Shown: positions 1 to 64,000 of the stretch, one piece after another
How positions within the stretch are numbered: the first letter of the stretch is position 1
Layout of the letters: each line of letters starts with the position of its first letter
Sequence record: OQ223305.1
Length of the DNA stretch: 64,000 nucleotides
From: Escherichia phage EO1
Reading direction: 5' to 3' (one strand)
Position numbers and translations under genes: made by a program
Notes under the pieces: generated by a model
Databases searched by the model: none
Told to the model about the DNA's origin: nothing
What the model saw: the letters and a program-made list of their open reading frames with translations, nothing else

Positions 1-5
1 TAATT

Positions 6-35
6 GTTTACTTTTATTGGAAATTGAGATACTAT
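6..35 (+). promoter_or_regulatory. T4-type early promoter candidate (GTTTAC -35-like / TACTAT -10-like)
   Basis: GTTTAC at 6-11, TACTAT about 18 bp downstream, then GGAG RBS and ATG at 62. Confidence 0.4.
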
Positions 36-61
36 AAACATAAACTACTGAGGAGATTATC

Positions 62-355
62 ATGAAAAAATTTATCTTTGCTGCAATTTTTGCTTTATCT
101 TCTTGTGCTGCTCAGCCTGCTATGGCAGGTTATGATAAAGATTTGTGTGAGTGGTCTATGACTGCAGACCAGACTGAGGTTGAAACTCAAATTGAAGCAG
201 ATATTATGAATATCGTTGAGCGTGATCGTCCTGAAATGAAAGCTGAGGTGCAAAAACAACTTAAGTCTGGTGGTGTAATGCAGTATAATTATGTTCTGTA
301 TTGCGATAAAAACTTTAATAATAAAAATATCATCGCTGAAGTGGTAGGTGAATAA
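62..355 (+). CDS. sp: Spackle-like periplasmic protein (superinfection exclusion), 97 aa
   Basis: 97 aa with N-terminal signal peptide MKKFIFAAIFALSSCAAQPAMA; sits upstream of the gene 61 cluster as T4 sp does. Confidence 0.6.
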   Translation: MKKFIFAAIFALSSCAAQPAMAGYDKDLCEWSMTADQTEVETQIEADIMNIVERDRPEMKAEVQKQLKSGGVMQYNYVLYCDKNFNNKNIIAEVVGE

Positions 356-981
356 TGCTCTATCAAATGCACAAGTGTAAAGATACATACAAATATAAAG
401 GTGCCCAGTGTTATATCATTAATCGTGAAAACGCGGGTCCGGGTCATTCACATCAATCACGGTTTGTATTCGTTAAAAACAATGAAATTATAGCAGTTGC
501 TAATTATATGCTTGTGACTAATGATGTTAATCCGGTGCCTTTTACATATTATAATCTAATGGATTTGGCGTACGATTATAATTGGTTTAATCATGATAAT
601 TTGGCTCATATTGAAGGCGTAGGATTTGACATCTCTTATTCTAGTTACTCGTTATGTCCTATAAGCAGAGCTCATAAAGAGCCTGAATATTTTTCATTTC
701 GTCGGCGTGTAGATTTTAAACACAGCACAGAGTATGTCGGTGGAATCTTTGTTAAAGATGATCGAATTACTCGCATTATTTATCCTTTGGGCTGTGGTCA
801 AAAAGATATTGATGTTGATTTAGACTTTACTGAAAACATCATTAATCATATTGCTTCTGTGTATTTTGATATTGATCACAAAATTGTAATATGTGGATAT
901 GAATTACCATCAGAAAAACAGTCTAAAGTAGATGTTTCTATTGATGACCAAATTTTTAATGCTTTTATGAATAGAGGTTAA
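355..981 (+). CDS. hypothetical protein, 208 aa (T4 61.2 position)
   Basis: ORF in track; TAATG start/stop overlap with sp; synteny only. Confidence 0.55.
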   Translation: MLYQMHKCKDTYKYKGAQCYIINRENAGPGHSHQSRFVFVKNNEIIAVANYMLVTNDVNPVPFTYYNLMDLAYDYNWFNHDNLAHIEGVGFDISYSSYSLCPISRAHKEPEYFSFRRRVDFKHSTEYVGGIFVKDDRITRIIYPLGCGQKDIDVDLDFTENIINHIASVYFDIDHKIVICGYELPSEKQSKVDVSIDDQIFNAFMNRG

Positions 982-982
982 T

Positions 983-1147
983 ATGAAAACATATAAAGAA
1001 TTTATTAAAGAAGATATGGTAGCTGGAGATTCAGGTGGTAATCCTGAAAATATCTCCACTGGAACAACGTCAGGTGCTGTAGTAAATAAAGGTCCTGAAC
1101 AGATTCCTAAAAAGAAAAAAGAGGAATCTAAAGAAAAAGAAGAGTAA
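983..1147 (+). CDS. small hypothetical protein, 54 aa (T4 61.1 position)
   Basis: hand-translated ORF MKTYKEFIKEDM...KKKKEESKEKEE; ATG 2 nt after upstream stop; below track size cutoff. Confidence 0.4.
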   Translation: MKTYKEFIKEDMVAGDSGGNPENISTGTTSGAVVNKGPEQIPKKKKEESKEKEE

Positions 1148-1149
1148 AA

Positions 1150-2178
1150 ATGTCATCAATACCTTGGATTGATAATGAGTTTGCATACCGTGCATTGGCT
1201 CATTTACCTAAATTCGCACAAGTAAATAATAGTTCAACTTTTAAATTACGGTTTAGATGTCCTGTTTGTGGAGATTCAAAAACCGACCAAAATAAAGCCC
1301 GTGGATGGTATTATGGCGATAATAATGAAGGAAATATTCATTGTTATAATTGCAACTATCATGCACCAATCGGAATATATTTAAAGGAGTTTGAACCCGA
1401 TTTATATCGTGAGTATATCTTTGAAATAAGAAAAGAAAAAGGTAAAAGTCGTCCAGTAGAAAAACCTAAAGAACTTCCTAAACAACCTGAGAAGAAAATA
1501 ATTAAATCTCTTCCGTCATGTATTAGATTAGATAAACTGGCGGAAGACCATCCAATTATAAAATATGTAAAAGCTCGTTGTATTCCAAAGGATAAATGGA
1601 AATATCTTTGGTTTACAACCGAATGGCCTAAATTAGTTAATAGCATAGCACCGGGAACATACAAAAAGGAAATTTCTGAGCCTCGTCTTGTTATTCCAAT
1701 TTATAATGCTAATGGAAAAGCTGAGTCTTTTCAAGGACGTGCATTAAAGAAAGATGCTCCTCAAAAATATATCACCATTAAAGCTTATCCTGAGGCAACA
1801 AAAATTTACGGTGTTGAACGAGTTAAAGATGGCGATGTATATGTTCTAGAAGGACCTATAGATTCACTTTTTATTGAAAATGGTATAGCTATTACGGGTG
1901 GTCAATTAGACCTAGAAGTTGTTCCATTTAAAGATAGGCGTGTGTGGGTCTTAGATAATGAACCTCGTCATCCTGACACTATTAAGCGAATGACTAAATT
2001 AGTTGATGCAGGAGAAAGGGTTATGTTTTGGGATAAATCTCCCTGGAAATCAAAAGATGTTAATGATATGATTAGAAAGGAAGGTGCAACCCCTGAACAA
2101 ATTATGGAATATATGAAAAATAATATTGCCCAGGGATTGATGGCTAAAATGCGGCTATCTAAATATGCTAAGATTTAA
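1150..2178 (+). CDS. 61: DNA primase gp61
   Basis: 342 aa; zinc ribbon CPVCGDS...HCYNC; TOPRIM-like EGPIDSLF and VLDNEP; N-terminus MSSIPWIDNEFAYRALAHLPKF recognised as T4 gp61. Confidence 0.92.
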   Translation: MSSIPWIDNEFAYRALAHLPKFAQVNNSSTFKLRFRCPVCGDSKTDQNKARGWYYGDNNEGNIHCYNCNYHAPIGIYLKEFEPDLYREYIFEIRKEKGKSRPVEKPKELPKQPEKKIIKSLPSCIRLDKLAEDHPIIKYVKARCIPKDKWKYLWFTTEWPKLVNSIAPGTYKKEISEPRLVIPIYNANGKAESFQGRALKKDAPQKYITIKAYPEATKIYGVERVKDGDVYVLEGPIDSLFIENGIAITGGQLDLEVVPFKDRRVWVLDNEPRHPDTIKRMTKLVDAGERVMFWDKSPWKSKDVNDMIRKEGATPEQIMEYMKNNIAQGLMAKMRLSKYAKI

Positions 2179-2375
2179 ATTAACCCAACTAAAGCAAATG
2201 CTAAATCTACAAATGTATCAAGAGTAACTACTGGAATATTAATACCATGCGCAATTGCAACAGGTGATAGAATAAAGTTCCAGAGTAAAATTCCTACCAT
2301 AGCAGAAATAGTAAAAGCTATACGTTTTTTATTACCTTTTATGGCATTAACAAGTGCCATTAATTTTTGTACCAT
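2175..2375 (-). CDS. small hydrophobic protein, 66 aa, two predicted TM segments
   Basis: minus-strand ORF with perfect SD AAGGAGG 4 nt upstream of ATG; convergent with gene 61 stop. Confidence 0.45.
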   Translation of the reverse strand: MVQKLMALVNAIKGNKKRIAFTISAMVGILLWNFILSPVAIAHGINIPVVTLDTFVDLAFALVGLI

Positions 2376-2448
2376 ATGTCCTCCTTATTGCTTTATATAT
2401 TTATTGTATAATTAATCTACTAACCCATGAATTGAAAGGAAAAATAAC

Positions 2449-2967
2449 ATGCCACATTTCAACGAATGTAGTCAACTGATCGAAGGCGCTGATAAAGCTC
2501 AAAATGAATATTGGGATATTCTCGGTGATGAAAAAGACCCGCTGCAGGTAATGCTTGACATGCAGAAATCTCTGCAAATTCGTTTAGCTAAAGATAAACC
2601 TGAATATAATCGTCATCCTGATGACTTGGCTACTGCCGGTGAAGTTGTTGATTGGTTGCGTAATCAGAAAGATTATATTGACGATGAATTCCGTGAACTT
2701 CTGACTTCTCTTGGTGGTATGAGTAATGGTGAAAAAGACGCATCTGCTGTATGGAAACCTTGGAAGTCGCAGCATGGTGAGCGTCGTGAAACTCTGATTA
2801 CTGATTTGTCTCCGCAAGACCAGTTAGAAATTAAATTTGAAATGATTGATATTCTTCATTTCGTTCTGAATATGTTCCAGGGTCTTGGTCTTACAGCTGA
2901 AGAAATCTTTAAACTTTATTACCTGAAAAATGCTGAAAATTTCGCACGTCAGGACCGAGGTTATTAA
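2449..2967 (+). CDS. 56: dCTP pyrophosphatase (dCTPase) gp56, MazG-like
   Basis: 172 aa; MazG-like acidic motif DDEFRELL; C-terminus YYLKNAENFARQDRGY recognised as T4 gp56. Confidence 0.85.
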   Translation: MPHFNECSQLIEGADKAQNEYWDILGDEKDPLQVMLDMQKSLQIRLAKDKPEYNRHPDDLATAGEVVDWLRNQKDYIDDEFRELLTSLGGMSNGEKDASAVWKPWKSQHGERRETLITDLSPQDQLEIKFEMIDILHFVLNMFQGLGLTAEEIFKLYYLKNAENFARQDRGY

Positions 2968-3107
2968 TGTCTCGTTTAAATAAACGTCAACTCAAAAAGT
3001 TGAATAAGAAAAGGGCGAAAGCCCTTACTGCTTTATTACGTAATGAAATAACTAAAGAAATAGACCAAGAGATTATTGAACAACTCTGGAAAGCCGCTAA
3101 ATTGTAA
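2967..3107 (+). CDS. small basic hypothetical protein, 46 aa
   Basis: hand-translated MSRLNKRQLKKLNKKRAKAL...; TAATG overlap with gene 56 stop; below track cutoff. Confidence 0.35.
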   Translation: MSRLNKRQLKKLNKKRAKALTALLRNEITKEIDQEIIEQLWKAAKL

Positions 3108-3109
3108 GT

Positions 3110-3117
3110 TATAAATA
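3110..3117 (+). promoter_or_regulatory. T4 late promoter (TATAAATA) for soc
   Basis: exact TATAAATA about 32 nt upstream of soc ATG; Soc is a late capsid protein. Confidence 0.6.
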
Positions 3118-3148
3118 CACCTGTAATTAAACAATAAAGGAGTTTATT

Positions 3149-3385
3149 ATGGGTGGTTTCGTTAACATCAAGACCTTTACTCATCCAGCAGGTGAAGGCA
3201 AAGAAGTTAAAGGTATGGAAGTTTCTGTAGCATTTGATGTATATTCAAATGAACACCGTATTGCAGATTCTCATTATCAAATCTTTCCGTCAGAAAAAGC
3301 AGCTTATTCTGATGTAGTTTCCGATGCAGCAACTTGGAAAACTAAGAATGCTGCAATGTTTACGCCTACAGAAATAGGTGGTTAA
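3149..3385 (+). CDS. soc: small outer capsid protein Soc (divergent from T4 Soc)
   Basis: 78 aa; VNIKTF, SVAF and HYQ.FPSEKAAYS segments shared with T4 Soc; AAGGAG RBS. Confidence 0.75.
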   Translation: MGGFVNIKTFTHPAGEGKEVKGMEVSVAFDVYSNEHRIADSHYQIFPSEKAAYSDVVSDAATWKTKNAAMFTPTEIGG

Positions 3386-3392
3386 TAATTCA

Positions 3393-3418
3393 AGGACTCC
3401 CTAGGGAGTCCTTTTTTC
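3393..3418 (+). terminator. rho-independent terminator
   Basis: hairpin AGGACTCCC-TAGG-GAGTCCT followed by TTTTTT. Confidence 0.75.
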
Positions 3419-3427
3419 ATTTTACCG

Positions 3428-3457
3428 GTTTACTTTCCAAAATGAGTATGGTATAAT
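3428..3457 (+). promoter_or_regulatory. T4-type early promoter
   Basis: GTTTAC 3428-3433, 18-bp spacer, TATAAT 3452-3457; ORF starts at 3484. Confidence 0.6.
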
Positions 3458-3483
3458 AAAATTATCTTATAGAGGAGAGCACT

Positions 3484-3690
3484 ATGTTAAATCGTTGGAT
3501 TAAACCAAATGAAGATTTAGATATTATCATTTCACGACATGTAATGAAGAAATATGAACTGCAGCCATGGTCCACAGAAGTTGTTGTGCATTCATTTATG
3601 ATGTACGCAGATGGTTCTGTCGAATTTAATGCAGAGATTCGATATGATTATGGCGAGAAGCAAGTTGAATTCAAGAGAGGTTTTTTGTAG
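3484..3690 (+). CDS. hypothetical protein, 68 aa
   Basis: ORF in track with GGAG RBS downstream of early promoter. Confidence 0.5.
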   Translation: MLNRWIKPNEDLDIIISRHVMKKYELQPWSTEVVVHSFMMYADGSVEFNAEIRYDYGEKQVEFKRGFL

Positions 3691-4022
3691 TGTTTATCTT
3701 TAATTGGTTTAAAAGTTTCTTTACGGATTTTTTCTCTACGACTCCTGGGGAAGGTGTAGTTCCTATTTCAAATGACTACCTTCCTTTAACTGTAGTTGAG
3801 TATGTTTATATGGGAGATGGAACAGTAGAAGCAGTTACTATGACTTATGAAGAAGCCCAAGAATATTATAAAAATCCTTGGCGATGGTCAGTACCTACAT
3901 CTTCTAACGAAGTTAAAAGTTCTAATTCTTCATATGATACAAATGTTCCTGTTCACGTATGGGCAAGTGATTCATGCGGAAGTTCTTGTGATTCTAGTTG
4001 TTCATCTACATCTTGTGATTGA
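3690..4022 (+). CDS. hypothetical protein, 110 aa, Cys/Ser-rich C-terminal tail
   Basis: ORF in track; C-terminus [18 protein letters not shown]. Confidence 0.5.
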
Positions 4023-4516
4023 GGAAAATTATGGAAGCAATTTTGTTTGAAATGTTTATTAATAGTATTAGTATGGCGTTTGTCAAGGATGTTCCAATTA
4101 CTGTAGCAGTAATGATTGACAAAAGATATGACAATAGCATGTATCTAGTAGAAGATTTTATTTCAATGCCAGTTCCAGAAGATGTTGAAATAAAACTTAA
4201 AAAGATCGGAATTATTGAAACTGTACAAAATTCTCCATTTACGTCAATTCAAGCATTTACTAAATCTAACTATATTGATGTTGGTGAAGCATTTTATAAC
4301 AATAAACCGCTGTCCTTCTATTCATATGATTCAGTACATGACTGGAAAATAGATAAGGGAAATAAATTCATAATTGCGGAAGAAATTGCGCTATCATATT
4401 TTATTACTTCTTTATGGAATAAATTAACTCCAAATTTGCTAAAAATTCATAAATTTGACGATGCTCCTACTATTGTTTTAGGTAAAATGAATGAAAGTCC
4501 TAAAGAAAATATTTGA
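4019..4516 (+). CDS. hypothetical protein, 165 aa
   Basis: ORF in track; ATGA overlap with upstream ORF. Confidence 0.55.
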
Positions 4517-4694
4517 ATGGTTTAATCGACCAAACTCAATGTATATTGATGATGGCTGGGTTGAACAAGCAAATAAAGAAATGCAGAATGAATCAGAAGA
4601 GTGGATGAAATCTATGATTAAAGCTGAGCAAGAAAAGAAATTAGAGCGCTCAGCGCTTAAATTGATGAGAGACATCTATGGTGATAAATCATGA
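4491..4694 (+). CDS. hypothetical protein, 67 aa
   Basis: ORF in track; overlaps 3' end of previous ORF. Confidence 0.45.
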
Positions 4695-4855
4695 CCAAAG
4701 ATATGACGTTAGAAGAGGCTAAAGCTAAAGCAAATGAAGCCTTAGATTTGCTTCTTAAAATCGGTAGTAAAATGATGGAAGAAAATGAGAAGTATATCCA
4801 GGAAAATAAAATTCCTGACGGTCCATTAGTAGGCAAAAGGAAATCACATGATTGA
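4691..4855 (+). CDS. small hypothetical protein, 54 aa
   Basis: hand-translated [21 protein letters not shown]...; ATGA overlap upstream; below track cutoff. Confidence 0.4.
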
Positions 4856-5318
4856 AGTAGCAAAATTATATTCAATAGAATTTATGTCTAAAGAAGGTAA
4901 ATCAGTAAATACACTTGATAAAAAGTGCTCATTAATTATTCCTTTAGCAGAAAATCCAGATATTTTAATTAAAAATATAAAAGAAAGAAAATATCCAGAA
5001 AATGTTATTCTAATTATAAAGCATACTGAAGATATTTTGCAGAATACAGATTCACCATTTTCTTCTTCTGAAGCTTTAACTATTAAAGGCTATAAAAGAG
5101 CTCATGAATATGGTCTTTTTGACATGTTTGAAGACGATAAAGTTAAATTAGCGAGTCAACCTTCTAAAAGTAAAACATTCATTATTGAAGATATTAAAGA
5201 TATAAATGCATTTGTTAGGATGGTCTGGGCTCATTTTGATGTTGGACTACGCTGGAGAATGTCCGAAGAAGAAAGAAAGATCATTGAAACTAATCGTAAA
5301 TTTGGTTTTTATCGCTAG
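4848..5318 (+). CDS. hypothetical protein, 156 aa (possibly mrh-like by position)
   Basis: ORF in track; position upstream of modB; no motif recognised. Confidence 0.5.
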
Positions 5319-5326
5319 GAATTAAT

Positions 5327-5509
5327 ATGGATTTATTTGAGATGTTAGAAGATAATCATTCTACGAATATCCAGAATGATTCTAGTGATTATAAAAAAGA
5401 GTACCGTATAGTATTACAGAATTATGGAATTGAAGCCCCAGATGCTCTTCTAGAAGAACTAGCTTCATACCATCTTGACCCTCCGCCTTGGGCTCCCTGG
5501 GCAAAATAA
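5327..5509 (+). CDS. hypothetical protein, 60 aa
   Basis: ORF in track. Confidence 0.4.
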   Translation: MDLFEMLEDNHSTNIQNDSSDYKKEYRIVLQNYGIEAPDALLEELASYHLDPPPWAPWAK

Positions 5510-5520
5510 TTCAAAAAGTT

Positions 5521-5550
5521 GTTTACTTTCCTTTCTAACGATGATATGAT
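5521..5550 (+). promoter_or_regulatory. T4-type early promoter
   Basis: AAAAAGTTGTTTAC with GTTTAC 5521-5526, 18-bp spacer, TATGAT 5545-5550. Confidence 0.55.
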
Positions 5551-5576
5551 AGCTTCTGAAGTATACGGAGGCTATC

Positions 5577-6200
5577 ATGATTATTAATCCTGCAGATGTT
5601 GAACAGTTATCTATAAAAGCTGAAAGCGTTGATTTTCAATATGATATGTATAAAAAAGTCTGTGAAAAATTTACTGACTTTGAGCAGTCTGTTCTTTGGC
5701 AATGTATGGAAGCCAAAAAGAATGAAGCTCTTCATCAGCAGTTGAATAAAATCGTTAAAAAGCATTTAACTAAATCACCTTATCAGCTATATCGTGGTAT
5801 ATCAAAATCGACAAAAGAACTCATTAAAGATTTACAAGTTGGAGAAGTGTTTTCAACGAACAGGGTAGATTCATTTACTACTAGTTTGCACACAGCATGT
5901 GGTTTTTCTTATGTTGAGTATTTCACTGAAATAATATTTCGCTTAAAAACTGATAAAGCTTTTAATTATTCTGACTATATCAGCGATATTATACTTTCTT
6001 CTCCTAATACTGAGTTTAAGTACACGTATGAAGATACTGACGGGTTAGATTCAGAAAGAACTGATAACTTAATGATGATTGTACATGAACAAGAATGGAT
6101 GATTCCAATTGGAAAGTATAGAATAACTTCTATTTCAAAAGAAAAATTACACGATTCATTTGGAACATTTAAAGTTTATGATATTGAGGTAGTTGAATGA
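5577..6200 (+). CDS. modB: mono-ADP-ribosyltransferase, ModB-like
   Basis: 207 aa; R-S-EXE ART triad (YRGIS, FTTSL, EQEWMIP); tandem with paralog; A/B assignment by length only. Confidence 0.65.
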   Translation: MIINPADVEQLSIKAESVDFQYDMYKKVCEKFTDFEQSVLWQCMEAKKNEALHQQLNKIVKKHLTKSPYQLYRGISKSTKELIKDLQVGEVFSTNRVDSFTTSLHTACGFSYVEYFTEIIFRLKTDKAFNYSDYISDIILSSPNTEFKYTYEDTDGLDSERTDNLMMIVHEQEWMIPIGKYRITSISKEKLHDSFGTFKVYDIEVVE

Positions 6201-6799
6201 AATACTCAATAATGCAACTAAAAGATTTTAAAATAAAATCAATGGATGCATCGGTGCGTGCTTCTATTCGTGAAGAATTGCTTTCTGAAGGGTTTAATTT
6301 ATCTGAAATTGAACTTTTAATTCATTGTATTACCAATAAGCCAGATGACCATACTTGGTTAAATGAAATAATCAAATCTCGTTTGGTTCCAAACGATAAA
6401 CCTCTTTGGAGAGGTGTTCCAGTTGAGACTAAACAGGTGTTAAATCAAGGAATTGATATTATTACATTTGATAAAGTAGTATCAGCTTCATATGATAAAA
6501 ATATAGCTCTACATTTTGCTTCTGGATTAGAATACAACACACAAGTTATTTTTGAATTCAAAGCTCCTATGGTGTTTAATTTCCAGGAGTATGCTATAAA
6601 AGCTTTACGTTGTAAAGAATATAGTCCGAGTTTTAAGTTTCCGGATAGCCATCGCTATCGTAATATGGAATTAGTTTCAGATGAACAAGAAGTAATGATA
6701 CCAGCTGGAAGTGTATTTAGAATTGCGGATAGATACGAGTATAAAAAGTATTCAACATACACTATCTATACTCTTGATTTTGAAGGATTTAATCTATAA
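6197..6799 (+). CDS. modA: mono-ADP-ribosyltransferase, ModA-like
   Basis: 200 aa; R-S-EXE triad (WRGVP, SASYD, EQEVMIP); ATGA overlap with modB. Confidence 0.65.
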   Translation: MKYSIMQLKDFKIKSMDASVRASIREELLSEGFNLSEIELLIHCITNKPDDHTWLNEIIKSRLVPNDKPLWRGVPVETKQVLNQGIDIITFDKVVSASYDKNIALHFASGLEYNTQVIFEFKAPMVFNFQEYAIKALRCKEYSPSFKFPDSHRYRNMELVSDEQEVMIPAGSVFRIADRYEYKKYSTYTIYTLDFEGFNL

Positions 6800-6855
6800 T
6801 GGAAGGACTTAGATTCATTATACCATGAAAGTTTTAAAGCATTTTTCATAAAGTT

Positions 6856-6885
6856 GTTTACAAGCTGAAGTAAAAATGTTATAAT
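6856..6885 (+). promoter_or_regulatory. T4-type early promoter
   Basis: GTTTAC 6856-6861, 18-bp spacer, TATAAT 6880-6885. Confidence 0.65.
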
Positions 6886-6915
6886 ATAAGTAGTTAACCC
6901 GTCCGTGAGAAAAAT

Positions 6916-7662
6916 ATGAAACTGTCTAAAAATCAAATTCGTAAAATTACACGTCGTCTAGAGCACACTCAGGCATCTGCTAAAAGACGTTCTAAAGATT
7001 TTAACTTAGACTTCAATTACATTAAGAACATTTTAGATCAGAAAGTTTGCGCTTACTCAGGAGAACCTTTTGATAATCGTATTGAAGGAGAGAAATTATC
7101 ATTAGAACGTTTTGATAATAACGTTGGATACATTAAAGGGAATGTTATTGCAGTAAAGAAAAAGTATAATACATTTCGTTCTGATTATACTTTAGAAGAG
7201 TTGATTGAAAAGCGTGATTTATTTGCTTTGCGAATTGGTCGTTCATCTGCGAAAAAAGTTCATAAACTAAATTTAGATGAAAAGAAATGGGCTAAAATCA
7301 AAAAGACTTATAATCAAATTAAAGCTATACAGAAAAAACGTGAAAACCGAATTGAACACATTTCTCAGCTTTCTAAATCAAAACAAACCTCTGACGTTAA
7401 GCTAACGATTGTATCACTCAAAGCTCGTATTGATGGTTCTCGTATAGCAGAAGGCGCTGAAGTTGTTAAACTGAACGTTCTTCTTAAAGGCTCGGATTGG
7501 AAAATTGTGAAAAAGTTGTCAGAAGCAGAAATGCAATATGATATGTGTGATAAAATTATTCAAGGTGTAGAGCGGTATCAAAATTTGTCTTTTATTGATA
7601 AACTTAAACTGAAAAGAGGATATCCGCTAAATTGTTCAATTTTTAAACTTATCCGAGGATAA
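6916..7662 (+). CDS. srd: Srd-like protein, 248 aa
   Basis: size and position (between modA and dda.1) match T4 srd; identity by synteny. Confidence 0.5.
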   Translation: MKLSKNQIRKITRRLEHTQASAKRRSKDFNLDFNYIKNILDQKVCAYSGEPFDNRIEGEKLSLERFDNNVGYIKGNVIAVKKKYNTFRSDYTLEELIEKRDLFALRIGRSSAKKVHKLNLDEKKWAKIKKTYNQIKAIQKKRENRIEHISQLSKSKQTSDVKLTIVSLKARIDGSRIAEGAEVVKLNVLLKGSDWKIVKKLSEAEMQYDMCDKIIQGVERYQNLSFIDKLKLKRGYPLNCSIFKLIRG

Positions 7663-7663
7663 T

Positions 7664-7975
7664 ATGGTTTATGTATATGCGATAGTTTACCGAGACAAAG
7701 ACGGATTTACGGCGCCAGTTCCGCTTGATGAACATCGTCCTGCTGTGTTTTTTGAAAGAGAGATTGCTGATAGAGTTTTTACTACTCTCAAAGACCAATA
7801 TAAACTAGCTTTAGGTATGGGAATTCCAAGACTAGTTGAGACTCCACGCAAGTTTTGGTTTAATAAAATAGAAGTTAAACATGTTAAGCCTGATGTAGAT
7901 ACACAAAGATTATATCAACGAATTCTAGATACTGGGCGTATTGTTAGTATTCCAATTGCAGGGACTTTCCGATGA
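7664..7975 (+). CDS. hypothetical protein, 103 aa (dda.1 position)
   Basis: ORF in track; overlaps dda start. Confidence 0.55.
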   Translation: MVYVYAIVYRDKDGFTAPVPLDEHRPAVFFEREIADRVFTTLKDQYKLALGMGIPRLVETPRKFWFNKIEVKHVKPDVDTQRLYQRILDTGRIVSIPIAGTFR

Positions 7976-9291
7976 CATTTGATGATTTGACAGAAGGCCA
8001 GAAAAATGCCTTTAACATCGTTATGAGGGCTATTAAAGAAAAGAAACATCATGTAACTATTAATGGACCTGCTGGTACTGGTAAGACTACTCTTACTAAG
8101 TTCATCATTGAAGCTTTAATATCTACGGGTGAAACTGGTATTATTTTAGCAGCTCCTACTCATGCAGCTAAAAAGATTCTTTCAAAACTGTCGGGGAAAG
8201 AAGCGAGTACTATTCACAGTATTCTTAAAATTAACCCAGTTACGTATGAAGAAAACGTTCTTTTTGAACAAAAAGAAGTACCAGATTTAGCTAAATGCAG
8301 GGTATTAATCTGCGACGAAGTGTCAATGTATGATAGAAAGCTCTTCAAAATTTTGCTTTCAACTATCCCACCGTGGTGTACTATAATTGGAATAGGCGAT
8401 AATAAGCAAATTAGACCTGTTGACCCAGGAGAAAATACTGCTTATATCAGTCCATTCTTTACACACAAAGATTTTTATCAGTGTGAACTTACTGAAGTTA
8501 AACGCAGTAATGCTCCTATTATTGATGTAGCTACTGATGTTCGCAACGGTAAGTGGATTTATGATAAAGTTGTTGACGGGCATGGAGTACGTGGATTTAC
8601 TGGTGATACCGCTTTACGTGATTTTATGGTAAATTATTTTTCAATCGTAAAATCATTAGATGATTTGTTTGAAAATCGCGTAATGGCATTTACGAATAAA
8701 TCTGTTGACAAGTTAAATAGCATTATTCGTAAAAAGATTTTTGAAACTGATAAAGATTTTATTGTTGGTGAAATTATTGTAATGCAGGAACCATTAATTA
8801 AAACATATAAAATTGATGGAAAGCCTGTATCAGAAATTATTTTTAATAATGGACAATTAGTTCGTATTATAGAAGCAGAGTATACATCAACATTTGTTAA
8901 AGCTCGTGGTGTTCCTGGAGAATATCTAATTCGTCATTGGGACTTAACAGTAGAAACTTACGGCGATGATGAATATTATCGTGAAAAGATTAAAATAATT
9001 TCATCTGATGAAGAGCTATATAAGTTTAACCTATTTTTAGGTAAAACGGCAGAAACTTATAAAAATTGGAACAAAGGCGGAAAAGCTCCATGGAGTGATT
9101 TTTGGGATGCTAAATCACAGTTCAGTAAAGTGAAAGCACTTCCTGCATCAACATTCCATAAAGCTCAGGGTATGTCTGTAGACCGTGCTTTCATTTATAC
9201 GCCTTGTATTCATTATGCAGATGCTGAATTAGCTCAACAACTTCTTTACGTTGGTGTAACACGTGGTCGTTATGATGTGTTTTATGTGTGA
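7972..9291 (+). CDS. dda: Dda SF1B DNA helicase
   Basis: 439 aa; Walker A GPAGTGKTT; N-terminus MTFDDLTEGQKNAFNIVMRAIKEKKHHVTINGPAGTGKTT recognised as T4 Dda. Confidence 0.93.
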   Translation: MTFDDLTEGQKNAFNIVMRAIKEKKHHVTINGPAGTGKTTLTKFIIEALISTGETGIILAAPTHAAKKILSKLSGKEASTIHSILKINPVTYEENVLFEQKEVPDLAKCRVLICDEVSMYDRKLFKILLSTIPPWCTIIGIGDNKQIRPVDPGENTAYISPFFTHKDFYQCELTEVKRSNAPIIDVATDVRNGKWIYDKVVDGHGVRGFTGDTALRDFMVNYFSIVKSLDDLFENRVMAFTNKSVDKLNSIIRKKIFETDKDFIVGEIIVMQEPLIKTYKIDGKPVSEIIFNNGQLVRIIEAEYTSTFVKARGVPGEYLIRHWDLTVETYGDDEYYREKIKIISSDEELYKFNLFLGKTAETYKNWNKGGKAPWSDFWDAKSQFSKVKALPASTFHKAQGMSVDRAFIYTPCIHYADAELAQQLLYVGVTRGRYDVFYV

Positions 9292-9297
9292 GGCTAT

Positions 9298-9558
9298 ATG
9301 ATTAACATCAATTCAAAATATTTAAATCGTCTAATAGATGGTATAAGGAAGCATACTAATAAGCAAGATAATCTCGATGTTATGGTAACAGGAGCTGAGC
9401 TCCTTCATAAGCTTTATCTTATAAGTGATACTATATTAGCAATTAAACGAATTGAAAAACAATCATATCACAGTAATACAGATACGGTAATTACACTAGA
9501 TGAAAGTGTCTGTAAATTACTAATTAAATTTGAGGAAGCTATTCGTGGAAATAACTAA
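9298..9558 (+). CDS. hypothetical protein, 86 aa
   Basis: ORF in track; possible member of small tandem family. Confidence 0.45.
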   Translation: MININSKYLNRLIDGIRKHTNKQDNLDVMVTGAELLHKLYLISDTILAIKRIEKQSYHSNTDTVITLDESVCKLLIKFEEAIRGNN

Positions 9559-9790
9559 AGATCAGTTTTATCTGCTTCAAGATAAAGTGAGCGAAATTTA
9601 TGAAATAGCTTATAGTAAAAATCGTAGAAATGTAAAAATTGAATCTAGTAAGTTGAGGCTTCAATTAGAAGAAATTGAACGAGATTTAATTGCGTTAGAA
9701 TTCTTTTGTGGTGAAGTGAAAACTGTTACAATCAGTGATTATGTTTTAGGCGAAATTAGCCATCTTTATAAGGCGATTATTAATGATTGA
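9545..9790 (+). CDS. hypothetical protein, ~81 aa, probable GTG start
   Basis: frame has no ATG; GAGGA 7 nt upstream of GTG 9545; paralogous to next ORF. Confidence 0.4.
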   Translation: MEITKDQFYLLQDKVSEIYEIAYSKNRRNVKIESSKLRLQLEEIERDLIALEFFCGEVKTVTISDYVLGEISHLYKAIIND

Positions 9791-10025
9791 ATTAAGTTGG
9801 TATCAGTTTAAATCTCTTATGGCAAATGTTAAAGCTGTCATTGAAGAAAATCCGGGTCCTGAAAATATTACTATTCGCGAAAAAGCTTCAAAGATAGTAT
9901 ACAGTCTTGAAGAGATACAAAAAGACATTGAATCTATGGCAAAATTTATTGATGAGCCTATTAATAAAGTTTATATTCAAGACTATACTGTAGGTCAAAT
10001 TCGCGATTTAGCAAGGAAAATTTAA
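9783..10025 (+). CDS. hypothetical protein, 80 aa
   Basis: ORF in track; C-terminal IQDYTVGQIRDL resembles ISDYVLGEISHL of upstream ORF. Confidence 0.5.
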   Translation: MIELSWYQFKSLMANVKAVIEENPGPENITIREKASKIVYSLEEIQKDIESMAKFIDEPINKVYIQDYTVGQIRDLARKI

Positions 10026-10709
10026 TGTTTGATTTTATTATAGATTTTGAAACAATGGGAAGCGGCGAAAAGGCAGCTGTTATTGATTTAGCTGTAATTG
10101 CTTTTGACCCTAATCCAGAAGTCGTTGAAACATTCGATGAATTAGTTTCACGTGGCATTAAAATCAAATTTGATTTAAAAAGCCAAAAAGGACATCGTCT
10201 TTTTACTAAAAGCACTATCGAATGGTGGAAGAATCAATCCCCTGAAGCTCGAAAAAAATATTGCACCGTCAGATGAAGATGTAAGCACTATTGATGGTAT
10301 TGCAAAATTCAATGATTACATCAATGCGCATAATATAGATCCTTGGAAATCTCAGGGTTGGTGCCGTGGAATGTCGTTTGATTTTCCAATTTTAGTCGAT
10401 CTCATTCGTGATATTCAACGTTTTAATGGCGTTTCTGAGAATGAACTTGACACATTTAAGTTAGAACCATGTAAATTCTGGAATCAGCGTGATATTCGTA
10501 CCAGAATTGAAGCACTTCTGCTCGTTCGTGATATGACCACATGTCCTCTTCCAAAGGGAACTTTAGATGGATTTGTTGCACATGATTCTATTCATGACTG
10601 TGCGAAAGATATTCTGATGATGAAGTATGCTTTGCGATATGCTATGGGTCTTGAAGATCCTCCGTCAGAGGAAGAGTGCGATCCTCTATCTCTTCCAACA
10701 AAACGATAA
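10025..10709 (+). pseudogene. dexA: exonuclease A (dexA), DnaQ-like 3'-5' exonuclease, disrupted by +1 frameshift
   Basis: Exo I motif FDFIIDFETMG in ORF 10025-10276, Exo III motif HDSIHD in ORF 10371-10709; frames join across A7 run 10252-10258; one fewer A gives 227 codons. Confidence 0.8.
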
Positions 10710-10715
10710 AAAGTT

Positions 10716-10745
10716 GTTTACTTCCTCGGTTAGTTGTGGTATTAT
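10716..10745 (+). promoter_or_regulatory. T4-type early promoter
   Basis: GTTTAC 10716-10721, 18-bp spacer, TATTAT 10740-10745; imperfect inverted repeat flanks the -10. Confidence 0.55.
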
Positions 10746-10772
10746 AACACCATAGCTACTGAGGATAATAAA

Positions 10773-11273
10773 ATGAAAATTTATCGTGTTGAATCATCGT
10801 TTAGTATTCTTGATTATGAAGATGCTATAACAATACGTCGAAATCTTTGTGTTCAAATAACGCCGTACAGGAGTATAATAGATTCATGGAGCGAAGAGTG
10901 GCTATTACACGTAGGTTATGACAGACCTAATTTTATGCATCATAGCGATAATAATAAAAGAATTCCTTTACCACACGAAGATAAACTATTAGTTAAAAAC
11001 GCTAATATAGTAATTAATACTAAGTTCAAGAAAGATTATGTTGGAGTAGAATATCATATTCCAGGATGGTTTATAGCTCTTTATCATTTTGCTTTCGCTA
11101 GTGAGTATGATATGATGAGATGGTTCACACGAGAAGAGCGGGAAGAATTATCTTCTAAAGGATTTTATCTCGCTGTATACGAAGTTCCTGAAGATGAAGT
11201 TATCATTGGTGGGCACCAAGTAATGTTCCGCAAATCGCATGCTGAACTCGTAGATTTTATTGAAATGAGATAA
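10773..11273 (+). CDS. hypothetical protein, 166 aa (dexA-39 accessory cluster)
   Basis: ORF in track; ATG 10773 with GAGGA RBS; track start 10734 is TTG. Confidence 0.55.
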   Translation: MKIYRVESSFSILDYEDAITIRRNLCVQITPYRSIIDSWSEEWLLHVGYDRPNFMHHSDNNKRIPLPHEDKLLVKNANIVINTKFKKDYVGVEYHIPGWFIALYHFAFASEYDMMRWFTREEREELSSKGFYLAVYEVPEDEVIIGGHQVMFRKSHAELVDFIEMR

Positions 11274-11393
11274 TTATGAAATTTAATTATAATCCTGAAT
11301 ACACACCAAATCCGGTAGCTAAACTGATTGATTTTGATGTTGTAAAGCACTTATGTATGCCCTGTTAAACCACTGGAAATTAAGGAACCTACT

Positions 11394-11816
11394 ATGACTA
11401 CCGCCATTGAAATCGGCAAAACCTACAAACTGGTTGAAACTGAAATTAAAACTACTGAACTAAATTTGGGTTATAAAGCATTGACTAATGCTTTTGGTGA
11501 AGGCGAGTTTGTGGTTAAAAGCTTTTCAAAAAGTAACTGGTATGATAAGAATAAAGCTTACGTGATTCGAGTACGCCGTTTAGATAATGATGAAGTAATT
11601 AAAACTATAGTTTTTGAAGCAGAGTTCATCCTCTTTCAAGAATGCGATCCTACTGACCTTCTAACTCATGCGGTAGCTATCAAGACCCCATTTATTTCGG
11701 TTTGTGGTTGGGTAACAGACCAATGGATTGAAGATGGTGTTGAACTTCTGAACGTTGTTCATGCAGGTGATTTTAGCGTAGTACCTCGTAGTGCAGTGGT
11801 AGCTATTTTGAATTAA
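11394..11816 (+). CDS. hypothetical protein, 140 aa
   Basis: ORF in track; C-terminal GWVTDQWIEDGVELLNVV shared with next ORF. Confidence 0.55.
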   Translation: MTTAIEIGKTYKLVETEIKTTELNLGYKALTNAFGEGEFVVKSFSKSNWYDKNKAYVIRVRRLDNDEVIKTIVFEAEFILFQECDPTDLLTHAVAIKTPFISVCGWVTDQWIEDGVELLNVVHAGDFSVVPRSAVVAILN

Positions 11817-11818
11817 TA

Positions 11819-11848
11819 GTTTACAAACTCTTGGGACCAGAGTATAAT
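11819..11848 (+). promoter_or_regulatory. T4-type early promoter
   Basis: GTTTAC 11819-11824, 18-bp spacer, TATAAT 11843-11848. Confidence 0.65.
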
Positions 11849-11892
11849 GGTCCTGTGGAGTATAAAATCTTTTTAACAAGTGAGAGATAACT

Positions 11893-12390
11893 ATGATTAT
11901 TAATATTGGTGAAATTGCTCGTGTATCTGATAAATCCCGTTCTAAAGCAGCAGGAAAATTGGTCGAAATTGTAAGCATTCAGCTTAAACACGGCGTTAAA
12001 GATGAAGATTCTGAAGTAAAAGTGCGTATCATTCCTAAAGATGGAAAGTCTAAACCTCAGTTTGGTTATGTTCGATGGAAATTTCTTGAGCCTGCGTTTT
12101 TGAAAGCTGTTCCCGCTAAAGGAATTGAAACGATTGATACTTCGCATGTAGGTGTAGACTTTAAGTGGAAACTCGGTCAGGCTATTAAGTTCGTTGCTCC
12201 TTATGAATTCGAATTTACTGAAGATGAGGAAGGGGTTGTTCAAAAACACCGTACTCGCGCTATGTGTGCATACATTACTGATCAATGGGTAGAAGACGGT
12301 GTTAAGCTGTACAACGCGGTATTTTTAGGAACATACAAAGTCATTCCTGAAAGTTGGATTAAACACTACAGCAAAGCTCGCTGTGCATAA
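11893..12390 (+). CDS. hypothetical protein, 165 aa, paralog of 11394-11816
   Basis: ORF in track; C-terminal AYITDQWVEDGVKLYNAV. Confidence 0.55.
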   Translation: MIINIGEIARVSDKSRSKAAGKLVEIVSIQLKHGVKDEDSEVKVRIIPKDGKSKPQFGYVRWKFLEPAFLKAVPAKGIETIDTSHVGVDFKWKLGQAIKFVAPYEFEFTEDEEGVVQKHRTRAMCAYITDQWVEDGVKLYNAVFLGTYKVIPESWIKHYSKARCA

Positions 12391-12423
12391 AGTTTAAATT
12401 TTTTTTTTTCATAAAACTATATA

Positions 12424-12470
12424 CATCAGTAGTTGATTATGGTACTATATCAATATCAACTACTGATACA
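12424..12470 (+). promoter_or_regulatory. early promoter -10 element inside a 13-bp inverted repeat (promoter/stem-loop cassette)
   Basis: ATCAGTAGTTGAT (12425-12437) and ATCAACTACTGAT (12455-12467) flank GGTACTATAT; same leader recurs at 20419 and 23828. Confidence 0.5.
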
Positions 12471-12491
12471 GAAAATAACTTGGAGAATAAA

Positions 12492-12761
12492 ATGGAAAAT
12501 TTAATTATCATCGAGCAATCTTTCAATGATTATGGTATGGCTTACGGTTATCGTGCGATAATGGAAGATTCTCGTGGATGTGTTATCGATATTGCTGAAT
12601 GTAAAGATTTACTGCAGCTTTTGAAGATTGTTCGCAAAAATTGGGATTGTGAAAACATTAAAGCTCGTGTTGTAACGGAAGAAGAAACTGTTTTTCATGA
12701 TGTAAAATTCGCCAAAGGTGCTGCTACTCTTCTGAAACGCATTGCTCCACTGTTCAATTAA
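12492..12761 (+). CDS. hypothetical protein, 89 aa
   Basis: ORF in track; ATG 12492 with GGAG RBS (track start 12480 is TTG). Confidence 0.5.
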   Translation: MENLIIIEQSFNDYGMAYGYRAIMEDSRGCVIDIAECKDLLQLLKIVRKNWDCENIKARVVTEEETVFHDVKFAKGAATLLKRIAPLFN

Positions 12762-12774
12762 TGAGGAAATTGTA

Positions 12775-12990
12775 ATGAAACGTAAAATTGTTCAGAATTG
12801 CACTAATGACGAATTTGAAGATGTATTATTCGATCCAGATTTGGTAGTAGTTCAAAAGGAACACACCATCAAGTTTACTCACTTGACTTCGGTTTATGTG
12901 TATGAAAAGGTTGGTGATAAACAACCAATTTACGGTGTATTTCGTGAAATTACTGAAGATGGCACAACTTACTGGAAGGAAATTTATTAA
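12775..12990 (+). CDS. hypothetical protein, 71 aa
   Basis: ORF in track; ATG 12775 with GAGGAAA RBS. Confidence 0.45.
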
Positions 12991-13415
12991 TGGCTATTAA
13001 ATTTGAAGTTAATAAATGGTATCAATTTAAAAATAAACAAGCTCAAGAAAATTTTATTAAAGACCATACTGATAACGGAATCTATGCACGCCGTTTAGGT
13101 ATGCATCCTTTTAAAATTTTAGATGTTGACCATCTTGGTCGTCCTACTAAAATTGTGACATCTACTGGCACAGTTGGATATGCAACACATGGTGATATCC
13201 TTGACGAAAACTTTATCTGGCTTTCTACTACCGAAGCTGGGTTCTTTGATGAAGTGGAAAATCCATACCAGGCAGCTGAAGAGCAAGAGCAGGAAGAGAA
13301 AGAGCAAGAACAAATAGAAGATTTCACAGAATTCCCGGTCATGAAAGTTACTATTGAAAATAATGAACAGGCATGGTCTTTGTATCAGATGTTGAAAGCA
13401 CACTTTAAGGAATAA
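12990..13415 (+). CDS. hypothetical protein, 141 aa with acidic [11 protein letters not shown] stretch
   Basis: ORF in track; ATGA-type overlap. Confidence 0.55.
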
Positions 13416-13417
13416 TT

Positions 13418-13594
13418 ATGCCAATGTATGATTATAAATGCCAATCCGAAGATTGCGGGCATGAATATGAAAAAATTAAAAAGATTTCTGAACGAGAAAA
13501 TGATGTTTGCCCTAAATGTCATCGTTTGTCTACTCGTCGGCCTTCTGCTCCTAAGCATGTGAATGGCGGTTTTTACGATTTACTTAAAGGGTGA
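13418..13594 (+). CDS. small zinc-ribbon protein, 58 aa
   Basis: hand-translated MPMYDYKCQSEDCGHEYE...DVCPKCHRL; two Cys pairs; below track cutoff. Confidence 0.45.
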   Translation: MPMYDYKCQSEDCGHEYEKIKKISERENDVCPKCHRLSTRRPSAPKHVNGGFYDLLKG

Positions 13595-13596
13595 TT

Positions 13597-13971
13597 ATGT
13601 TTAAAATCGGTAAGAAATATCGTGTTCGCGAAGGTGAAGAAAAGAAATATCTACTTTCTGCTAGTAATAGGAATGGTTCTATTAATGCCGTAATATCTAC
13701 AAGCGAATTTATCGTTGAAGATATGAAAGGTCATAATGTTACAATGATTAGTACAGCAACTAGCAGAAATGCTGGAAAAATTCTTCACAGTCTGCGGAGT
13801 GAAGTTCTAATTTATGATGAAGAATTTGACTTCTTCGAAGAAGTCACTGAAGATTTTGATTTTGAATGCACTATCACTATGAAATCTGGCGACCCTCTTT
13901 CTTTTACAGTTAAAGATGAAAGAAGTCGCTTGAGAATTATTAGTCTTCTTCAAGCCATTAAATTTGAGTGA
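13597..13971 (+). CDS. hypothetical protein, 124 aa
   Basis: ORF in track; ATG 13597 (track start 13591 is GTG). Confidence 0.5.
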   Translation: MFKIGKKYRVREGEEKKYLLSASNRNGSINAVISTSEFIVEDMKGHNVTMISTATSRNAGKILHSLRSEVLIYDEEFDFFEEVTEDFDFECTITMKSGDPLSFTVKDERSRLRIISLLQAIKFE

Positions 13972-13975
13972 AATT

Positions 13976-14236
13976 ATGAAATATATTAATCGTTCTATCG
14001 CAGCATTAGTATTAGCAGTGTCTTTAGCAGGATGTACTGATGCTGATAATGCAACCAAAATTTTGTCATCAAGCGGTTTTACTAATATTGAAATCACTGG
14101 ATACAATTGGTTCGGTTGCTCTGAAAATGATTTCCAACATACTGGATTTCGTGCTATTGGACCTACTGGGCAGAAAGTAGAAGGAACAGTATGTTCTGGG
14201 TTGTTCTTTAAGGATTCAACTATTCGTTTTAAATAA
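13976..14236 (+). CDS. predicted lipoprotein, 86 aa
   Basis: signal peptide with lipobox: MKYINRSIAALVLAVSLAGC-TDADN. Confidence 0.5.
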   Translation: MKYINRSIAALVLAVSLAGCTDADNATKILSSSGFTNIEITGYNWFGCSENDFQHTGFRAIGPTGQKVEGTVCSGLFFKDSTIRFK

Positions 14237-14258
14237 AAGGCCTTCGGGCCTTTAGCTT
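14236..14258 (+). terminator. rho-independent terminator
   Basis: hairpin AAAGGCC-TTCG-GGCCTTT; identical 18-mer at 62558. Confidence 0.65.
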
Positions 14259-14305
14259 TATGATTACCGGAGTATAATATTCCCGAAACCAAACGAGGAT
14301 AAGTG

Positions 14306-16123
14306 ATGATTAAGAATGAAATTAAAATTCTGAGCGATATTGAACATATCAAAAAGCGTAGTGGCATGTACATTGGCTCTTCTGCTAATGAAATGCATGA
14401 GCGCTTTCTGTTTGGTAAATGGGAAAGTGTTCAGTATGTACCTGGTCTTGTTAAGCTTATTGATGAAATTATCGATAACTCAGTCGATGAAGGTATTCGT
14501 ACTAAGTTTAAATTCGCGAATAAAATTAATGTTACCATTAAAAATAATCAGGTAACAGTTGAAGATAACGGTCGTGGTATTCCACAAGCGATGGTTAAAA
14601 CACCTACCGGTGAAGAAATTCCTGGTCCAGTTGCTGCTTGGACTATTCCAAAAGCGGGTGGTAACTTTGGTGATGATAAAGAACGTGTCACCGGTGGTAT
14701 GAATGGTGTTGGTTCTAGTTTAACTAACATTTTTTCTGTGATGTTTGTCGGTGAAACTGGCGATGGTCAAAATAATATTGTAGTTCGTTGTTCAAATGGT
14801 ATGGAAAATAAATCCTGGGAAACTATTCCTGGAAAATGGAAAGGAACTCGTGTTACTTTCATTCCTGATTTTATGTCATTTGAAACTAATGAGCTGTCCC
14901 AGGTTTATCTTGACATTACACTGGATCGTCTCCAGACACTTGCTGTCGTTTATCCTGATATTCAATTTACCTTTAATGGTAAAAAGGTTCAGGGCAATTT
15001 TAAGAAATATGCACGACAGTATGATGAACATGCTATCGTTCAAGAACAAGAAAATTGTTCTATTGCGGTTGGTCGTTCACCGGATGGATTTCGTCAATTA
15101 ACTTACGTGAATAACATTCACACTAAGAATGGTGGTCATCACATTGATTGTGTTATGGATGATATTTGTGAAGACCTTATTCCACAAATCAAACGTAAAT
15201 TCAAAATTGATGTAACTAAAGCACGCGTTAAAGAATGTTTGACTATCGTTATGTTTGTTCGTGATATGAAAAACATGCGATTTGATTCTCAAACTAAAGA
15301 GCGTTTGACTTCTCCATTTGGCGAAATTCGTAGTCATATTCAACTTGATGCTAAAAAGATTTCACGCGCTATTCTAAATAATGAAGCAATTTTAATGCCG
15401 ATTATTGAAGCTGCGTTGGCTCGTAAATTGGCGGCAGAAAAAGCAGCAGAAACTAAAGCAGCTAAAAAGGCTTCTAAAGCTAAGGTTCATAAACATATCA
15501 AAGCGAATCTCTGTGGTAAAGATGCTGACACTACTCTTTTCTTGACTGAGGGTGATTCTGCTATCGGATATCTTATTGATGTTCGTGATAAAGAACTTCA
15601 TGGTGGTTATCCATTGCGTGGTAAAGTTCTCAACAGTTGGGGTATGTCATATGCTGATATGCTTAAAAACAAAGAACTATTTGATATTTGCGCAATCACT
15701 GGATTAGTTCTTGGTGAAAAAGCTGAAAACTTGAATTATCATAATATTGCTATTATGACCGATGCTGACCATGATGGTTTAGGAAGCATTTATCCTTCTC
15801 TGCTCGGATTTTTTAGTAATTGGCCAGAATTGTTTGAGCAAGGACGAATTCGCTTTGTCAAAACTCCTGTAATCATCGCTCAGGTCGGTAAAAAACAAGA
15901 ATGGTTTTATACAGTCGCTGAATATGAGAGTGCTAAAGATGCTCTACCTAAACATAGCATCCGTTATATTAAAGGACTTGGCTCTTTGGAAAAATCTGAA
16001 TATCGTGAGATGATTCAAAATCCAGTATATGATGTTGTTAAACTTCCTGAGAACTGGAAAGAGCTTTTTGAAATGCTCATGGGAGATAATGCTGACCTTC
16101 GTAAAGAATGGATGAGCCAGTAG
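14306..16123 (+). CDS. 39: DNA topoisomerase II large (ATPase) subunit gp39, unsplit (39+60 equivalent)
   Basis: 605 aa; GHKL motifs IDNSVDEG, EDNGRGIP; TOPRIM LTEGDSA, DADHDG; single continuous frame. Confidence 0.9.
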   Translation: MIKNEIKILSDIEHIKKRSGMYIGSSANEMHERFLFGKWESVQYVPGLVKLIDEIIDNSVDEGIRTKFKFANKINVTIKNNQVTVEDNGRGIPQAMVKTPTGEEIPGPVAAWTIPKAGGNFGDDKERVTGGMNGVGSSLTNIFSVMFVGETGDGQNNIVVRCSNGMENKSWETIPGKWKGTRVTFIPDFMSFETNELSQVYLDITLDRLQTLAVVYPDIQFTFNGKKVQGNFKKYARQYDEHAIVQEQENCSIAVGRSPDGFRQLTYVNNIHTKNGGHHIDCVMDDICEDLIPQIKRKFKIDVTKARVKECLTIVMFVRDMKNMRFDSQTKERLTSPFGEIRSHIQLDAKKISRAILNNEAILMPIIEAALARKLAAEKAAETKAAKKASKAKVHKHIKANLCGKDADTTLFLTEGDSAIGYLIDVRDKELHGGYPLRGKVLNSWGMSYADMLKNKELFDICAITGLVLGEKAENLNYHNIAIMTDADHDGLGSIYPSLLGFFSNWPELFEQGRIRFVKTPVIIAQVGKKQEWFYTVAEYESAKDALPKHSIRYIKGLGSLEKSEYREMIQNPVYDVVKLPENWKELFEMLMGDNADLRKEWMSQ

Positions 16124-16152
16124 TTTACTTTACCACAAGGATGTGGTATAAT
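16123..16152 (+). promoter_or_regulatory. T4-type early promoter
   Basis: GTTTAC 16123-16128, 18-bp spacer, TATAAT 16147-16152. Confidence 0.65.
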
Positions 16153-16177
16153 TAATTGGGCAAATGAGGATATTGAA

Positions 16178-16381
16178 ATGAAATCATATAGAGTAAATTT
16201 AGAACTTTTTGATAAAGCAGTTCATCGAGAATATAGAATCATTCAACGCTTTTTCGATATGGGAGAAGCCGAAGAATTTAAAAACCGCTTTAAAGATATT
16301 AGAGATAAAATTCAATCCGACACCGCAACTAAAGATGAACTACTAGAAGTTGCTGAAGTTATTAAGCGTAATATGAATTAA
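16178..16381 (+). CDS. hypothetical protein, 67 aa (rIIA.1 position)
   Basis: ORF in track immediately upstream of rIIA. Confidence 0.55.
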
Positions 16382-16391
16382 TGAGGAAATT

Positions 16392-18569
16392 ATGATTATC
16401 ACCACTGAAAAAGAAACAATTCTTGGTAATGGTTCTAAATCAAAAGCATTTAGCATCACAGCATCTCCTAAAGTATTTAAAATTCTGTCATCTGATTTGT
16501 ATACAAACAAAATTCGCGCAGTAGTCCGTGAATTGATTACCAACATGATTGATGCTCATGCACTTAATGGAAATCCTGAAAAATTTATCATACAAGTTCC
16601 TGGACGTTTAGATCCACGATTTGTTTGCCGAGATTTTGGTCCGGGTATGAGTGATTTTGATATTCAAGGTGATGATAATTCTCCTGGGTTGTATAATTCA
16701 TACTTCAGTTCATCTAAGGCTGAATCTAACGATTTCATTGGCGGATTTGGTTTAGGTTCTAAATCTCCGTTTAGTTATACTGATACGTTTAGTATTACTT
16801 CGTATCATAAAGGTGAAATTCGTGGTTATGTAGCTTACATGGATGGTGATGGTCCACAGATTAAACCTACATTCGTAAAAGAAATGGGTCCAGATGATAA
16901 AACTGGTATTGAAATCGTAGTTCCAGTTGAAGAAAAAGACTTTAGAAACTTTGCTTATGAAGTTTCTTATATCATGCGACCGTTCAAAGATTTGGCTATC
17001 ATTAATGGTCTTGACCGCGAAATTGATTATTTTCCGGATTTTGATGACTATTACGGTGTAAATCCAGAAAGATACTGGCCAGATCGCGGTGGATTATATG
17101 CTATCTATGGCGGTATTGTTTATCCTATCGATGGTGTTATTAGAGACCGTAACTGGCTAAGCATTCGCAATGAAGTGAATTACATTAAGTTTCCAATGGG
17201 TTCACTTGATATTGCTCCATCACGTGAAGCTCTTTCATTGGATGATCGCACTCGTAAAAATATTATTGAACGAGTTAAAGAGCTTAGTGAGAAAGCATTT
17301 AATGAAGATGTAAAACGATTTAAAGAATCTACATCTCCCCGTCACACATATCGTGAATTGATGAAGATGGGGTATTCTGCTCGAGATTATATGATTAGTA
17401 ATTCAGTCAAATTCACGACTAAAAATCTGTCATATAAAAAGATGCAGAGTATGTTTGAACCTGACAGTAAGTTATGTAATGCAGGCGTGGTGTATGAAGT
17501 AAATCTTGACCCTCGACTGAAGCGCATTAAGCAAAGTCATGAAACATCAGCCGTTGCGTCAAGTTATCGTCTGTTTGGTATTAATACAACAAAAATTAAT
17601 ATCGTTATTGATAATATTAAAAATCGTGTTAATATTGTCCGTGGATTAGCACATGCGTTAGATGATAGTGAATTTAATAACACTTTAAATATTCATCACA
17701 ATGAGCGTCTTCTGTTTATTAATCCGGAAGTAGAATCGCAGATTGATTTACTACCTGATATTATGGCAATGTTTGAAAGTGATGAAGTTAACATTCATTA
17801 TTTGTCAGAAATTGAAGCTTTAGTAAAAAGTTATATTCCAAAGGTAGTTAAAAGTAAAGCTCCTCGTCCTAAAGCTGCTACAGCATTTAAGTTTGAAATT
17901 AAAGACGGGCGCTGGGAAAAAGAGGAATTATTTACGCTCACATCAGAAGCAGATGAAATTACTGGTTATGTAGCGTATATGCATCGTTCTGATATTTTCT
18001 CTATGGATGGTACTACATCACTTTGTCATCCATCTATGAATATTTTGATTCGTATGGCTAATCTTATTGGCATTAATGAATTTTATGTTATTCGTCCGCT
18101 TTTACAGAAAAAGGTAAAAGAACTCGGTCAGTGCCAATGTATTTTTGAAGCTTTACGTGATTTATATGTAGATGCTTTTGATGATGTAGATTATGATAAG
18201 TACGTAGGTTATTCAAGTTCAGCTCAACGATATATTGATAAAATTATCAAGTATCCTGAACTAGATTTTATGATGAAGTACTTCAGTACAGATGAAGTTT
18301 CTGAAGAATATACACGACTCGCTAATATAGTTAGTTCATTGCGTGGTGTATATTTTAATGGTGGAAAAGATACCATCGGTCATGACATCTGGACAGTAAC
18401 TAATCTTTTTGATGTATTATCAAATAATGCTTCAAAAAACAGTGATAAAATGGTTGCTGAGTTTACCAAGAAATTCCGTATTGTTTCCGACTTCATCGGA
18501 TATCGCAACTCTTTAAGTGATGATGAAGTTTCCCAAATCGCTAAAACTATGAAGGCCCTTGCGGCCTAA
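16392..18569 (+). CDS. rIIA: rIIA protein
   Basis: 725 aa; N-terminus [37 protein letters not shown] recognised as T4 rIIA. Confidence 0.92.
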
Positions 18570-18580
18570 TAAGGAAAATT

Positions 18581-19519
18581 ATGTACAATATTAAATGCCT
18601 GACCAAAAACGAACAAGCTGAAATTGTTAAACTGTATTCAAGCGGTAATTATACTCAGCAGGAATTGGCTGATTGGCAAGGTGTATCAGTTGATACAATC
18701 CGTCGTGTTTTGAAAAATGCTGAAGAAGCTAAACGCTCTAAAGTTACTATTAGCGGTGATATTACAGTTAAAGTTAATAGCGATGCAGTTATTGCTCCAG
18801 TTACTAAATCTGACATTATTTGGAATGCATCTAAAAAATTCATTTCGATTACTGTCGATGGTGTAACTTATAATGCAACACCTAATACTCATTCAAACTT
18901 TCAGGAAATTCTCAATCTGCTTGTAGCGGATAAGCTGGAAGAAGCGGCACAAAAAATTAATGTTCGTCGCGCTGTTGAAAAATATATTTCCGGCGATGTT
19001 CGAATTGAAGGTGGAAGCTTATTCTATCAAAATATTGAATTGCGGTCTGGTTTGGTTGATCGTATTCTTGATTCGATGGAAAAAGGCGAAAACTTTGAAT
19101 TTTATTTTCCGTTCTTGGAAAATCTGCTGGAAAACCCAAGCCAGAAAGCGGTATCTCGACTTTTTGATTTCTTGGTAGCAAACGATATTGAAATCACCGA
19201 AGATGGTTACTTCTATGCTTGGAAAGTAGTTCGTGACAACTACTTTGACTGTCACTCAAACACCTTTGATAACAGTCCGGGTAAAGTAGTTAAAATGCCG
19301 CGTACTCGTGTGAATGACGATGATACACAAACTTGTTCTCGTGGTCTGCATGTGTGTTCTAAATCTTATATTCGTCATTTTGGCAGTTCAACCAGCCGAG
19401 TTGTAAAAGTTAAAGTTCATCCTCGCGATGTAGTATCAATTCCGATTGATTACAACGACGCTAAAATGCGTACCTGCCAATACGAAGTAGTTGAAGACGT
19501 TACTGAACAATTTAAATAA
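18581..19519 (+). CDS. rIIB: rIIB protein
   Basis: 312 aa; immediately downstream of rIIA. Confidence 0.9.
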   Translation: MYNIKCLTKNEQAEIVKLYSSGNYTQQELADWQGVSVDTIRRVLKNAEEAKRSKVTISGDITVKVNSDAVIAPVTKSDIIWNASKKFISITVDGVTYNATPNTHSNFQEILNLLVADKLEEAAQKINVRRAVEKYISGDVRIEGGSLFYQNIELRSGLVDRILDSMEKGENFEFYFPFLENLLENPSQKAVSRLFDFLVANDIEITEDGYFYAWKVVRDNYFDCHSNTFDNSPGKVVKMPRTRVNDDDTQTCSRGLHVCSKSYIRHFGSSTSRVVKVKVHPRDVVSIPIDYNDAKMRTCQYEVVEDVTEQFK

Positions 19520-19537
19520 GGGCTTCGGCCCTTAACT
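19520..19537 (+). terminator. hairpin, weak terminator
   Basis: GGGCTTCGGCCC hairpin; short T tract. Confidence 0.4.
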
Positions 19538-19547
19538 AAGGAAAATT

Positions 19548-19742
19548 ATGTTAGGTTATCAAGCACGAGTAAAAGAAGAATACGATCAATTAATGCTCAA
19601 AATTAATGCACTGAGTAAATTTTTAGAAAGCGCAAAGTTTCTAACGGTTAGTGCAGTTGAGCAAGAACTGTTACTTTCGCAGTTTATCTCAATGAAATCT
19701 TATGCTGAGTGTCTAGAGAAAAGAATTGCGCAATTCAAATAA
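19548..19742 (+). CDS. hypothetical protein, 64 aa
   Basis: ORF in track; AAGGAAAA RBS; bracketed by two hairpins. Confidence 0.5.
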   Translation: MLGYQARVKEEYDQLMLKINALSKFLESAKFLTVSAVEQELLLSQFISMKSYAECLEKRIAQFK

Positions 19743-19747
19743 AATAA

Positions 19748-19768
19748 GGGCTTCGGCCCTTTTGTTTT
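19748..19768 (+). terminator. rho-independent terminator
   Basis: GGGCTTCGGCCC followed by TTTTGTTTT. Confidence 0.7.
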
Positions 19769-19824
19769 AAGAGAAATTATGATTTATATGAATATCAGTG
19801 ATTCCGACATAAAGGAAAGTTTAA

Positions 19825-20382
19825 ATGCAGAAAACGAATCCGGGGCTACAGAGACTATTTCAGATTCCGACATTTACCCTATCGAACAGTGACTTGACTA
19901 GTGAAATGAAAGTCAAAATTGCTGATACAGCAAGATACTCTTTAAAACAAAACCCGAACCAGGATAAGGCAGAAGTTATCGAAAGATGCCGTATCGCTGT
20001 GTACGCAGAGTTTTTTGTAGCAGATTGGTTAAGCGGGTATGTTAATAAAGGTCAAGAAGATGTCGATGATCCGTACACATATGCATGGGATGTATTGGCG
20101 CATCCAAAATACTGTGGGCTTCGTGTAGAAGTCAAAACACATCAAACTGACTCACGATGGATTTCGGTAACAACCGGATGCAGCGGAGAGTATCCATACG
20201 GTTCTGGAATAAATCTAGGGCCCATTCTGAATCACCAAGTCGCTGACTGTATAATTATATTCAACACTAAAGAAATTCACCCAGGTGTCATCCAGTACAC
20301 TCCGAAATTCATCGGTGATAGAGAAGACCTTCGTAAGGTTGTAAGAAAAAGCAACTACAACGGATGGTATCTTTCCATTTAA
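19825..20382 (+). CDS. denB: endonuclease IV (DenB)-like
   Basis: 185 aa, same length and position (after rIIB) as T4 DenB. Confidence 0.7.
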   Translation: MQKTNPGLQRLFQIPTFTLSNSDLTSEMKVKIADTARYSLKQNPNQDKAEVIERCRIAVYAEFFVADWLSGYVNKGQEDVDDPYTYAWDVLAHPKYCGLRVEVKTHQTDSRWISVTTGCSGEYPYGSGINLGPILNHQVADCIIIFNTKEIHPGVIQYTPKFIGDREDLRKVVRKSNYNGWYLSI

Positions 20383-20397
20383 AAATTTCACAAAACA

Positions 20398-20428
20398 GTT
20401 TACATACCACAAGGACCGTGGTACTATA
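20398..20428 (+). promoter_or_regulatory. T4-type early promoter with conserved leader cassette
   Basis: GTTTAC 20398-20403; GTGGTACTATACAACTATCAACTACTGATACAG leader; drives only an 8-codon ORF (20465-20491). Confidence 0.55.
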
Positions 20429-20676
20429 CAACTATCAACTACTGATACAGATTTGGAGAATAAAATGAAAATCGCTGAGATTGAACTATGAGTTCATTAT
20501 GGTGGTGTTTTGTTTGGTTAATTAGTATTCCAGTAATTTGTTTAACATTTACTTTTGTGATGAGGTTATTATGAAAATTTTGAATTCTGTACTTATTGCT
20601 TGTGCGTGGTGGGTTGCGCAAGTTTCAGCAGTAGTAGTTGGTATTCACATTTATTACGAATATTTTTAAAAAAGTT

Positions 20677-20706
20677 GTTTACAAGACTGTTCCTCTGTGG
20701 TATTAT
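20677..20706 (+). promoter_or_regulatory. T4-type early promoter
   Basis: GTTTAC 20677-20682, 18-bp spacer, TATTAT 20701-20706; leader CCCTATCAACT shared with 41771. Confidence 0.55.
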
Positions 20707-20734
20707 TACCCTATCAACTACGGAGGAACAGAAA

Positions 20735-20848
20735 ATGAAAAAGATTGTTAAAGCTATATGGAATGTAGTTATAATACTAGTAGTTTTGAGTATATTCCCA
20801 ATCGTTTTAATGATTGATGTATTAAACGTTTACTTTGGATTTATGTGA
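20735..20848 (+). CDS. small hydrophobic peptide, 37 aa
   Basis: MKKIVKAIWNVVIILVVLSIFPIVLMIDVL; GGAGG RBS. Confidence 0.4.
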   Translation: MKKIVKAIWNVVIILVVLSIFPIVLMIDVLNVYFGFM

Positions 20849-20855
20849 GGAAAAT

Positions 20856-21053
20856 ATGAAGCGTAAACGCAGTGCTTTTACATTTATTGAATGGTTTTTC
20901 GATAATATTTTTCCGGCTTTATTCATTTTCATGCTGATTTTTGCCTTAGGTTCAGTTGTAGTTGGAATCTATTTGATGGCAGTAGTCGGAATGGATATTC
21001 ATCAAAATGGTTTAAAATCCGCGGTTGAAACAATTTGGAATGGTGTAAAATAA
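20856..21053 (+). CDS. small membrane protein, 65 aa
   Basis: ORF in track; ATG 20856 with GAGGA RBS; hydrophobic core ALFIFMLIFALGSVVVGIYLMAVVG. Confidence 0.45.
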   Translation: MKRKRSAFTFIEWFFDNIFPALFIFMLIFALGSVVVGIYLMAVVGMDIHQNGLKSAVETIWNGVK

Positions 21054-21156
21054 GCATTTGGTTTTATATTCTTATGTTTTACATTGGTGCAAATTTTCCA
21101 TATTGGATGGGATGGTCAACAACTGCATTTGGATTTTATACTCCTTGAGGTGAATT

Positions 21157-21372
21157 ATGAAAAGTTTTAAAGATGTAAAAGTTGGTGAAATTTTCTGTTT
21201 AGATAACGGTGATCAGTTAATTCGTATTTCACCTCTTAAGAGCACTAGCGAGAAACCGACAGTTAATGCTACTTTAGCAAATAACAGTAATGAACGTTTC
21301 TGTATTGAAAATGATACTGAAACTTATACCGTAGAAGAGTTTTGGGAATTGAGCGTCGACTGCGACGATTAA
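21157..21372 (+). CDS. hypothetical protein, 71 aa
   Basis: ORF in track. Confidence 0.5.
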   Translation: MKSFKDVKVGEIFCLDNGDQLIRISPLKSTSEKPTVNATLANNSNERFCIENDTETYTVEEFWELSVDCDD

Positions 21373-21432
21373 TTTAATGGCTGCGTGTATTCATGCGGCC
21401 TTGGAGTAGAAAATAATTTAGAGGAAATTAAT

Positions 21433-21891
21433 ATGAAATATATGACTGTTACTGATCTGAATAATGCAGGCGCTACTGTTATTGGTACAATCAAGGGCGG
21501 TGAGTGGTTTTTGGGAACTCCACATAAAGACATTTTATCTAAACCTGGATTTTACTTTTTAGTGAGCAAATTAGATGGTCGTCCATTTAGTAATCCATGT
21601 GTGTCTGCACGATTTTATGTAGGTAATCAACGTTCTAAGCAAGGATTCAGCGCAGTTCTAAGTCATATTCGTCAACGTCGGTCTCAGCTTGCACGTACTA
21701 TTGCAAATAACAATGTTCCATACACAGTATTTTATCTGCCTGCTTCTAAGATGAAACCTCTGACGACGGGATTTGGAAAAGGACAGTTAGCTTTAGCGTT
21801 TACTCGTAATCATCATTCCGAGTATCAAACACTTGAAGAAATGAATCGTATGTTGGCTGATAACTTTAAATTCGTTTTGCAGGCATATTAA
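21433..21891 (+). CDS. ndd: nucleoid disruption protein Ndd
   Basis: 152 aa from ATG 21433; [33 protein letters not shown] recognised as T4 Ndd. Confidence 0.85.
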
Positions 21892-21950
21892 TGAGTAATT
21901 TCCACAACGAACATGTGATGCAGTTCTATCGCAACAATCTTAAAACTAAA

Positions 21951-21966
21951 GGCGTCTTCGGACGCC
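21951..21966 (+). other. GC hairpin without T tract
   Basis: GGCGTC-TTCG-GACGCC between ndd and ac. Confidence 0.4.
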
Positions 21967-21978
21967 AGTGAGGAAAAT

Positions 21979-22137
21979 ATGAATATCGCAAAATTATTAG
22001 GAGTTATTTCATTTATTTGTTGGATAGTAGCATGTGTTTTAACTATCTGTATCGATGCTAGCAGTGTGTTTTCACAAGCTTTAGCCCAGGGTATGTGTGC
22101 ATATTTAACATTTGTGTTGTTATCTACTAATGATTAA
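21979..22137 (+). CDS. ac: small membrane protein, 52 aa (ac position)
   Basis: hand-translated MNIAKLLGVISFICWIVACVLTIC...; GAGGAAAA RBS; between ndd and 52 as T4 ac. Confidence 0.5.
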   Translation: MNIAKLLGVISFICWIVACVLTICIDASSVFSQALAQGMCAYLTFVLLSTND

Positions 22138-22274
22138 GAAAATCTTGGGCTATTCACTAGCCCTTGCTATTTTATTGATAGCATTATATTATGGAGTAAT
22201 GTTCGGATTAATTCAAGTCGTGCTTTTCATTTCTGATGTTATTATGGCACTACATTCACTAGTATGGTAAATTT

Positions 22275-23603
22275 ATGCAACTGAATAATCGCGATTTAAA
22301 AAGTATCATTGATAATGAAGCATTGGCTTATGCTATGTACACGGTTGAAAATCGTGCCATTCCAAATATGATTGATGGATTTAAGCCAGTTCAACGATTT
22401 GTTATTGCTCGAGCTCTTGATTTGGCACGAGGAAATAAAGATAAGTTTCACAAACTCGCTTCTATCGCAGGTGGTGTAGCGGACCTTGGATATCATCATG
22501 GTGAAAACTCTGCACAAGACGCAGGTGCTTTGATGGCTAACACTTGGAATAATAACTTTCCTCTGTTAGATGGTCAAGGAAACTTTGGTTCTCGTACCGT
22601 CCAAAAAGCAGCAGCAAGTCGTTATATTTTTGCTCGTGTAAGTAAAAATTTCTATAACGTATATAAAGATACTGAATATGCTCCGGTACATCAAGATAAA
22701 GAACACATTCCGCCTGCTTTCTATTTGCCTATTATTCCTACTGTTCTTCTTAATGGTGTTTCCGGTATTGCAACTGGTTATGCAACTTACATTCTTCCTC
22801 ATAGTGTTTCTTCTGTCAAGAAAGCTGTATTACAAGCTCTTCAAGGAAAGAAAGTAACTAAACCGAAGGTAGAATTCCCAGAATTTCGTGGTGAAGTCGT
22901 TGAAATTGACGGGCAATATGAAATTCGTGGAACATATAAGTTTACTTCACGAACTCAAATGCATATCACTGAGATTCCGTATAAGTATGATCGTGAAACT
23001 TATGTGAGTAAAATCTTAGACCCACTTGAAGATAAAGGCTTCATTACATGGGATGATGCTTGTGGTGAGCATGGTTTTGGCTTTAAAGTTAAATTCCGTA
23101 AAGAATATTCTTTGAGCGATAATGAAGAAGAACGTCATGCAAAAATTATGAAAGACTTCGGGTTGATTGAGCGTCGTTCCCAGAATATTACCGTTATTAA
23201 TGAGAAAGGAAAACTACAAGTTTACGATAACGTAGTTGATTTAATCAAAGACTTCGTCGAAGTTCGTAAAACTTATGTCCAAAAACGAATTGATAATAAA
23301 ATTAAAGAAACTGAGTCAGCTTTTCGTTTAGCTTTTGCCAAGGCACATTTCATTAAGAAAGTAATTTCAGGTGAAATCGTTGTGCAGGGTAAAACTCGTA
23401 AAGAACTGACCGAAGAACTTTCTAAAATTGATATGTATTCTTCTTATGTTGATAAACTAGTTGGAATGAATATTTTTCATATGACTTCCGACGAAGCAAA
23501 GAAACTTGCTGAAGAAGCTAAAGCTAAAAAAGAAGAAAACGAATATTGGAAAACTACTGATGTAGTTACAGAATACACCAAAGATTTAGAGGAAATCAAA
23601 TGA
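22275..23603 (+). CDS. 52: DNA topoisomerase II medium subunit gp52 (GyrA-like)
   Basis: 442 aa; N-terminus MQLNNRDLKSIIDNEALAYAMYTVENRAIPNMIDGFKPVQRFVI. Confidence 0.9.
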   Translation: MQLNNRDLKSIIDNEALAYAMYTVENRAIPNMIDGFKPVQRFVIARALDLARGNKDKFHKLASIAGGVADLGYHHGENSAQDAGALMANTWNNNFPLLDGQGNFGSRTVQKAAASRYIFARVSKNFYNVYKDTEYAPVHQDKEHIPPAFYLPIIPTVLLNGVSGIATGYATYILPHSVSSVKKAVLQALQGKKVTKPKVEFPEFRGEVVEIDGQYEIRGTYKFTSRTQMHITEIPYKYDRETYVSKILDPLEDKGFITWDDACGEHGFGFKVKFRKEYSLSDNEEERHAKIMKDFGLIERRSQNITVINEKGKLQVYDNVVDLIKDFVEVRKTYVQKRIDNKIKETESAFRLAFAKAHFIKKVISGEIVVQGKTRKELTEELSKIDMYSSYVDKLVGMNIFHMTSDEAKKLAEEAKAKKEENEYWKTTDVVTEYTKDLEEIK

Positions 23604-23749
23604 GTCCATTCATAGGTATTACAAGCGCAGCGCTAGTATCTGGAGGTGTTTTGCTAGCTGGTCTAGGTGTTGTTCCAGCCGTAGCAGGAGGTCTTCTTGC
23701 GTTCGGCATTCAACGTGTTATCATGACAGTTATCACAGTCATGCAGTAA
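23600..23749 (+). CDS. small membrane protein, 49 aa
   Basis: hand-translated MSPFIGITSAALVSGGVLLAGLGVVPAVAGG...; ATGA overlap with gene 52 stop. Confidence 0.4.
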   Translation: MSPFIGITSAALVSGGVLLAGLGVVPAVAGGLLAFGIQRVIMTVITVMQ

Positions 23750-23754
23750 TTTTA

Positions 23755-23780
23755 GGGAGAGCCGAGGCTCTCCCTTTTTT
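23755..23780 (+). terminator. rho-independent terminator
   Basis: GGGAGAGC-CGAG-GCTCTCCC followed by TTTTTT. Confidence 0.8.
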
Positions 23781-23806
23781 ATTTCAAAAATTTTTTTCAC
23801 AAAAAG

Positions 23807-23836
23807 GTTTACAACCAAAGCATACTGTGGTACTAT
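23807..23836 (+). promoter_or_regulatory. T4-type early promoter with conserved leader cassette (motA)
   Basis: GTTTAC 23807-23812, 18-bp spacer, TACTAT; leader identical to 20419-20450. Confidence 0.6.
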
Positions 23837-23877
23837 ACAACTATCAACTACTGATACAGAATTACGGAGATTAGAAA

Positions 23878-24513
23878 ATGTCTAAAGTAACTTACATCAT
23901 CAAAGCTTCTAACGATGTTCTGAATGAAAAAACTGCTGCGATTTTAATTACTATTGCTAAGAAAGATTTCATTACAGCCGCAGAAGTTCGTGAGGTGCAT
24001 CCAGATTTAGGTAACGCAGTAGTTAATAGTAATATTGGGGTATTGATTAAAAAAGGCCTGGTGGAGAAATCTGGTGATGGATTAATCATTACTGGTGAAG
24101 CTCAGGATATTATTTCAAATGCAGCAACTTTATATGCACAGGAAAATGCTCCGGAACTGCTGAAAAAACGAGCAACTCGTAAAGCTCGCGAGATTACTTC
24201 CGATATGGAAGAAGATAAAGACCTCATGTTAAAACTTTTAGATGAAAATGGATTTGTTCTTAAAAAGGTTGAAACTTATCGTAGTAATTATCTTGCTATT
24301 TTAGAAAAACGCACTTACGGAATTCGCAATTTTGAAATTAACAACAATGGAAACATGCGAATTTTTGGATACAAAATGATGGAACATCATATTCAGAAAT
24401 TTACTGATATCGGAATGTCTTGTAAAATCGCTAAAAACGGTAATGTGTATCTTGACATTAAACGTTCGGCAGAAAACATTGAAGCAGTAATCACTGTAGC
24501 ATCTGAACTGTGA
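23878..24513 (+). CDS. motA: middle-transcription activator MotA
   Basis: 211 aa; N-terminus MSKVTYIIKASNDVLNEKTAAILITIAKKDFITAAEV recognised as T4 MotA. Confidence 0.88.
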   Translation: MSKVTYIIKASNDVLNEKTAAILITIAKKDFITAAEVREVHPDLGNAVVNSNIGVLIKKGLVEKSGDGLIITGEAQDIISNAATLYAQENAPELLKKRATRKAREITSDMEEDKDLMLKLLDENGFVLKKVETYRSNYLAILEKRTYGIRNFEINNNGNMRIFGYKMMEHHIQKFTDIGMSCKIAKNGNVYLDIKRSAENIEAVITVASEL

Positions 24514-24523
24514 GGAATAAATA

Positions 24524-24853
24524 ATGAACAAGTTAGAAATTGTTAATGAACTTCGTCGTTGCGCAGAACCCACTCAAGAGGGTTGGGACATCTGGTATCA
24601 TGGAGCTTATCTTGGAACTATTGTAAAGATTAAGACTGGTAAATACATGATTATTCGTGAAAGTAAAGATGCTCCAGTAGGTATTCGCAATAATTTTATG
24701 GCAGCGATAAGTTCATTTACGGATGCAGCTTACGAAATTTACCTTGCTGATTATAAAGAATTCCAGGAATCTCAACCAGTTATTCGTTCAATTGGTGTTA
24801 ACAAAGCTCAACAGAAAACGTTGTGGCAGCGTATTAAAGGATGGTTTAAATGA
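24524..24853 (+). CDS. hypothetical protein, 109 aa
   Basis: ORF in track. Confidence 0.55.
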
Positions 24854-25311
24854 AAACTTTTAAAGAACGTTTAGCTCTGTTAGATAAAGCTTTGTTACGT
24901 GAGACTCCGGAAAGTCTGGCTGCTAAATTAGCTTCTTACGGCGGTGAATATACAAAACAAAATGTTTTAGATGAAGTTCCTGAAATCTGTTGGCAGACTG
25001 CATATTGGGATGAAAATCAAAAGTATCAACGACGAATTGTCTGTGCAGCCAACCGTTTTAAATTAAAAGATGGACGAACTCTTATTATTCCAGGTGCTCG
25101 TCATTATTCTAAAGATATGGCAGAAGTTTTAGATGTAGTTAAACCTCAATTAGTTACTCAACAAGTTTGTGATGATGACCAAGGGTTTATTGACCAATAT
25201 AGTAATTATTGGACACGTGAAGAAGCAATGATTATTGCAACTTACGCTGGACAAGTACGTATTGAACGTGGTGGTAGTGAAAAAGAACTTTACTCTGAGG
25301 ACCTTTACTAA
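24850..25311 (+). CDS. hypothetical protein, 153 aa
   Basis: ORF in track; ATGA overlap. Confidence 0.55.
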
Positions 25312-25607
25312 TGAATATTAAAAAGTTTCAAATCGATGGAATTATGAATCAAATCCAGGCGTTGGAATATGCCAATAAAATGATGTCAACTAATTGGGGA
25401 ATTTATACCAATGAGCCGGCATTTAAATTTTGTGATATGGAATTTGCCAAAAAGCTTGTAGGAAAAGATTATGTATGTCCATTTAGTTTTCCAGTAAATG
25501 GAATGCTAAAACCTGCTTTACGCGATCTTTATATTGCGATGAACGAAGAAATGATAAAAGAATTAAAACGTCAACTGAAGGTGATTCAATTTGGCCAGGG
25601 AAATTAA
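25311..25607 (+). CDS. hypothetical protein, 98 aa
   Basis: ORF in track. Confidence 0.55.
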   Translation: MNIKKFQIDGIMNQIQALEYANKMMSTNWGIYTNEPAFKFCDMEFAKKLVGKDYVCPFSFPVNGMLKPALRDLYIAMNEEMIKELKRQLKVIQFGQGN

Positions 25608-25892
25608 TTCAAAATCTGATTATTTTAATTCTCTCAATGATAAAGATAAAAATCTAATACGGCATTTTATTGTTGAGATGGGATATACCGATACACGCGA
25701 TTTAAGAGAACATATATTTGAATGTGGTGTAGCTAAAAAGTTTTCATTCACATGCAAATGTTTGAGAGAGGTAATTCAGCACTATGAACAATTTAGTCGC
25801 AAAACATAATTTTAATAAAGCTTCTGTTCATAAAGATAAGAAGAAAGCGTTTAAAGAATCTAATCGCAAACAGAAACATAAGGGGAAGGTCT

Positions 25893-26171
25893 ATGATTAT
25901 TGATTCTCAGTCCGTGGTTCAATACACAATCAAAATTGATATTCTAGAAAAGCTATATAAGTTTCTACCAAATTTATACCACTCAATTGTTAATGAATTA
26001 GTTGAAGAACTACATCTCGAGAATAATGATTTCTTGATTGGAACTTATAAAGACCTCTCAAAAGCAGGATATTTTTACGTAATTCCAGCTCCAGGAAAAA
26101 GTATTGATGATGTATTAAAAACTATAATGATTTATGTCCATGATTATGAAATTGAAGATTATTTCGAATGA
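25893..26171 (+). CDS. arn: Arn-like anti-restriction (anti-McrBC) DNA-mimic protein
   Basis: 92 aa, acidic; between motA and asiA as T4 arn. Confidence 0.6.
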   Translation: MIIDSQSVVQYTIKIDILEKLYKFLPNLYHSIVNELVEELHLENNDFLIGTYKDLSKAGYFYVIPAPGKSIDDVLKTIMIYVHDYEIEDYFE

Positions 26172-26320
26172 GTCATAATCTTGAAAAAGTAATCGAGCAT
26201 AATGTAGCTCAGGAACGTGAGTCGTTCAAGGAATTCGTAGAAAAAATTTTTCAAGAAAATAACACAGACCAGTTTACAAAACAAACGTCTGATGATATTA
26301 TAACAAAGTCAACTAATTGA
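26168..26320 (+). CDS. small hypothetical protein, 50 aa
   Basis: hand-translated MSHNLEKVIEHNVAQERESFKEF...; ATGA overlap with arn stop. Confidence 0.35.
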   Translation: MSHNLEKVIEHNVAQERESFKEFVEKIFQENNTDQFTKQTSDDIITKSTN

Positions 26321-26332
26321 GTGGTATAGTTA

Positions 26333-26605
26333 ATGAATAAAAATATTGATACAGTTCGTGAAATTATTACCGTTGCGTCTATTTTGATTAAATTTTCCAG
26401 AGAAGATATTGTTGAAAATCGTGCTAATTTTATTGCATTTCTGAATGAGATTGGAGTAACGCATGAAGGTAGAAAATTAAATCAGAATTCATTCCGTAAA
26501 ATTGTTTCTGAATTAACTCAAGAAGATAAGAAAACCCTCATCGACGAATTCAACGAGGGTTTTGAGGGTGTATATCGATATCTAGAGATGTATACGAACA
26601 AATAA
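26333..26605 (+). CDS. asiA: anti-sigma-70 factor AsiA
   Basis: 90 aa; MNKNIDTVREIITVASILIKFSREDIVENRANFIAFLNEIG recognised as T4 AsiA. Confidence 0.88.
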   Translation: MNKNIDTVREIITVASILIKFSREDIVENRANFIAFLNEIGVTHEGRKLNQNSFRKIVSELTQEDKKTLIDEFNEGFEGVYRYLEMYTNK

Positions 26606-27262
26606 TTATTTAGCCCTTCCTAATATTCTGGCCGCCTGAGCACATATTGATTCAAGGCGGTCATTACTTATATGATCATTTCTATACCAGTACATAGTTA
26701 TCGTTCCAGCATAGATATTATCCAAATTAAAATATGGACAACTGTACATGTAGTTTATTTCGGGAGTAGGCTTTTTAGTTGGTAAAAAAGCAAATTTTGA
26801 GTTGGAATAATAATGACGTCCATTTAAATGAACTGTATATTCATCCATAGTTTTATCAACAGGATATCCTCCAAGTGATTTTTCACTTATTGTTGAAGGT
26901 AATTTTCCTTCATATGCTATAATATCAACAAAATAGTTTAAGTTTTTAGGGCGGAAAGAATACACCGCACTAAAGTCTGCCTCAGATGATATATGAACTA
27001 TCTGGAGTTGTTCCAGGGCGACAGATTCAAAGCGTGCATTTCTTTCCTTTTCAATAATTTCACTGTATGTTTCATACTTTGATTGCTTATAGTACTCAAA
27101 GAAACTATCTCCCCTATACCAAACAATCGCCATTATAAACAAAAGAATTACGACAGCTACCCGGGAAGCAAGAACATTCCCGGTAGCGTTATCTTTGAAC
27201 AAGCGATCTAGAACACCCAACAGAATATCAGAGGGCGAAAATGATATTCTAGGTACTGCCAT
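26606..27262 (-). CDS. t: holin T
   Basis: 218 aa; single N-terminal TM segment plus large periplasmic domain; adjacent to tail-fibre genes as in T4. Confidence 0.85.
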   Translation of the reverse strand: MAVPRISFSPSDILLGVLDRLFKDNATGNVLASRVAVVILLFIMAIVWYRGDSFFEYYKQSKYETYSEIIEKERNARFESVALEQLQIVHISSEADFSAVYSFRPKNLNYFVDIIAYEGKLPSTISEKSLGGYPVDKTMDEYTVHLNGRHYYSNSKFAFLPTKKPTPEINYMYSCPYFNLDNIYAGTITMYWYRNDHISNDRLESICAQAARILGRAK

Positions 27263-27280
27263 AGACCCTCCTTTTAAGGA

Positions 27281-27288
27281 TATTTATA
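27281..27288 (-). promoter_or_regulatory. T4 late promoter (TATAAATA) for t
   Basis: minus strand reads CATATAAATATCC, then AAGGAGG RBS and t start. Confidence 0.6.
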
Positions 27289-27307
27289 TGCTGAGAGGTA
27301 TTACCAT

Positions 27308-28087
27308 TTAAATCCAGGAACCGTAGATCGTGCCTGTTGCACCCCATGATGGTGAAGAACCAAATACCGCTCTACCTGGAGCACCACCGCCGGATCTAGA
27401 TAAGTGATTACCCCATCCATCTCCACCCCGACCTCCAGCATCACCGCCATTGCCTCCGCCGAATTGGGAAGTGTAACCGGCACCGCCCGGGGCGTCATAA
27501 CTAGCATTACCACCCGGCCAATTAACGCCGCCTCCGCCGATGCCAAATGGTCTACCACCACCGCCACCTGCTGTAGCATTTGGCGCCCAGCTATTCTGTA
27601 ATGACACTGCACCACCACCACCGCCGCCTGATGCAATAACGCCATAGTTCCAAATACGAAGTCTTCCGCCGATATCATTTTGGATTACATCGCCGCCATT
27701 TGTGCCTGGGTTTCCGTTTACAGTACCGTTACCACCTCGTCCCCACATATGAACTCCACCATGAATATTCAAAGTAACATATTCATTTGGCGTATCGCCA
27801 TACATAAAGAATAATGGAACATCTTTACTATATGATACCAAATTTCCGGTGATATTAAACACTATAGGTGCACTACCTGCCTCAAAACATCTATCTCGGA
27901 ACCATTGACCATTGAAGTTATGGTCTGCTCCAAGCGTGTGAATAATTTCTCGTGAGCGACCTGCAAATTGACTCATCCAGCAAGGAACACCCAATCTTAA
28001 TTGACCAGCCGCTTGACTCATCCAGCGCTGTCCAGTTTCATTTGCGGCTGAACTTCCAATCCAACCAGGAACACTAACTACTGCCAT
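27308..28087 (-). CDS. 38: gp38 receptor-recognising adhesin, T2-type (glycine-rich motifs)
   Basis: 259 aa; Gly runs [37 protein letters not shown] separated by variable segments. Confidence 0.85.
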
Positions 28088-28102
28088 AATTTATACTCCA
28101 AA

Positions 28103-28117
28103 GGGGGCGTTGCCCCC
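28103..28117 (-). other. GC hairpin between genes 37 and 38
   Basis: GGGGGC-GTT-GCCCCC; on the minus strand followed by GGAG and gene 38 ATG. Confidence 0.4.
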
Positions 28118-28123
28118 TTGTTG

Positions 28124-31100
28124 TTAGAATTTAAAATATTTACTAATTTTTCGAGCAATTTTAGTAAAGAAAGGCGTTTTCAATTCTTTAATTTCCTCAC
28201 TCATTTCCTGAATAGCCTTAATTAAAAGAGCATTCACAGCAGAGTTAGAAATTGTCAGAACATCAGATCCATCAACTTCAACTTTAGATACAGCTTCCAG
28301 TAATTCCTTTTCAAGGTCCTGAGCAATAATACCAACTTCACGTTTAATAACACTACGGTCTTTAATAGACTTAACTTTATCGTAAGTATAAACTTTCAGA
28401 CGGCATACTTTTTCAAGTGCTCCGTTTTCTAACTCTTCTTTATTAATCTTAAGACGATCATCAGAACGAATATAAACATCGTTAAAGTTACCATTACCAG
28501 GACAGTAAAAAGTACCATCATGATGGAACTCGAATACAGCTTGAGGATGACCAGCCGCTGGCGAGTTCTCCGCAGATCCAACACGAATGATTGCTTGCCC
28601 CCAATTTTGAGGAACACGACGCATACCAAAATCTACGGCAGTTGTATATCCTTGATTGGTGATTAAACTTCTGCCTTTAATAATTGGATAATAGCTATCC
28701 GGTCCAACATAGCCATGATCGACGAATATCGGAGCTTCTAAGCCCCATTGGTCGTTCCAACCTCCAGATTGACTAGCAGTCCAACGTTCACCATGAACAT
28801 AGAATCGAACGTTATTGACATGAGTCATTTCGATGCCTTTTGGACTTAGCGCGATATCCCCTCCGTTTGTAATGTATATACCGCCTTGCGTAACGTAACT
28901 GTAAAAACCTAGACCATTGTTTGCGCCACCTTTACCAATATACCAATTATTGACCCCGGCCGTATCAGAACGAATAAATGATGAATCACTGGCCAAAGGA
29001 GGATTAAGAACTATTCCAGCAGCATCTTTATTAATCCAAAGAGCGCCGGTCATCGTATCGCCTTCTTTGGCAACACGAGTAGCTATTGCATCACGAATAT
29101 TTGTAGTGTCTCCCGCAGAAGTAAACGTTTTCCAAATATCCGAGAAAATATTACCATTGCGAGCAATAGTAGCTTCACCGCCGCCGACCTGAACGTTATT
29201 GGGGAAATTAACTGTACCATCAGCATTAAATCTTGATGTATGGCCCTGTGATCCATCTTCTTTCAGATGATGTAAAACAAATGTACCCGAATTAATTTCA
29301 GTACCTAAAGACCAAACAGCTTTACTGTTTAAAAACTTCTGTTTAACAATAGGATAATATTTACTTACTGCGTCATCATCGATTTCCTGGAAAATAGGAG
29401 CTGCTTGAACATATTGAATATCATAACCACCAGCGCCTGCGCCGTGACCAGTAAATTTAATATAGCCGTTTGCTGCGAACGTATTGTAACTTGATTGTAA
29501 ATCTGGAATAGTAACTTTACCGGTATCTAAAGCCATACTAAACGGGCGAAGTGGACCGATATCACCATGTTTACCTTCACCATAAGCAGTTGGAATAATA
29601 TGAAGACTACCTTCTGAACGTCTAAAAATGGCTCCATAATCTGCATTCCAAATGCGAAGTGCATTCACAGCCCCAGATGAAATTTCGCCTGTTGTGTGAA
29701 CTCCTCTATTTCCAGCAGTAACACCAGATGATTCAAATGAACCGTTAACGTTCATTTCTATTTCACCGGTAGTAAGTCTTTGAATATAGCTCATCCAGCT
29801 AGTTGCATCGGAAATTTCCATGACATTTTTGCGATTACCTTCGCTAGGATTAGTAAATGTATTACCCCACACAGAAATTGTCATGTTATCCACAGAACTA
29901 CTACCTGTTGTGTTACCTCTAAACATCAGTGTAGAAGCATTATTTCTACCATCGATATTAACAGAACCACCAATAACGTCAATATTGCCTGGAGTAACTA
30001 ACAAACCGCCGTGAGTATTAATGTTTGTAGTGCCCTTGCCGCGGAAATAATGATGATAGTTACCGCCTTGATAATATCCTAAAAGAGTCTGACCATCTCC
30101 AAACGCGTTATTATCATGATATGTAACAACAGTAGCAAGAGCATAATTTTCAGTTGGAGGAGTAGTTAAATCGGTTCCGTTAGTAGAATATCCAGCTACA
30201 AATTTTCTTAGGCTAGTTGTTTCGCTAGGACTAAATAAAAACGTTTTTGTTCCATTATTAACGCTAAAATAATATCCATCTTGATGCCATTTAAATCCAG
30301 TATCATTATCTCCTAAAGCAATACTAGATGGTCCTAATATTGAATAATCTTTATTACCAGGTGTTAAACCAATAGAAATTGAGTGACTTGATTTAATTCC
30401 GCCGCTCCAAGTAAATGACCAAAGATAGGTGTCAAGTCCATCACCTGCATACCAAGTTATTCCATCATTATCTTTAACTTCATGGAAAATACCAGAACCA
30501 ACGGCATTACGCATGACACGAAGATGATTAATAGCAGTAGTGCTTTCAGACAATGGAACATTGTCTGCCATCGAATAGATGTCATAATCACCCGTAGATT
30601 TATTATTAGTAATGACTTTGTTGGTCAGAATTTGTGGAGACGAAATAGATTTCCATGCTGATACTTCAGGTGAAGTAAATAGTCCACTGCCTGAAAATGC
30701 ATAAGTGCTTTCGCTACCAGCGGCGTAGTCTTGAACCCTGATATTAAGTACTTGTGTAGTTAAACCATCATTAGCCGGGGCATAAATGATTCCGCGTTCG
30801 CGACTATTGTTATCGAAAAAACGAACATGCGCTGTACCTGAACTTTTTGTAATAAGTTCTCCGCCTTCAGTCATAATCTGCCCGGCGGCAATAATATCGC
30901 GAGTTACTCGAGCAATACCAGTTAAATTAAAATTACCAGTCTGAGTGAAGACGCCATTTAAAGTATAATCGCCAGTTTGGTTATAATTGCCTGTATGAAT
31001 AACATTCCCGTCAATACTACCGCCTTTAGCAAAACCCAGATCAATAATATTTCCTTGGTCATCTTTAGTAAAAAGTACACGGTCTTTTAAGTTTATAGCC

Positions 31101-31186
31101 AATTCACCTTCGGCTAATACTGAAGCGGCAGGACGTGCTCCTGCAGTTTTGCTTCTTTTAAATTGTATTTGTTTTAAAGTAGCCAT
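28124..31186 (-). CDS. 37: long tail fibre distal subunit gp37 with C-terminal intramolecular-chaperone domain
   Basis: 1020 aa; Gly/Thr/Asn-rich fibre repeats; last ~113 aa carry SDDRLK...GIIAQDLEKELL...LLIKAIQEMSEEIKELK. Confidence 0.9.
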   Translation of the reverse strand: MATLKQIQFKRSKTAGARPAASVLAEGELAINLKDRVLFTKDDQGNIIDLGFAKGGSIDGNVIHTGNYNQTGDYTLNGVFTQTGNFNLTGIARVTRDIIAAGQIMTEGGELITKSSGTAHVRFFDNNSRERGIIYAPANDGLTTQVLNIRVQDYAAGSESTYAFSGSGLFTSPEVSAWKSISSPQILTNKVITNNKSTGDYDIYSMADNVPLSESTTAINHLRVMRNAVGSGIFHEVKDNDGITWYAGDGLDTYLWSFTWSGGIKSSHSISIGLTPGNKDYSILGPSSIALGDNDTGFKWHQDGYYFSVNNGTKTFLFSPSETTSLRKFVAGYSTNGTDLTTPPTENYALATVVTYHDNNAFGDGQTLLGYYQGGNYHHYFRGKGTTNINTHGGLLVTPGNIDVIGGSVNIDGRNNASTLMFRGNTTGSSSVDNMTISVWGNTFTNPSEGNRKNVMEISDATSWMSYIQRLTTGEIEMNVNGSFESSGVTAGNRGVHTTGEISSGAVNALRIWNADYGAIFRRSEGSLHIIPTAYGEGKHGDIGPLRPFSMALDTGKVTIPDLQSSYNTFAANGYIKFTGHGAGAGGYDIQYVQAAPIFQEIDDDAVSKYYPIVKQKFLNSKAVWSLGTEINSGTFVLHHLKEDGSQGHTSRFNADGTVNFPNNVQVGGGEATIARNGNIFSDIWKTFTSAGDTTNIRDAIATRVAKEGDTMTGALWINKDAAGIVLNPPLASDSSFIRSDTAGVNNWYIGKGGANNGLGFYSYVTQGGIYITNGGDIALSPKGIEMTHVNNVRFYVHGERWTASQSGGWNDQWGLEAPIFVDHGYVGPDSYYPIIKGRSLITNQGYTTAVDFGMRRVPQNWGQAIIRVGSAENSPAAGHPQAVFEFHHDGTFYCPGNGNFNDVYIRSDDRLKINKEELENGALEKVCRLKVYTYDKVKSIKDRSVIKREVGIIAQDLEKELLEAVSKVEVDGSDVLTISNSAVNALLIKAIQEMSEEIKELKTPFFTKIARKISKYFKF

Positions 31187-31194
31187 AAGTCCTC

Positions 31195-31851
31195 TTAATA
31201 ATAGCCGAAATCTTGAACAGAATCCTTAATAACAATTTGGTCAAATCGTGGAACATGCGAGGGTTGAGATGCAGGATTCTGTGAAAAAAGGTTTGGCGCA
31301 GTTAAATTTCCTGTCATAGTGTCTCCAGAGCGTAATACCCTAGAGTTTGCGTTTGCGGTAACAATATTTATTGCTCCATCAACATAATCTTTCCGCGTAA
31401 GGTCATAATTATTTACTGGTGATAACGAAGTTACACGGATTTGTGATGCTTCAATTACGCCCTTTGAACTAATATCTCCGTTTCGCGTGTTAATTACTAC
31501 AGTTCTACCTGCTGCCCCTTGTGATGATTTAAAGCCGATACCATACCATGAAACAATATCCATATTTGTAGTATCATATGTGGCATTATCACCAGGACCG
31601 GCAAAAATGCCGTTGTCACCTGACCCAGCACCAGGAACAGTCATTCCTTTATTAAAAATTACTTTATTTAAATAAGTACCACCATTAGCTTTAGAAACGA
31701 AATCGTTATCAGTTGCTTGTGGTTTATTATATTCTGAATATATTTTAAATGATTTATAGAGTACATCGTCACCGGCTGGATTCAATGGAAAATTTCCTTG
31801 ATGCCAAATGACAGAGCCTCCAGTTGTTGAACCTACTTTTAAATCAGCCAT
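31195..31851 (-). CDS. 36: long tail fibre hinge/distal connector gp36
   Basis: 218 aa; between 35 and 37. Confidence 0.8.
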   Translation of the reverse strand: MADLKVGSTTGGSVIWHQGNFPLNPAGDDVLYKSFKIYSEYNKPQATDNDFVSKANGGTYLNKVIFNKGMTVPGAGSGDNGIFAGPGDNATYDTTNMDIVSWYGIGFKSSQGAAGRTVVINTRNGDISSKGVIEASQIRVTSLSPVNNYDLTRKDYVDGAINIVTANANSRVLRSGDTMTGNLTAPNLFSQNPASQPSHVPRFDQIVIKDSVQDFGYY

Positions 31852-31874
31852 TGTATGCCCCTTTATTTTAATAG

Positions 31875-31882
31875 TATTTATA
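31875..31882 (-). promoter_or_regulatory. T4 late promoter (TATAAATA) for gene 36
   Basis: minus strand reads CTTTATAAATACT upstream of gene 36 start. Confidence 0.6.
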
Positions 31883-31890
31883 AAGAAAAA

Positions 31891-31908
31891 GGGAACCCGA
31901 AGGCTCCC
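31891..31908 (-). terminator. terminator hairpin after gene 35
   Basis: minus strand GGGAGCC-TTCG-GGTTCCC followed by TTTTTC. Confidence 0.55.
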
Positions 31909-31913
31909 TCAAT

Positions 31914-33032
31914 TTAAACTTCTCTAAATTCTTGTCCAAACACTTTACCAGTTTTAGACGATGCTTGTGTAGGAAGTACCATTATATCTGGAGGCGAAGC
32001 GGATTCACAGACATAATTAACGCGAATACCATTGACGCCAAATTCTGCAGGTTTTGAAATGCCGCCATTTCTTGATACTTCAGAAAAGCTTAAATTTCTC
32101 ATGCCTCCTTGACCTGCTTGGGCAGTTCTTTGTGCATATATCGTAAATCCTACTGCATTTTCTGGAATAACTACATAATCTTCCTTTAATTCCCATGACC
32201 CAGCTTGTCCAGTAAACTCAGCATGTGTTGAAGAAATATATCCATTCGATTCATCATAAAAACGGATAGATATATTTGTAGTTCCAAGCGCAAGTAAATC
32301 GGCATCAGCATATAGTTGTGCTTTAAGATAAAGAACATCGCCAGGAATTAAATTGTAGTCAGAAAGTTTACTTATCGCGGATGAAGTTGGTAGACGTGCA
32401 ATTTCGTTATTAGTTCCACCAACCGCTGACATAAATTGCTCAACGCTTTCGTATGTTCTTTTAGGAAATCCTGTAGCTCCAACGTCTTCTAAACTATCAA
32501 ATACAACATCTAAAATAGTTTGATAGTCATCTGTGCTTTTTCTATTACTTAGTTTAACATGTTCTAATGCAATAGCTCTTTTAGAAGAAGTGTAAAAAGC
32601 AGCATATGATACGTCAAATCTTGACAATATAGAATCAGATGGAAAAGCAGACGTTCCCGCGGCTCTTAGCCAAGATACTACCTCAGGAGGAAAATTAACC
32701 TTTCCGCTGGTTAATATAGCAACAAGTCTGTTGTTTGAAAAAGAATTCATGAAACTAACAAAAGCAGCTGATGTAGTATCATTTGAAGTCGAAAAAGCAT
32801 ATGACTTACTATCAACTAATGCTCCGGTGGAAGGGTCAAAAACTCTTAAATGAAGGCCTGCGTTAAATGTTTGACTTCCTACAGGATTATCCTGAAATTT
32901 AACATATGGTGGTCCTGCAGTAGAAAGCGGGCAAGAACCCGCTATGCTTATTTTATATCTTACTGAATTGCTTTCCGATAAAAATGGCGTTTGGACGTAT
33001 CCTTGTCCAAACTCTGCCATAAATTTTTCCAT
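31914..33032 (-). CDS. 35: long tail fibre hinge connector gp35
   Basis: 372 aa, same length as T4 gp35; between 34 and 36. Confidence 0.85.
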   Translation of the reverse strand: MEKFMAEFGQGYVQTPFLSESNSVRYKISIAGSCPLSTAGPPYVKFQDNPVGSQTFNAGLHLRVFDPSTGALVDSKSYAFSTSNDTTSAAFVSFMNSFSNNRLVAILTSGKVNFPPEVVSWLRAAGTSAFPSDSILSRFDVSYAAFYTSSKRAIALEHVKLSNRKSTDDYQTILDVVFDSLEDVGATGFPKRTYESVEQFMSAVGGTNNEIARLPTSSAISKLSDYNLIPGDVLYLKAQLYADADLLALGTTNISIRFYDESNGYISSTHAEFTGQAGSWELKEDYVVIPENAVGFTIYAQRTAQAGQGGMRNLSFSEVSRNGGISKPAEFGVNGIRVNYVCESASPPDIMVLPTQASSKTGKVFGQEFREV

Positions 33033-33040
33033 AATACCTC

Positions 33041-36000
33041 TTATTCAACCCATTCAAATTTAACAGTTTTATTCACTGGGTCAGGAATAATGCGAACATT
33101 ACCAATTCGTAAGAAATCACGAATAGTAAGATTACCCATTATAGCATTATCAGATGGTAAAGCACCAATATCAGATGGCTGAGGAGGGTTACCTCCGTCA
33201 AATACCTGAACAAAACTTGACCAAGAGTTTTTGGTTTTCTGCCATGTGCGTGTCCAGCGAGTGGTACGTGCTTCTGGCGTCGTTGGATAAGTAATCCAAT
33301 CTTGGTAAAGCGAATCAAGTGTGTTACCAAACTGAGTCAATGTACCAGGAGATTTAACCTCTTCGCCACGTTCTAGGTATGGAAGTCCAGTCACTTCATT
33401 AGTTTTTTCAACCATTTTAAAATAACCCGGGAACTGGTTATAAGTGGCTGAATCGTTAATATCGATTGACCAGAATCCTACAGTATCAGATGTTGGCGCA
33501 CGGGTATATAAGTCAGATGTTTTAGTACCCTGAGAACGAATTCTCGAGTTAACAGTCAAACCGCCTGAATTTATAGTAGCACCTTTGGCAATGATTAAGC
33601 TTTCGCCAATCGTTACTTGACCAGATGCATTATTAATAGCTAATGGGCGTAATCCATTAAATCCACCAGTCTGATCACCCGATGCAGTAAGCATAAAATT
33701 CGTTACTGACCCGTCATTGCGAACAATAAAACCATAATTTCCGTTAATAGCACGGAAAGCATTTGCGCTTCGAGAAATAATTTCACCAGTTGCAGTGACT
33801 GAATTACCAAATGTTGCTACGCCATTTGCATTCAATGTTCCTGAAGCATTAACATTTATCGGTGTTACTGTACCGTTGATATTAAATGTTATATTTCCGG
33901 CTTTATTGCGCTGAGAATAAAAATGACTAGATGTTTCATCACTAACTTCAAATACGGTAGAACGTGTTGTATCTGATTCCCCACTAAATTGATTCCCCCA
34001 CACTCTAACAGTCATCGTTTGGGCTGGGTTTGTTCCAGTTTGAGGTCCTTTCTCAAAAATCAATTGAGTTGCTGTTCCAGTATTAGAAATAGTTAGTGTA
34101 CTATTTGCTGAAACTGATCCACCAAATGTAGCAGTACTAGATGATACAAGAGGGGCACTCAGATTCGTTTGTTGAGTTAAGGTTAGTGAACCATTAACCG
34201 TCTGCGCAATATCCCTACGAATGAACTGGGATGAATCTAGACCATCCAATAAATTCGTGTCAGCAGCTTTTGCTTTTAATGGCAAATAATTTGCTAATAC
34301 ACGGTTTAATTCGTATGGTGATACTGCATAGCTATTTTTCTCATATGATTCTAATGGCTGTGTTGAACCTACCGTATCATTACCAACGAATGTAATTGAA
34401 CCAGATGAAGTTTTAACAAAGCCTCTTACTGCAGTAGTTGCTGCCCAGGTAGGTTCACTCTGCACAATCCATTTTAAATTTTTTGGAGATACAGCAGTAT
34501 TTGCTGATGTTCCAGTCACAGTTTCAGATTGAGTTGCAACTTTAATAACACCTTCTTGTGATTCGGTAGATTTAGTACCTAAAAGCTTTTTAGGAGTTAT
34601 TAAAACATTATCTAATGTTCCTGCAGCAGCTTCAACTTGTGTAGCTACACGAAGTGTACCACGCTGTGTCTCATTTGCTTCAAGAATATTAAGGGTATAA
34701 TGGTCCCAGAGAGTTCCTGATTCAACTAATCCAGATAGAGCAACAACAGAAGTACGATCAGTACTATTAAATCTGGTTTTAATTTTTAATGGTGTAGAGA
34801 TACGAGTATCGTCGACGCCTGCGTCGAATTCAACTTGTGTAGCAATTTCAGCTATACCACTTAAACTTTCAGTTGCTCTACGGTCATTTAAAGTTTTAGG
34901 AGTGACTGCACGAGTATAATCAGTTCCTGTATTAACTTCACTTTGCGTAGCAATTTCAATTAAACCAATTCTTCCATCAGTTGATGTCTTTTTATGTAAC
35001 GTTTCTGGCGTTACAACAGCATTTGCCCATCCTTCTTGACTCTGTCCAGCAATTACTTCACTTTCAACTGCTAAAATTACTGCACCTTGCTGTGTTGGAG
35101 TAGCTTTATACTGATCCAAAGCTTTAGGTGAAACAACTAAATTATTAGTGTTTTTATTATAAACATTCGTACCATTTAATTCACGGCTAGAAGCTGGAGT
35201 AGCTCCTGCAGTAGATACAAAGGTTACAATACCAGATAATGATTCAGAACCTTGTCGAGCTTGAAGCTTTTTAGGAGTGATGATCGTAGTATCATCAGTA
35301 CCTGTATTAGTTTCTTGCTGCGTAGCAATTTCAGCAACACCTCTACGAGTTTCTGTAGCAGTTCTTTCATTCAGCTTTTTAGGAGTGATGATAAGGTCAT
35401 CTGCAAAAGAGAATGTGGTATCCTGGTTTACTTGCGCAGTTGTTGCTATTCTTGCAATACCTCTACGAGTTTCTGTAGCAGTACGATTAGCTAACGTTTC
35501 TGGAGTAATTGCCAGTTCTTTTTGCGGAGAATTTTCTAGATCAGCATTAGCTTGAGCCTGTGTAGCTAAAGCAATTACGCCTAATCTTGCTCTAGTAGAA
35601 TTATTTAAAGAGTCTACTCTTTCTACAGTTGGAACGTTTTGCTGTACAACCCAATATTTTCCATCGGAATCTTCGATATAAGCAAGCTGTAAAACTGGAA
35701 CATAATTGGTTTCGCCATTAAAAACTAATTCTTGAACAGTCACCCATTTAGTTTCAGGTGGGTATTCTGAACGTTTTGGAAATTGCAGCAATTGAACTGA
35801 AGAAGCAATTTTATCTTCACCGGCAGCTTTGATTTTAACTGTTTGTCCTTTTCTCATATAATTCATGGAAATCTTAACAGTATCACCGATAGAAATATCA
35901 GTTGGAAGCTGAAGTTCAATTGTTTGGGTTGTTCCATTATTCGCGCCAAATACCATGACTTCTTCATTTGGACGAATATTAGAATTAGTCGTTATAATGC

Positions 36001-36910
36001 GTAAACGTGCTTTACTATCCCCGTCAAACAATCTCCACAATTTCTCATTATCATCAAACATTAAGAAACCATCAATAGATGTACGGCCTTCAATGGAATG
36101 AGTTCCAACTTCTTGTACTGAAGTTGTTTCATCATATGTGGTAACAATTGTGTGATAAAGTGGATTTAATTTATCTAAATCAACAAAATTAATAATATCC
36201 CCATGATTAGCAAATCTAGGAAGTTTAATATTAATTGCTGAAGCAGAAGTAAATCTACGTACGATAAAATCGTTAGATTGCGCCTGATAAAGACTTGCCG
36301 GTGTTACAATTGCAGCTTCTCTGCTATAATCAGCAACGTACATTTGCCACAGACGATTACTAAAAATTAAAACTATCTGCGATTTTGGATGAGTCATTAG
36401 TACTGATCGTACTTGCTGACCTCTAAAATTTACAATGCTTTGCACCGGAGCTGTAATTAAAACTTGGTTAACTCCAGGTTTTCCTCCAATGTCTTGGAGA
36501 ACGATAGTATCTCCATCAATTGGGGAAGATGGTAAAGTAAATGTAATGTCATTACCAGCTGCAGTATCAACTGAAATTGATTCGCCTGACTTTAATTGAT
36601 AAGGTCCTGATGAAACAGTTGTCCAATTAGCATCAGTACGTAATGCTCTCCAGCGTACGCTATTAAAAGCTCCTGCTGGTTTTGGAATATCATTTATAGC
36701 AGCCCAAAAGCGGTTATCATAAATGATTACAAAATCTTTTAAATATCCACGAGTTGGATCGTATTGTTGAACTGTGTTTTCTTGAATTAAGTAATCAACG
36801 TTGACACCGTCAGTTCCTACGGTACGATCAGCTAAAGCTACGTTGATTATTTTATCGCCACCTGCGTCCAGACCATCTTCTGCTCTGAACTTTCTTTTAA
36901 TCTCGGCCAT
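33041..36910 (-). CDS. 34: long tail fibre proximal subunit gp34
   Basis: 1289 aa, same length as T4 gp34; N-terminus MAEIKRKFRAEDGLDAGGDKIINVALADRTVGTDGVNVDYLIQ. Confidence 0.92.
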   Translation of the reverse strand: MAEIKRKFRAEDGLDAGGDKIINVALADRTVGTDGVNVDYLIQENTVQQYDPTRGYLKDFVIIYDNRFWAAINDIPKPAGAFNSVRWRALRTDANWTTVSSGPYQLKSGESISVDTAAGNDITFTLPSSPIDGDTIVLQDIGGKPGVNQVLITAPVQSIVNFRGQQVRSVLMTHPKSQIVLIFSNRLWQMYVADYSREAAIVTPASLYQAQSNDFIVRRFTSASAINIKLPRFANHGDIINFVDLDKLNPLYHTIVTTYDETTSVQEVGTHSIEGRTSIDGFLMFDDNEKLWRLFDGDSKARLRIITTNSNIRPNEEVMVFGANNGTTQTIELQLPTDISIGDTVKISMNYMRKGQTVKIKAAGEDKIASSVQLLQFPKRSEYPPETKWVTVQELVFNGETNYVPVLQLAYIEDSDGKYWVVQQNVPTVERVDSLNNSTRARLGVIALATQAQANADLENSPQKELAITPETLANRTATETRRGIARIATTAQVNQDTTFSFADDLIITPKKLNERTATETRRGVAEIATQQETNTGTDDTTIITPKKLQARQGSESLSGIVTFVSTAGATPASSRELNGTNVYNKNTNNLVVSPKALDQYKATPTQQGAVILAVESEVIAGQSQEGWANAVVTPETLHKKTSTDGRIGLIEIATQSEVNTGTDYTRAVTPKTLNDRRATESLSGIAEIATQVEFDAGVDDTRISTPLKIKTRFNSTDRTSVVALSGLVESGTLWDHYTLNILEANETQRGTLRVATQVEAAAGTLDNVLITPKKLLGTKSTESQEGVIKVATQSETVTGTSANTAVSPKNLKWIVQSEPTWAATTAVRGFVKTSSGSITFVGNDTVGSTQPLESYEKNSYAVSPYELNRVLANYLPLKAKAADTNLLDGLDSSQFIRRDIAQTVNGSLTLTQQTNLSAPLVSSSTATFGGSVSANSTLTISNTGTATQLIFEKGPQTGTNPAQTMTVRVWGNQFSGESDTTRSTVFEVSDETSSHFYSQRNKAGNITFNINGTVTPINVNASGTLNANGVATFGNSVTATGEIISRSANAFRAINGNYGFIVRNDGSVTNFMLTASGDQTGGFNGLRPLAINNASGQVTIGESLIIAKGATINSGGLTVNSRIRSQGTKTSDLYTRAPTSDTVGFWSIDINDSATYNQFPGYFKMVEKTNEVTGLPYLERGEEVKSPGTLTQFGNTLDSLYQDWITYPTTPEARTTRWTRTWQKTKNSWSSFVQVFDGGNPPQPSDIGALPSDNAIMGNLTIRDFLRIGNVRIIPDPVNKTVKFEWVE

Positions 36911-36944
36911 TCTCCCGGGCTCCTATTGTGTTTTCAATAATAAG

Positions 36945-36952
36945 TATTTATA
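36945..36952 (-). promoter_or_regulatory. T4 late promoter (TATAAATA) for gene 34
   Basis: minus strand reads AAGTATAAATACTT about 35 nt upstream of gene 34 ATG. Confidence 0.6.
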
Positions 36953-36955
36953 CTT

Positions 36956-36985
36956 GTTTACTTTAAGATTTGGATAGTATATAAT
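36956..36985 (+). promoter_or_regulatory. T4-type early promoter for rnh
   Basis: GTTTAC 36956-36961, 18-bp spacer, TATAAT 36980-36985. Confidence 0.6.
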
Positions 36986-37014
36986 AGAAATCTCACTAAT
37001 TGAACGAGGTTCAT

Positions 37015-37932
37015 ATGGATTTAGAAATGATGCTGGATGAAGATTACAAAGAAGGAATTTGCTTTATTGACTTTAGTCAAATTGCGCTTTCAACTGCTTT
37101 GGTAAACTTTCCAGATAAAGAAAAAATTAATTTATCAATGGTTCGTCATTTGATATTGAACTCAATTAAGTTTAATGTCAAAAAAGCAAAAACTCTTGGA
37201 TACACTAAAATTGTACTGTGTATTGATAATGCGAAATCTGGATATTGGCGTCGTGATTTCGCGTATTATTATAAGAAAAACCGTGGAAAAGCACGAGAAG
37301 AATCTACTTGGGACTGGGAAGGTTATTTTGAATCCAGTCATAAAGTTATAGATGAATTGAAAGCTTATATGCCATACATTGTTATGGATATCGATAAGTA
37401 TGAAGCAGATGACCACATTGCTGTTCTTGTTAAAAAGTTCTCTTTAGAAGGACACAAGATTTTAATCATTTCATCTGATGGTGACTTTACTCAACTTCAC
37501 AAATATCCAAATGTTAAGCAATGGTCACCGATGCACAAGAAATGGGTTAAAATTAAAAGCGGTTCTGCTGAAATTGACTGTATGACTAAAATCCTTAAAG
37601 GCGATAAAAAGGATAACGTTGCTTCAGTTAAAGTACGATCTGACTTTTGGTTTACCAAAGTTGAAGGTGAACGAACTCCTTCAATGAAAACTTCAATCGT
37701 TGAAGCTATTGCTAATGACCGTGAGCAAGCTAAGGTGCTTCTCACAGAATCTGAATATAATCGTTATAAAGAAAATTTAGTTCTAATTGATTTTGATTAT
37801 ATTCCTGATAATATTGCTTCAAACATTGTGAATTACTATAATTCATATAAATTACCACCGCGTGGCAAAATTTATTCATATTTTGTAAAAGCGGGTCTTT
37901 CTAAATTAACTAATAGCATTAATGAATTTTGA
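37015..37932 (+). CDS. rnh: RNase H (5'-3' exonuclease, FEN family)
   Basis: 305 aa from ATG 37015; MDLEMMLDEDYKEGICFIDFSQIAL recognised as T4 RNase H; acidic motifs DIDKYEADDHIAVL, SSDGDF. Confidence 0.9.
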   Translation: MDLEMMLDEDYKEGICFIDFSQIALSTALVNFPDKEKINLSMVRHLILNSIKFNVKKAKTLGYTKIVLCIDNAKSGYWRRDFAYYYKKNRGKAREESTWDWEGYFESSHKVIDELKAYMPYIVMDIDKYEADDHIAVLVKKFSLEGHKILIISSDGDFTQLHKYPNVKQWSPMHKKWVKIKSGSAEIDCMTKILKGDKKDNVASVKVRSDFWFTKVEGERTPSMKTSIVEAIANDREQAKVLLTESEYNRYKENLVLIDFDYIPDNIASNIVNYYNSYKLPPRGKIYSYFVKAGLSKLTNSINEF

Positions 37933-37940
37933 GGTGAATA

Positions 37941-38210
37941 ATGGCTAAAAAAGAAATGGTTGAATTTGATGAAGCTATCCATGGCGAAGACTTGGCTAAA
38001 TTTATTAAAGAAGCATCTGATCATAAACTGAAAATTTCCGGTTATAATGAATTGATTAAAGATATTCGAATTCGTGCCAAAGATGAACTTGGTGTTGATG
38101 GCAAGATGTTTAATCGTCTATTAGCTTTGTATCATAAAGATAATCGTGATGTGTTTGAAGCTGAAACTGAAGAGGTAGTTGAACTTTATGACACAGTTTT
38201 CTCTAAATGA
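37941..38210 (+). CDS. dsbA: dsDNA-binding protein DsbA
   Basis: 89 aa; between rnh and 33. Confidence 0.75.
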   Translation: MAKKEMVEFDEAIHGEDLAKFIKEASDHKLKISGYNELIKDIRIRAKDELGVDGKMFNRLLALYHKDNRDVFEAETEEVVELYDTVFSK

Positions 38211-38526
38211 TATTCGTCCGGTCGATGAGACCGGTCTTTCAGAAAAAGAACTTTCAATTAAGAAAGAAAAGGATGAAATAGCAAAGCTTCTTGATCGTCA
38301 AGAAAATGGATTTATTATTGAAAAGATGGTAGAAGAATTTGGAATGAGTTATCTTGAAGCTACGACAGCATTCTTGGAAGAAAACTCTATTCCTGAAACT
38401 CAATTTGCTAAATTTATTCCTTCGGGTATAATTGAAAAAATTCAGTCAGAAGCTATTGACGAAAATCTTTTACGTCCTTCTGTTGTTCGTTGTGAAAAAA
38501 CTAATACATTAGATTTTCTGCTATGA
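38188..38526 (+). CDS. 33: late-transcription coactivator gp33
   Basis: 112 aa from ATG 38188; between dsbA and 59. Confidence 0.75.
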   Translation: MTQFSLNDIRPVDETGLSEKELSIKKEKDEIAKLLDRQENGFIIEKMVEEFGMSYLEATTAFLEENSIPETQFAKFIPSGIIEKIQSEAIDENLLRPSVVRCEKTNTLDFLL

Positions 38527-39176
38527 TTAAACTCCGCATGCCTGCTGGTGGTGAAAGATATATTGATGGTAAATCAGTTTATAAATTATACTTAATGATA
38601 AAACAGCATATGAATGGAAAGTATGATGTTATTAAGTATAATTGGTGCATGCGGGTGTCTGATGCCGCTTATCAAAAGCGAAGGGATAAGTATTTTTTCC
38701 AGAAGTTATCAGAAAAATATAAATTAAAGGAACTTGCTTTAATCTTTATAAGTAATTTGGTTGCTAACCAAGATGCTTGGATTGGTGACATCTCTGACGC
38801 TGATGCACTTGTGTTTTATCGTGAATATATCGGACGCTTAAAGCAAATTAAATTTAAGTTTGAAGAAGATATTCGCAATATTTACTATTTTAGTAAAAAA
38901 GTTGAAGTTTCTGCTTTTAAAGAAATCTTTGAGTATAATCCAAAAGTTCAATCAAGTTATATTTTTAAACTACTTCAATCGAATATAATTTCGTTTGAGA
39001 CGTTTATCTTGCTTGATTCGTTTTTAAATATAATTGATAAACATGATGAACAGACTGATAATTTAGTCTGGAATAATTATTCTATAAAGTTAAAGGCTTA
39101 TAGAAAAATTTTAAATATTGATTCACAGAAAGCTAAAAATGTTTTCATTGAAACTGTGAAATCTTGTAAGTATTGA
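38523..39176 (+). CDS. 59: helicase loader gp59
   Basis: 217 aa, same length as T4 gp59; adjacent to gene 32 region. Confidence 0.8.
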   Translation: MIKLRMPAGGERYIDGKSVYKLYLMIKQHMNGKYDVIKYNWCMRVSDAAYQKRRDKYFFQKLSEKYKLKELALIFISNLVANQDAWIGDISDADALVFYREYIGRLKQIKFKFEEDIRNIYYFSKKVEVSAFKEIFEYNPKVQSSYIFKLLQSNIISFETFILLDSFLNIIDKHDEQTDNLVWNNYSIKLKAYRKILNIDSQKAKNVFIETVKSCKY

Positions 39177-39177
39177 T

Positions 39178-39810
39178 ATGAATATAGTATATTGGTTTAC
39201 ATTTGAAGACCGTGTCAAAAATAAGACTCCACCATACTACTATATCGGTAGTAAATTAAATTGCTCATTTGAGAACGGAATAATATATGACTCTTCCGGA
39301 AAGGAATACTGGAGCTCATGTAAACAAAAAAGATTTTTGAATGCGCTAATGCTTCAAAAACCGAGCGTTAAAATAATTCAAATTGATGATGACTTGGATG
39401 TTATTGAAGCAGAACGAAAATACCAACTTGAAGTAAATGCCAGAGATAATCCAGACTATTTTAATCTGGTATATGCTGGTGGTGGATTTGGTGTGAGTGG
39501 TGAAACTCATCCAGCCAAAGACCCGGAAGTTAGAGAGCATATGAGATTGGCTAATTATATGAACCGTGACGATTTTAGACCTTGGAAAACATCACGAGCT
39601 AATATAGAGTCTTGGAAATTATCTCATATTGCTTACGAGAATTATGTGTTATTATTATCCTCTAATCTGTACGGTAAAACTCCTGGATGGCGAAGAGTTA
39701 AAGGTAATATAAATATAACTGATACAACTGCTAAATCGATGGTAAAGTATTTCAACTCAGGTTGGATACCTCTCGAAGACCCAGAGTATTGCAAATTATG
39801 CCAGCTATGA
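39178..39810 (+). CDS. GIY-YIG family free-standing homing endonuclease (SegG-like by position)
   Basis: 210 aa; N-terminal IVYWFTFEDRVKNKTPPYYYIGSK (GIY...YIG-type); inserted between 59 and 32. Confidence 0.6.
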   Translation: MNIVYWFTFEDRVKNKTPPYYYIGSKLNCSFENGIIYDSSGKEYWSSCKQKRFLNALMLQKPSVKIIQIDDDLDVIEAERKYQLEVNARDNPDYFNLVYAGGGFGVSGETHPAKDPEVREHMRLANYMNRDDFRPWKTSRANIESWKLSHIAYENYVLLLSSNLYGKTPGWRRVKGNINITDTTAKSMVKYFNSGWIPLEDPEYCKLCQL

Positions 39811-39864
39811 GGTAAAGTGTCATAGCACCAACTGTTAATTAAATTAAGTTAAAAAGGAAATAAA
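39804..39864 (+). promoter_or_regulatory. gene 32 translational operator region (hairpin plus AU-rich unstructured leader)
   Basis: GCTATGA/TCATAGC hairpin 39804-39826, then TTAATTAAATTAAGTTAAAAAGGAAATAAA before ATG. Confidence 0.55.
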
Positions 39865-40797
39865 ATGTTTAAACGTAAATCTACTGCTGAACTTGCTGCA
39901 CAAATGGCTAAACTGAATGGCAATAAAGGTTTTTCTTCTGAAGATAAAGGCGAGTGGAAACTGAAACTCGATAATGCGGGTAACGGTCAAGCAGTAATTC
40001 GTTTTCTTCCGTCTAAAAATGATGAACAAGCACCATTCGCAATTCTTGTAAATCACGGTTTCAAGAAAAATGGTAAATGGTATATTGAAACATGTTCATC
40101 TACCCACGGTGATTACGATTCTTGTCCAGTATGTCAGTACATCAGTAAAAATGATTTATACAACACTGACAATAAAGAGTACGGTCTTGTTAAACGTAAA
40201 ACTTCTTACTGGGCTAACATTCTTGTAGTAAAAGACCCAGCTGCTCCAGAAAATGAAGGTAAAGTATTTAAATACCGTTTCGGTAAGAAAATCTGGGATA
40301 AAATCAATGCAATGATTGCAGTTGATGTTGAAATGGGTGAAACTCCGGTTGATGTAACTTGTCCGTGGGAAGGTGCTAACTTTGTACTGAAAGTTAAACA
40401 AGTTTCTGGTTTTAGTAACTACGACGAATCTAAATTCCTGAATCAATCTGCGATTCCAAACATTGATGATGAATCTTTCCAGAAAGAACTGTTCGAACAA
40501 ATGGTTGACCTTTCTGAAATGACTTCTAAAGATAAATTCAAATCGTTTGAAGAACTGAGCACTAAGTTCAGTCAAGTTATGGGAACTGCTGCTATGGGCG
40601 GTGCCGCAGCAACTGCCGCTAAGAAAGCTGATAAAGTTGCTGATGATTTGGATGCATTCAATGTTGATGACTTCAAAACAAAAACTGAAGATGATTTTAT
40701 GAGCTCAAGCTCTGGCAGTTCATCTGGTGCTGATGACACGGACCTCCTTGTCCTTCCATGGTACTATACAACTATCGGCAATACTGCTGATGATTAA
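39865..40797 (+). CDS. 32: ssDNA-binding protein gp32 (variant C-terminus)
   Basis: 310 aa; [23 protein letters not shown]; zinc site [10 protein letters not shown]; ends ...[22 protein letters not shown]. Confidence 0.92.
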
Positions 40798-40810
40798 AGA
40801 GGAAAATAAT

Positions 40811-41041
40811 ATGGCTAAAGTTGATATTGACATCGTTGATTTTGAATATATTGAAGAGATTATTCGTAATCGTTATCCTGAACTTAGTATCACAAGTATT
40901 CATGATGATCCCAATTATTGCAATTTTTCTATTGTCATTGAAGGTCCTCTTGAAGACCTCACCCGCTTTATGGCTAATGAATATTGTGATGGCATGGATT
41001 CTGAAGACGCAGAATTTTACATGGGACTGATTGAACAATAA
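40811..41041 (+). CDS. hypothetical acidic protein, 76 aa
   Basis: ATG 40811 with GAGGAAAA RBS (track start 40727 is alternative). Confidence 0.5.
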
Positions 41042-41048
41042 TTATCAA

Positions 41049-41067
41049 GGGGCTATTTGATAGCCCC
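41049..41067 (+). terminator. hairpin, possible terminator
   Basis: GGGGCTA-TTTGA-TAGCCCC; weak T tract. Confidence 0.4.
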
Positions 41068-41087
41068 GTTAAAATGAGGAAATCAAA

Positions 41088-41474
41088 GTGGAAGTTGGAA
41101 AAACTTATATCATTAACCCTTTATTTAAAAATGACTTTGCTAACGAGTGCCGTTGCAATGTAATGATGCTAAATTTAATAGAGAAGCACGGACCTAGTTT
41201 TGTTGTAGATGAAATGGAAAGTGATGATTGTGCTGGTGAATGTGTGGTACGTGTAACTATGGAAGATGGTACTGAATACATGGCGGGTGGCCCACTTGAG
41301 ACGTATTTTGAGATTTACTCTGAAGAATTCAAATACTTTACTGAGGTAACTTTAGAAAAGCCTCAATCCGCTAATGAAGGTATAGTTTCTGGCGTAACAA
41401 AAATTCACTGCATTGTTGACGAAAACAATGTAGATGAAATCATTGAACTTTTGCGAAAAACTTTTAAGGCCTAA
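41088..41474 (+). CDS. hypothetical protein, 128 aa, probable GTG start
   Basis: ORF in track; GAGGA 7 nt upstream of GTG 41088. Confidence 0.5.
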   Translation: MEVGKTYIINPLFKNDFANECRCNVMMLNLIEKHGPSFVVDEMESDDCAGECVVRVTMEDGTEYMAGGPLETYFEIYSEEFKYFTEVTLEKPQSANEGIVSGVTKIHCIVDENNVDEIIELLRKTFKA

Positions 41475-41475
41475 T

Positions 41476-41736
41476 ATGACTAAAGATGATTTCCTGGATG
41501 CGGTAGAAAAAGCTAGTGAGAAATTTGAAGTGATGGGTGTACGGGTCCATAAAGACAGAAATTACGGACTCGATATTCAAACGTATTCGTTATGGCTTGT
41601 GGGTGAACACAGTCTTGTAACCAGTTTAGTTATGGGTGTCGATACCTATCCTCTATTGGTTAAGTTCAGAAGTATGGAAAAGGCTACTAAAGAAATGATT
41701 AAGCTTGGTAAGTGGCTCGATAAAATTCAAAAATAA
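41476..41736 (+). CDS. hypothetical protein, 86 aa
   Basis: ATG 41476 directly after upstream stop. Confidence 0.5.
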   Translation: MTKDDFLDAVEKASEKFEVMGVRVHKDRNYGLDIQTYSLWLVGEHSLVTSLVMGVDTYPLLVKFRSMEKATKEMIKLGKWLDKIQK

Positions 41737-41738
41737 TT

Positions 41739-41769
41739 GTTTACAACAGGGTAGTAGTGTGATACTATT
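41739..41769 (+). promoter_or_regulatory. T4-type early promoter with stem-loop around -10
   Basis: GTTTAC 41739-41744; AGGGTA (41748-41753) pairs with TACCCT (41769-41774) around TACTAT. Confidence 0.55.
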
Positions 41770-41794
41770 ACCCTATCAACTTGAGGAGAATAAA

Positions 41795-42037
41795 ATGAGA
41801 TTACAACGCCAGAGCATCAAAGATTCAGAAGTTAGAGGTAAATGGTATTTTAATATCATCGGTAAAGATTCTGAACTCATTGAAAAAGCTGAACATCTTT
41901 TACGTGATATGGGATGGGAAGATGAATGCGATGGATGTCCTCTTTATGAAGACGGAGAAAGCGCAGGATTCTGGATTTATCATTCTGACGTCGAGCAGTT
42001 TAAAGCTGATTGGAAAATTGTGAAAAAGTCTATTTGA
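41795..42037 (+). CDS. hypothetical protein, 80 aa
   Basis: ATG 41795 with GAGGAGA RBS. Confidence 0.5.
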   Translation: MRLQRQSIKDSEVRGKWYFNIIGKDSELIEKAEHLLRDMGWEDECDGCPLYEDGESAGFWIYHSDVEQFKADWKIVKKSI

Positions 42038-42047
42038 GGAAAATATT

Positions 42048-42407
42048 ATGTCTGACATTCATGTAGCTGGAATTGCTCGAGTAAGTATTCGTTGCCAACT
42101 TAAAACTGTACCCGGGACGGCTTATATTAATTTATCACACGACCTATGTTCTAGTGAAAGACCATTAACTGGTGTAATTACGTTTTACGCTGGAGTTGGC
42201 GGAAACGAATTTACTGTAGGCGAATTTGTTGGTCATAAATTAAAAGTTCAGAAGAATGTGTTAGAACTTTTTAATGACCTTTATGATGATAGCGATGAAG
42301 TTTTTGATGAAATCGCACAAGCAGTTAACAAAGGAATGGTAACTTTAGTTAAAATGATTAACTCTATCGGATATGCTCCTGACCCTTTTCGATGGGAGAT
42401 AATATAA
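42048..42407 (+). CDS. hypothetical protein, 119 aa
   Basis: ORF in track. Confidence 0.55.
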   Translation: MSDIHVAGIARVSIRCQLKTVPGTAYINLSHDLCSSERPLTGVITFYAGVGGNEFTVGEFVGHKLKVQKNVLELFNDLYDDSDEVFDEIAQAVNKGMVTLVKMINSIGYAPDPFRWEII

Positions 42408-42499
42408 TTTTTGTATTTGAGTTTATGAATGATGAATTCTATTATGCAATGCTTTAAAAATTGCATAGTCTTGATTTAAATGAATTTGAGGAAAATATA

Positions 42500-43419
<920 letters not shown>

Positions 43420-43439
43420 AATAACACGTGGCGGAAAAT

Positions 43440-43787
43440 ATGAATTTTAATTATTACCCTATTCTATTAGAAAAAGACGCGAAACAACCAAAATGGCAAG
43501 GTCCTCAGTTTATTAAAGGCGTCTATCAATTAGTAGTTCCTAAAGACAAGATTTATAGCAGTTGTTTCACTGAATCCGCTTGTAGTATTTTCGGTAATAG
43601 TTCTCCGTATTGGAATTTTGATATAAAGCTTGACAGAAATATCGATATTTGGTTGAAAGCTATGGATATCGGCAATATCACGTTTGATGAGAATAATTAT
43701 CATATTATTGGTCGCTTTTCCAAGCGTGGTAAAGAATTGTATTTTACGCCTGAAATTGAAAGAAAATTTGATGCTAAACCGTATTGA
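43440..43787 (+). CDS. hypothetical protein, 115 aa, between frd and td
   Basis: ORF in track (alt start 43428); no motif recognised. Confidence 0.5.
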   Translation: MNFNYYPILLEKDAKQPKWQGPQFIKGVYQLVVPKDKIYSSCFTESACSIFGNSSPYWNFDIKLDRNIDIWLKAMDIGNITFDENNYHIIGRFSKRGKELYFTPEIERKFDAKPY

Positions 43788-43831
43788 TTATTAGCTTCAT
43801 AAAATGTATTATAATTTATATAAGGTACTAA

Positions 43832-44692
43832 ATGAAACAATACCAAGATTTAATTAAAAACATCCTTGAAAATGGTTATGAAACCGATGACCGAACGGGC
43901 ACAGGAACAATTGCTCTGTTCGGTACTAAATTGCGTTGGGATTTAACTAAAGGTTTTCCTGCAGTAACAACTAAAAAGCTCGCCTGGAATGCATGCATTG
44001 CTGAGCTAATATGGTTTTTATCAGGAAGCACAAATGTCAATGATTTGCGATTAATTCAACATGATTCATCAATTCAAGGCAAAACAGTCTGGGATGAAAA
44101 TTACGAAAATCAAGCAAAAGATTTAGGATACCATAGCGGTGAACTTGGTCCAATTTATGGAAAACAGTGGCGTGATTTTGGCGGTGTAGATCAAATTATA
44201 GAAGTTATTGATCGTATTAAAAAACTGCCAAATGATAGGCGTCAAATTGTTTCTGCGTGGAATCCAGCTGAACTTAAATATATGGCATTACCGCCTTGTC
44301 ATATGTTCTATCAGTTTAATGTGCGTAATGGATACCTTGACCTTCAGTGGTATCAACGTTCGGTAGATGTTTTCCTCGGTCTTCCATTTAATATTGCATC
44401 ATATGCTACGTTAGTTCATATTGTAGCTAAGATGTGTAATCTTATTCCGGGAGATTTGATATTTTCTGGTGGTAATACTCATATCTATATGAATCACGTA
44501 GAACAATGTAAAGAAATTTTATGTCGTGAACCTATGGATTTATGCGAATTACAATTAAAATTTCCAGATGAATTTGATGAATGGAACACAGAATCGCAGG
44601 TATTTTGGTTGAGTCAATTTGCAAAGCCTCATAATTTTGTTCTTAACAACTATGAATCACATCCTCCTATTAAAGGAAAGATGGCGGTGTAA
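43832..44692 (+). CDS. td: thymidylate synthase, intronless
   Basis: 286 aa continuous; active-site [13 protein letters not shown]; no intron interruption. Confidence 0.92.
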
Positions 44693-44712
44693 TTTTATTA
44701 TTGCGAGGATAT

Positions 44713-44976
44713 ATGATTTTACGATTTAAAGATACTTCTGGTGTAGTTCTTTTTACACTTCCTAATCCAAGCGAGTTAGAAGTTCCAGGACCAAATCAGC
44801 CTATTATCATTTATGGCAAAAAATATTATACTCATAAAATGACTCGTGAGTATTTTGATAATAAAATTTCCACAGTTAAAACTTCTTCTGACTGTTACTA
44901 CGATATTACTGTTTTAACGGAAGAACAATATGAACACTTACAACCGCGCAGGCCGTATATGCCGAGTAGTGAATAA
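44713..44976 (+). CDS. hypothetical protein, 87 aa
   Basis: ORF in track; ATG 44713. Confidence 0.5.
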
Positions 44977-45256
44977 ATATAAATCCGACTTTGATGTTAA
45001 TATTCACCGTGGTACATTTTGGGGAAATTACGTCGGTAAAGATGCTGGCAGCCGGGAGGCTGCCATTGAATTATTCAAAAAAGATTTTATACGTCGAATT
45101 AAATCCGGAGAAATAACTAAAGCACATTTAGAGCCTTTACGTGGAATGAGGCTAGGATGCACATGTAAACCAAAGCCGTGTCATGGTGATATAATAGCTC
45201 ATATAGTTAACCGATTGTTTAAAGACGATTTTCAAGTTGAGGACTTATGCAATTAA
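44930..45256 (+). CDS. hypothetical protein, 108 aa, with C-x-C-x-P-x-P-C-H-G-D signature
   Basis: [18 protein letters not shown] near C-terminus; overlaps neighbours at both ends. Confidence 0.55.
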
Positions 45257-47511
45257 TTAATGTTATCAAAAGTAGTGGTGTTTCTCAGAGCTTTGACCCA
45301 CAAAAAATTATTAAAGTTTTATCTTGGGCAGCTGAAGGAACATCTGTAGATCCTTATGAATTATATGAAAATATTAAATCATATCTCCGTGATGGAATGA
45401 CAACTGATGATATTCAGACTATTGTCATTAAGGCCGCTGCGAATTCTATTTCGGTTGAAGAACCTGATTATCAATATGTAGCTGCACGCTGTTTAATGTT
45501 TGCTCTTCGTAAGCATGTTTATGGGCAGTATGAACCACGTTCATTTATTGACCATATTTCTTACTGTGTAAATGAAGGTAAATATGACCCTGAATTATTG
45601 TCAAAATATTCAGCAGAAGAAATTACATTTTTAGAATCAAAAATTAAGCATGAGCGGGATATGGAATTTACTTATTCCGGGGCGATGCAATTAAAAGAAA
45701 AATATCTAGTTAAAGATAAAACCACTGGTCAAATTTATGAAACTCCACAGTTTGCATTTATGACTATTGGAATGGCATTGCATCAAGATGAACCTGTTGA
45801 TAGATTAAAACATGTTATTCGTTTTTATGAAGCAGTATCCACTCGACAGATTTCACTGCCAACTCCTATTATGGCTGGTTGCCGTACTCCAACTCGGCAG
45901 TTTAGTTCATGCGTTGTTATTGAGGCAGGTGATTCATTAAAGTCTATCAATAAGGCTTCCGCTTCAATTGTTGAATATATCTCTAAACGCGCTGGAATTG
46001 GTATTAACGTTGGTATGATTCGTGCTGAAGGTTCTAAGATTGGCATGGGTGAAGTACGCCATACTGGTGTTATTCCTTTTTGGAAACATTTTCAGACTGC
46101 TGTTAAATCATGTTCACAGGGTGGAATTCGTGGCGGCGCTGCTACTGCTTATTATCCTATTTGGCATTTGGAAGTTGAAAATCTTCTTGTTTTGAAAAAT
46201 AACAAAGGCGTAGAAGAAAACCGCATTCGTCATATGGATTATGGTGTTCAACTGAATGATTTGATGATGGAACGATTCGGAAAGAACGATTACATTACTT
46301 TGTTCAGTCCGCATGAAATGGGTGGAGAGCTTTATTATTCTTATTTTAAAGACCAAGACCGTTTCCGTGAATTATACGAAGCAGCAGAAAAAGACCCTAA
46401 TATTCGTAAAAAGCGTATTAAAGCCCGTGAACTATTTGAATTGCTCATGACTGAACGCTCAGGAACAGCAAGGATTTATGTGCAGTTCATTGATAATACG
46501 AATAACTATACTCCGTTTATTCGTGAAAAGGCACCTATTCGTCAGAGTAACTTGTGCTGTGAAATTGCTATTCCAACAAATGATGTGAATAGCTCTGATG
46601 CTGAAATTGGATTGTGCACGTTATCTGCATTTGTGCTGGATAACTTCGATTGGCAAGACCAAGATAAAATTAATGAATTAGCAGAAGTTCAAGTTCGTGC
46701 TCTTGATAATCTTTTGGATTACCAAGGATATCCAGTTCCTGAAGCAGAAAAAGCTAAAAAGCGTCGTAACCTCGGTATAGGTGTTACTAACTATGCAGCT
46801 TGGCTGGCAAGTAACTTTGCTTCTTATGAAGATGCTAACGATTTAACACATGAACTATTTGAGAGATTACAGTATGGACTCATTAAAGCATCCATTAAGC
46901 TCGCCAAAGAAAAAGGACCTTGCGAATATTATTCAGACACTCGTTGGTCTCGAGGCGAATTACCTATCGACTGGTACAATAAAAAGATTGACCAAATCGC
47001 AGCTCCAAAATACGTTTGTGACTGGTCGTCGCTGCGGGAAGACCTTAAGCTCTTTGGCATCCGTAATAGCACACTATCAGCACTTATGCCATGTGAGTCA
47101 TCTTCCCAAGTTTCTAACAGTACAAACGGTATCGAGCCTCCACGTGGACCAGTCTCTGTTAAAGAATCAAAAGAGGGCTCCTTTAATCAAGTCGTGCCCA
47201 ATATTGAGCATAACATAGACCTCTATGATTATACATGGAAATTAGCTAAGAAAGGTAATAAACCTTATCTTACGCAGGTAGCTATTATGCTAAAATGGGT
47301 TTGTCAATCAGCTTCGGCGAATACATATTATGACCCGCAGATTTTTCCAAAAGGAAAGGTTCCAATGTCTGTAATGATTGATGACATGCTATACGGATGG
47401 TATTATGGCATTAAAAACTTCTATTATCATAATACTCGTGATGGTTCCGGTACTGATGATTACGAAATAGAAACTCCAAAAGCCGATGATTGCGCAGCGT
47501 GTAAATTGTAA
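45247..47511 (+). CDS. nrdA: ribonucleotide reductase class Ia large subunit
   Basis: 754 aa; active-site SNLCCEI; C-terminal DCAACKL. Confidence 0.93.
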   Translation: MQLINVIKSSGVSQSFDPQKIIKVLSWAAEGTSVDPYELYENIKSYLRDGMTTDDIQTIVIKAAANSISVEEPDYQYVAARCLMFALRKHVYGQYEPRSFIDHISYCVNEGKYDPELLSKYSAEEITFLESKIKHERDMEFTYSGAMQLKEKYLVKDKTTGQIYETPQFAFMTIGMALHQDEPVDRLKHVIRFYEAVSTRQISLPTPIMAGCRTPTRQFSSCVVIEAGDSLKSINKASASIVEYISKRAGIGINVGMIRAEGSKIGMGEVRHTGVIPFWKHFQTAVKSCSQGGIRGGAATAYYPIWHLEVENLLVLKNNKGVEENRIRHMDYGVQLNDLMMERFGKNDYITLFSPHEMGGELYYSYFKDQDRFRELYEAAEKDPNIRKKRIKARELFELLMTERSGTARIYVQFIDNTNNYTPFIREKAPIRQSNLCCEIAIPTNDVNSSDAEIGLCTLSAFVLDNFDWQDQDKINELAEVQVRALDNLLDYQGYPVPEAEKAKKRRNLGIGVTNYAAWLASNFASYEDANDLTHELFERLQYGLIKASIKLAKEKGPCEYYSDTRWSRGELPIDWYNKKIDQIAAPKYVCDWSSLREDLKLFGIRNSTLSALMPCESSSQVSNSTNGIEPPRGPVSVKESKEGSFNQVVPNIEHNIDLYDYTWKLAKKGNKPYLTQVAIMLKWVCQSASANTYYDPQIFPKGKVPMSVMIDDMLYGWYYGIKNFYYHNTRDGSGTDDYEIETPKADDCAACKL

Positions 47512-48242
47512 TGAATTATCAAAAAATTTATAACGACCTAATTTCCCGAGCTCAGGCTCGGGAATCTTTATCAGAATATAAAGAGACACATCATATAATC
47601 CCTAGATGTATGGGAGGTTCTGATGATAAGGAAAATTTAGTTGAATTAACAGCCAGAGAACATTTTATAGCTCATCTACTACTATGTAAGATAAATGAAG
47701 GCCATTTTGGGCTTGCCTCTGCGTTAACGTTAATGGCAACAGATAAAGCTGGCAATAGAATTAATAACAGATTGTACAGCTTACACAGAAAATTATTTGC
47801 TAAAGCTAATTCTGAGTTCTTTAAGAAATATTGGAAAAATAATCCTCATCCTAAAGGAATGTTAGGCAAGCATCATAAAAACGAAACCAAACAGCATGTA
47901 TCAAAAGTGAATAGATACGCATGCCCATCTATAGAAATACATAAATTCTCATTAGATGGGGATTTCATAGAAACCTTTCACTCTATTGCAGCAGCGTCCC
48001 GGTCAGTTAATGGAAACGGGTCAAATATCAAATATTGCGCCGAGGGTAAATTTCAATATGCTTATGGATTTAGATGGTCATATCAACTTGATGCAAAGTT
48101 TGACAAAATAAAACCAAGAGATTATAAAGGAATCCGCGGTAAGAAATGGATTAATAATGGAAGTGAATGCACGCTTATAGGTAAAGATGATATTATACCG
48201 CCAGGTTGGAAACACGGCAGAATTTTAAAGAGGAAAAATTAA
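47511..48242 (+). CDS. HNH family free-standing homing endonuclease (Mob-like)
   Basis: 243 aa; HNH motif THHIIPRCMGGSDDKENLVELTAREHFIAH; TAATG overlap with nrdA and ATG overlap with nrdB. Confidence 0.7.
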   Translation: MNYQKIYNDLISRAQARESLSEYKETHHIIPRCMGGSDDKENLVELTAREHFIAHLLLCKINEGHFGLASALTLMATDKAGNRINNRLYSLHRKLFAKANSEFFKKYWKNNPHPKGMLGKHHKNETKQHVSKVNRYACPSIEIHKFSLDGDFIETFHSIAAASRSVNGNGSNIKYCAEGKFQYAYGFRWSYQLDAKFDKIKPRDYKGIRGKKWINNGSECTLIGKDDIIPPGWKHGRILKRKN

Positions 48243-49420
48243 TGTCTACAGTTTTTAATACAAATCCAGTTGATGTTTTAAAAGAACCTATGTTCTTCGG
48301 TTCAGGTCTTGGTATTGCGCGTTATGATATTCAACGTCATAAAGTTTTTGAAGATTTAACTGAAAAGCAGTTGTCATTTTTCTGGCGTCCTGAAGAAGTA
48401 AACTTGATGATGGATGCTGCACAGTTTAATAAGCTTCCTCAGTACCAGCAAAATATTTTTACTAATAACCTGAAGTATCAATCACTTTTGGATAGCATTC
48501 AGGGCCGCGCGCCATCTGCCGTACTTATGTCATTAATTTCAGACCCAAGCCTTGATACATGGGTTGCTACATGGACTTTTAGTGAAACTATTCACAGTCG
48601 TTCATATACTCATATTATGCGAAATCTTTATACTGATCCGTCAAAGGTATTTGATGAAATTGTATTAGATGAAGCTATTATGAAACGTGCTGAATCCATT
48701 GGACGTTATTATGATGATGTTCTGATTAAAACTCGTTATTGGGAAAACGCTAAAGCTGATATCGAATACCAAAAAGAAATTAATGCAGACGAAGACGTTA
48801 TTGAAGATGCTATTGAGCATGAGACATATTGGAAGCATGAGCTAATGAAATCTCTTTACCTCTGTTTGCATGTAATCAACGCATTGGAAGCTATTCGTTT
48901 TTATGTATCTTTCGCATGTACCTTTAACTTCCATAAGAACATGGAAATCATGGAAGGTAATGCCAAGATTATGAAGTTCATTGCTCGTGATGAGCAGCTT
49001 CACCTTAAAGGCACCCAATATATTATTCGTCAACTTCAACTTGGCACTGATGGTGATGAATGGGTTAAAATCGCCCAAGAGTGTGAACAAGAAGCAGTTG
49101 ATATTTTCATGGAAGTTAACCGCCAAGAAAAAGATTGGGCAGTTCATTTATTTAAAGATGGCGATGTTCCTGGATTAAATACAAATAGCATGTGGAGCTT
49201 TATTGATTACTTAACTGTATCTCGTATGAAACAGTGCGGTCTTCCATGCCCAATTACCGATGCTCCGGTTAAACATCCGTATCCTTGGATTCGTGAATAT
49301 CTTAATTCTGATAATGTTCAATCCGCGCCGCAAGAAGTAGAACTGTCATCTTATCTTGTTGCACAGATTGATAATGATGTTGATGATAAAGTTATGATGA
49401 GTTTTAAAAAATACTTTTAA
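48242..49420 (+). CDS. nrdB: ribonucleotide reductase class Ia small subunit, intronless
   Basis: 392 aa from ATG 48242; MSTVFNTNPVDVLKEPMFFGSG; continuous frame. Confidence 0.9.
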   Translation: MSTVFNTNPVDVLKEPMFFGSGLGIARYDIQRHKVFEDLTEKQLSFFWRPEEVNLMMDAAQFNKLPQYQQNIFTNNLKYQSLLDSIQGRAPSAVLMSLISDPSLDTWVATWTFSETIHSRSYTHIMRNLYTDPSKVFDEIVLDEAIMKRAESIGRYYDDVLIKTRYWENAKADIEYQKEINADEDVIEDAIEHETYWKHELMKSLYLCLHVINALEAIRFYVSFACTFNFHKNMEIMEGNAKIMKFIARDEQLHLKGTQYIIRQLQLGTDGDEWVKIAQECEQEAVDIFMEVNRQEKDWAVHLFKDGDVPGLNTNSMWSFIDYLTVSRMKQCGLPCPITDAPVKHPYPWIREYLNSDNVQSAPQEVELSSYLVAQIDNDVDDKVMMSFKKYF

Positions 49421-49425
49421 GGAGT

Positions 49426-49446
49426 GGGCCGCAAGGCCCATTTTAT
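49426..49446 (+). terminator. rho-independent terminator
   Basis: GGGCC-GCAA-GGCCC followed by TTTTATT. Confidence 0.65.
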
Positions 49447-49447
49447 T

Positions 49448-51035
<1,588 letters not shown>

Positions 51036-51038
51036 GCT

Positions 51039-51068
51039 GTTTACAAGTCTCTCGTGTTGTGTTACAAT
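51039..51068 (+). promoter_or_regulatory. T4-type early promoter for alc
   Basis: GTTTAC 51039-51044, 18-bp spacer, TACAAT 51063-51068. Confidence 0.6.
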
Positions 51069-51099
51069 AGTCTTACTGACATAACATGAGGACTTTATG

Positions 51100-51603
51100 A
51101 TGGATTTACAGCTTATTACTACTGAAATGGTCGTTGAAGCATACGGTGATACTACAGATGGGATTTCTGTATTTAAAGGAAATCGTCGAGTTGGATATAT
51201 CACCGATCTTAAGAAAGATTTAGCTAAGCAAGTCAAGCGGAAAACGACCATTAAAGAATATCGAAATCGTCGTCTTGAGCAAGCCCGTGATATGCTTCCT
51301 GATGCAGTTGAGGAGATGAAAGTCTTTTTAGAAAATCAACTCGCTAAGTATGATTGTGAAGTGTTTATTAATCAGACTCAACCTAATGTTCATATCAATA
51401 GCTGCAAATGCTATATCATCGTTAATCCTTTGACAGGAAAGCATCGTCTTGGAATTAGTAATCCAAATCGTAGCGCATCGGATATGGCAGAAGATGTTGC
51501 GGCGTGCTTTAAAATTTCTAAATCTCCGGCTGAACATCATATTTTAATTAACGGTCTTTCTCAAGACGATATTATAGAGGTTATTAAAACTTTATGCATG
51601 TAA
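51100..51603 (+). CDS. alc: Alc (host transcription terminator on cytosine DNA)
   Basis: 167 aa from second ATG; GAGGA RBS; between rnlA and pseT cluster. Confidence 0.75.
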   Translation: MDLQLITTEMVVEAYGDTTDGISVFKGNRRVGYITDLKKDLAKQVKRKTTIKEYRNRRLEQARDMLPDAVEEMKVFLENQLAKYDCEVFINQTQPNVHINSCKCYIIVNPLTGKHRLGISNPNRSASDMAEDVAACFKISKSPAEHHILINGLSQDDIIEVIKTLCM

Positions 51604-51947
51604 GTAATTTTACAGCTGGATTGCTATTACTTGTAATAGCATTTGGCGGAACATCTATTATTTTAAAAAATAAGGTAGAAAGATTAGAAACATCGGTTAC
51701 TGAAATTACAAAAACGGCCAATGAAAACGCTTTAGCATTAGATAATTTGCGAATTCAGTATAATTATATTGATGCGATGAATAATAAAAATCGTGAGGCA
51801 ATTGCTGCTATTGAGCGTGAAAATGAAAAACTGCGCAAAGATGCAAAGAAGGCGGATGTGGTGGCTCATAAGCCAGGATTGGTTGAAAAACAAATCAACA
51901 ACTCCTTCAACAAGTTCGCAGAAGACATCCAGGACCTTTCTAAATGA
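51594..51947 (+). CDS. i-spanin (Rz-like), PseT.3 position
   Basis: 117 aa; N-terminal TM GLLLLVIAFGGTSIIL then coiled-coil periplasmic region. Confidence 0.65.
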   Translation: MHVSNFTAGLLLLVIAFGGTSIILKNKVERLETSVTEITKTANENALALDNLRIQYNYIDAMNNKNREAIAAIERENEKLRKDAKKADVVAHKPGLVEKQINNSFNKFAEDIQDLSK

Positions 51948-52243
51948 TTAGACTATCAGCAGTAATATTATCTATCGGTCTTCTAGCTGGTTGTTCGACA
52001 AAGCCTCTAGAAGTAAAGAAAGAAACAGTTCATCCTAGTTGGCCTGTACAGATAAAGTCATATGACGAAGCTAAACTATCTTGGCAAGTTAAAGTTATTG
52101 ATGGTAAAGCTTGGGTAGGTATGCCATTTGAAGATTCTCAGGAATTTCGTATTTGGCTTAATGATGTAAAACGATATGTACATGATCAGAAAACTATGAT
52201 ATGTTATTATCGCCAAGAGTTAAAAGAGGATAAATGCAAATGA
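51944..52243 (+). CDS. o-spanin (Rz1-like lipoprotein), PseT.2 position
   Basis: 99 aa; lipoprotein signal MIRLSAVILSIGLLAGC-S; ATGA overlap with i-spanin. Confidence 0.65.
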   Translation: MIRLSAVILSIGLLAGCSTKPLEVKKETVHPSWPVQIKSYDEAKLSWQVKVIDGKAWVGMPFEDSQEFRIWLNDVKRYVHDQKTMICYYRQELKEDKCK

Positions 52244-52466
52244 TTTCATGGCATCAATTTGAACATCTCAAAGGATTGATTTATGAATCCGAGATGGCTG
52301 CAATGATTTACGGACGCCAGATTCAGCGGTTAGAATCTTTACCTCCAACTAATGATGTTTTATTAGCTCAATCACGCGCTAATCTCAAAAATGAATATCA
52401 AAATAAGTGGGGTAAAGCATCTAAAGACCTGCATGATTATATTCAATCATTGGTTGAGAAAAATAA

Positions 52467-52470
<4 letters not shown>
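52234..52470 (+). CDS. hypothetical protein, 78 aa
   Basis: ORF in track. Confidence 0.5.
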
Positions 52471-53670
<1,200 letters not shown>

Positions 53671-53671
<1 letters not shown>

Positions 53672-53868
53672 TGGCTTTACATCATGAAACTTGGGCTATT
53701 ATTATTGTAAATAGTGGTTTAGTTGGTACTAGTAATGGACAATTTTGTGTATTCACTAGTGAAATCAGAGCTTGGGAGGAATGCCTTAAATTAAGGGAAA
53801 AGAATCCTGATGTTGAACTAACAGTAAAGAAAACTAAACTGCCTTTACCATGGAAAACTTATGAATAA
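53671..53868 (+). CDS. hypothetical protein, 65 aa
   Basis: ORF in track. Confidence 0.5.
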
Positions 53869-54061
53869 CATAGAAAAGATTTATCAACTTTGTGATAAAA
53901 TTGAAAAAGAAAAGAAATATCTATTTTGTTTATGGCCTATTGTTGATGGAAGAATAGACTTAGATATTCTTGATTATGAAACAGAAGACATAGTAGATGG
54001 TTCAACTTTTGATAATGCGTTGGATGTTATTAATTGGCTTGAAGAAAATTATGTGGGGTGA
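53861..54061 (+). CDS. hypothetical protein, 66 aa
   Basis: ORF in track. Confidence 0.5.
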   Translation: MNNIEKIYQLCDKIEKEKKYLFCLWPIVDGRIDLDILDYETEDIVDGSTFDNALDVINWLEENYVG

Positions 54062-54063
54062 AT

Positions 54064-54339
54064 ATGTTTCCGACTTATTCTAAAATCGTAGAAGTAGTGT
54101 TTAGCCAAATTATCGCTAATAACATGTTTGAAAAGCTTGATAATGCAGCTGAGCTTCGAATTCATGCTCAAGTGACTCATGTATTGAACACTTTGCTTCC
54201 AGACCAGGTGGATTCTATTGCAATTACGCTGTATCCAGGTTCCGCGCATATCATTGTCGTATTCGGTCTTGATGCTGAGCTAGTCATCAAAGGCGATATT
54301 CGTTTTGAATCGCAGACATCAGAATTCAAAGCAATTTAA
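54064..54339 (+). CDS. hypothetical protein, 91 aa
   Basis: ATG 54064 (track start 54058 is GTG). Confidence 0.5.
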   Translation: MFPTYSKIVEVVFSQIIANNMFEKLDNAAELRIHAQVTHVLNTLLPDQVDSIAITLYPGSAHIIVVFGLDAELVIKGDIRFESQTSEFKAI

Positions 54340-54341
54340 TA

Positions 54342-54371
54342 GTTTACTTTACGGTAGAGTTGTGATATTAT
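54342..54371 (+). promoter_or_regulatory. T4-type early promoter with stem-loop around -10
   Basis: GTTTAC 54342-54347; GGTAGAG (54353-54359) pairs with CTCTACC (54374-54380) around TATTAT. Confidence 0.6.
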
Positions 54372-54401
54372 AGCTCTACCAAAACAAATGAGGAAATTGA
54401 A

Positions 54402-54929
54402 ATGAGCGAATGGTTTGAAGAAGATAAGGTTTATCGCTTTAAAGCTGGATATAAAGATATTTTTAATGAAACTTGCGGGGCTAATAAACGAATTGCCCAG
54501 TTTATTGGGGAAAATTCATTTAAAGTAAAAATAGATCCTGCGAAAAATGTTATTAGCATTAAACGCGAAATTGATGATTGTTGGTATAAAGCTGTTGATG
54601 TAATGGGTGAATCCTATAAAGTTAGCCCGTTATTTTCAATTGCTTATATGTTAGAATATTCTTTTTTCGAAGAAGTTCAAAAAGATGATTCTACAAGTAA
54701 ATTTGAAATTAAAGCTGATAAAGAAATTAAGTGGAAAGTAGTAGGTATTACTGGTTGTATGTTCTATATCTATGCTCAAACTGATACGAAGGAAGAAGCT
54801 AAAAAGAAAGCTCTAGAATATCTTGAAGAGTATGAAGAAGGCCCGGTAATGATTACCCAAGATGCCGAATTAGTTTCTGTCAAATTAGTTAAAAACGTTG
54901 AAAGTAAGGAGCTGGGATCAACATGCTAA
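54402..54929 (+). CDS. hypothetical protein, 175 aa
   Basis: ORF in track; GAGGAAA RBS. Confidence 0.55.
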   Translation: MSEWFEEDKVYRFKAGYKDIFNETCGANKRIAQFIGENSFKVKIDPAKNVISIKREIDDCWYKAVDVMGESYKVSPLFSIAYMLEYSFFEEVQKDDSTSKFEIKADKEIKWKVVGITGCMFYIYAQTDTKEEAKKKALEYLEEYEEGPVMITQDAELVSVKLVKNVESKELGSTC

Positions 54930-55159
54930 GTGAAAAACCAATTACTACTAAAGAATTCCAAGAAAAAGTTAAACTATTTGCTCAGGAATTGGTAAATAAG
55001 GTTTCTGAACGATTTCCTGAAACATCGGTTCGTGTTATTACCGAAACTCCTCGTTCAGTATTAGTAATTGTGAATCCAGGTGATGGTGACCAAATAACAC
55101 ATCTTAAACTGGATTTTGATGGATTAGTTGAAGCACAAAGGGTGTATGGCGTACTATGA
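54923..55159 (+). CDS. hypothetical protein, 78 aa
   Basis: ORF in track. Confidence 0.5.
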   Translation: MLSEKPITTKEFQEKVKLFAQELVNKVSERFPETSVRVITETPRSVLVIVNPGDGDQITHLKLDFDGLVEAQRVYGVL

Positions 55160-55494
55160 TGAATTTAACTGATATAATTGATAATTGTCTTGAAAATGAT
55201 ACTGGCGATCATAGAGCGCTTGATTCTGAAACAGCACAGTTCATTAGAATAACTTTGATGAACGATACTCTAGTGAATAGTATTCATCCTTCTGTGTATG
55301 ATGCTATTATTGTGACGAAGTATCCAGTTGAGCTTCACAAAAAGATGGCTGGTGCAATTTTTATTGATAAGAAAAACCGCTTTAAAGATGGGCAGAATAT
55401 AATTAGTTCTGTTATTAAAAGTATAACTAAACTTCGTCACGAAATTTATCGTGTTGAAACTGCTAAATCTGCTTATCTGGTGATTATGAAATGA
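55156..55494 (+). CDS. hypothetical protein, 112 aa
   Basis: ORF in track; ATGA overlaps. Confidence 0.55.
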   Translation: MMNLTDIIDNCLENDTGDHRALDSETAQFIRITLMNDTLVNSIHPSVYDAIIVTKYPVELHKKMAGAIFIDKKNRFKDGQNIISSVIKSITKLRHEIYRVETAKSAYLVIMK

Positions 55495-56072
55495 AAGCGA
55501 GTACAGTACTTCAAATTGCATATTTAGTATCACAAGAATCAAAATGTTGCTCCTGGAAGGTAGGAGCAGTAATTGAAAAGAATGGACGTATTATTTCTAC
55601 CGGATATAACGGTTCTCCGGCAGGTGGTGTGAACTGTTGTGATTATGCTGCTGAGCAAGGTTGGTTGTTGAATAAACCTAAACATACTATCATTCAAGGA
55701 CATAAGCCCGAATGTGTATCGTTTGGTTCAACTGATCGTTTTGTTTTGGCGAAAGAACACCGCAGCGCTCACTCTGAATGGTCGTCTAAAAATGAAATTC
55801 ATGCTGAACTAAATGCGATTTTGTTTGCTGCGCGAAATGGTTCTTCAATTGAAGGTGCTACTATGTATGTAACACTTTCTCCTTGCCCAGATTGTGCAAA
55901 AGCGATAGCTCAATCTGGTATTAAAAAGCTAGTTTATTGCGAAACATACGATAAAAATAAACCTGGCTGGGATGATATTCTGCGAAATGCGGGTATTGAA
56001 GTGTTTAATGTTCCTAAGAAAAACTTGAATAAGTTAAACTGGGAAAATATCAACGAATTCTGTGGTGAATAA
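55491..56072 (+). CDS. cd: dCMP deaminase
   Basis: 193 aa; zinc motifs HAELNA and PCPDCA. Confidence 0.9.
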   Translation: MKASTVLQIAYLVSQESKCCSWKVGAVIEKNGRIISTGYNGSPAGGVNCCDYAAEQGWLLNKPKHTIIQGHKPECVSFGSTDRFVLAKEHRSAHSEWSSKNEIHAELNAILFAARNGSSIEGATMYVTLSPCPDCAKAIAQSGIKKLVYCETYDKNKPGWDDILRNAGIEVFNVPKKNLNKLNWENINEFCGE

Positions 56073-56308
56073 TGAAATTTCGTTTGGTACAACTCACAGC
56101 AATTAGTTCTTATTCTAACGAGAACATTTCATTTGCTGTAGAGTATAAGAAATATTTTTTCTCTAAATGGAAGCAGTATTATAAGTCAGAATGGGTTTGT
56201 ATTGATAGACCGTATAGTTGGAAATCTGATTTAGAAAAATGCCAAAAATTGCTTTCCACTCTTAAAGAACGTGGAACAACCCATATTAAAACTGTGATAG
56301 GTAAATAA
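56072..56308 (+). CDS. hypothetical protein, 78 aa
   Basis: ORF in track. Confidence 0.5.
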   Translation: MKFRLVQLTAISSYSNENISFAVEYKKYFFSKWKQYYKSEWVCIDRPYSWKSDLEKCQKLLSTLKERGTTHIKTVIGK

Positions 56309-56617
56309 ATGAAACTGACGACTGAGCAAAAAGTAGCAATTCGTGAAATTTTGAAAACTAAATTGTCCATGGGTATTTCAAATGTAGTTTTTGAAAAGTC
56401 TGATGGTACTATTCGTACTATGAAAGGCACTCGTGATGCAGACTTTATGCCAACCATGCAAACCGGTAAATTGACTGAATCTACTCGGAAAGAATCTACT
56501 GATATGATTCCGGTATTTGATGTTGAGCTTGGTGCATGGCGAGGTTTTTCTATTGACAAATTGATTTCAGTTAATGGCATGAAAGTTGAGCATTTGCTTC
56601 AATTTATTGGTAAATAA
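56309..56617 (+). CDS. hypothetical protein, 102 aa
   Basis: ORF in track. Confidence 0.55.
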   Translation: MKLTTEQKVAIREILKTKLSMGISNVVFEKSDGTIRTMKGTRDADFMPTMQTGKLTESTRKESTDMIPVFDVELGAWRGFSIDKLISVNGMKVEHLLQFIGK

Positions 56618-56673
56618 ATGCTTTAAGAATTATTTGTTATTATTAATTCATCTGTTAACAAAAAGGAAAAACG

Positions 56674-57009
56674 ATGTCTGAAGTACAACAGCTACCAATT
56701 CGTGCTGTCGGTGAATATGTTATTTTAGTTTCTGAACCTGCACAAGCCGGTGATGAAGAAGTTACAGAATCAGGACTTATTATCGGTAAACGTGTTCAAG
56801 GTGAAGTTCCTGAACTGTGTGTAATTCACTCTGTTGGTCCTGATGTTCCTGAAGGTTTCTGTGAAGTTGGTGATTTGACTTCTCTTCCAGTTGGTCAAAT
56901 TCGAAACGTTCCGCATCCTTTTGTAGCCCTAGGTCTTAAGCAGCCAAAAGAAATTAAACAAAAATTTGTTACCTGTCACTATAAAGCTATTCCGTGTCTT
57001 TATAAGTGA
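56674..57009 (+). CDS. 31: co-chaperonin gp31 (GroES-like)
   Basis: 111 aa; [47 protein letters not shown] recognised as T4 gp31. Confidence 0.9.
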
Positions 57010-57135
57010 TATAAATAATAATATGAATTGAGTTTCAATTCTATGTGGTAGTCTACAACTGAGAGATCTGTCGAAAGAAGATGAAATTCAGAAGAACGTG
57101 ACTACCGAGTTTTAATCTCTAACGAGAATTTTTAA

Positions 57136-57384
57136 ATGATTAAACAATTACAACACGCTCTTGAACTGCAACGAAACGCATGGAATAATGGTCACGAAAA
57201 CTATGGCGCATCTATTGATGTTGAAGCCGAAGCTCTTGAAATCCTGCGTTATTTCAAACATCTGAATCCTGCTCAAACTGCATTAGCTGCTGAGCTTCAG
57301 GAAAAAGATGAACTTAAATATGCTAAGCCTCTGGCTTCTGCCGCACGAAAAGCAGTTCGTCACTTTGTGGTAACACTGAAGTAA
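57136..57384 (+). CDS. rIII: lysis-inhibition accessory protein RIII
   Basis: 82 aa, same length and position as T4 rIII. Confidence 0.8.
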   Translation: MIKQLQHALELQRNAWNNGHENYGASIDVEAEALEILRYFKHLNPAQTALAAELQEKDELKYAKPLASAARKAVRHFVVTLK

Positions 57385-57578
57385 TTTATTGGAGATTCAC
57401 TGCCTTAGTGTGAGCTAAAATCGAGGAGCCGTCGAACTTTGTTTTACGGTGTACCTCTTGAATGTTGACGAGGTTTATGGTTATCCTGTCGGTAAATACT
57501 CAAAACCTATGTTCCCCTTGAGGGCTTGCGCAGGCAATGCCAATAAGTCCTGCATTTTCATTTAAAAGAGAATTTATA
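57385..57578 (+). other. untranslated GC-richer region, possible structured RNA
   Basis: about 190 nt with no ORF on either strand; hairpins such as ACCTC...GAGGT (57453-57474); composition call is by eye. Confidence 0.3.
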
Positions 57579-57755
57579 ATGGCAAAACAAGTTAAAGCAA
57601 AGAAAGCAGTTGAAAAGAAAGTTGGTGATTCTAAACGCGCTGGTTACAAGCGTGGGTCGAACTCTCGTATCAATCAAACTGTTGAGAAGATCATGCGCCG
57701 AGCACGTGCGGTTCTTCGAGATGATGCTTCTCGTTTTGGTAAGCAGAAAGCATAA
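57579..57755 (+). CDS. small basic protein, 58 aa (alternative start 57537)
   Basis: MAKQVKAKKAVEKKVGDSKRAGYKRG...; AAGAG RBS-like upstream of 57579. Confidence 0.5.
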   Translation: MAKQVKAKKAVEKKVGDSKRAGYKRGSNSRINQTVEKIMRRARAVLRDDASRFGKQKA

Positions 57756-57760
57756 GTTGA

Positions 57761-57790
57761 GGACTCCTTCGGGAGTCCTTTTTTATTTTC
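57761..57790 (+). terminator. rho-independent terminator
   Basis: GGACTCC-TTCG-GGAGTCC followed by TTTTTTATTTT. Confidence 0.8.
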
Positions 57791-57808
57791 CAAAGATTGC
57801 ACAAAGTT

Positions 57809-57838
57809 GTTTACAGTATGGTTCCTTTGTGATAGTAT
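57809..57838 (+). promoter_or_regulatory. T4-type early promoter
   Basis: GTTTAC 57809-57814, 18-bp spacer, TAGTAT 57833-57838. Confidence 0.55.
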
Positions 57839-57865
57839 TATCTTACACAAACAAAGGAGAATAAA

Positions 57866-58198
57866 ATGAAAACGATTAATCTGAACGCTACAGTTAAAAC
57901 TAAATGCTTCAATGGTAAATATGATGAAACTATGTGGTTCTTAATGGCAGTTGAAGGTGATATTATTGAAGTAGAAACAACAGAAGGTATGGGAACAGAT
58001 TTCACCTTTACAATTCAAGTTCATAATTTCTTTACTGGTTGGATTTATGAATTGAATACAGTAATCGTTGGAAAAATTGAACAAAATGAATTAGGCGAAT
58101 GGTATTATGTTACAGCTCGCCAACGTGCAGAACGCTTAATTGAGAAGATGAAAAAAGTTGGTAAACTTGACATGCAGCACTGGAAAGTAGTAAAATAA
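57866..58198 (+). CDS. hypothetical protein, 110 aa
   Basis: ORF in track; AAGGAGA RBS. Confidence 0.55.
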   Translation: MKTINLNATVKTKCFNGKYDETMWFLMAVEGDIIEVETTEGMGTDFTFTIQVHNFFTGWIYELNTVIVGKIEQNELGEWYYVTARQRAERLIEKMKKVGKLDMQHWKVVK

Positions 58199-58200
58199 TT

Positions 58201-58230
58201 GTTTACTTTGGTACAGGATATGATATTATA
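58201..58230 (+). promoter_or_regulatory. T4-type early promoter with stem-loop around -10
   Basis: GTTTAC 58201-58206; GGTACAGG (58210-58217) pairs with CCTGTACC (58233-58240) around TATTAT. Confidence 0.6.
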
Positions 58231-58266
58231 TACCTGTACCGCAATTAAACATCTCGGAGAATAAAA

Positions 58267-58632
58267 ATGAACTACATTAACTTTGAACGTAAATATGTTT
58301 CTAATGGTATTGCAGGTTCTATTGATACTATCTGCCTTTGGAAACATCAAAATGGATCAGTATGCGAAATTGAACAGTATATGACTCCTAACTACGTTTA
58401 TATGCGATTTGAAAATGGCATCACGGTTTCAATCACGAAAGAAGGTTCTTCTTTTAAAATCGCATTAGATGATGATTTCCGTCAACGCGATTTAGGTACT
58501 CATCCTTGCTGGAATGGCGTCAATCGTAAGCTTCTGGTTAAAACTTGGATTCGTCATATTCTGAGTAACAGAGCTAAACCTGAGCATCTTGAAGCGATCT
58601 TTGATGTAGTTCTTAACGAATTTGATATTTAA
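58267..58632 (+). CDS. hypothetical protein, 121 aa
   Basis: ORF in track; GGAGA RBS. Confidence 0.55.
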   Translation: MNYINFERKYVSNGIAGSIDTICLWKHQNGSVCEIEQYMTPNYVYMRFENGITVSITKEGSSFKIALDDDFRQRDLGTHPCWNGVNRKLLVKTWIRHILSNRAKPEHLEAIFDVVLNEFDI

Positions 58633-58642
58633 AATAAAATGA

Positions 58643-58656
58643 GGGGCTTCGGCCCC
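58643..58656 (+). terminator. hairpin, possible terminator
   Basis: GGGGC-TTCG-GCCCC; short T tract. Confidence 0.4.
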
Positions 58657-58673
58657 TTACTGAGGAAAATACT

Positions 58674-58961
58674 ATGTTTATGACTACTTATTTTGATACC
58701 CGTAAAAATTTCTGTGAAGTGGTTTTCTCAAAGGCGCCTAAAGGCCTTCCTGCTCATTTGCAACCTACCAGTGAATCGATTAAAAACTATGTTAATGCAG
58801 TCTGCCCTTTAGAGTTCCGTACTGTAAATGGGCGTGATACTCTAGCTATCGCTAAACTCAATCGTGAAATTGACATTGACCCTTCAATTGCGCGTGAAAT
58901 TAACATTTCTGATATTGACGGCGGTAATGTTAAATCGCATGGTTTTCAGATGAGGTTCTAA
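58674..58961 (+). CDS. hypothetical protein, 95 aa
   Basis: ORF in track. Confidence 0.55.
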   Translation: MFMTTYFDTRKNFCEVVFSKAPKGLPAHLQPTSESIKNYVNAVCPLEFRTVNGRDTLAIAKLNREIDIDPSIAREINISDIDGGNVKSHGFQMRF

Positions 58962-59158
58962 TGAAATTCTTTTTGGGTCAAACTGTTGAATTAAAGGGAG
59001 TTGGTATACCTGGATTAATTTCTAAGGTTCTACCTCCATTTAAATGGAGTGGTATTCAAATAAAAGAGGCTTATATTGTTTCCTGGGTAGATGGAAATGA
59101 AGACCTTCGTATGGGTGATGAATTATCTCCTATTTACGGATTAAAGGAATTAGTATGA
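58961..59158 (+). CDS. hypothetical protein, 65 aa
   Basis: ORF in track. Confidence 0.5.
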   Translation: MKFFLGQTVELKGVGIPGLISKVLPPFKWSGIQIKEAYIVSWVDGNEDLRMGDELSPIYGLKELV

Positions 59159-59361
59159 ATATAATTAATAAGATTTTTGGAATTCAGTACATTAAGGTCA
59201 CATATAAAGTAACGTATAAAGGTCCGTATACCGATGAACATGAAGAACCACAAGTTCAGTCTATTATATTAGAAAAGGACCCTAACTGGCCAGTTGAATT
59301 TCGTCTTCCTTGCTATGGTCATTGGGCTGATGTTGAAATTATAAGTATTGAAAATGTCTGA
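59155..59361 (+). CDS. hypothetical protein, 68 aa
   Basis: ORF in track. Confidence 0.5.
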   Translation: MNIINKIFGIQYIKVTYKVTYKGPYTDEHEEPQVQSIILEKDPNWPVEFRLPCYGHWADVEIISIENV

Positions 59362-59812
59362 GCTAGAGATAAGAAGCAATTTTAAATGGCCATCATGCGC
59401 ATTAAGTAATTTCGCCCAATGGCCTTTCGTTATGGATGGTATTCAATTTGGAGGTCTCGAAGGATTCCTCCAAGGGTGTAAGGTGAAAAATGTTGAACAA
59501 CAAAGACGTATATTTGGGTTATCCGGGCTTGCCGCTCAACAAGCTGGAAGGTCTTATGCTAGAGCTCAGGATCGTGGCACGTTGTTCTGGCTTGGAGTTC
59601 CGTTTTCAAGATACTCCCCGGCGTGGAAAGAATTATACACAAATGCATATTTTGAAGCAGCGATCCAAAACAGGGGCTTTCGTGATGCATTACAAGCCTC
59701 GAAAGGAAAAGTTTTGAAGCACAGCATGGCTAGTGGTCTAACAAAAGATGATACAATACTAACCGAAGCTGAATTTATTGATGTGTTAAACCTATTAAGA
59801 GACTCTCTATGA
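59354..59812 (+). CDS. NADAR (YbiA-like, DUF1768) family protein
   Basis: 152 aa from ATG 59354; LSNFAQWPFVMDGIQF...EGFLQGCK resembles E. coli YbiA FSNFAAWPIKVDGKTW...EHYFQAQK. Confidence 0.6.
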   Translation: MSELEIRSNFKWPSCALSNFAQWPFVMDGIQFGGLEGFLQGCKVKNVEQQRRIFGLSGLAAQQAGRSYARAQDRGTLFWLGVPFSRYSPAWKELYTNAYFEAAIQNRGFRDALQASKGKVLKHSMASGLTKDDTILTEAEFIDVLNLLRDSL

Positions 59813-60645
59813 AGCCAACTATTTTAACTGATATTGATGGAGTATGTTTAAGCTGGCAATCAGGCCTTCCTTATTTTGCTCAGAAATATAATCTTCCGTT
59901 AGAACATATTTTAAAAATGATCCAAGATGAGAAATTTATTTCTCCGGGTAAACTCTTTAATTGTGACGAAGAACTTGGCGTCAAGTTAATTGAAAAATAC
60001 AATCGTTCAGATTTTATTCGTTACTTGTCTCCGTATAAAGATGCCCTGTGTGTAATTAACAAATTAAAAGAAGATTATAATTTTGTAGCTGTTACAGCAT
60101 TAGGTGATTCTATTGACGCTCTGTTGAATCGTCAATTTAATTTGAATGCTCTTTTTCCTGGTGCTTTTTCGGAAGTAATGATGTGTGGTCATGATTCTTC
60201 AAAAGAAGAGTTATTCAAAAAGGCAAAAGAGAAATATAACGTAATTTGTTATATTGACGATCTCGCTCATCACTGCGATCATGCGAGTGAAATATTAAAT
60301 GTTCCAGTTTATTGGATGGCTCGAGGGGAGCGTGATAATATTCCAAAAACTGCTCAGCGAGTTTATACATGGAATGATGTAGAAAATAAGCTTTTTTCGC
60401 CAAAGGAAAATAAAGAAAGTTTTGATAGTGAAAAAGCTATAAAAGATGTAATTGAGAAGATGGTTAAAAACGATTCTTTTCCTTGGAACACTACCTGGAG
60501 AACTCCTGGATTTAATCCTTATAATCTATATCATCCATATCAGACACATCCGTTTCAGACATGGAACTATATTAAACCCGGCGGCATAGAGTATTTGTAT
60601 AATAGACCTACTTGTGGTGATAATATTTTTCAAGGAGCATTCTAA
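59809..60645 (+). CDS. HAD-superfamily hydrolase-like protein, 278 aa
   Basis: N-terminal motif I ILTDIDGVCL (DxDG). Confidence 0.55.
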   Translation: MKPTILTDIDGVCLSWQSGLPYFAQKYNLPLEHILKMIQDEKFISPGKLFNCDEELGVKLIEKYNRSDFIRYLSPYKDALCVINKLKEDYNFVAVTALGDSIDALLNRQFNLNALFPGAFSEVMMCGHDSSKEELFKKAKEKYNVICYIDDLAHHCDHASEILNVPVYWMARGERDNIPKTAQRVYTWNDVENKLFSPKENKESFDSEKAIKDVIEKMVKNDSFPWNTTWRTPGFNPYNLYHPYQTHPFQTWNYIKPGGIEYLYNRPTCGDNIFQGAF

Positions 60646-60914
60646 TGTTTGTTGTTCATACTATTTATGAAAATGAAGGTAATACTACACGTGATTATGG
60701 ACACGTAAATCAATTTTTTAGATGCAATCCAGAATTCCGTGCTCAAAAGGATGAACGAATTTTTAAAAAATGTGTAGAACAAGGTTTCATTTACGTCAAG
60801 CACTGGATGCAAGGAAATAAAGTTAGAACTACATATCATAAGTCTTTGCCTGAGCTTAATGATGAATTGATTTATAATAGAGCTGTAAACCAAACTTTGA
60901 AGGATGAGCAATGA
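60645..60914 (+). CDS. hypothetical protein, 89 aa
   Basis: ORF in track; ATGA overlap with gene 30. Confidence 0.5.
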   Translation: MFVVHTIYENEGNTTRDYGHVNQFFRCNPEFRAQKDERIFKKCVEQGFIYVKHWMQGNKVRTTYHKSLPELNDELIYNRAVNQTLKDEQ

Positions 60915-62374
60915 TTCTTAAAATTCTGAATGAAATAGCATCTATTGGATCAACTAAGCAGAAGCAAGCAATTCTTGAAAAGAATAAAGATAATGAATTG
61001 CTTAAACGGGTATATCGTCTGACTTATTCTCGTGGGTTACAGTATTATATCAAGAAATGGCCTAAACCTGGTATTGCTACCCAGAGTTTTGGAATGCTGA
61101 CTATTACCGATATGCTTGACTTCATTGAATTCACGTTAGCTACTCGGAAATTGACCGGAAATGCTGCAATTGAGGAATTGACTGGATATATCACCGATGG
61201 TAAAAAGGATGATGTTGAAGTTTTGCGTCGAGTGATGATGCGAGACCTTGAATGCGGTGCTTCAGTATCTATTGCAAACAAAGTTTGGCCAGGTTTAATT
61301 CCTGAACAACCTCAAATGCTGGCAAGTTCTTATGATGAAAAGGGCATTAGTAAGAATATCAAATTTCCAGCCTTTGCACAGTTAAAAGCAGATGGAGCTC
61401 GGTGTTTTGCTGAAGTCCGAGGTGATGAATTAGATGATGTTCGTCTTTTATCACGAGCTGGTAATGAATATCTAGGATTAGATCTTCTTAAGGAAGAGTT
61501 AATCAAAATGACTGCTGAAGCCCGCCAGATTCATCCAGAAGGTGTGTTAATTGATGGCGAATTGGTATACCATGAGCAAGTTAAAAAGGAACCAGAAGGC
61601 CTAGATTTTCTTTTTGATGCTTATCCTGAAATTAGTAAAGCTAAAGAATTCGCCGAAGTAGCGGAATCTCGTACTACTTCTAATGGAATCGCCAATAAAT
61701 CCTTAAAAGGAACCATTTCTGAAAAAGAAGCTCAATGTATGAAGTTTCAGGTCTGGGATTATGTCCCGTTGGTAGAAATATATGGTCTTCCGGCGTTTCG
61801 TTTAAAATATGATGTACGTTTTTCTAAACTAGAACAAATGACATCAGGATATGATAAAGTAATTTTAATTGAAAACCAGGTAGTAAATAACCTAGATGAA
61901 GCTAAGGTAATTTATAAAAAGTATATTGACCAAGGTCTTGAAGGTATTATTCTCAAAAATACCGATGGATTGTGGGAAAATGCTCGTTCAAAAAATCTCT
62001 ATAAATTTAAAGAAGTAATTGATGTTGATTTAAAAATTGTAGGAATTTATCCTCACCGTAAAGACCCTACTAAAGCAGGTGGATTTATTCTTGAATCAGA
62101 GTGTGGAAAAATTAAAGTAAATGCTGGTTCAGGCTTAAAAGATAAAGCCGGTGTAAAATCACATGAACTTGACCGTACTCGCATTATGGAAAACCAAAAT
62201 TATTATATTGGAAAAATTCTAGAGTGCGAATGCAATGGTTGGTTAAAATCTGATGGCCGCGCCGATTATGTTAAATTATTTCTTCCGATTGCGATTCGTT
62301 TACGTGAAGATAAAACTAAAGCTAATACATTCGAGGATGTATTTGGTGATTTTCATGAGGTAACTGGTCTATGA
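60911..62374 (+). CDS. 30: ATP-dependent DNA ligase
   Basis: 487 aa; adenylation motif I LKADGARC; MILKILNEIASIGSTKQKQAILEKNKDNELLKRVYRLTY recognised as T4 ligase. Confidence 0.93.
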   Translation: MILKILNEIASIGSTKQKQAILEKNKDNELLKRVYRLTYSRGLQYYIKKWPKPGIATQSFGMLTITDMLDFIEFTLATRKLTGNAAIEELTGYITDGKKDDVEVLRRVMMRDLECGASVSIANKVWPGLIPEQPQMLASSYDEKGISKNIKFPAFAQLKADGARCFAEVRGDELDDVRLLSRAGNEYLGLDLLKEELIKMTAEARQIHPEGVLIDGELVYHEQVKKEPEGLDFLFDAYPEISKAKEFAEVAESRTTSNGIANKSLKGTISEKEAQCMKFQVWDYVPLVEIYGLPAFRLKYDVRFSKLEQMTSGYDKVILIENQVVNNLDEAKVIYKKYIDQGLEGIILKNTDGLWENARSKNLYKFKEVIDVDLKIVGIYPHRKDPTKAGGFILESECGKIKVNAGSGLKDKAGVKSHELDRTRIMENQNYYIGKILECECNGWLKSDGRADYVKLFLPIAIRLREDKTKANTFEDVFGDFHEVTGL

Positions 62375-62559
62375 AAGCTTACTTAGAAACAATTATCGTG
62401 GCTCAAAAAGAAGGTGGAGATGTTTCTACTTCTGTATCACAAATTATGATTGAATTTATAGATGCATATGCTTATAATAAATTTACAGAAACATTTGATG
62501 CCTACGAAAAAGGTCCAAAGTTTGAAATATATCGTACTCTATTACCAATAGATTATTAA
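62371..62559 (+). CDS. hypothetical protein, 62 aa
   Basis: ORF in track. Confidence 0.5.
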   Translation: MKAYLETIIVAQKEGGDVSTSVSQIMIEFIDAYAYNKFTETFDAYEKGPKFEIYRTLLPIDY

Positions 62560-62580
62560 AGGCCTTCGGGCCTTTAATTT
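62558..62580 (+). terminator. rho-independent terminator
   Basis: AAAGGCC-TTCG-GGCCTTT then TTTAATTT; same 18-mer as 14236. Confidence 0.65.
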
Positions 62581-62588
62581 TATAAATA
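62581..62588 (+). promoter_or_regulatory. T4 late promoter (TATAAATA) for alt
   Basis: exact TATAAATA about 24 nt upstream of alt ATG with GAGAGGA RBS. Confidence 0.6.
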
Positions 62589-62611
62589 GAATAAACACTA
62601 GAGAGGATATG

Positions 62612-64000
62612 ATGGAACTCATTACAGAATTATTTGACGAAGATACTACTCTTCCGATTACAAACTTAAATCCAAAGAAGAAAATACCACAAATTTTTTC
62701 AGTTCATGTTGATGATGCAATTGAACAACCAGGCTTTCGTTTATGTACCTATACATCTGGAGGTGATACTAATCGTGATTTAAAGATGGGCGATAAAATG
62801 ATGCATATTGTTCCTTTTACATTAACTGCTAAAGGTTCAATTGCTAAATTAAAAGGTCTTGGTCCAAGCCCGATTAATTATATCAATTCAGTTTTTACTG
62901 TTGCAATGCAAACAATGCGTCAATATAAAATTGATGCCTGTATGCTTCGTATTCTTAAGTCTAAAACTGCTGGCCAAGCTCGACAAATTCAAGTTATTGC
63001 TGATAGACTTATCCGTAGTCGTTCAGGTGGTAGATACGTCCTTCTTAAGGAACTCTGGGATTACGATAAAAAGTATGCATATATTCTTATACATCGCAAA
63101 AATGTATCACTAGAAGACATTCCAGGAGTTCCGGAAATTAGTACCGAGCTCTTTACTAAAGTTGAATCGAAAGTCGGTGATGTTTATATCAATAAAGATA
63201 CTGGAGCCCAAGTAACTAAAAATGAGGCAATTGCAGCATCAATTGCACAAGAAAATGATAAACGTTCTGACCAAGCCGTAATCGTTAAAGTTAAAATTTC
63301 CCGTAGAGCAATTGCACAAAGTCAGTCATTGGAATCTTCTAGATTTGAAAGTGAATTATTCCAGAAGTATGAATCTACAGCAGCTAATTTTAATAAACCA
63401 GCTACTGCACCTTTAATTCCCGAAGCAGAAGAAATGAAAATTGGAATTAATTCATTAGCTTCTAAAACAAAGGCAGCAAAAATTATTGCTGAAGGAACGG
63501 CAAATGAACTTCACTATGATTATAAATTCTTTCCAATGAGTCAAGTCGGTGAAGTTTCAGAAAAAATTAAAGAAGTAATTTTTAATGCAATTAAAAATGA
63601 ACCAACTACTTCAATAAAATGTTTAGAGAAATACGCAGCAGCTGTAAATCAATTCTTTGAAGATTATAAAGATAAATGGCTTGCTAATCATAATAAAAAT
63701 CGTAAAGGACAACCAGATGAAGTCTGGGAAGAAATAACTAAAAATTCCTGGAACGCAGCAAAAACTAAATTCCTCAAACGAATGATTTACAGTTTTTCTG
63801 GAATTGGTTCTGGTCCAATGATTGATATTACTATTGCCCGCGATGGTTCTAAATATACTCCATCACAAAAGCGTGGCATTAGAGAATATTGCGGTTCAGG
63901 ATATACTGACATCAATAATCTTCTTTTAGGTCGTTACAATCCAGAACGATATGATGTAATGAGTGAAAAAGAAATTGAATCTGCTATAAATAACTTAGAT
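62612..64000 (+). CDS. alt: Alt ADP-ribosyltransferase, 5'-partial (runs off window end)
   Basis: hand-translated MELITELFDEDTTLPITNLNPKKKIPQIFSVHVDD... open to window end (463 codons); not in track because no stop. Confidence 0.85.
   Translation, partial: MELITELFDEDTTLPITNLNPKKKIPQIFSVHVDDAIEQPGFRLCTYTSGGDTNRDLKMGDKMMHIVPFTLTAKGSIAKLKGLGPSPINYINSVFTVAMQTMRQYKIDACMLRILKSKTAGQARQIQVIADRLIRSRSGGRYVLLKELWDYDKKYAYILIHRKNVSLEDIPGVPEISTELFTKVESKVGDVYINKDTGAQVTKNEAIAASIAQENDKRSDQAVIVKVKISRRAIAQSQSLESSRFESELFQKYESTAANFNKPATAPLIPEAEEMKIGINSLASKTKAAKIIAEGTANELHYDYKFFPMSQVGEVSEKIKEVIFNAIKNEPTTSIKCLEKYAAAVNQFFEDYKDKWLANHNKNRKGQPDEVWEEITKNSWNAAKTKFLKRMIYSFSGIGSGPMIDITIARDGSKYTPSQKRGIREYCGSGYTDINNLLLGRYNPERYDVMSEKEIESAINNLD

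Follow-up and report, generated by a model that had tools for sequence, protein, structure and literature searches.

A conserved small gene of PHROG 1928 between the dihydrofolate reductase and thymidylate synthase genes of T4-like phages

In phage T4 (NC_000866) the genes for dihydrofolate reductase (frd, 145109-145690 on the minus strand) and thymidylate synthase (td, ending at 145112) share a 4-nt ATGA overlap, and td is split by a group I intron and the I-TevI gene. The fused frd/td junction (TATAAATGAAACAATACC) is identical in T4 and RB69 (Mosigvirus), which belong to two genera. In T2, RB14, RB32, RB51, RB68 and wV7 a small protein of PHROG 1928 is encoded between the two genes, and it is the same protein in the same position as in the DNA described here. 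The products of T2 and RB14 are 100% identical to ours and such proteins are recorded under PHROG 1928 or as 'RB32ORF229c' conserved hypothetical proteins. The sequence is therefore already known as a catalogued conserved hypothetical in hundreds of genomes, and the literature covered here on frd/td, RB32ORF229c, T-even accessory genes and pangenomes does not mention the gene.

We analysed a 64,000-nt stretch of Escherichia phage EO1 (OQ223305.1, one strand), referred to throughout as the window, in which an ORF of 115 aa that we call gene A lies between frd and td. The original prediction, made from these letters alone, had described an uncharacterised ORF with exactly this translation separating frd from td and had given the ATGA overlap of T4, and both statements hold against the window and the T4 record.

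Layout and expression signals of the interval

The features of the interval and the paralogs and neighbours of gene A in other genomes are listed in Table 1. The window frd terminates in TAT AAA TGA (stop at 43417-43419) as in T4 and RB69, and is separated from gene A by 20 nt and gene A from td by 44 nt. An alternative in-frame GTG start at 43428 would extend gene A by 4 residues to 119 aa. The td ORF is in one piece and so lacks both the group I intron and the I-TevI gene by which its T4 counterpart is interrupted. Among other phages gene A occurs both with intron-containing td (Lutter, NBG2, ECML-134) and with intronless td, and because related genomes combine it with either form the gene A and td-intron polymorphisms are unlinked.

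Table 1 Positions of features in the frd-td interval of the window and of B and C genes in other phage genomes and contigs
Feature	Position	Strand	Remarks
frd (dihydrofolate reductase)	42838-43419	+	193 aa; 96.2% nt identity to T4 frd
Left direct repeat TAAATGAAATAACAC	43413-43427	+	spans frd stop; 9 nt exact: TAAATGAAA
Mini-ORF ATG AAA TAA (ATGAAATAA)	43416-43424	+	overlaps frd stop (ATGA), read from sequence
Gene A leader	43428-43439	+	GTG and weak Shine-Dalgarno-like GGCGGA at 43430-43435
Gene A	43440-43787	+	ATG ORF, 115 aa and stop
Sigma-70-like pair TTGATT / TATTAT	43784-43789 / 43807-43812	+	17-nt spacing; overlaps candidate MotA-type promoter
Spacer between gene A and td	43788-43831	+	44 nt; 84% A+T against 64.6% in the whole window
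Candidate MotA-type middle promoter ATTAGCTTCA-N12-TAATTT	43790-43817	+	one mismatch to strict MotA-box consensus
Right direct repeat TAAATGAAACAATAC	43829-43843	+	contains td start codon (43832)
td (thymidylate synthase)	43832-44692	+	286 aa; one uninterrupted ORF
B paralog, L005	2817-3173		
B paralog, L006	2059-2493		
B paralog, L007	2317-2676		
B paralog, L008	2248-2643		
B paralog, L009	2287-2634		
B paralog, L010	2314-2688		
B paralog, L011	2309-2656		
B paralog, L017	4332-4673		
Gene C, L015	2548-2754		PD112
Gene C, L014	2626-2754		ACG-C40
Gene C, L017	4670-4879		
Gene C, L007	2673-2879		
Gene C, L008	2648-2854		

The mini-ORF that overlaps the frd stop consists of two codons in the same frame as gene A, is similar to the td start (ATG AAA CAA) and has the appearance of a decayed td start. 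Comparison with the junctions of NHEP29, L017, T4 and RB69 suggests that it may be left over from an older junction or may serve re-initiation, in termination-reinitiation coupling.

The AT-rich upstream region that the original prediction had assigned to td is confirmed by the spacer, which contains promoter-like elements (Table 1) and the td ribosome-binding site (AAGG at 43822-43825). Exact instances of the strict MotA-box middle-promoter pattern number seven in the window. The AGCTTCA core of the candidate promoter is kept in six other T2-type genomes and the record of phage Lutter has a predicted promoter annotated at this position. In contrast the spacer before td in NHEP29 is 15 nt, with approximately 29 nt of the window spacer and the candidate promoter missing, and the fused T4 arrangement cannot have a promoter there. 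It may be that td in T2-type phages has acquired its own promoter. A search for intrinsic terminators across 42300-45300 found none, and an Rfam search of 42700-44800 returned nothing credible, the sole match being a sub-threshold one (E = 0.077) to an insect lncRNA model. In most of the homolog-bearing genomes examined the stop and start codons of neighbouring genes overlap. Judged from this arrangement, gene A and the dihydrofolate reductase gene are transcribed together and, in most genera, coupled in translation.

Outside the interval, an ORF of 126 aa at 42461-42841 (phrog_8592), without a match in a Pfam search, overlaps the frd start by ATGA. The order upstream of frd is unlike that of T2, which has frd.1 and a 246-nt ORF, and unlike that of T4, and as the arrangement differs from both, this side of frd is also variable. 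On the 3' side of td, positions 44701-45256 hold nrdA.2 (DUF5496) and nrdA.1 (DUF4326), which overlap one another and nrdA as they do in T4 and are conserved genes of the nucleotide-metabolism cluster without assigned function.

Distribution and conservation of the family

Gene A matches PHROG 1928, a family of unknown function, with E = 8.4e-36 over residues 4-111 (profile positions 2-125 of 126), and an identical protein is present on 341 contigs, each time named hypothetical. When gene A was compared by tblastn with 50,697 phage records 580 were matched, 362 of them at 90% identity or more (T2, RB14, RB32, RB51 and others) and the remaining 218 below 60%, these more distant homologs coming from phages of Klebsiella, Enterobacter, Salmonella, Citrobacter, Serratia, Erwinia and Edwardsiella. 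At 99% identity or above the gene is carried by 265 phage records. An exhaustive profile search of 1.84e9 representatives recovered only 22 proteins at E<=0.001, of which 20 have lengths of 95-116 aa and the other two are longer, weak partial matches. The family is confined to T4-like phages (Tevenvirinae). Overall the nearest genomes to the window are JLBYU31, RB51, RB68 and wV7 (~97.5%). Family profiles compared with all six frames of the complete T4 genome found no member (best E = 0.17), and the same comparison across the whole window found gene A and no paralog.

A location between frd and td was seen in the window and 12 other genomes or contigs examined, and it holds for every distant genome opened, namely Mineola and ValerieMcCarty04 (Jiaodavirus), PEi26 and Entb_45 (Kanagawavirus), Cronus (Roskildevirus), Moon (Moonvirus), CHI14 (Winklervirus), STML-198 (Gelderlandvirus) and the unclassified Klebsiella phage Biddle_MM4. 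In all of these except Cronus the homolog is directly 3' of frd, usually with its start codon overlapping the stop of frd. Cronus has the opposite order, with a paralog that we call B following frd and the gene A homolog abutting td. Gene A also directly follows frd in NHEP29, which is RB69-like, and in the T4-like metagenomic contigs L017 and L018. Seven or more other Tevenvirinae genera have homologs directly after frd, in many cases succeeded by B and a third small gene, C, and the orthologs in this slot of other genera have 26-66% identity to gene A. The closest relatives outside the T2 group are those of L017 and L018 (63-66%). L017 has the fullest set, frd-A(115 aa)-B(113 aa)-C(69 aa)-td, with each gene overlapping the next, and the L018 contig stops within or just after B.

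Paralogy of B and A is indicated by a full-length hhalign match (probability 99.6%, E = 2.6e-24), and B also matches PHROG 1928. It is 113-144 aa long with an insertion of ~19 aa (ALVxDGxxPTIDQYKRNP) following the QKKW motif. The B proteins (PEi26 ORF-252, Moon gp253, CHI14 ARW57658, Cronus AWD90399) share the QKKW, HGxY and GRFxKxG motifs with A but, unlike A, B is absent from the window and from all T4/T2-like records examined. Gene C encodes 68-69 aa (MSNKLKVKDVP...), belongs to phrog_9550 (function unknown), has no match in a Pfam search and lies immediately before td in several other genera.

The state of the junction was surveyed with a 101-nt probe joining the end of T4 frd to the start of td, which matched 511 T4/T2-like (Tequatrovirus) records, 372 of them on both halves. 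In a sample of 60 rows taken across the ranking the halves were ~516 nt apart in 40, indicating that gene A is present, contiguous in 3 and represented by the frd end only in 17. The fused junction was counted with a 40-nt probe able to seed only across it and was found in 32 records, around half being T4 isolates and the others close relatives such as RB55 and RB59. For the 511 records this gives estimates of ~340 with gene A, ~139 with the frd end only and 32 fused; in the two frd-end-only examples examined (PD112 and ACG-C40) gene C alone lies between frd and td. The fused T4 junction is therefore the exception, because most T4-like phages carry gene A there. The original prediction had called the ORF a lineage-specific insertion inside a conserved operon, which describes the distribution the wrong way round since gene A is the majority state and the fused junction is rare, and the ORF is conserved at this position across T-even genomes and in the same slot in many genera. 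The frd of NHEP29 is 97.6% identical at the nucleotide level to that of RB69, yet NHEP29 carries gene A, overlapping frd by ATGA, and as RB69 is fused both junction states occur in both lineages.

Comparison of gene A with four other T2-type alleles gave 14-16 synonymous and 0-2 non-synonymous differences (dN/dS 0.00-0.02), and dN/dS across all pairs was 0.00-0.07. In dN gene A (0-0.007) is below both frd (0.009-0.036) and td (0.007-0.074), whereas in dS (0.26-0.31) it equals or exceeds these flanking genes in most pairs, so it is more constrained than either. Among the T4/T2-like alleles compared its synonymous rate is not unusually low. Taking these points jointly we are highly confident that gene A is a genuine and strongly constrained gene of PHROG 1928 whose position between frd and td is ancestral.

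Predicted fold and possible function

The gene A product is a hydrophilic protein of 13.6 kDa with a pI of 8.5, the A family as a whole having a median pI of 8.8 and a net charge of 0 to +5. The absence of a recognisable motif reported in the original prediction was borne out by Pfam, NCBIfam and PADLOC scans, none of which gave a match at E<=10. A search of the gene A profile against PDB sequences yielded only noise (E >= 0.08) and word-indexed protein searches only unnamed phage proteins lacking Pfam domains. Structure prediction, which together with homology searches had been named as a way to check the ORF, gave a confident AlphaFold2 model from a 25-sequence alignment (pLDDT 91.7, pTM 0.84) with predicted strands at residues 6-12, 27-34 and 62-64, a helix at 68-77 and further strands at 80-82, 86-96 and 99-104. 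No solved structure was significantly similar to this model, OB folds being weakly alike, and its matches in a BFVD structural search include the B proteins of Cronus (144 aa) and Muldoon. The order of elements, strand-strand-strand-helix-strand-strand, fits that of an OB barrel when read from secondary structure.

Residues conserved across A and B (L9, Q16, W19, G27, Y29, G91, R92, F93, K95, G97 and F102) occupy three places in the model: the loop that follows strand 1, the beginning of strand 2 and the final hairpin. In OB folds these same elements make up the usual binding face. Judged from their secondary-structure positions in the model, the conserved aromatic and basic residues may form one binding surface. 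The product would then be a soluble, non-catalytic, beta-rich protein with one helix and an OB-like strand order, which would act by binding and not by catalysis through a surface made up of the invariant W19, G27/Y29 and the G91-R92-F93-x-K95-x-G97 hairpin. Its partner would be a co-expressed phage protein of deoxynucleotide synthesis or replication, or single-stranded nucleic acid. As T4 and RB69 grow in the absence of the family, the protein would have a dispensable role, as an accessory or tuning factor. Where A and B are adjacent it can be speculated that they might form a heterodimer by analogy with the small OB subunits RPA14/32.

As the likeliest reading we tentatively propose that the gene A product is a non-catalytic binding protein tied to the nucleotide-precursor or replication machinery. 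This agrees with the lack of catalytic family matches in the Pfam, NCBIfam and PDB sequence searches. However, the modest net charge is weak for a nucleic-acid binder, gene overlaps are common in phages whatever the function so that coupling to frd is no proof of a shared pathway, and presence/absence polymorphism in close relatives is also typical of accessory host-interaction genes. The explanation as a whole, weighted towards function, we regard as possible rather than probable. A more far-reaching version appears rather unlikely. In it the A and B proteins would regulate the T-even machinery of deoxynucleotide synthesis or replication, or be an accessory subunit of it that has gone unrecognised, as an OB-like adaptor binding DHFR, TS, gp32 or single-stranded nucleic acid; alternatively they would have a novel fold and a novel target in the host. 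Were the accessory-subunit or regulator reading true, seventy years of T4 genetics would have missed such a factor because T4, together with a few relatives, deleted the whole cassette.

The main rival to the binding factor proposed here is a host-takeover or counter-defence protein. It would bind a host factor, for example part of a defence system or a host enzyme acting on nucleotides or nucleic acids, and neutralise or redirect it, and the frd-td interval would be no more than a convenient early-expressed slot. A small protein without enzymatic signature that is missing from the laboratory model T4, varies in presence among very close relatives and within two genera (T2 against T4, NHEP29 against RB69), shows cassette-like lateral exchange and shares its interval with the variable small genes B and C would suit such a role. 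Conservation is however unusually high for an arms-race gene, as seen in the 265 records at 99% identity or more and the near-zero dN, and the position is kept across at least eight genera infecting different hosts. PADLOC, a library of defence and not anti-defence proteins, gave no match at E<=10. On balance we consider a host-directed role unlikely, if the most serious competitor. The same PADLOC result argues against identity with a known anti-phage defence protein.

History of the interval and comparison with known systems

A repeat search identified an imperfect 15-nt direct repeat (family D1) with a spacing of 416 nt and 87% identity, and removal of one copy and the interval from the window produces the exact T4 junction. 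NHEP29 has an equivalent 8-nt repeat (TAAATGAA). The boundary between presence and absence of the cassette falls at this stop/start repeat of 8-9 nt (TAAATGAA[A]), which allows precise loss or exchange of the cassette. The 9-mer TAAATGAAA has 11 sites in the window, including 43413 and 43829, against 4.2 expected from shuffles. Since this motif commonly marks stop/start junctions, the repeat lends itself to exact deletion or exchange whether or not it is an insertion scar, and we set aside the 15-nt repeat as proof of such a scar. TAAATGAAA could provide microhomology for cassette loss or exchange elsewhere in the genome too.

Between the window and NHEP29 (L020, 117-1745) gene A is 90% identical in nucleotides and 94% in amino acids, with a dS of 0.59 against 1.7 for frd and a saturated pS of 0.75 for td. 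This dS lies far below the divergence of the flanks, which argues for lateral exchange of the cassette between genera and supports at least one such movement. To this extent the idea of an insertion in the original prediction stands, while lineage-specific entry into a fused operon does not.

We read the family as ancestral in the frd-td slot, with repeated loss and occasional exchange of the cassette among co-infecting T-even phages. T2-type genomes including the window would have kept A only, other Tequatroviruses C only, and T4 and RB69 none of the three, resulting in the frd/td ATGA overlap. The leader of gene A in the window is similar to the frd 3' end of the metagenomic relative L017 (GGTGAAAAGCG), as is the T2-type leader GTGGCGGAAAAT to the L017 frd tail; the L017 frd ends in YGEKR* and overlaps A. 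Against this history, the T2-type frd end (YK*, ATGA) equals that of the fused T4 and RB69 genomes, and an insertion could have produced the 15-nt repeat by duplicating the 5' end of td.

Alternatively gene A could be a recent, moron-like insertion of one lineage into an otherwise fused operon. T4 and RB69 share the fused junction although they belong to two genera, the T2-type frd end of the fused type is followed by the 15-nt near-copy of the td 5' end, and the between-genera dS of the allele, far under that of the flanks, means that at least one lineage gained its copy laterally. A recent insertion is nevertheless improbable when gene A is the majority state in T4/T2-like records (~340 against 32), when orthologs with 26-66% identity share the slot in many genera and metagenomic relatives have a fuller A-B-C cassette, and when the 9-mer is common enough that the repeat need not be a scar.

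In BASEL phages AugustSocin and TadeuszReichstein and Klebsiella phage ValerieMcCarty04 the gene is labelled 'putative homing endonuclease'. A free-standing enzyme of this kind, cutting genomes that lack the gene and spreading by repair, would explain a patchy distribution between conserved genes like that of the T4 seg and mob genes, and the G(I/V)YxL motif at residues 27-31, the sole basis that we found for the label, resembles the GIY of GIY-YIG enzymes. Such an identity is very improbable and effectively excluded by the lack of a nuclease domain in sequence or fold: Pfam gave no GIY-YIG, HNH or LAGLIDADG match at E<=10, hhalign against I-TevI gave 0.6% probability over 8 aligned columns, neither a YIG nor a catalytic Arg or Glu is conserved across the family in the order that such enzymes show, and no nuclease fold was among the structural matches. 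At 115 aa the protein also has no DNA-binding domain, and the position is fixed across genera, unlike that of homing endonuclease genes. For the labels 'putative dihydrofolate reductase' and 'putative glucose-1-phosphate adenylyltransferase' in other records no support was found. Inconsistent annotation of gene A affects MZ501052, MZ501106, OR271596, OK272473, OK272476, OK272484, PQ571308 and AY310907.

That gene A is a spurious or non-functional ORF in an intergenic spacer, as might be taken from the T2 GenBank record (AY310907) which leaves it unannotated, is effectively excluded and already refuted by dN/dS of 0.00-0.07 at dS up to 0.31-0.59, by invariant residues across genera and by the confident predicted fold.

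Our results correct a T4-centred view of the frd-td operon, in which the textbook overlap is a minority and derived-looking state (32 of ~511 related records) and the gene usually present is under tighter purifying selection than the neighbouring enzymes, yet has no assigned function. As T4 lacks the family it is unusable for studying gene A, and T2 or RB51/RB68-type phages are the right models. The interval is a small, defined site of loss and exchange of A, B and C and, being bounded by stop/start microhomology, lends itself to studies of the exchange of small genes among T-even genomes.

Of the known systems, the T4 GIY-YIG endonucleases (I-TevI, SegA-G) have in common with gene A an intergenic site, patchiness and a GIY-like tripeptide, but gene A differs in having no nuclease domain and a position conserved across genera. 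The genes frd.1 (DUF5417), frd.2, frd.3, nrdA.1 (DUF4326) and nrdA.2 (DUF5496) are likewise small, on the same strand, within the gp32-frd-td-nrdA cluster, conserved and without assigned function; they are present in T4 and have Pfam entries, whereas the gene A family is absent from T4 and has none. Small OB-fold proteins, including bacterial SSB, RPA14/RPA32, Stn1-Ten1, RMI1/2 and S1 domains, are recurrent weak structural neighbours of the gene A product and resemble it in size and in their arrangement of three strands, a helix and two strands.

Follow-up and report, generated by a model that had tools for sequence, protein, structure and literature searches.

The adfN locus

The window analyzed here is the whole 64,000-nucleotide stretch from Escherichia phage EO1 (OQ223305.1). 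The gene under study, adfN, lies at 59354..59812 on the + strand and encodes a single-domain phage NADAR of 152 aa, a predicted DNA guanine-ADP-ribosylglycohydrolase. It takes its name from its T4 ortholog, gene 30.3. Exactly one open reading frame fills the interval, from an ATG at 59354 to a TGA at 59810-59812 (152 codons plus stop). A TTG at 59348, two codons 5′ of the ATG, is the mechanical start of this ORF, and the ATG start agrees with the T4 annotation, in which gene 30.3 (NC_000866) likewise measures 459 nt.

Both ends of adfN overlap a neighboring gene, as read directly from the sequence. The start codon shares 8 nt, ATGTCTGA, with the stop of gene 30.4 (overlap at 59354..59361, +; gene 30.4 identified by tblastn at 59155..59361, +). 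At the other end, the adfN stop and the start of gene 30.2 share an ATGA (59809..59812, +), an overlap between 30.3 and 30.2 that recurs in Tequatro-, Mosig-, Dhaka- and Gaprivervirus loci. The gene is probably translationally coupled to both 30.4 and 30.2, and would be transcribed as part of the early 30.x unit.

The region 55491..64000 has the gene order of T4: tblastn with T4 proteins located, in succession, cd, 31, rIII, 30.9-30.1, 30 (DNA ligase), alt.1 and alt. Within this region, T4 genes 30.9, 30.8, 30.7, 30.6, 30.5, 30.4, 30.3, 30.2, 30.1 and 30 are collinear at 57624..62371, bearing out the first-pass annotation, made by reading the sequence alone, that had assigned the gene to the 30.x accessory cluster. 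The 2-kb region around adfN shares 97.6% identity with Escherichia phage vB_EcoM_CE1; DNA resembling this region is present in 686 phage records, mainly of Tequatrovirus. Judged by sequence similarity and gene order, adfN is the ortholog of T4 gene 30.3 in a Tequatrovirus.

A promoter and terminator scan of 56000..62600 gave 25 sigma-70-like sites compared to 22.9 in shuffled controls, hence no excess. The top + strand site, at 58167..58196 upstream of 30.7, scores 11/12 and is suggestive only. At the upstream end of the cluster, the tblastn match to gene 30.9 (57624..57755, +) covers T4 gp30.9 residues 16-58 only. The corresponding ORF (57537..57755) encodes 72 aa, versus 58 aa in T4, so the two proteins differ at the N-terminus. 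Gene 30.9 is followed by a strong terminator-like hairpin at 57759..57780.

Conservation of adfN and identity with T4 gp30.3

The adfN product matches PF08010 (Phage_30_3) with an E-value of 7.8e-70 and a score of 233.5 bits (cut-off 36), and the match spans profile positions 1-138 of 138. It is identical to phage T4 gp30.3 at 149 of 152 residues (98%). The gene was found in 731 phage records, and comparison to seven phages from four genera yielded dN/dS values of 0.04-0.12, with dS up to 1.1. The profile match, the T4 identity, the number of records and the low dN/dS show that adfN is a genuine gene rather than a chance ORF, and one kept under purifying selection.

The three substitutions relative to T4 gp30.3, R11K, K107R and I125M, are conservative and positioned away from the catalytic residues. 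Lys11 and Met125 also occur in further T-even relatives. Given three conservative substitutions, no functional difference from T4 AdfN is expected, and the 98% identity together with the conserved features suggests that the EO1 allele behaves like the T4 protein.

A second frame within adfN carries the ORF annotated in T4 as 30.3′, where it is described as "internal translation in a different frame". In EO1, this embedded +1-frame ORF of 75 aa is found at 59490..59717 (+), at a position equal to that of the T4-annotated 30.3′. Its product is 87% identical in amino acid sequence to T4 30.3′, compared to 98% for the main frame. The frame is interrupted by stops in JK42, 348Ecol098PP, JS98 and T2 and has lost its ATG in PSD2001, so that, of the seven relatives compared, only T4 and MLF4 keep it whole and the other five have it broken or startless. 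Alternative-frame dN/dS values were 2.8 and 0.65. With most frames broken and dN/dS in this range, 30.3′ was rejected both as the real product of the locus and as a second one; in all probability it is no conserved gene.

Membership of the NADAR superfamily

Pfam assigns the window protein to PF08010, and because of this the NADAR model itself, PF08719, is silent on it, with no match in a Pfam scan even at E ≤ 1. The sole additional Pfam match was DUF724 at an E-value of 0.23, which is noise. An NCBIfam search of the protein returned no match, and phmmer against PDB sequences returned only a spurious ATP pyrophosphatase (E 0.55). Since these direct single-sequence searches were uninformative, the assignment had to come from profile and fold methods.

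The by-eye alignment of the N-terminal segment with E. coli YbiA, from which the first-pass annotation started, was reproduced by BLASTP. Against YbiA of E. coli K-12 (b0798), residues 17-70 align with 19/57 identities and an E-value of 8e-6, and the two proteins have in common the motif SNFAxWPxxxDG...E..xQ..K. For the profile analyses, 97 homologs were collected, of which the 58 full-length sequences (lowest identity 35%) were aligned. This alignment provides three kinds of support for NADAR membership. When the family profile was searched against all PDB sequences, YbiA (2b3w) was the sole meaningful match, at an E-value of 0.0014 and through the same N-terminal segment. Comparison of the family to YbiA by hhalign gave a probability of 94.4-95.4% (E 1.9e-8 to 8.9e-8). 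Finally, PF08719 is matched individually by 23 of the 58 family members, with a best E-value of 1.5e-7.

The window protein is also predicted to adopt the YbiA fold, in which small sheets flank a helical core. Together, the profile-profile comparison, the fold and the catalytic residues support membership of the NADAR superfamily. The first-pass annotation had held that the lack of a NADAR profile match would speak against this assignment. Applied to the window protein, which PF08719 does not match, such a test is a false negative, while at the level of the family the match is there. The NADAR identity of the gene is likewise missed by Pfam single-sequence scans, and most of the 731 records with the gene still say "hypothetical protein", so its annotation is of practical value.

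Catalytic residues and the C-terminal helix

The putative active site is composed of several invariant residues. Glu36 (codon GAA, 59459..59461, +) aligns with YbiA E48 and Lys43 (codon AAG, 59480..59482, +) with YbiA K55; both are assigned as catalytic, ADP-ribose-contacting residues, and the conserved Glu and Lys that contact ADP-ribose in the E. coli C7 NADAR are E88 and K95 according to the literature. His123 (codon CAC, 59720..59722, +), a marker of the phage clade, is positioned at the end of the last β-strand, which comprises residues 120-123 in our structure model. All three residues are unchanged across 58-59 family members. In the alignment, Gln40 of the window protein also pairs with YbiA Q52.

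His123 occupies the position that distinguishes the subfamilies. On the last strand, YbiA has Glu, the DarT1-associated BC4488/DarG1 proteins have Asp and phage NADARs have His (PMC11543638, PMC11125620). Glu is found at the His123 position in 0/58 family members. His123 falls at YbiA E125 or one residue off, at H126 (K122-H123-S124 in the window protein, V124-E125-H126 in YbiA), and MAFFT and hhalign disagree by at least one position, so the equivalence of His123 and YbiA E125 is not one that sequence alignment can fix. His at the subfamily-defining position indicates that the window protein is a phage-clade NADAR and not a YbiA-subfamily member. Thus, of the first-pass label "NADAR (YbiA-like)", the superfamily part is upheld by profiles, fold and residues, while the subfamily part gives way to the phage gp30.3/AdfN clade. 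Phage NADARs were recognized bioinformatically by Schuller et al. 2023, and the literature places them in a clade apart from YbiA, with DarG1-type NADARs as their nearest relatives.

These residues bear on the idea that the protein is a YbiA-type housekeeping N-glycosidase. Its targets would then be not DNA but reactive intermediates of the riboflavin pathway, or other nucleotide adducts of small-molecule size, which it would break down. The common fold and N-terminal motif are compatible with such a role, and some databases label homologs "YbiA (DUF1768)" or "ybiA-like protein". However, the YbiA-defining Glu is an invariant His in the gp30.3 family, the literature groups phage NADARs separately from YbiA, with DarG1 as their closest relative, and the T4 protein works on ADP-ribosylated DNA and has a DarTG1-specific deletion phenotype. 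YbiA itself carries Glu125 on its last strand where the EO1 protein has His123, and lacks a ~16-residue insertion of the EO1 protein (76-91, a β-hairpin). It is also chromosomal and encoded in a LexA-controlled operon with dinG, linked to riboflavin metabolism, unlike the phage gene. A housekeeping role of this kind is highly improbable.

Residues 138-152 (59765..59809, +) correspond to a C-terminal α-helix, which spans 138-151 in the model. This helix is required for function, on the basis that truncation of RB69 AdfN correlates with sensitivity to DarTG1, as reported in the literature. The inactive 30.3 allele of RB69 (NC_004928, 10268..10681) has the published single-T insertion and has lost the ATGA overlap with 30.2. 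The additional T creates ACT TGA and a 137-aa product, whereas EO1 reads ACC GAA and continues to 152 aa. In EO1, an RB69-type insertion would fall between 59763 and 59764, and it is absent from adfN. The comparison of alleles confirms the published basis of RB69 sensitivity to DarTG1. For EO1 adfN, identity, fold, conserved catalytic residues, intact frame and purifying selection are all established.

Function of the T4 ortholog and proposed role of AdfN

The gene and its function are already known from T4, and the first-pass observation at this locus is confirmed and its interpretation supported. Phage crosses mapped DarTG1 resistance to gene 30.3, which was renamed adfN (Johannesman et al., Nat Commun 2025, PMC11825919). 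In that study, T4 and T2 lacking adfN showed ~4 logs less plaquing on DarTG1, ectopic AdfN rescued RB69, and purified AdfN stripped ADP-ribose from DNA. The E36A and K43A mutants were dead, E36A both in vivo and in vitro, and T4 AdfN with K43A gave no rescue of RB69 on DarTG1. AdfN acted best on T-even DNA, probably owing to hydroxymethylcytosine, and was reported as necessary and sufficient for T-even DarTG1 resistance and as the main anti-DarTG1 factor (PMC11825919). What had been proposed from the sequence as a candidate anti-defense gene is therefore the ortholog of the main anti-DarTG1 factor of T-even phages. Two-hybrid analysis showed no AdfN-DarT1 interaction, and DarTG2 was unaffected by AdfN (PMC11825919 and its preprint).

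Biochemical work on substrate range points in the same direction. Purified T4 gp30.3 (NP_049816.1) hydrolyzed G-ADPr but not T-ADPr on DNA in vitro (Toxins 2024, PMC11125620). A 2026 paper (PMC12945103) found that cytidine-ADPr made by ScARP was not removed by the T4 enzyme, and that NADARs removed guanine-ADPr on RNA in vitro. The suggestion in the first-pass annotation that the gene can reverse DarT-type DNA ADP-ribosylation thus holds, from data on the T4 protein, for DarT1 and guanine and fails for DarT2 and thymine (PMC11825919, PMC11125620). Methods section 4.2 of PMC11125620 gives T4 gp30.3 as "residues 1-208", yet the protein has 152 residues and 208 is the length of gp61.2. Use of the wrong protein in that work was ruled out: the accession in its supplement, NP_049816.1, is that of gp30.3, which makes 1-208 a typographical error.

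Enzymatic activity, necessity and sufficiency probably carry over to EO1 from the 98%-identical T4 protein. We consider it very probable that adfN, as the T4 gene 30.3 ortholog, encodes a minimal NADAR-fold glycohydrolase, an "orphan antitoxin" that erases DarT1 guanine-ADPr on phage DNA. On infection of a cell with the DarTG1 toxin-antitoxin defense, the DarT1 toxin would move ADP-ribose from NAD+ to guanine N2 in phage DNA, and this guanine ADP-ribosylation would block phage replication. AdfN is predicted to hold the ADP-ribose moiety via Glu36 and Lys43, with His123 on the last strand, and to cleave the guanine-ribose bond. ADP-ribose would then be released, leaving the DNA unmodified again, and replication could proceed. 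AdfN would do so without binding DarT1 and with an optimum on T-even (hydroxymethylcytosine) DNA, and would not reverse the thymine-ADPr made by DarT2. Among lytic phages, gp30.3/AdfN was the first "orphan antitoxin" to be described, and it works as an enzymatic counter-defense, repairing ADP-ribosylated phage DNA.

In uninfected E. coli cells, T4 gp30.3 did not rescue DarT1 toxicity (PMC11125620), which implies that its activity is context-dependent, with hmC-DNA or a cofactor as candidates. The same observation would fit a non-enzymatic DarT1 binder or blocker like AdfA, in which the NADAR fold is a mere scaffold, and a different phage NADAR is cited as non-enzymatic. Such a mechanism is difficult to reconcile with the absence of a two-hybrid association with DarT1, the loss of function in E36A and K43A, the removal of ADPr from DNA by the purified protein, and the invariance of the catalytic residues across the family; we assign it almost no likelihood.

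Alternatively, AdfN might serve as an eraser for the phage's own Alt, ModA and ModB, removing in the infected cell ADP-ribose or RNA-linked marks, be they off-target or regulatory. The position of alt, ~2.8 kb downstream of adfN and in the same orientation (62612 onward), is in keeping with this. Alt and Mod enzymes, however, act on arginine residues of proteins, and ModB joins RNA to proteins; neither linkage is to guanine N2, so the chemistry differs from that of the DarT1 adduct. While the removal of guanine-ADPr from RNA by NADARs in vitro (PMC12945103) favors a role of this type, the phage contexts of distant gp30.3-family genes are unrelated, no ART domain was called among their neighbors within +/-4 kb, and a ΔadfN phenotype on hosts without DarTG1 has not been reported. 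Erasure of the phage's own marks is very unlikely, and all three alternatives, namely the YbiA-type glycosidase, the DarT1 binder and the Alt/Mod eraser, are regarded as unlikely explanations of AdfN. There is a slim chance that AdfN has substrates wider than or other than DarT1-modified DNA, such as RNA guanine-ADPr and the marks of further guanine-directed toxins (pierisin-like enzymes, YarT), or that it is part of a T-even module with gp30.2. In such a module, gp30.2 might process released ADP-ribose or damaged nucleotides.

Comparison with T4 AdfN, DarG1 and AdfA

Apart from Lys11, Arg107 and Met125, the EO1 protein corresponds to T4 AdfN (gp30.3, NP_049816.1) in its length of 152 aa and in the presence of Glu36, Lys43, His123 and the C-terminal helix; its gene, too, is flanked by 30.4 and 30.2 and overlaps both in the same manner as in T4. 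The differences from the DarG1/DarT1-associated NADARs (BC4488 family; E. coli C7, Geobacter lovleyi 8bat) are more extensive. EO1 adfN is an orphan, with no adjacent darT: none was found next to it, where the neighbors are 30.4 and 30.2. Its product consists of the core domain only, lacking the N-terminal extension (152 aa versus 219 aa in 8bat), and has His where DarG1 has a catalytic Asp. Moreover, the T4 protein is unable to replace DarG1 in uninfected cells.

The window also contains a companion gene, adfA, the ortholog of T4 gene 61.2 (355..981, +; 208 aa), identified by tblastn with 95.7% identity over 208/208 residues. AdfA is the second of the two published anti-DarTG1 factors and acts non-enzymatically, as a DarT1 binder (PMC11825919). 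The EO1 product has nine substitutions relative to T4 gp61.2 and keeps the NIINHIAS motif, including its His, as in T4; the T4 allele with this motif is described in the literature as DarT1-neutralizing. AdfA targets the same DarTG1 defense as AdfN, but it is an unrelated protein that has no enzymatic domain and works by binding DarT1. Its deletion from T4 has no phenotype, AdfN being the main factor. With its intact adfN and an adfA of the T4 type, EO1 carries both of the anti-DarTG1 factors published so far, and resistance to DarTG1 is predicted.

Gene 30.2, distant homologs and alt

Gene 30.2 (59809..60645, +), identified by tblastn, encodes 278 aa and, from a structure model, a predicted HAD-fold hydrolase. 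The protein had no Pfam or NCBIfam match, and no literature was found under "gp30.2". Residues 1-198 gave a confident model of a HAD-superfamily hydrolase with a helical cap, and Foldseek matches of the model include 5'(3')-deoxyribonucleotidases and YfnB. Asp8 and Asp10 of a DxDG motif and Asp150 and Asp151 of a DD motif are invariant. The C-terminal ~80 residues were modeled with low confidence and are of variable length among homologs.

Near distant gp30.3-family genes, tblastn and a 30.2-family HMM detected no 30.2 homolog within 4 kb. A functional pairing of adfN and 30.2 found no support, the 30.2-30.3 neighborhood being confined to Tevenvirinae synteny. One such distant gp30.3-family gene, with 41% identity, is present in the Logan metagenome contigs L014/L015 (1..186; 4001..4456). 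There, an ATP-dependent DNA ligase gene precedes it by ~4 kb, and the phage context is otherwise unrelated. The proximity to a ligase echoes T4 and may be a coincidence.

At the end of the window, alt (62612..64000, +) encodes the virion-packaged ADP-ribosyltransferase and, for the part contained in the window, shares only ~71% identity with T4 Alt. The genes beside it are 94-100% identical to T4, indicating that alt is a locally divergent allele.
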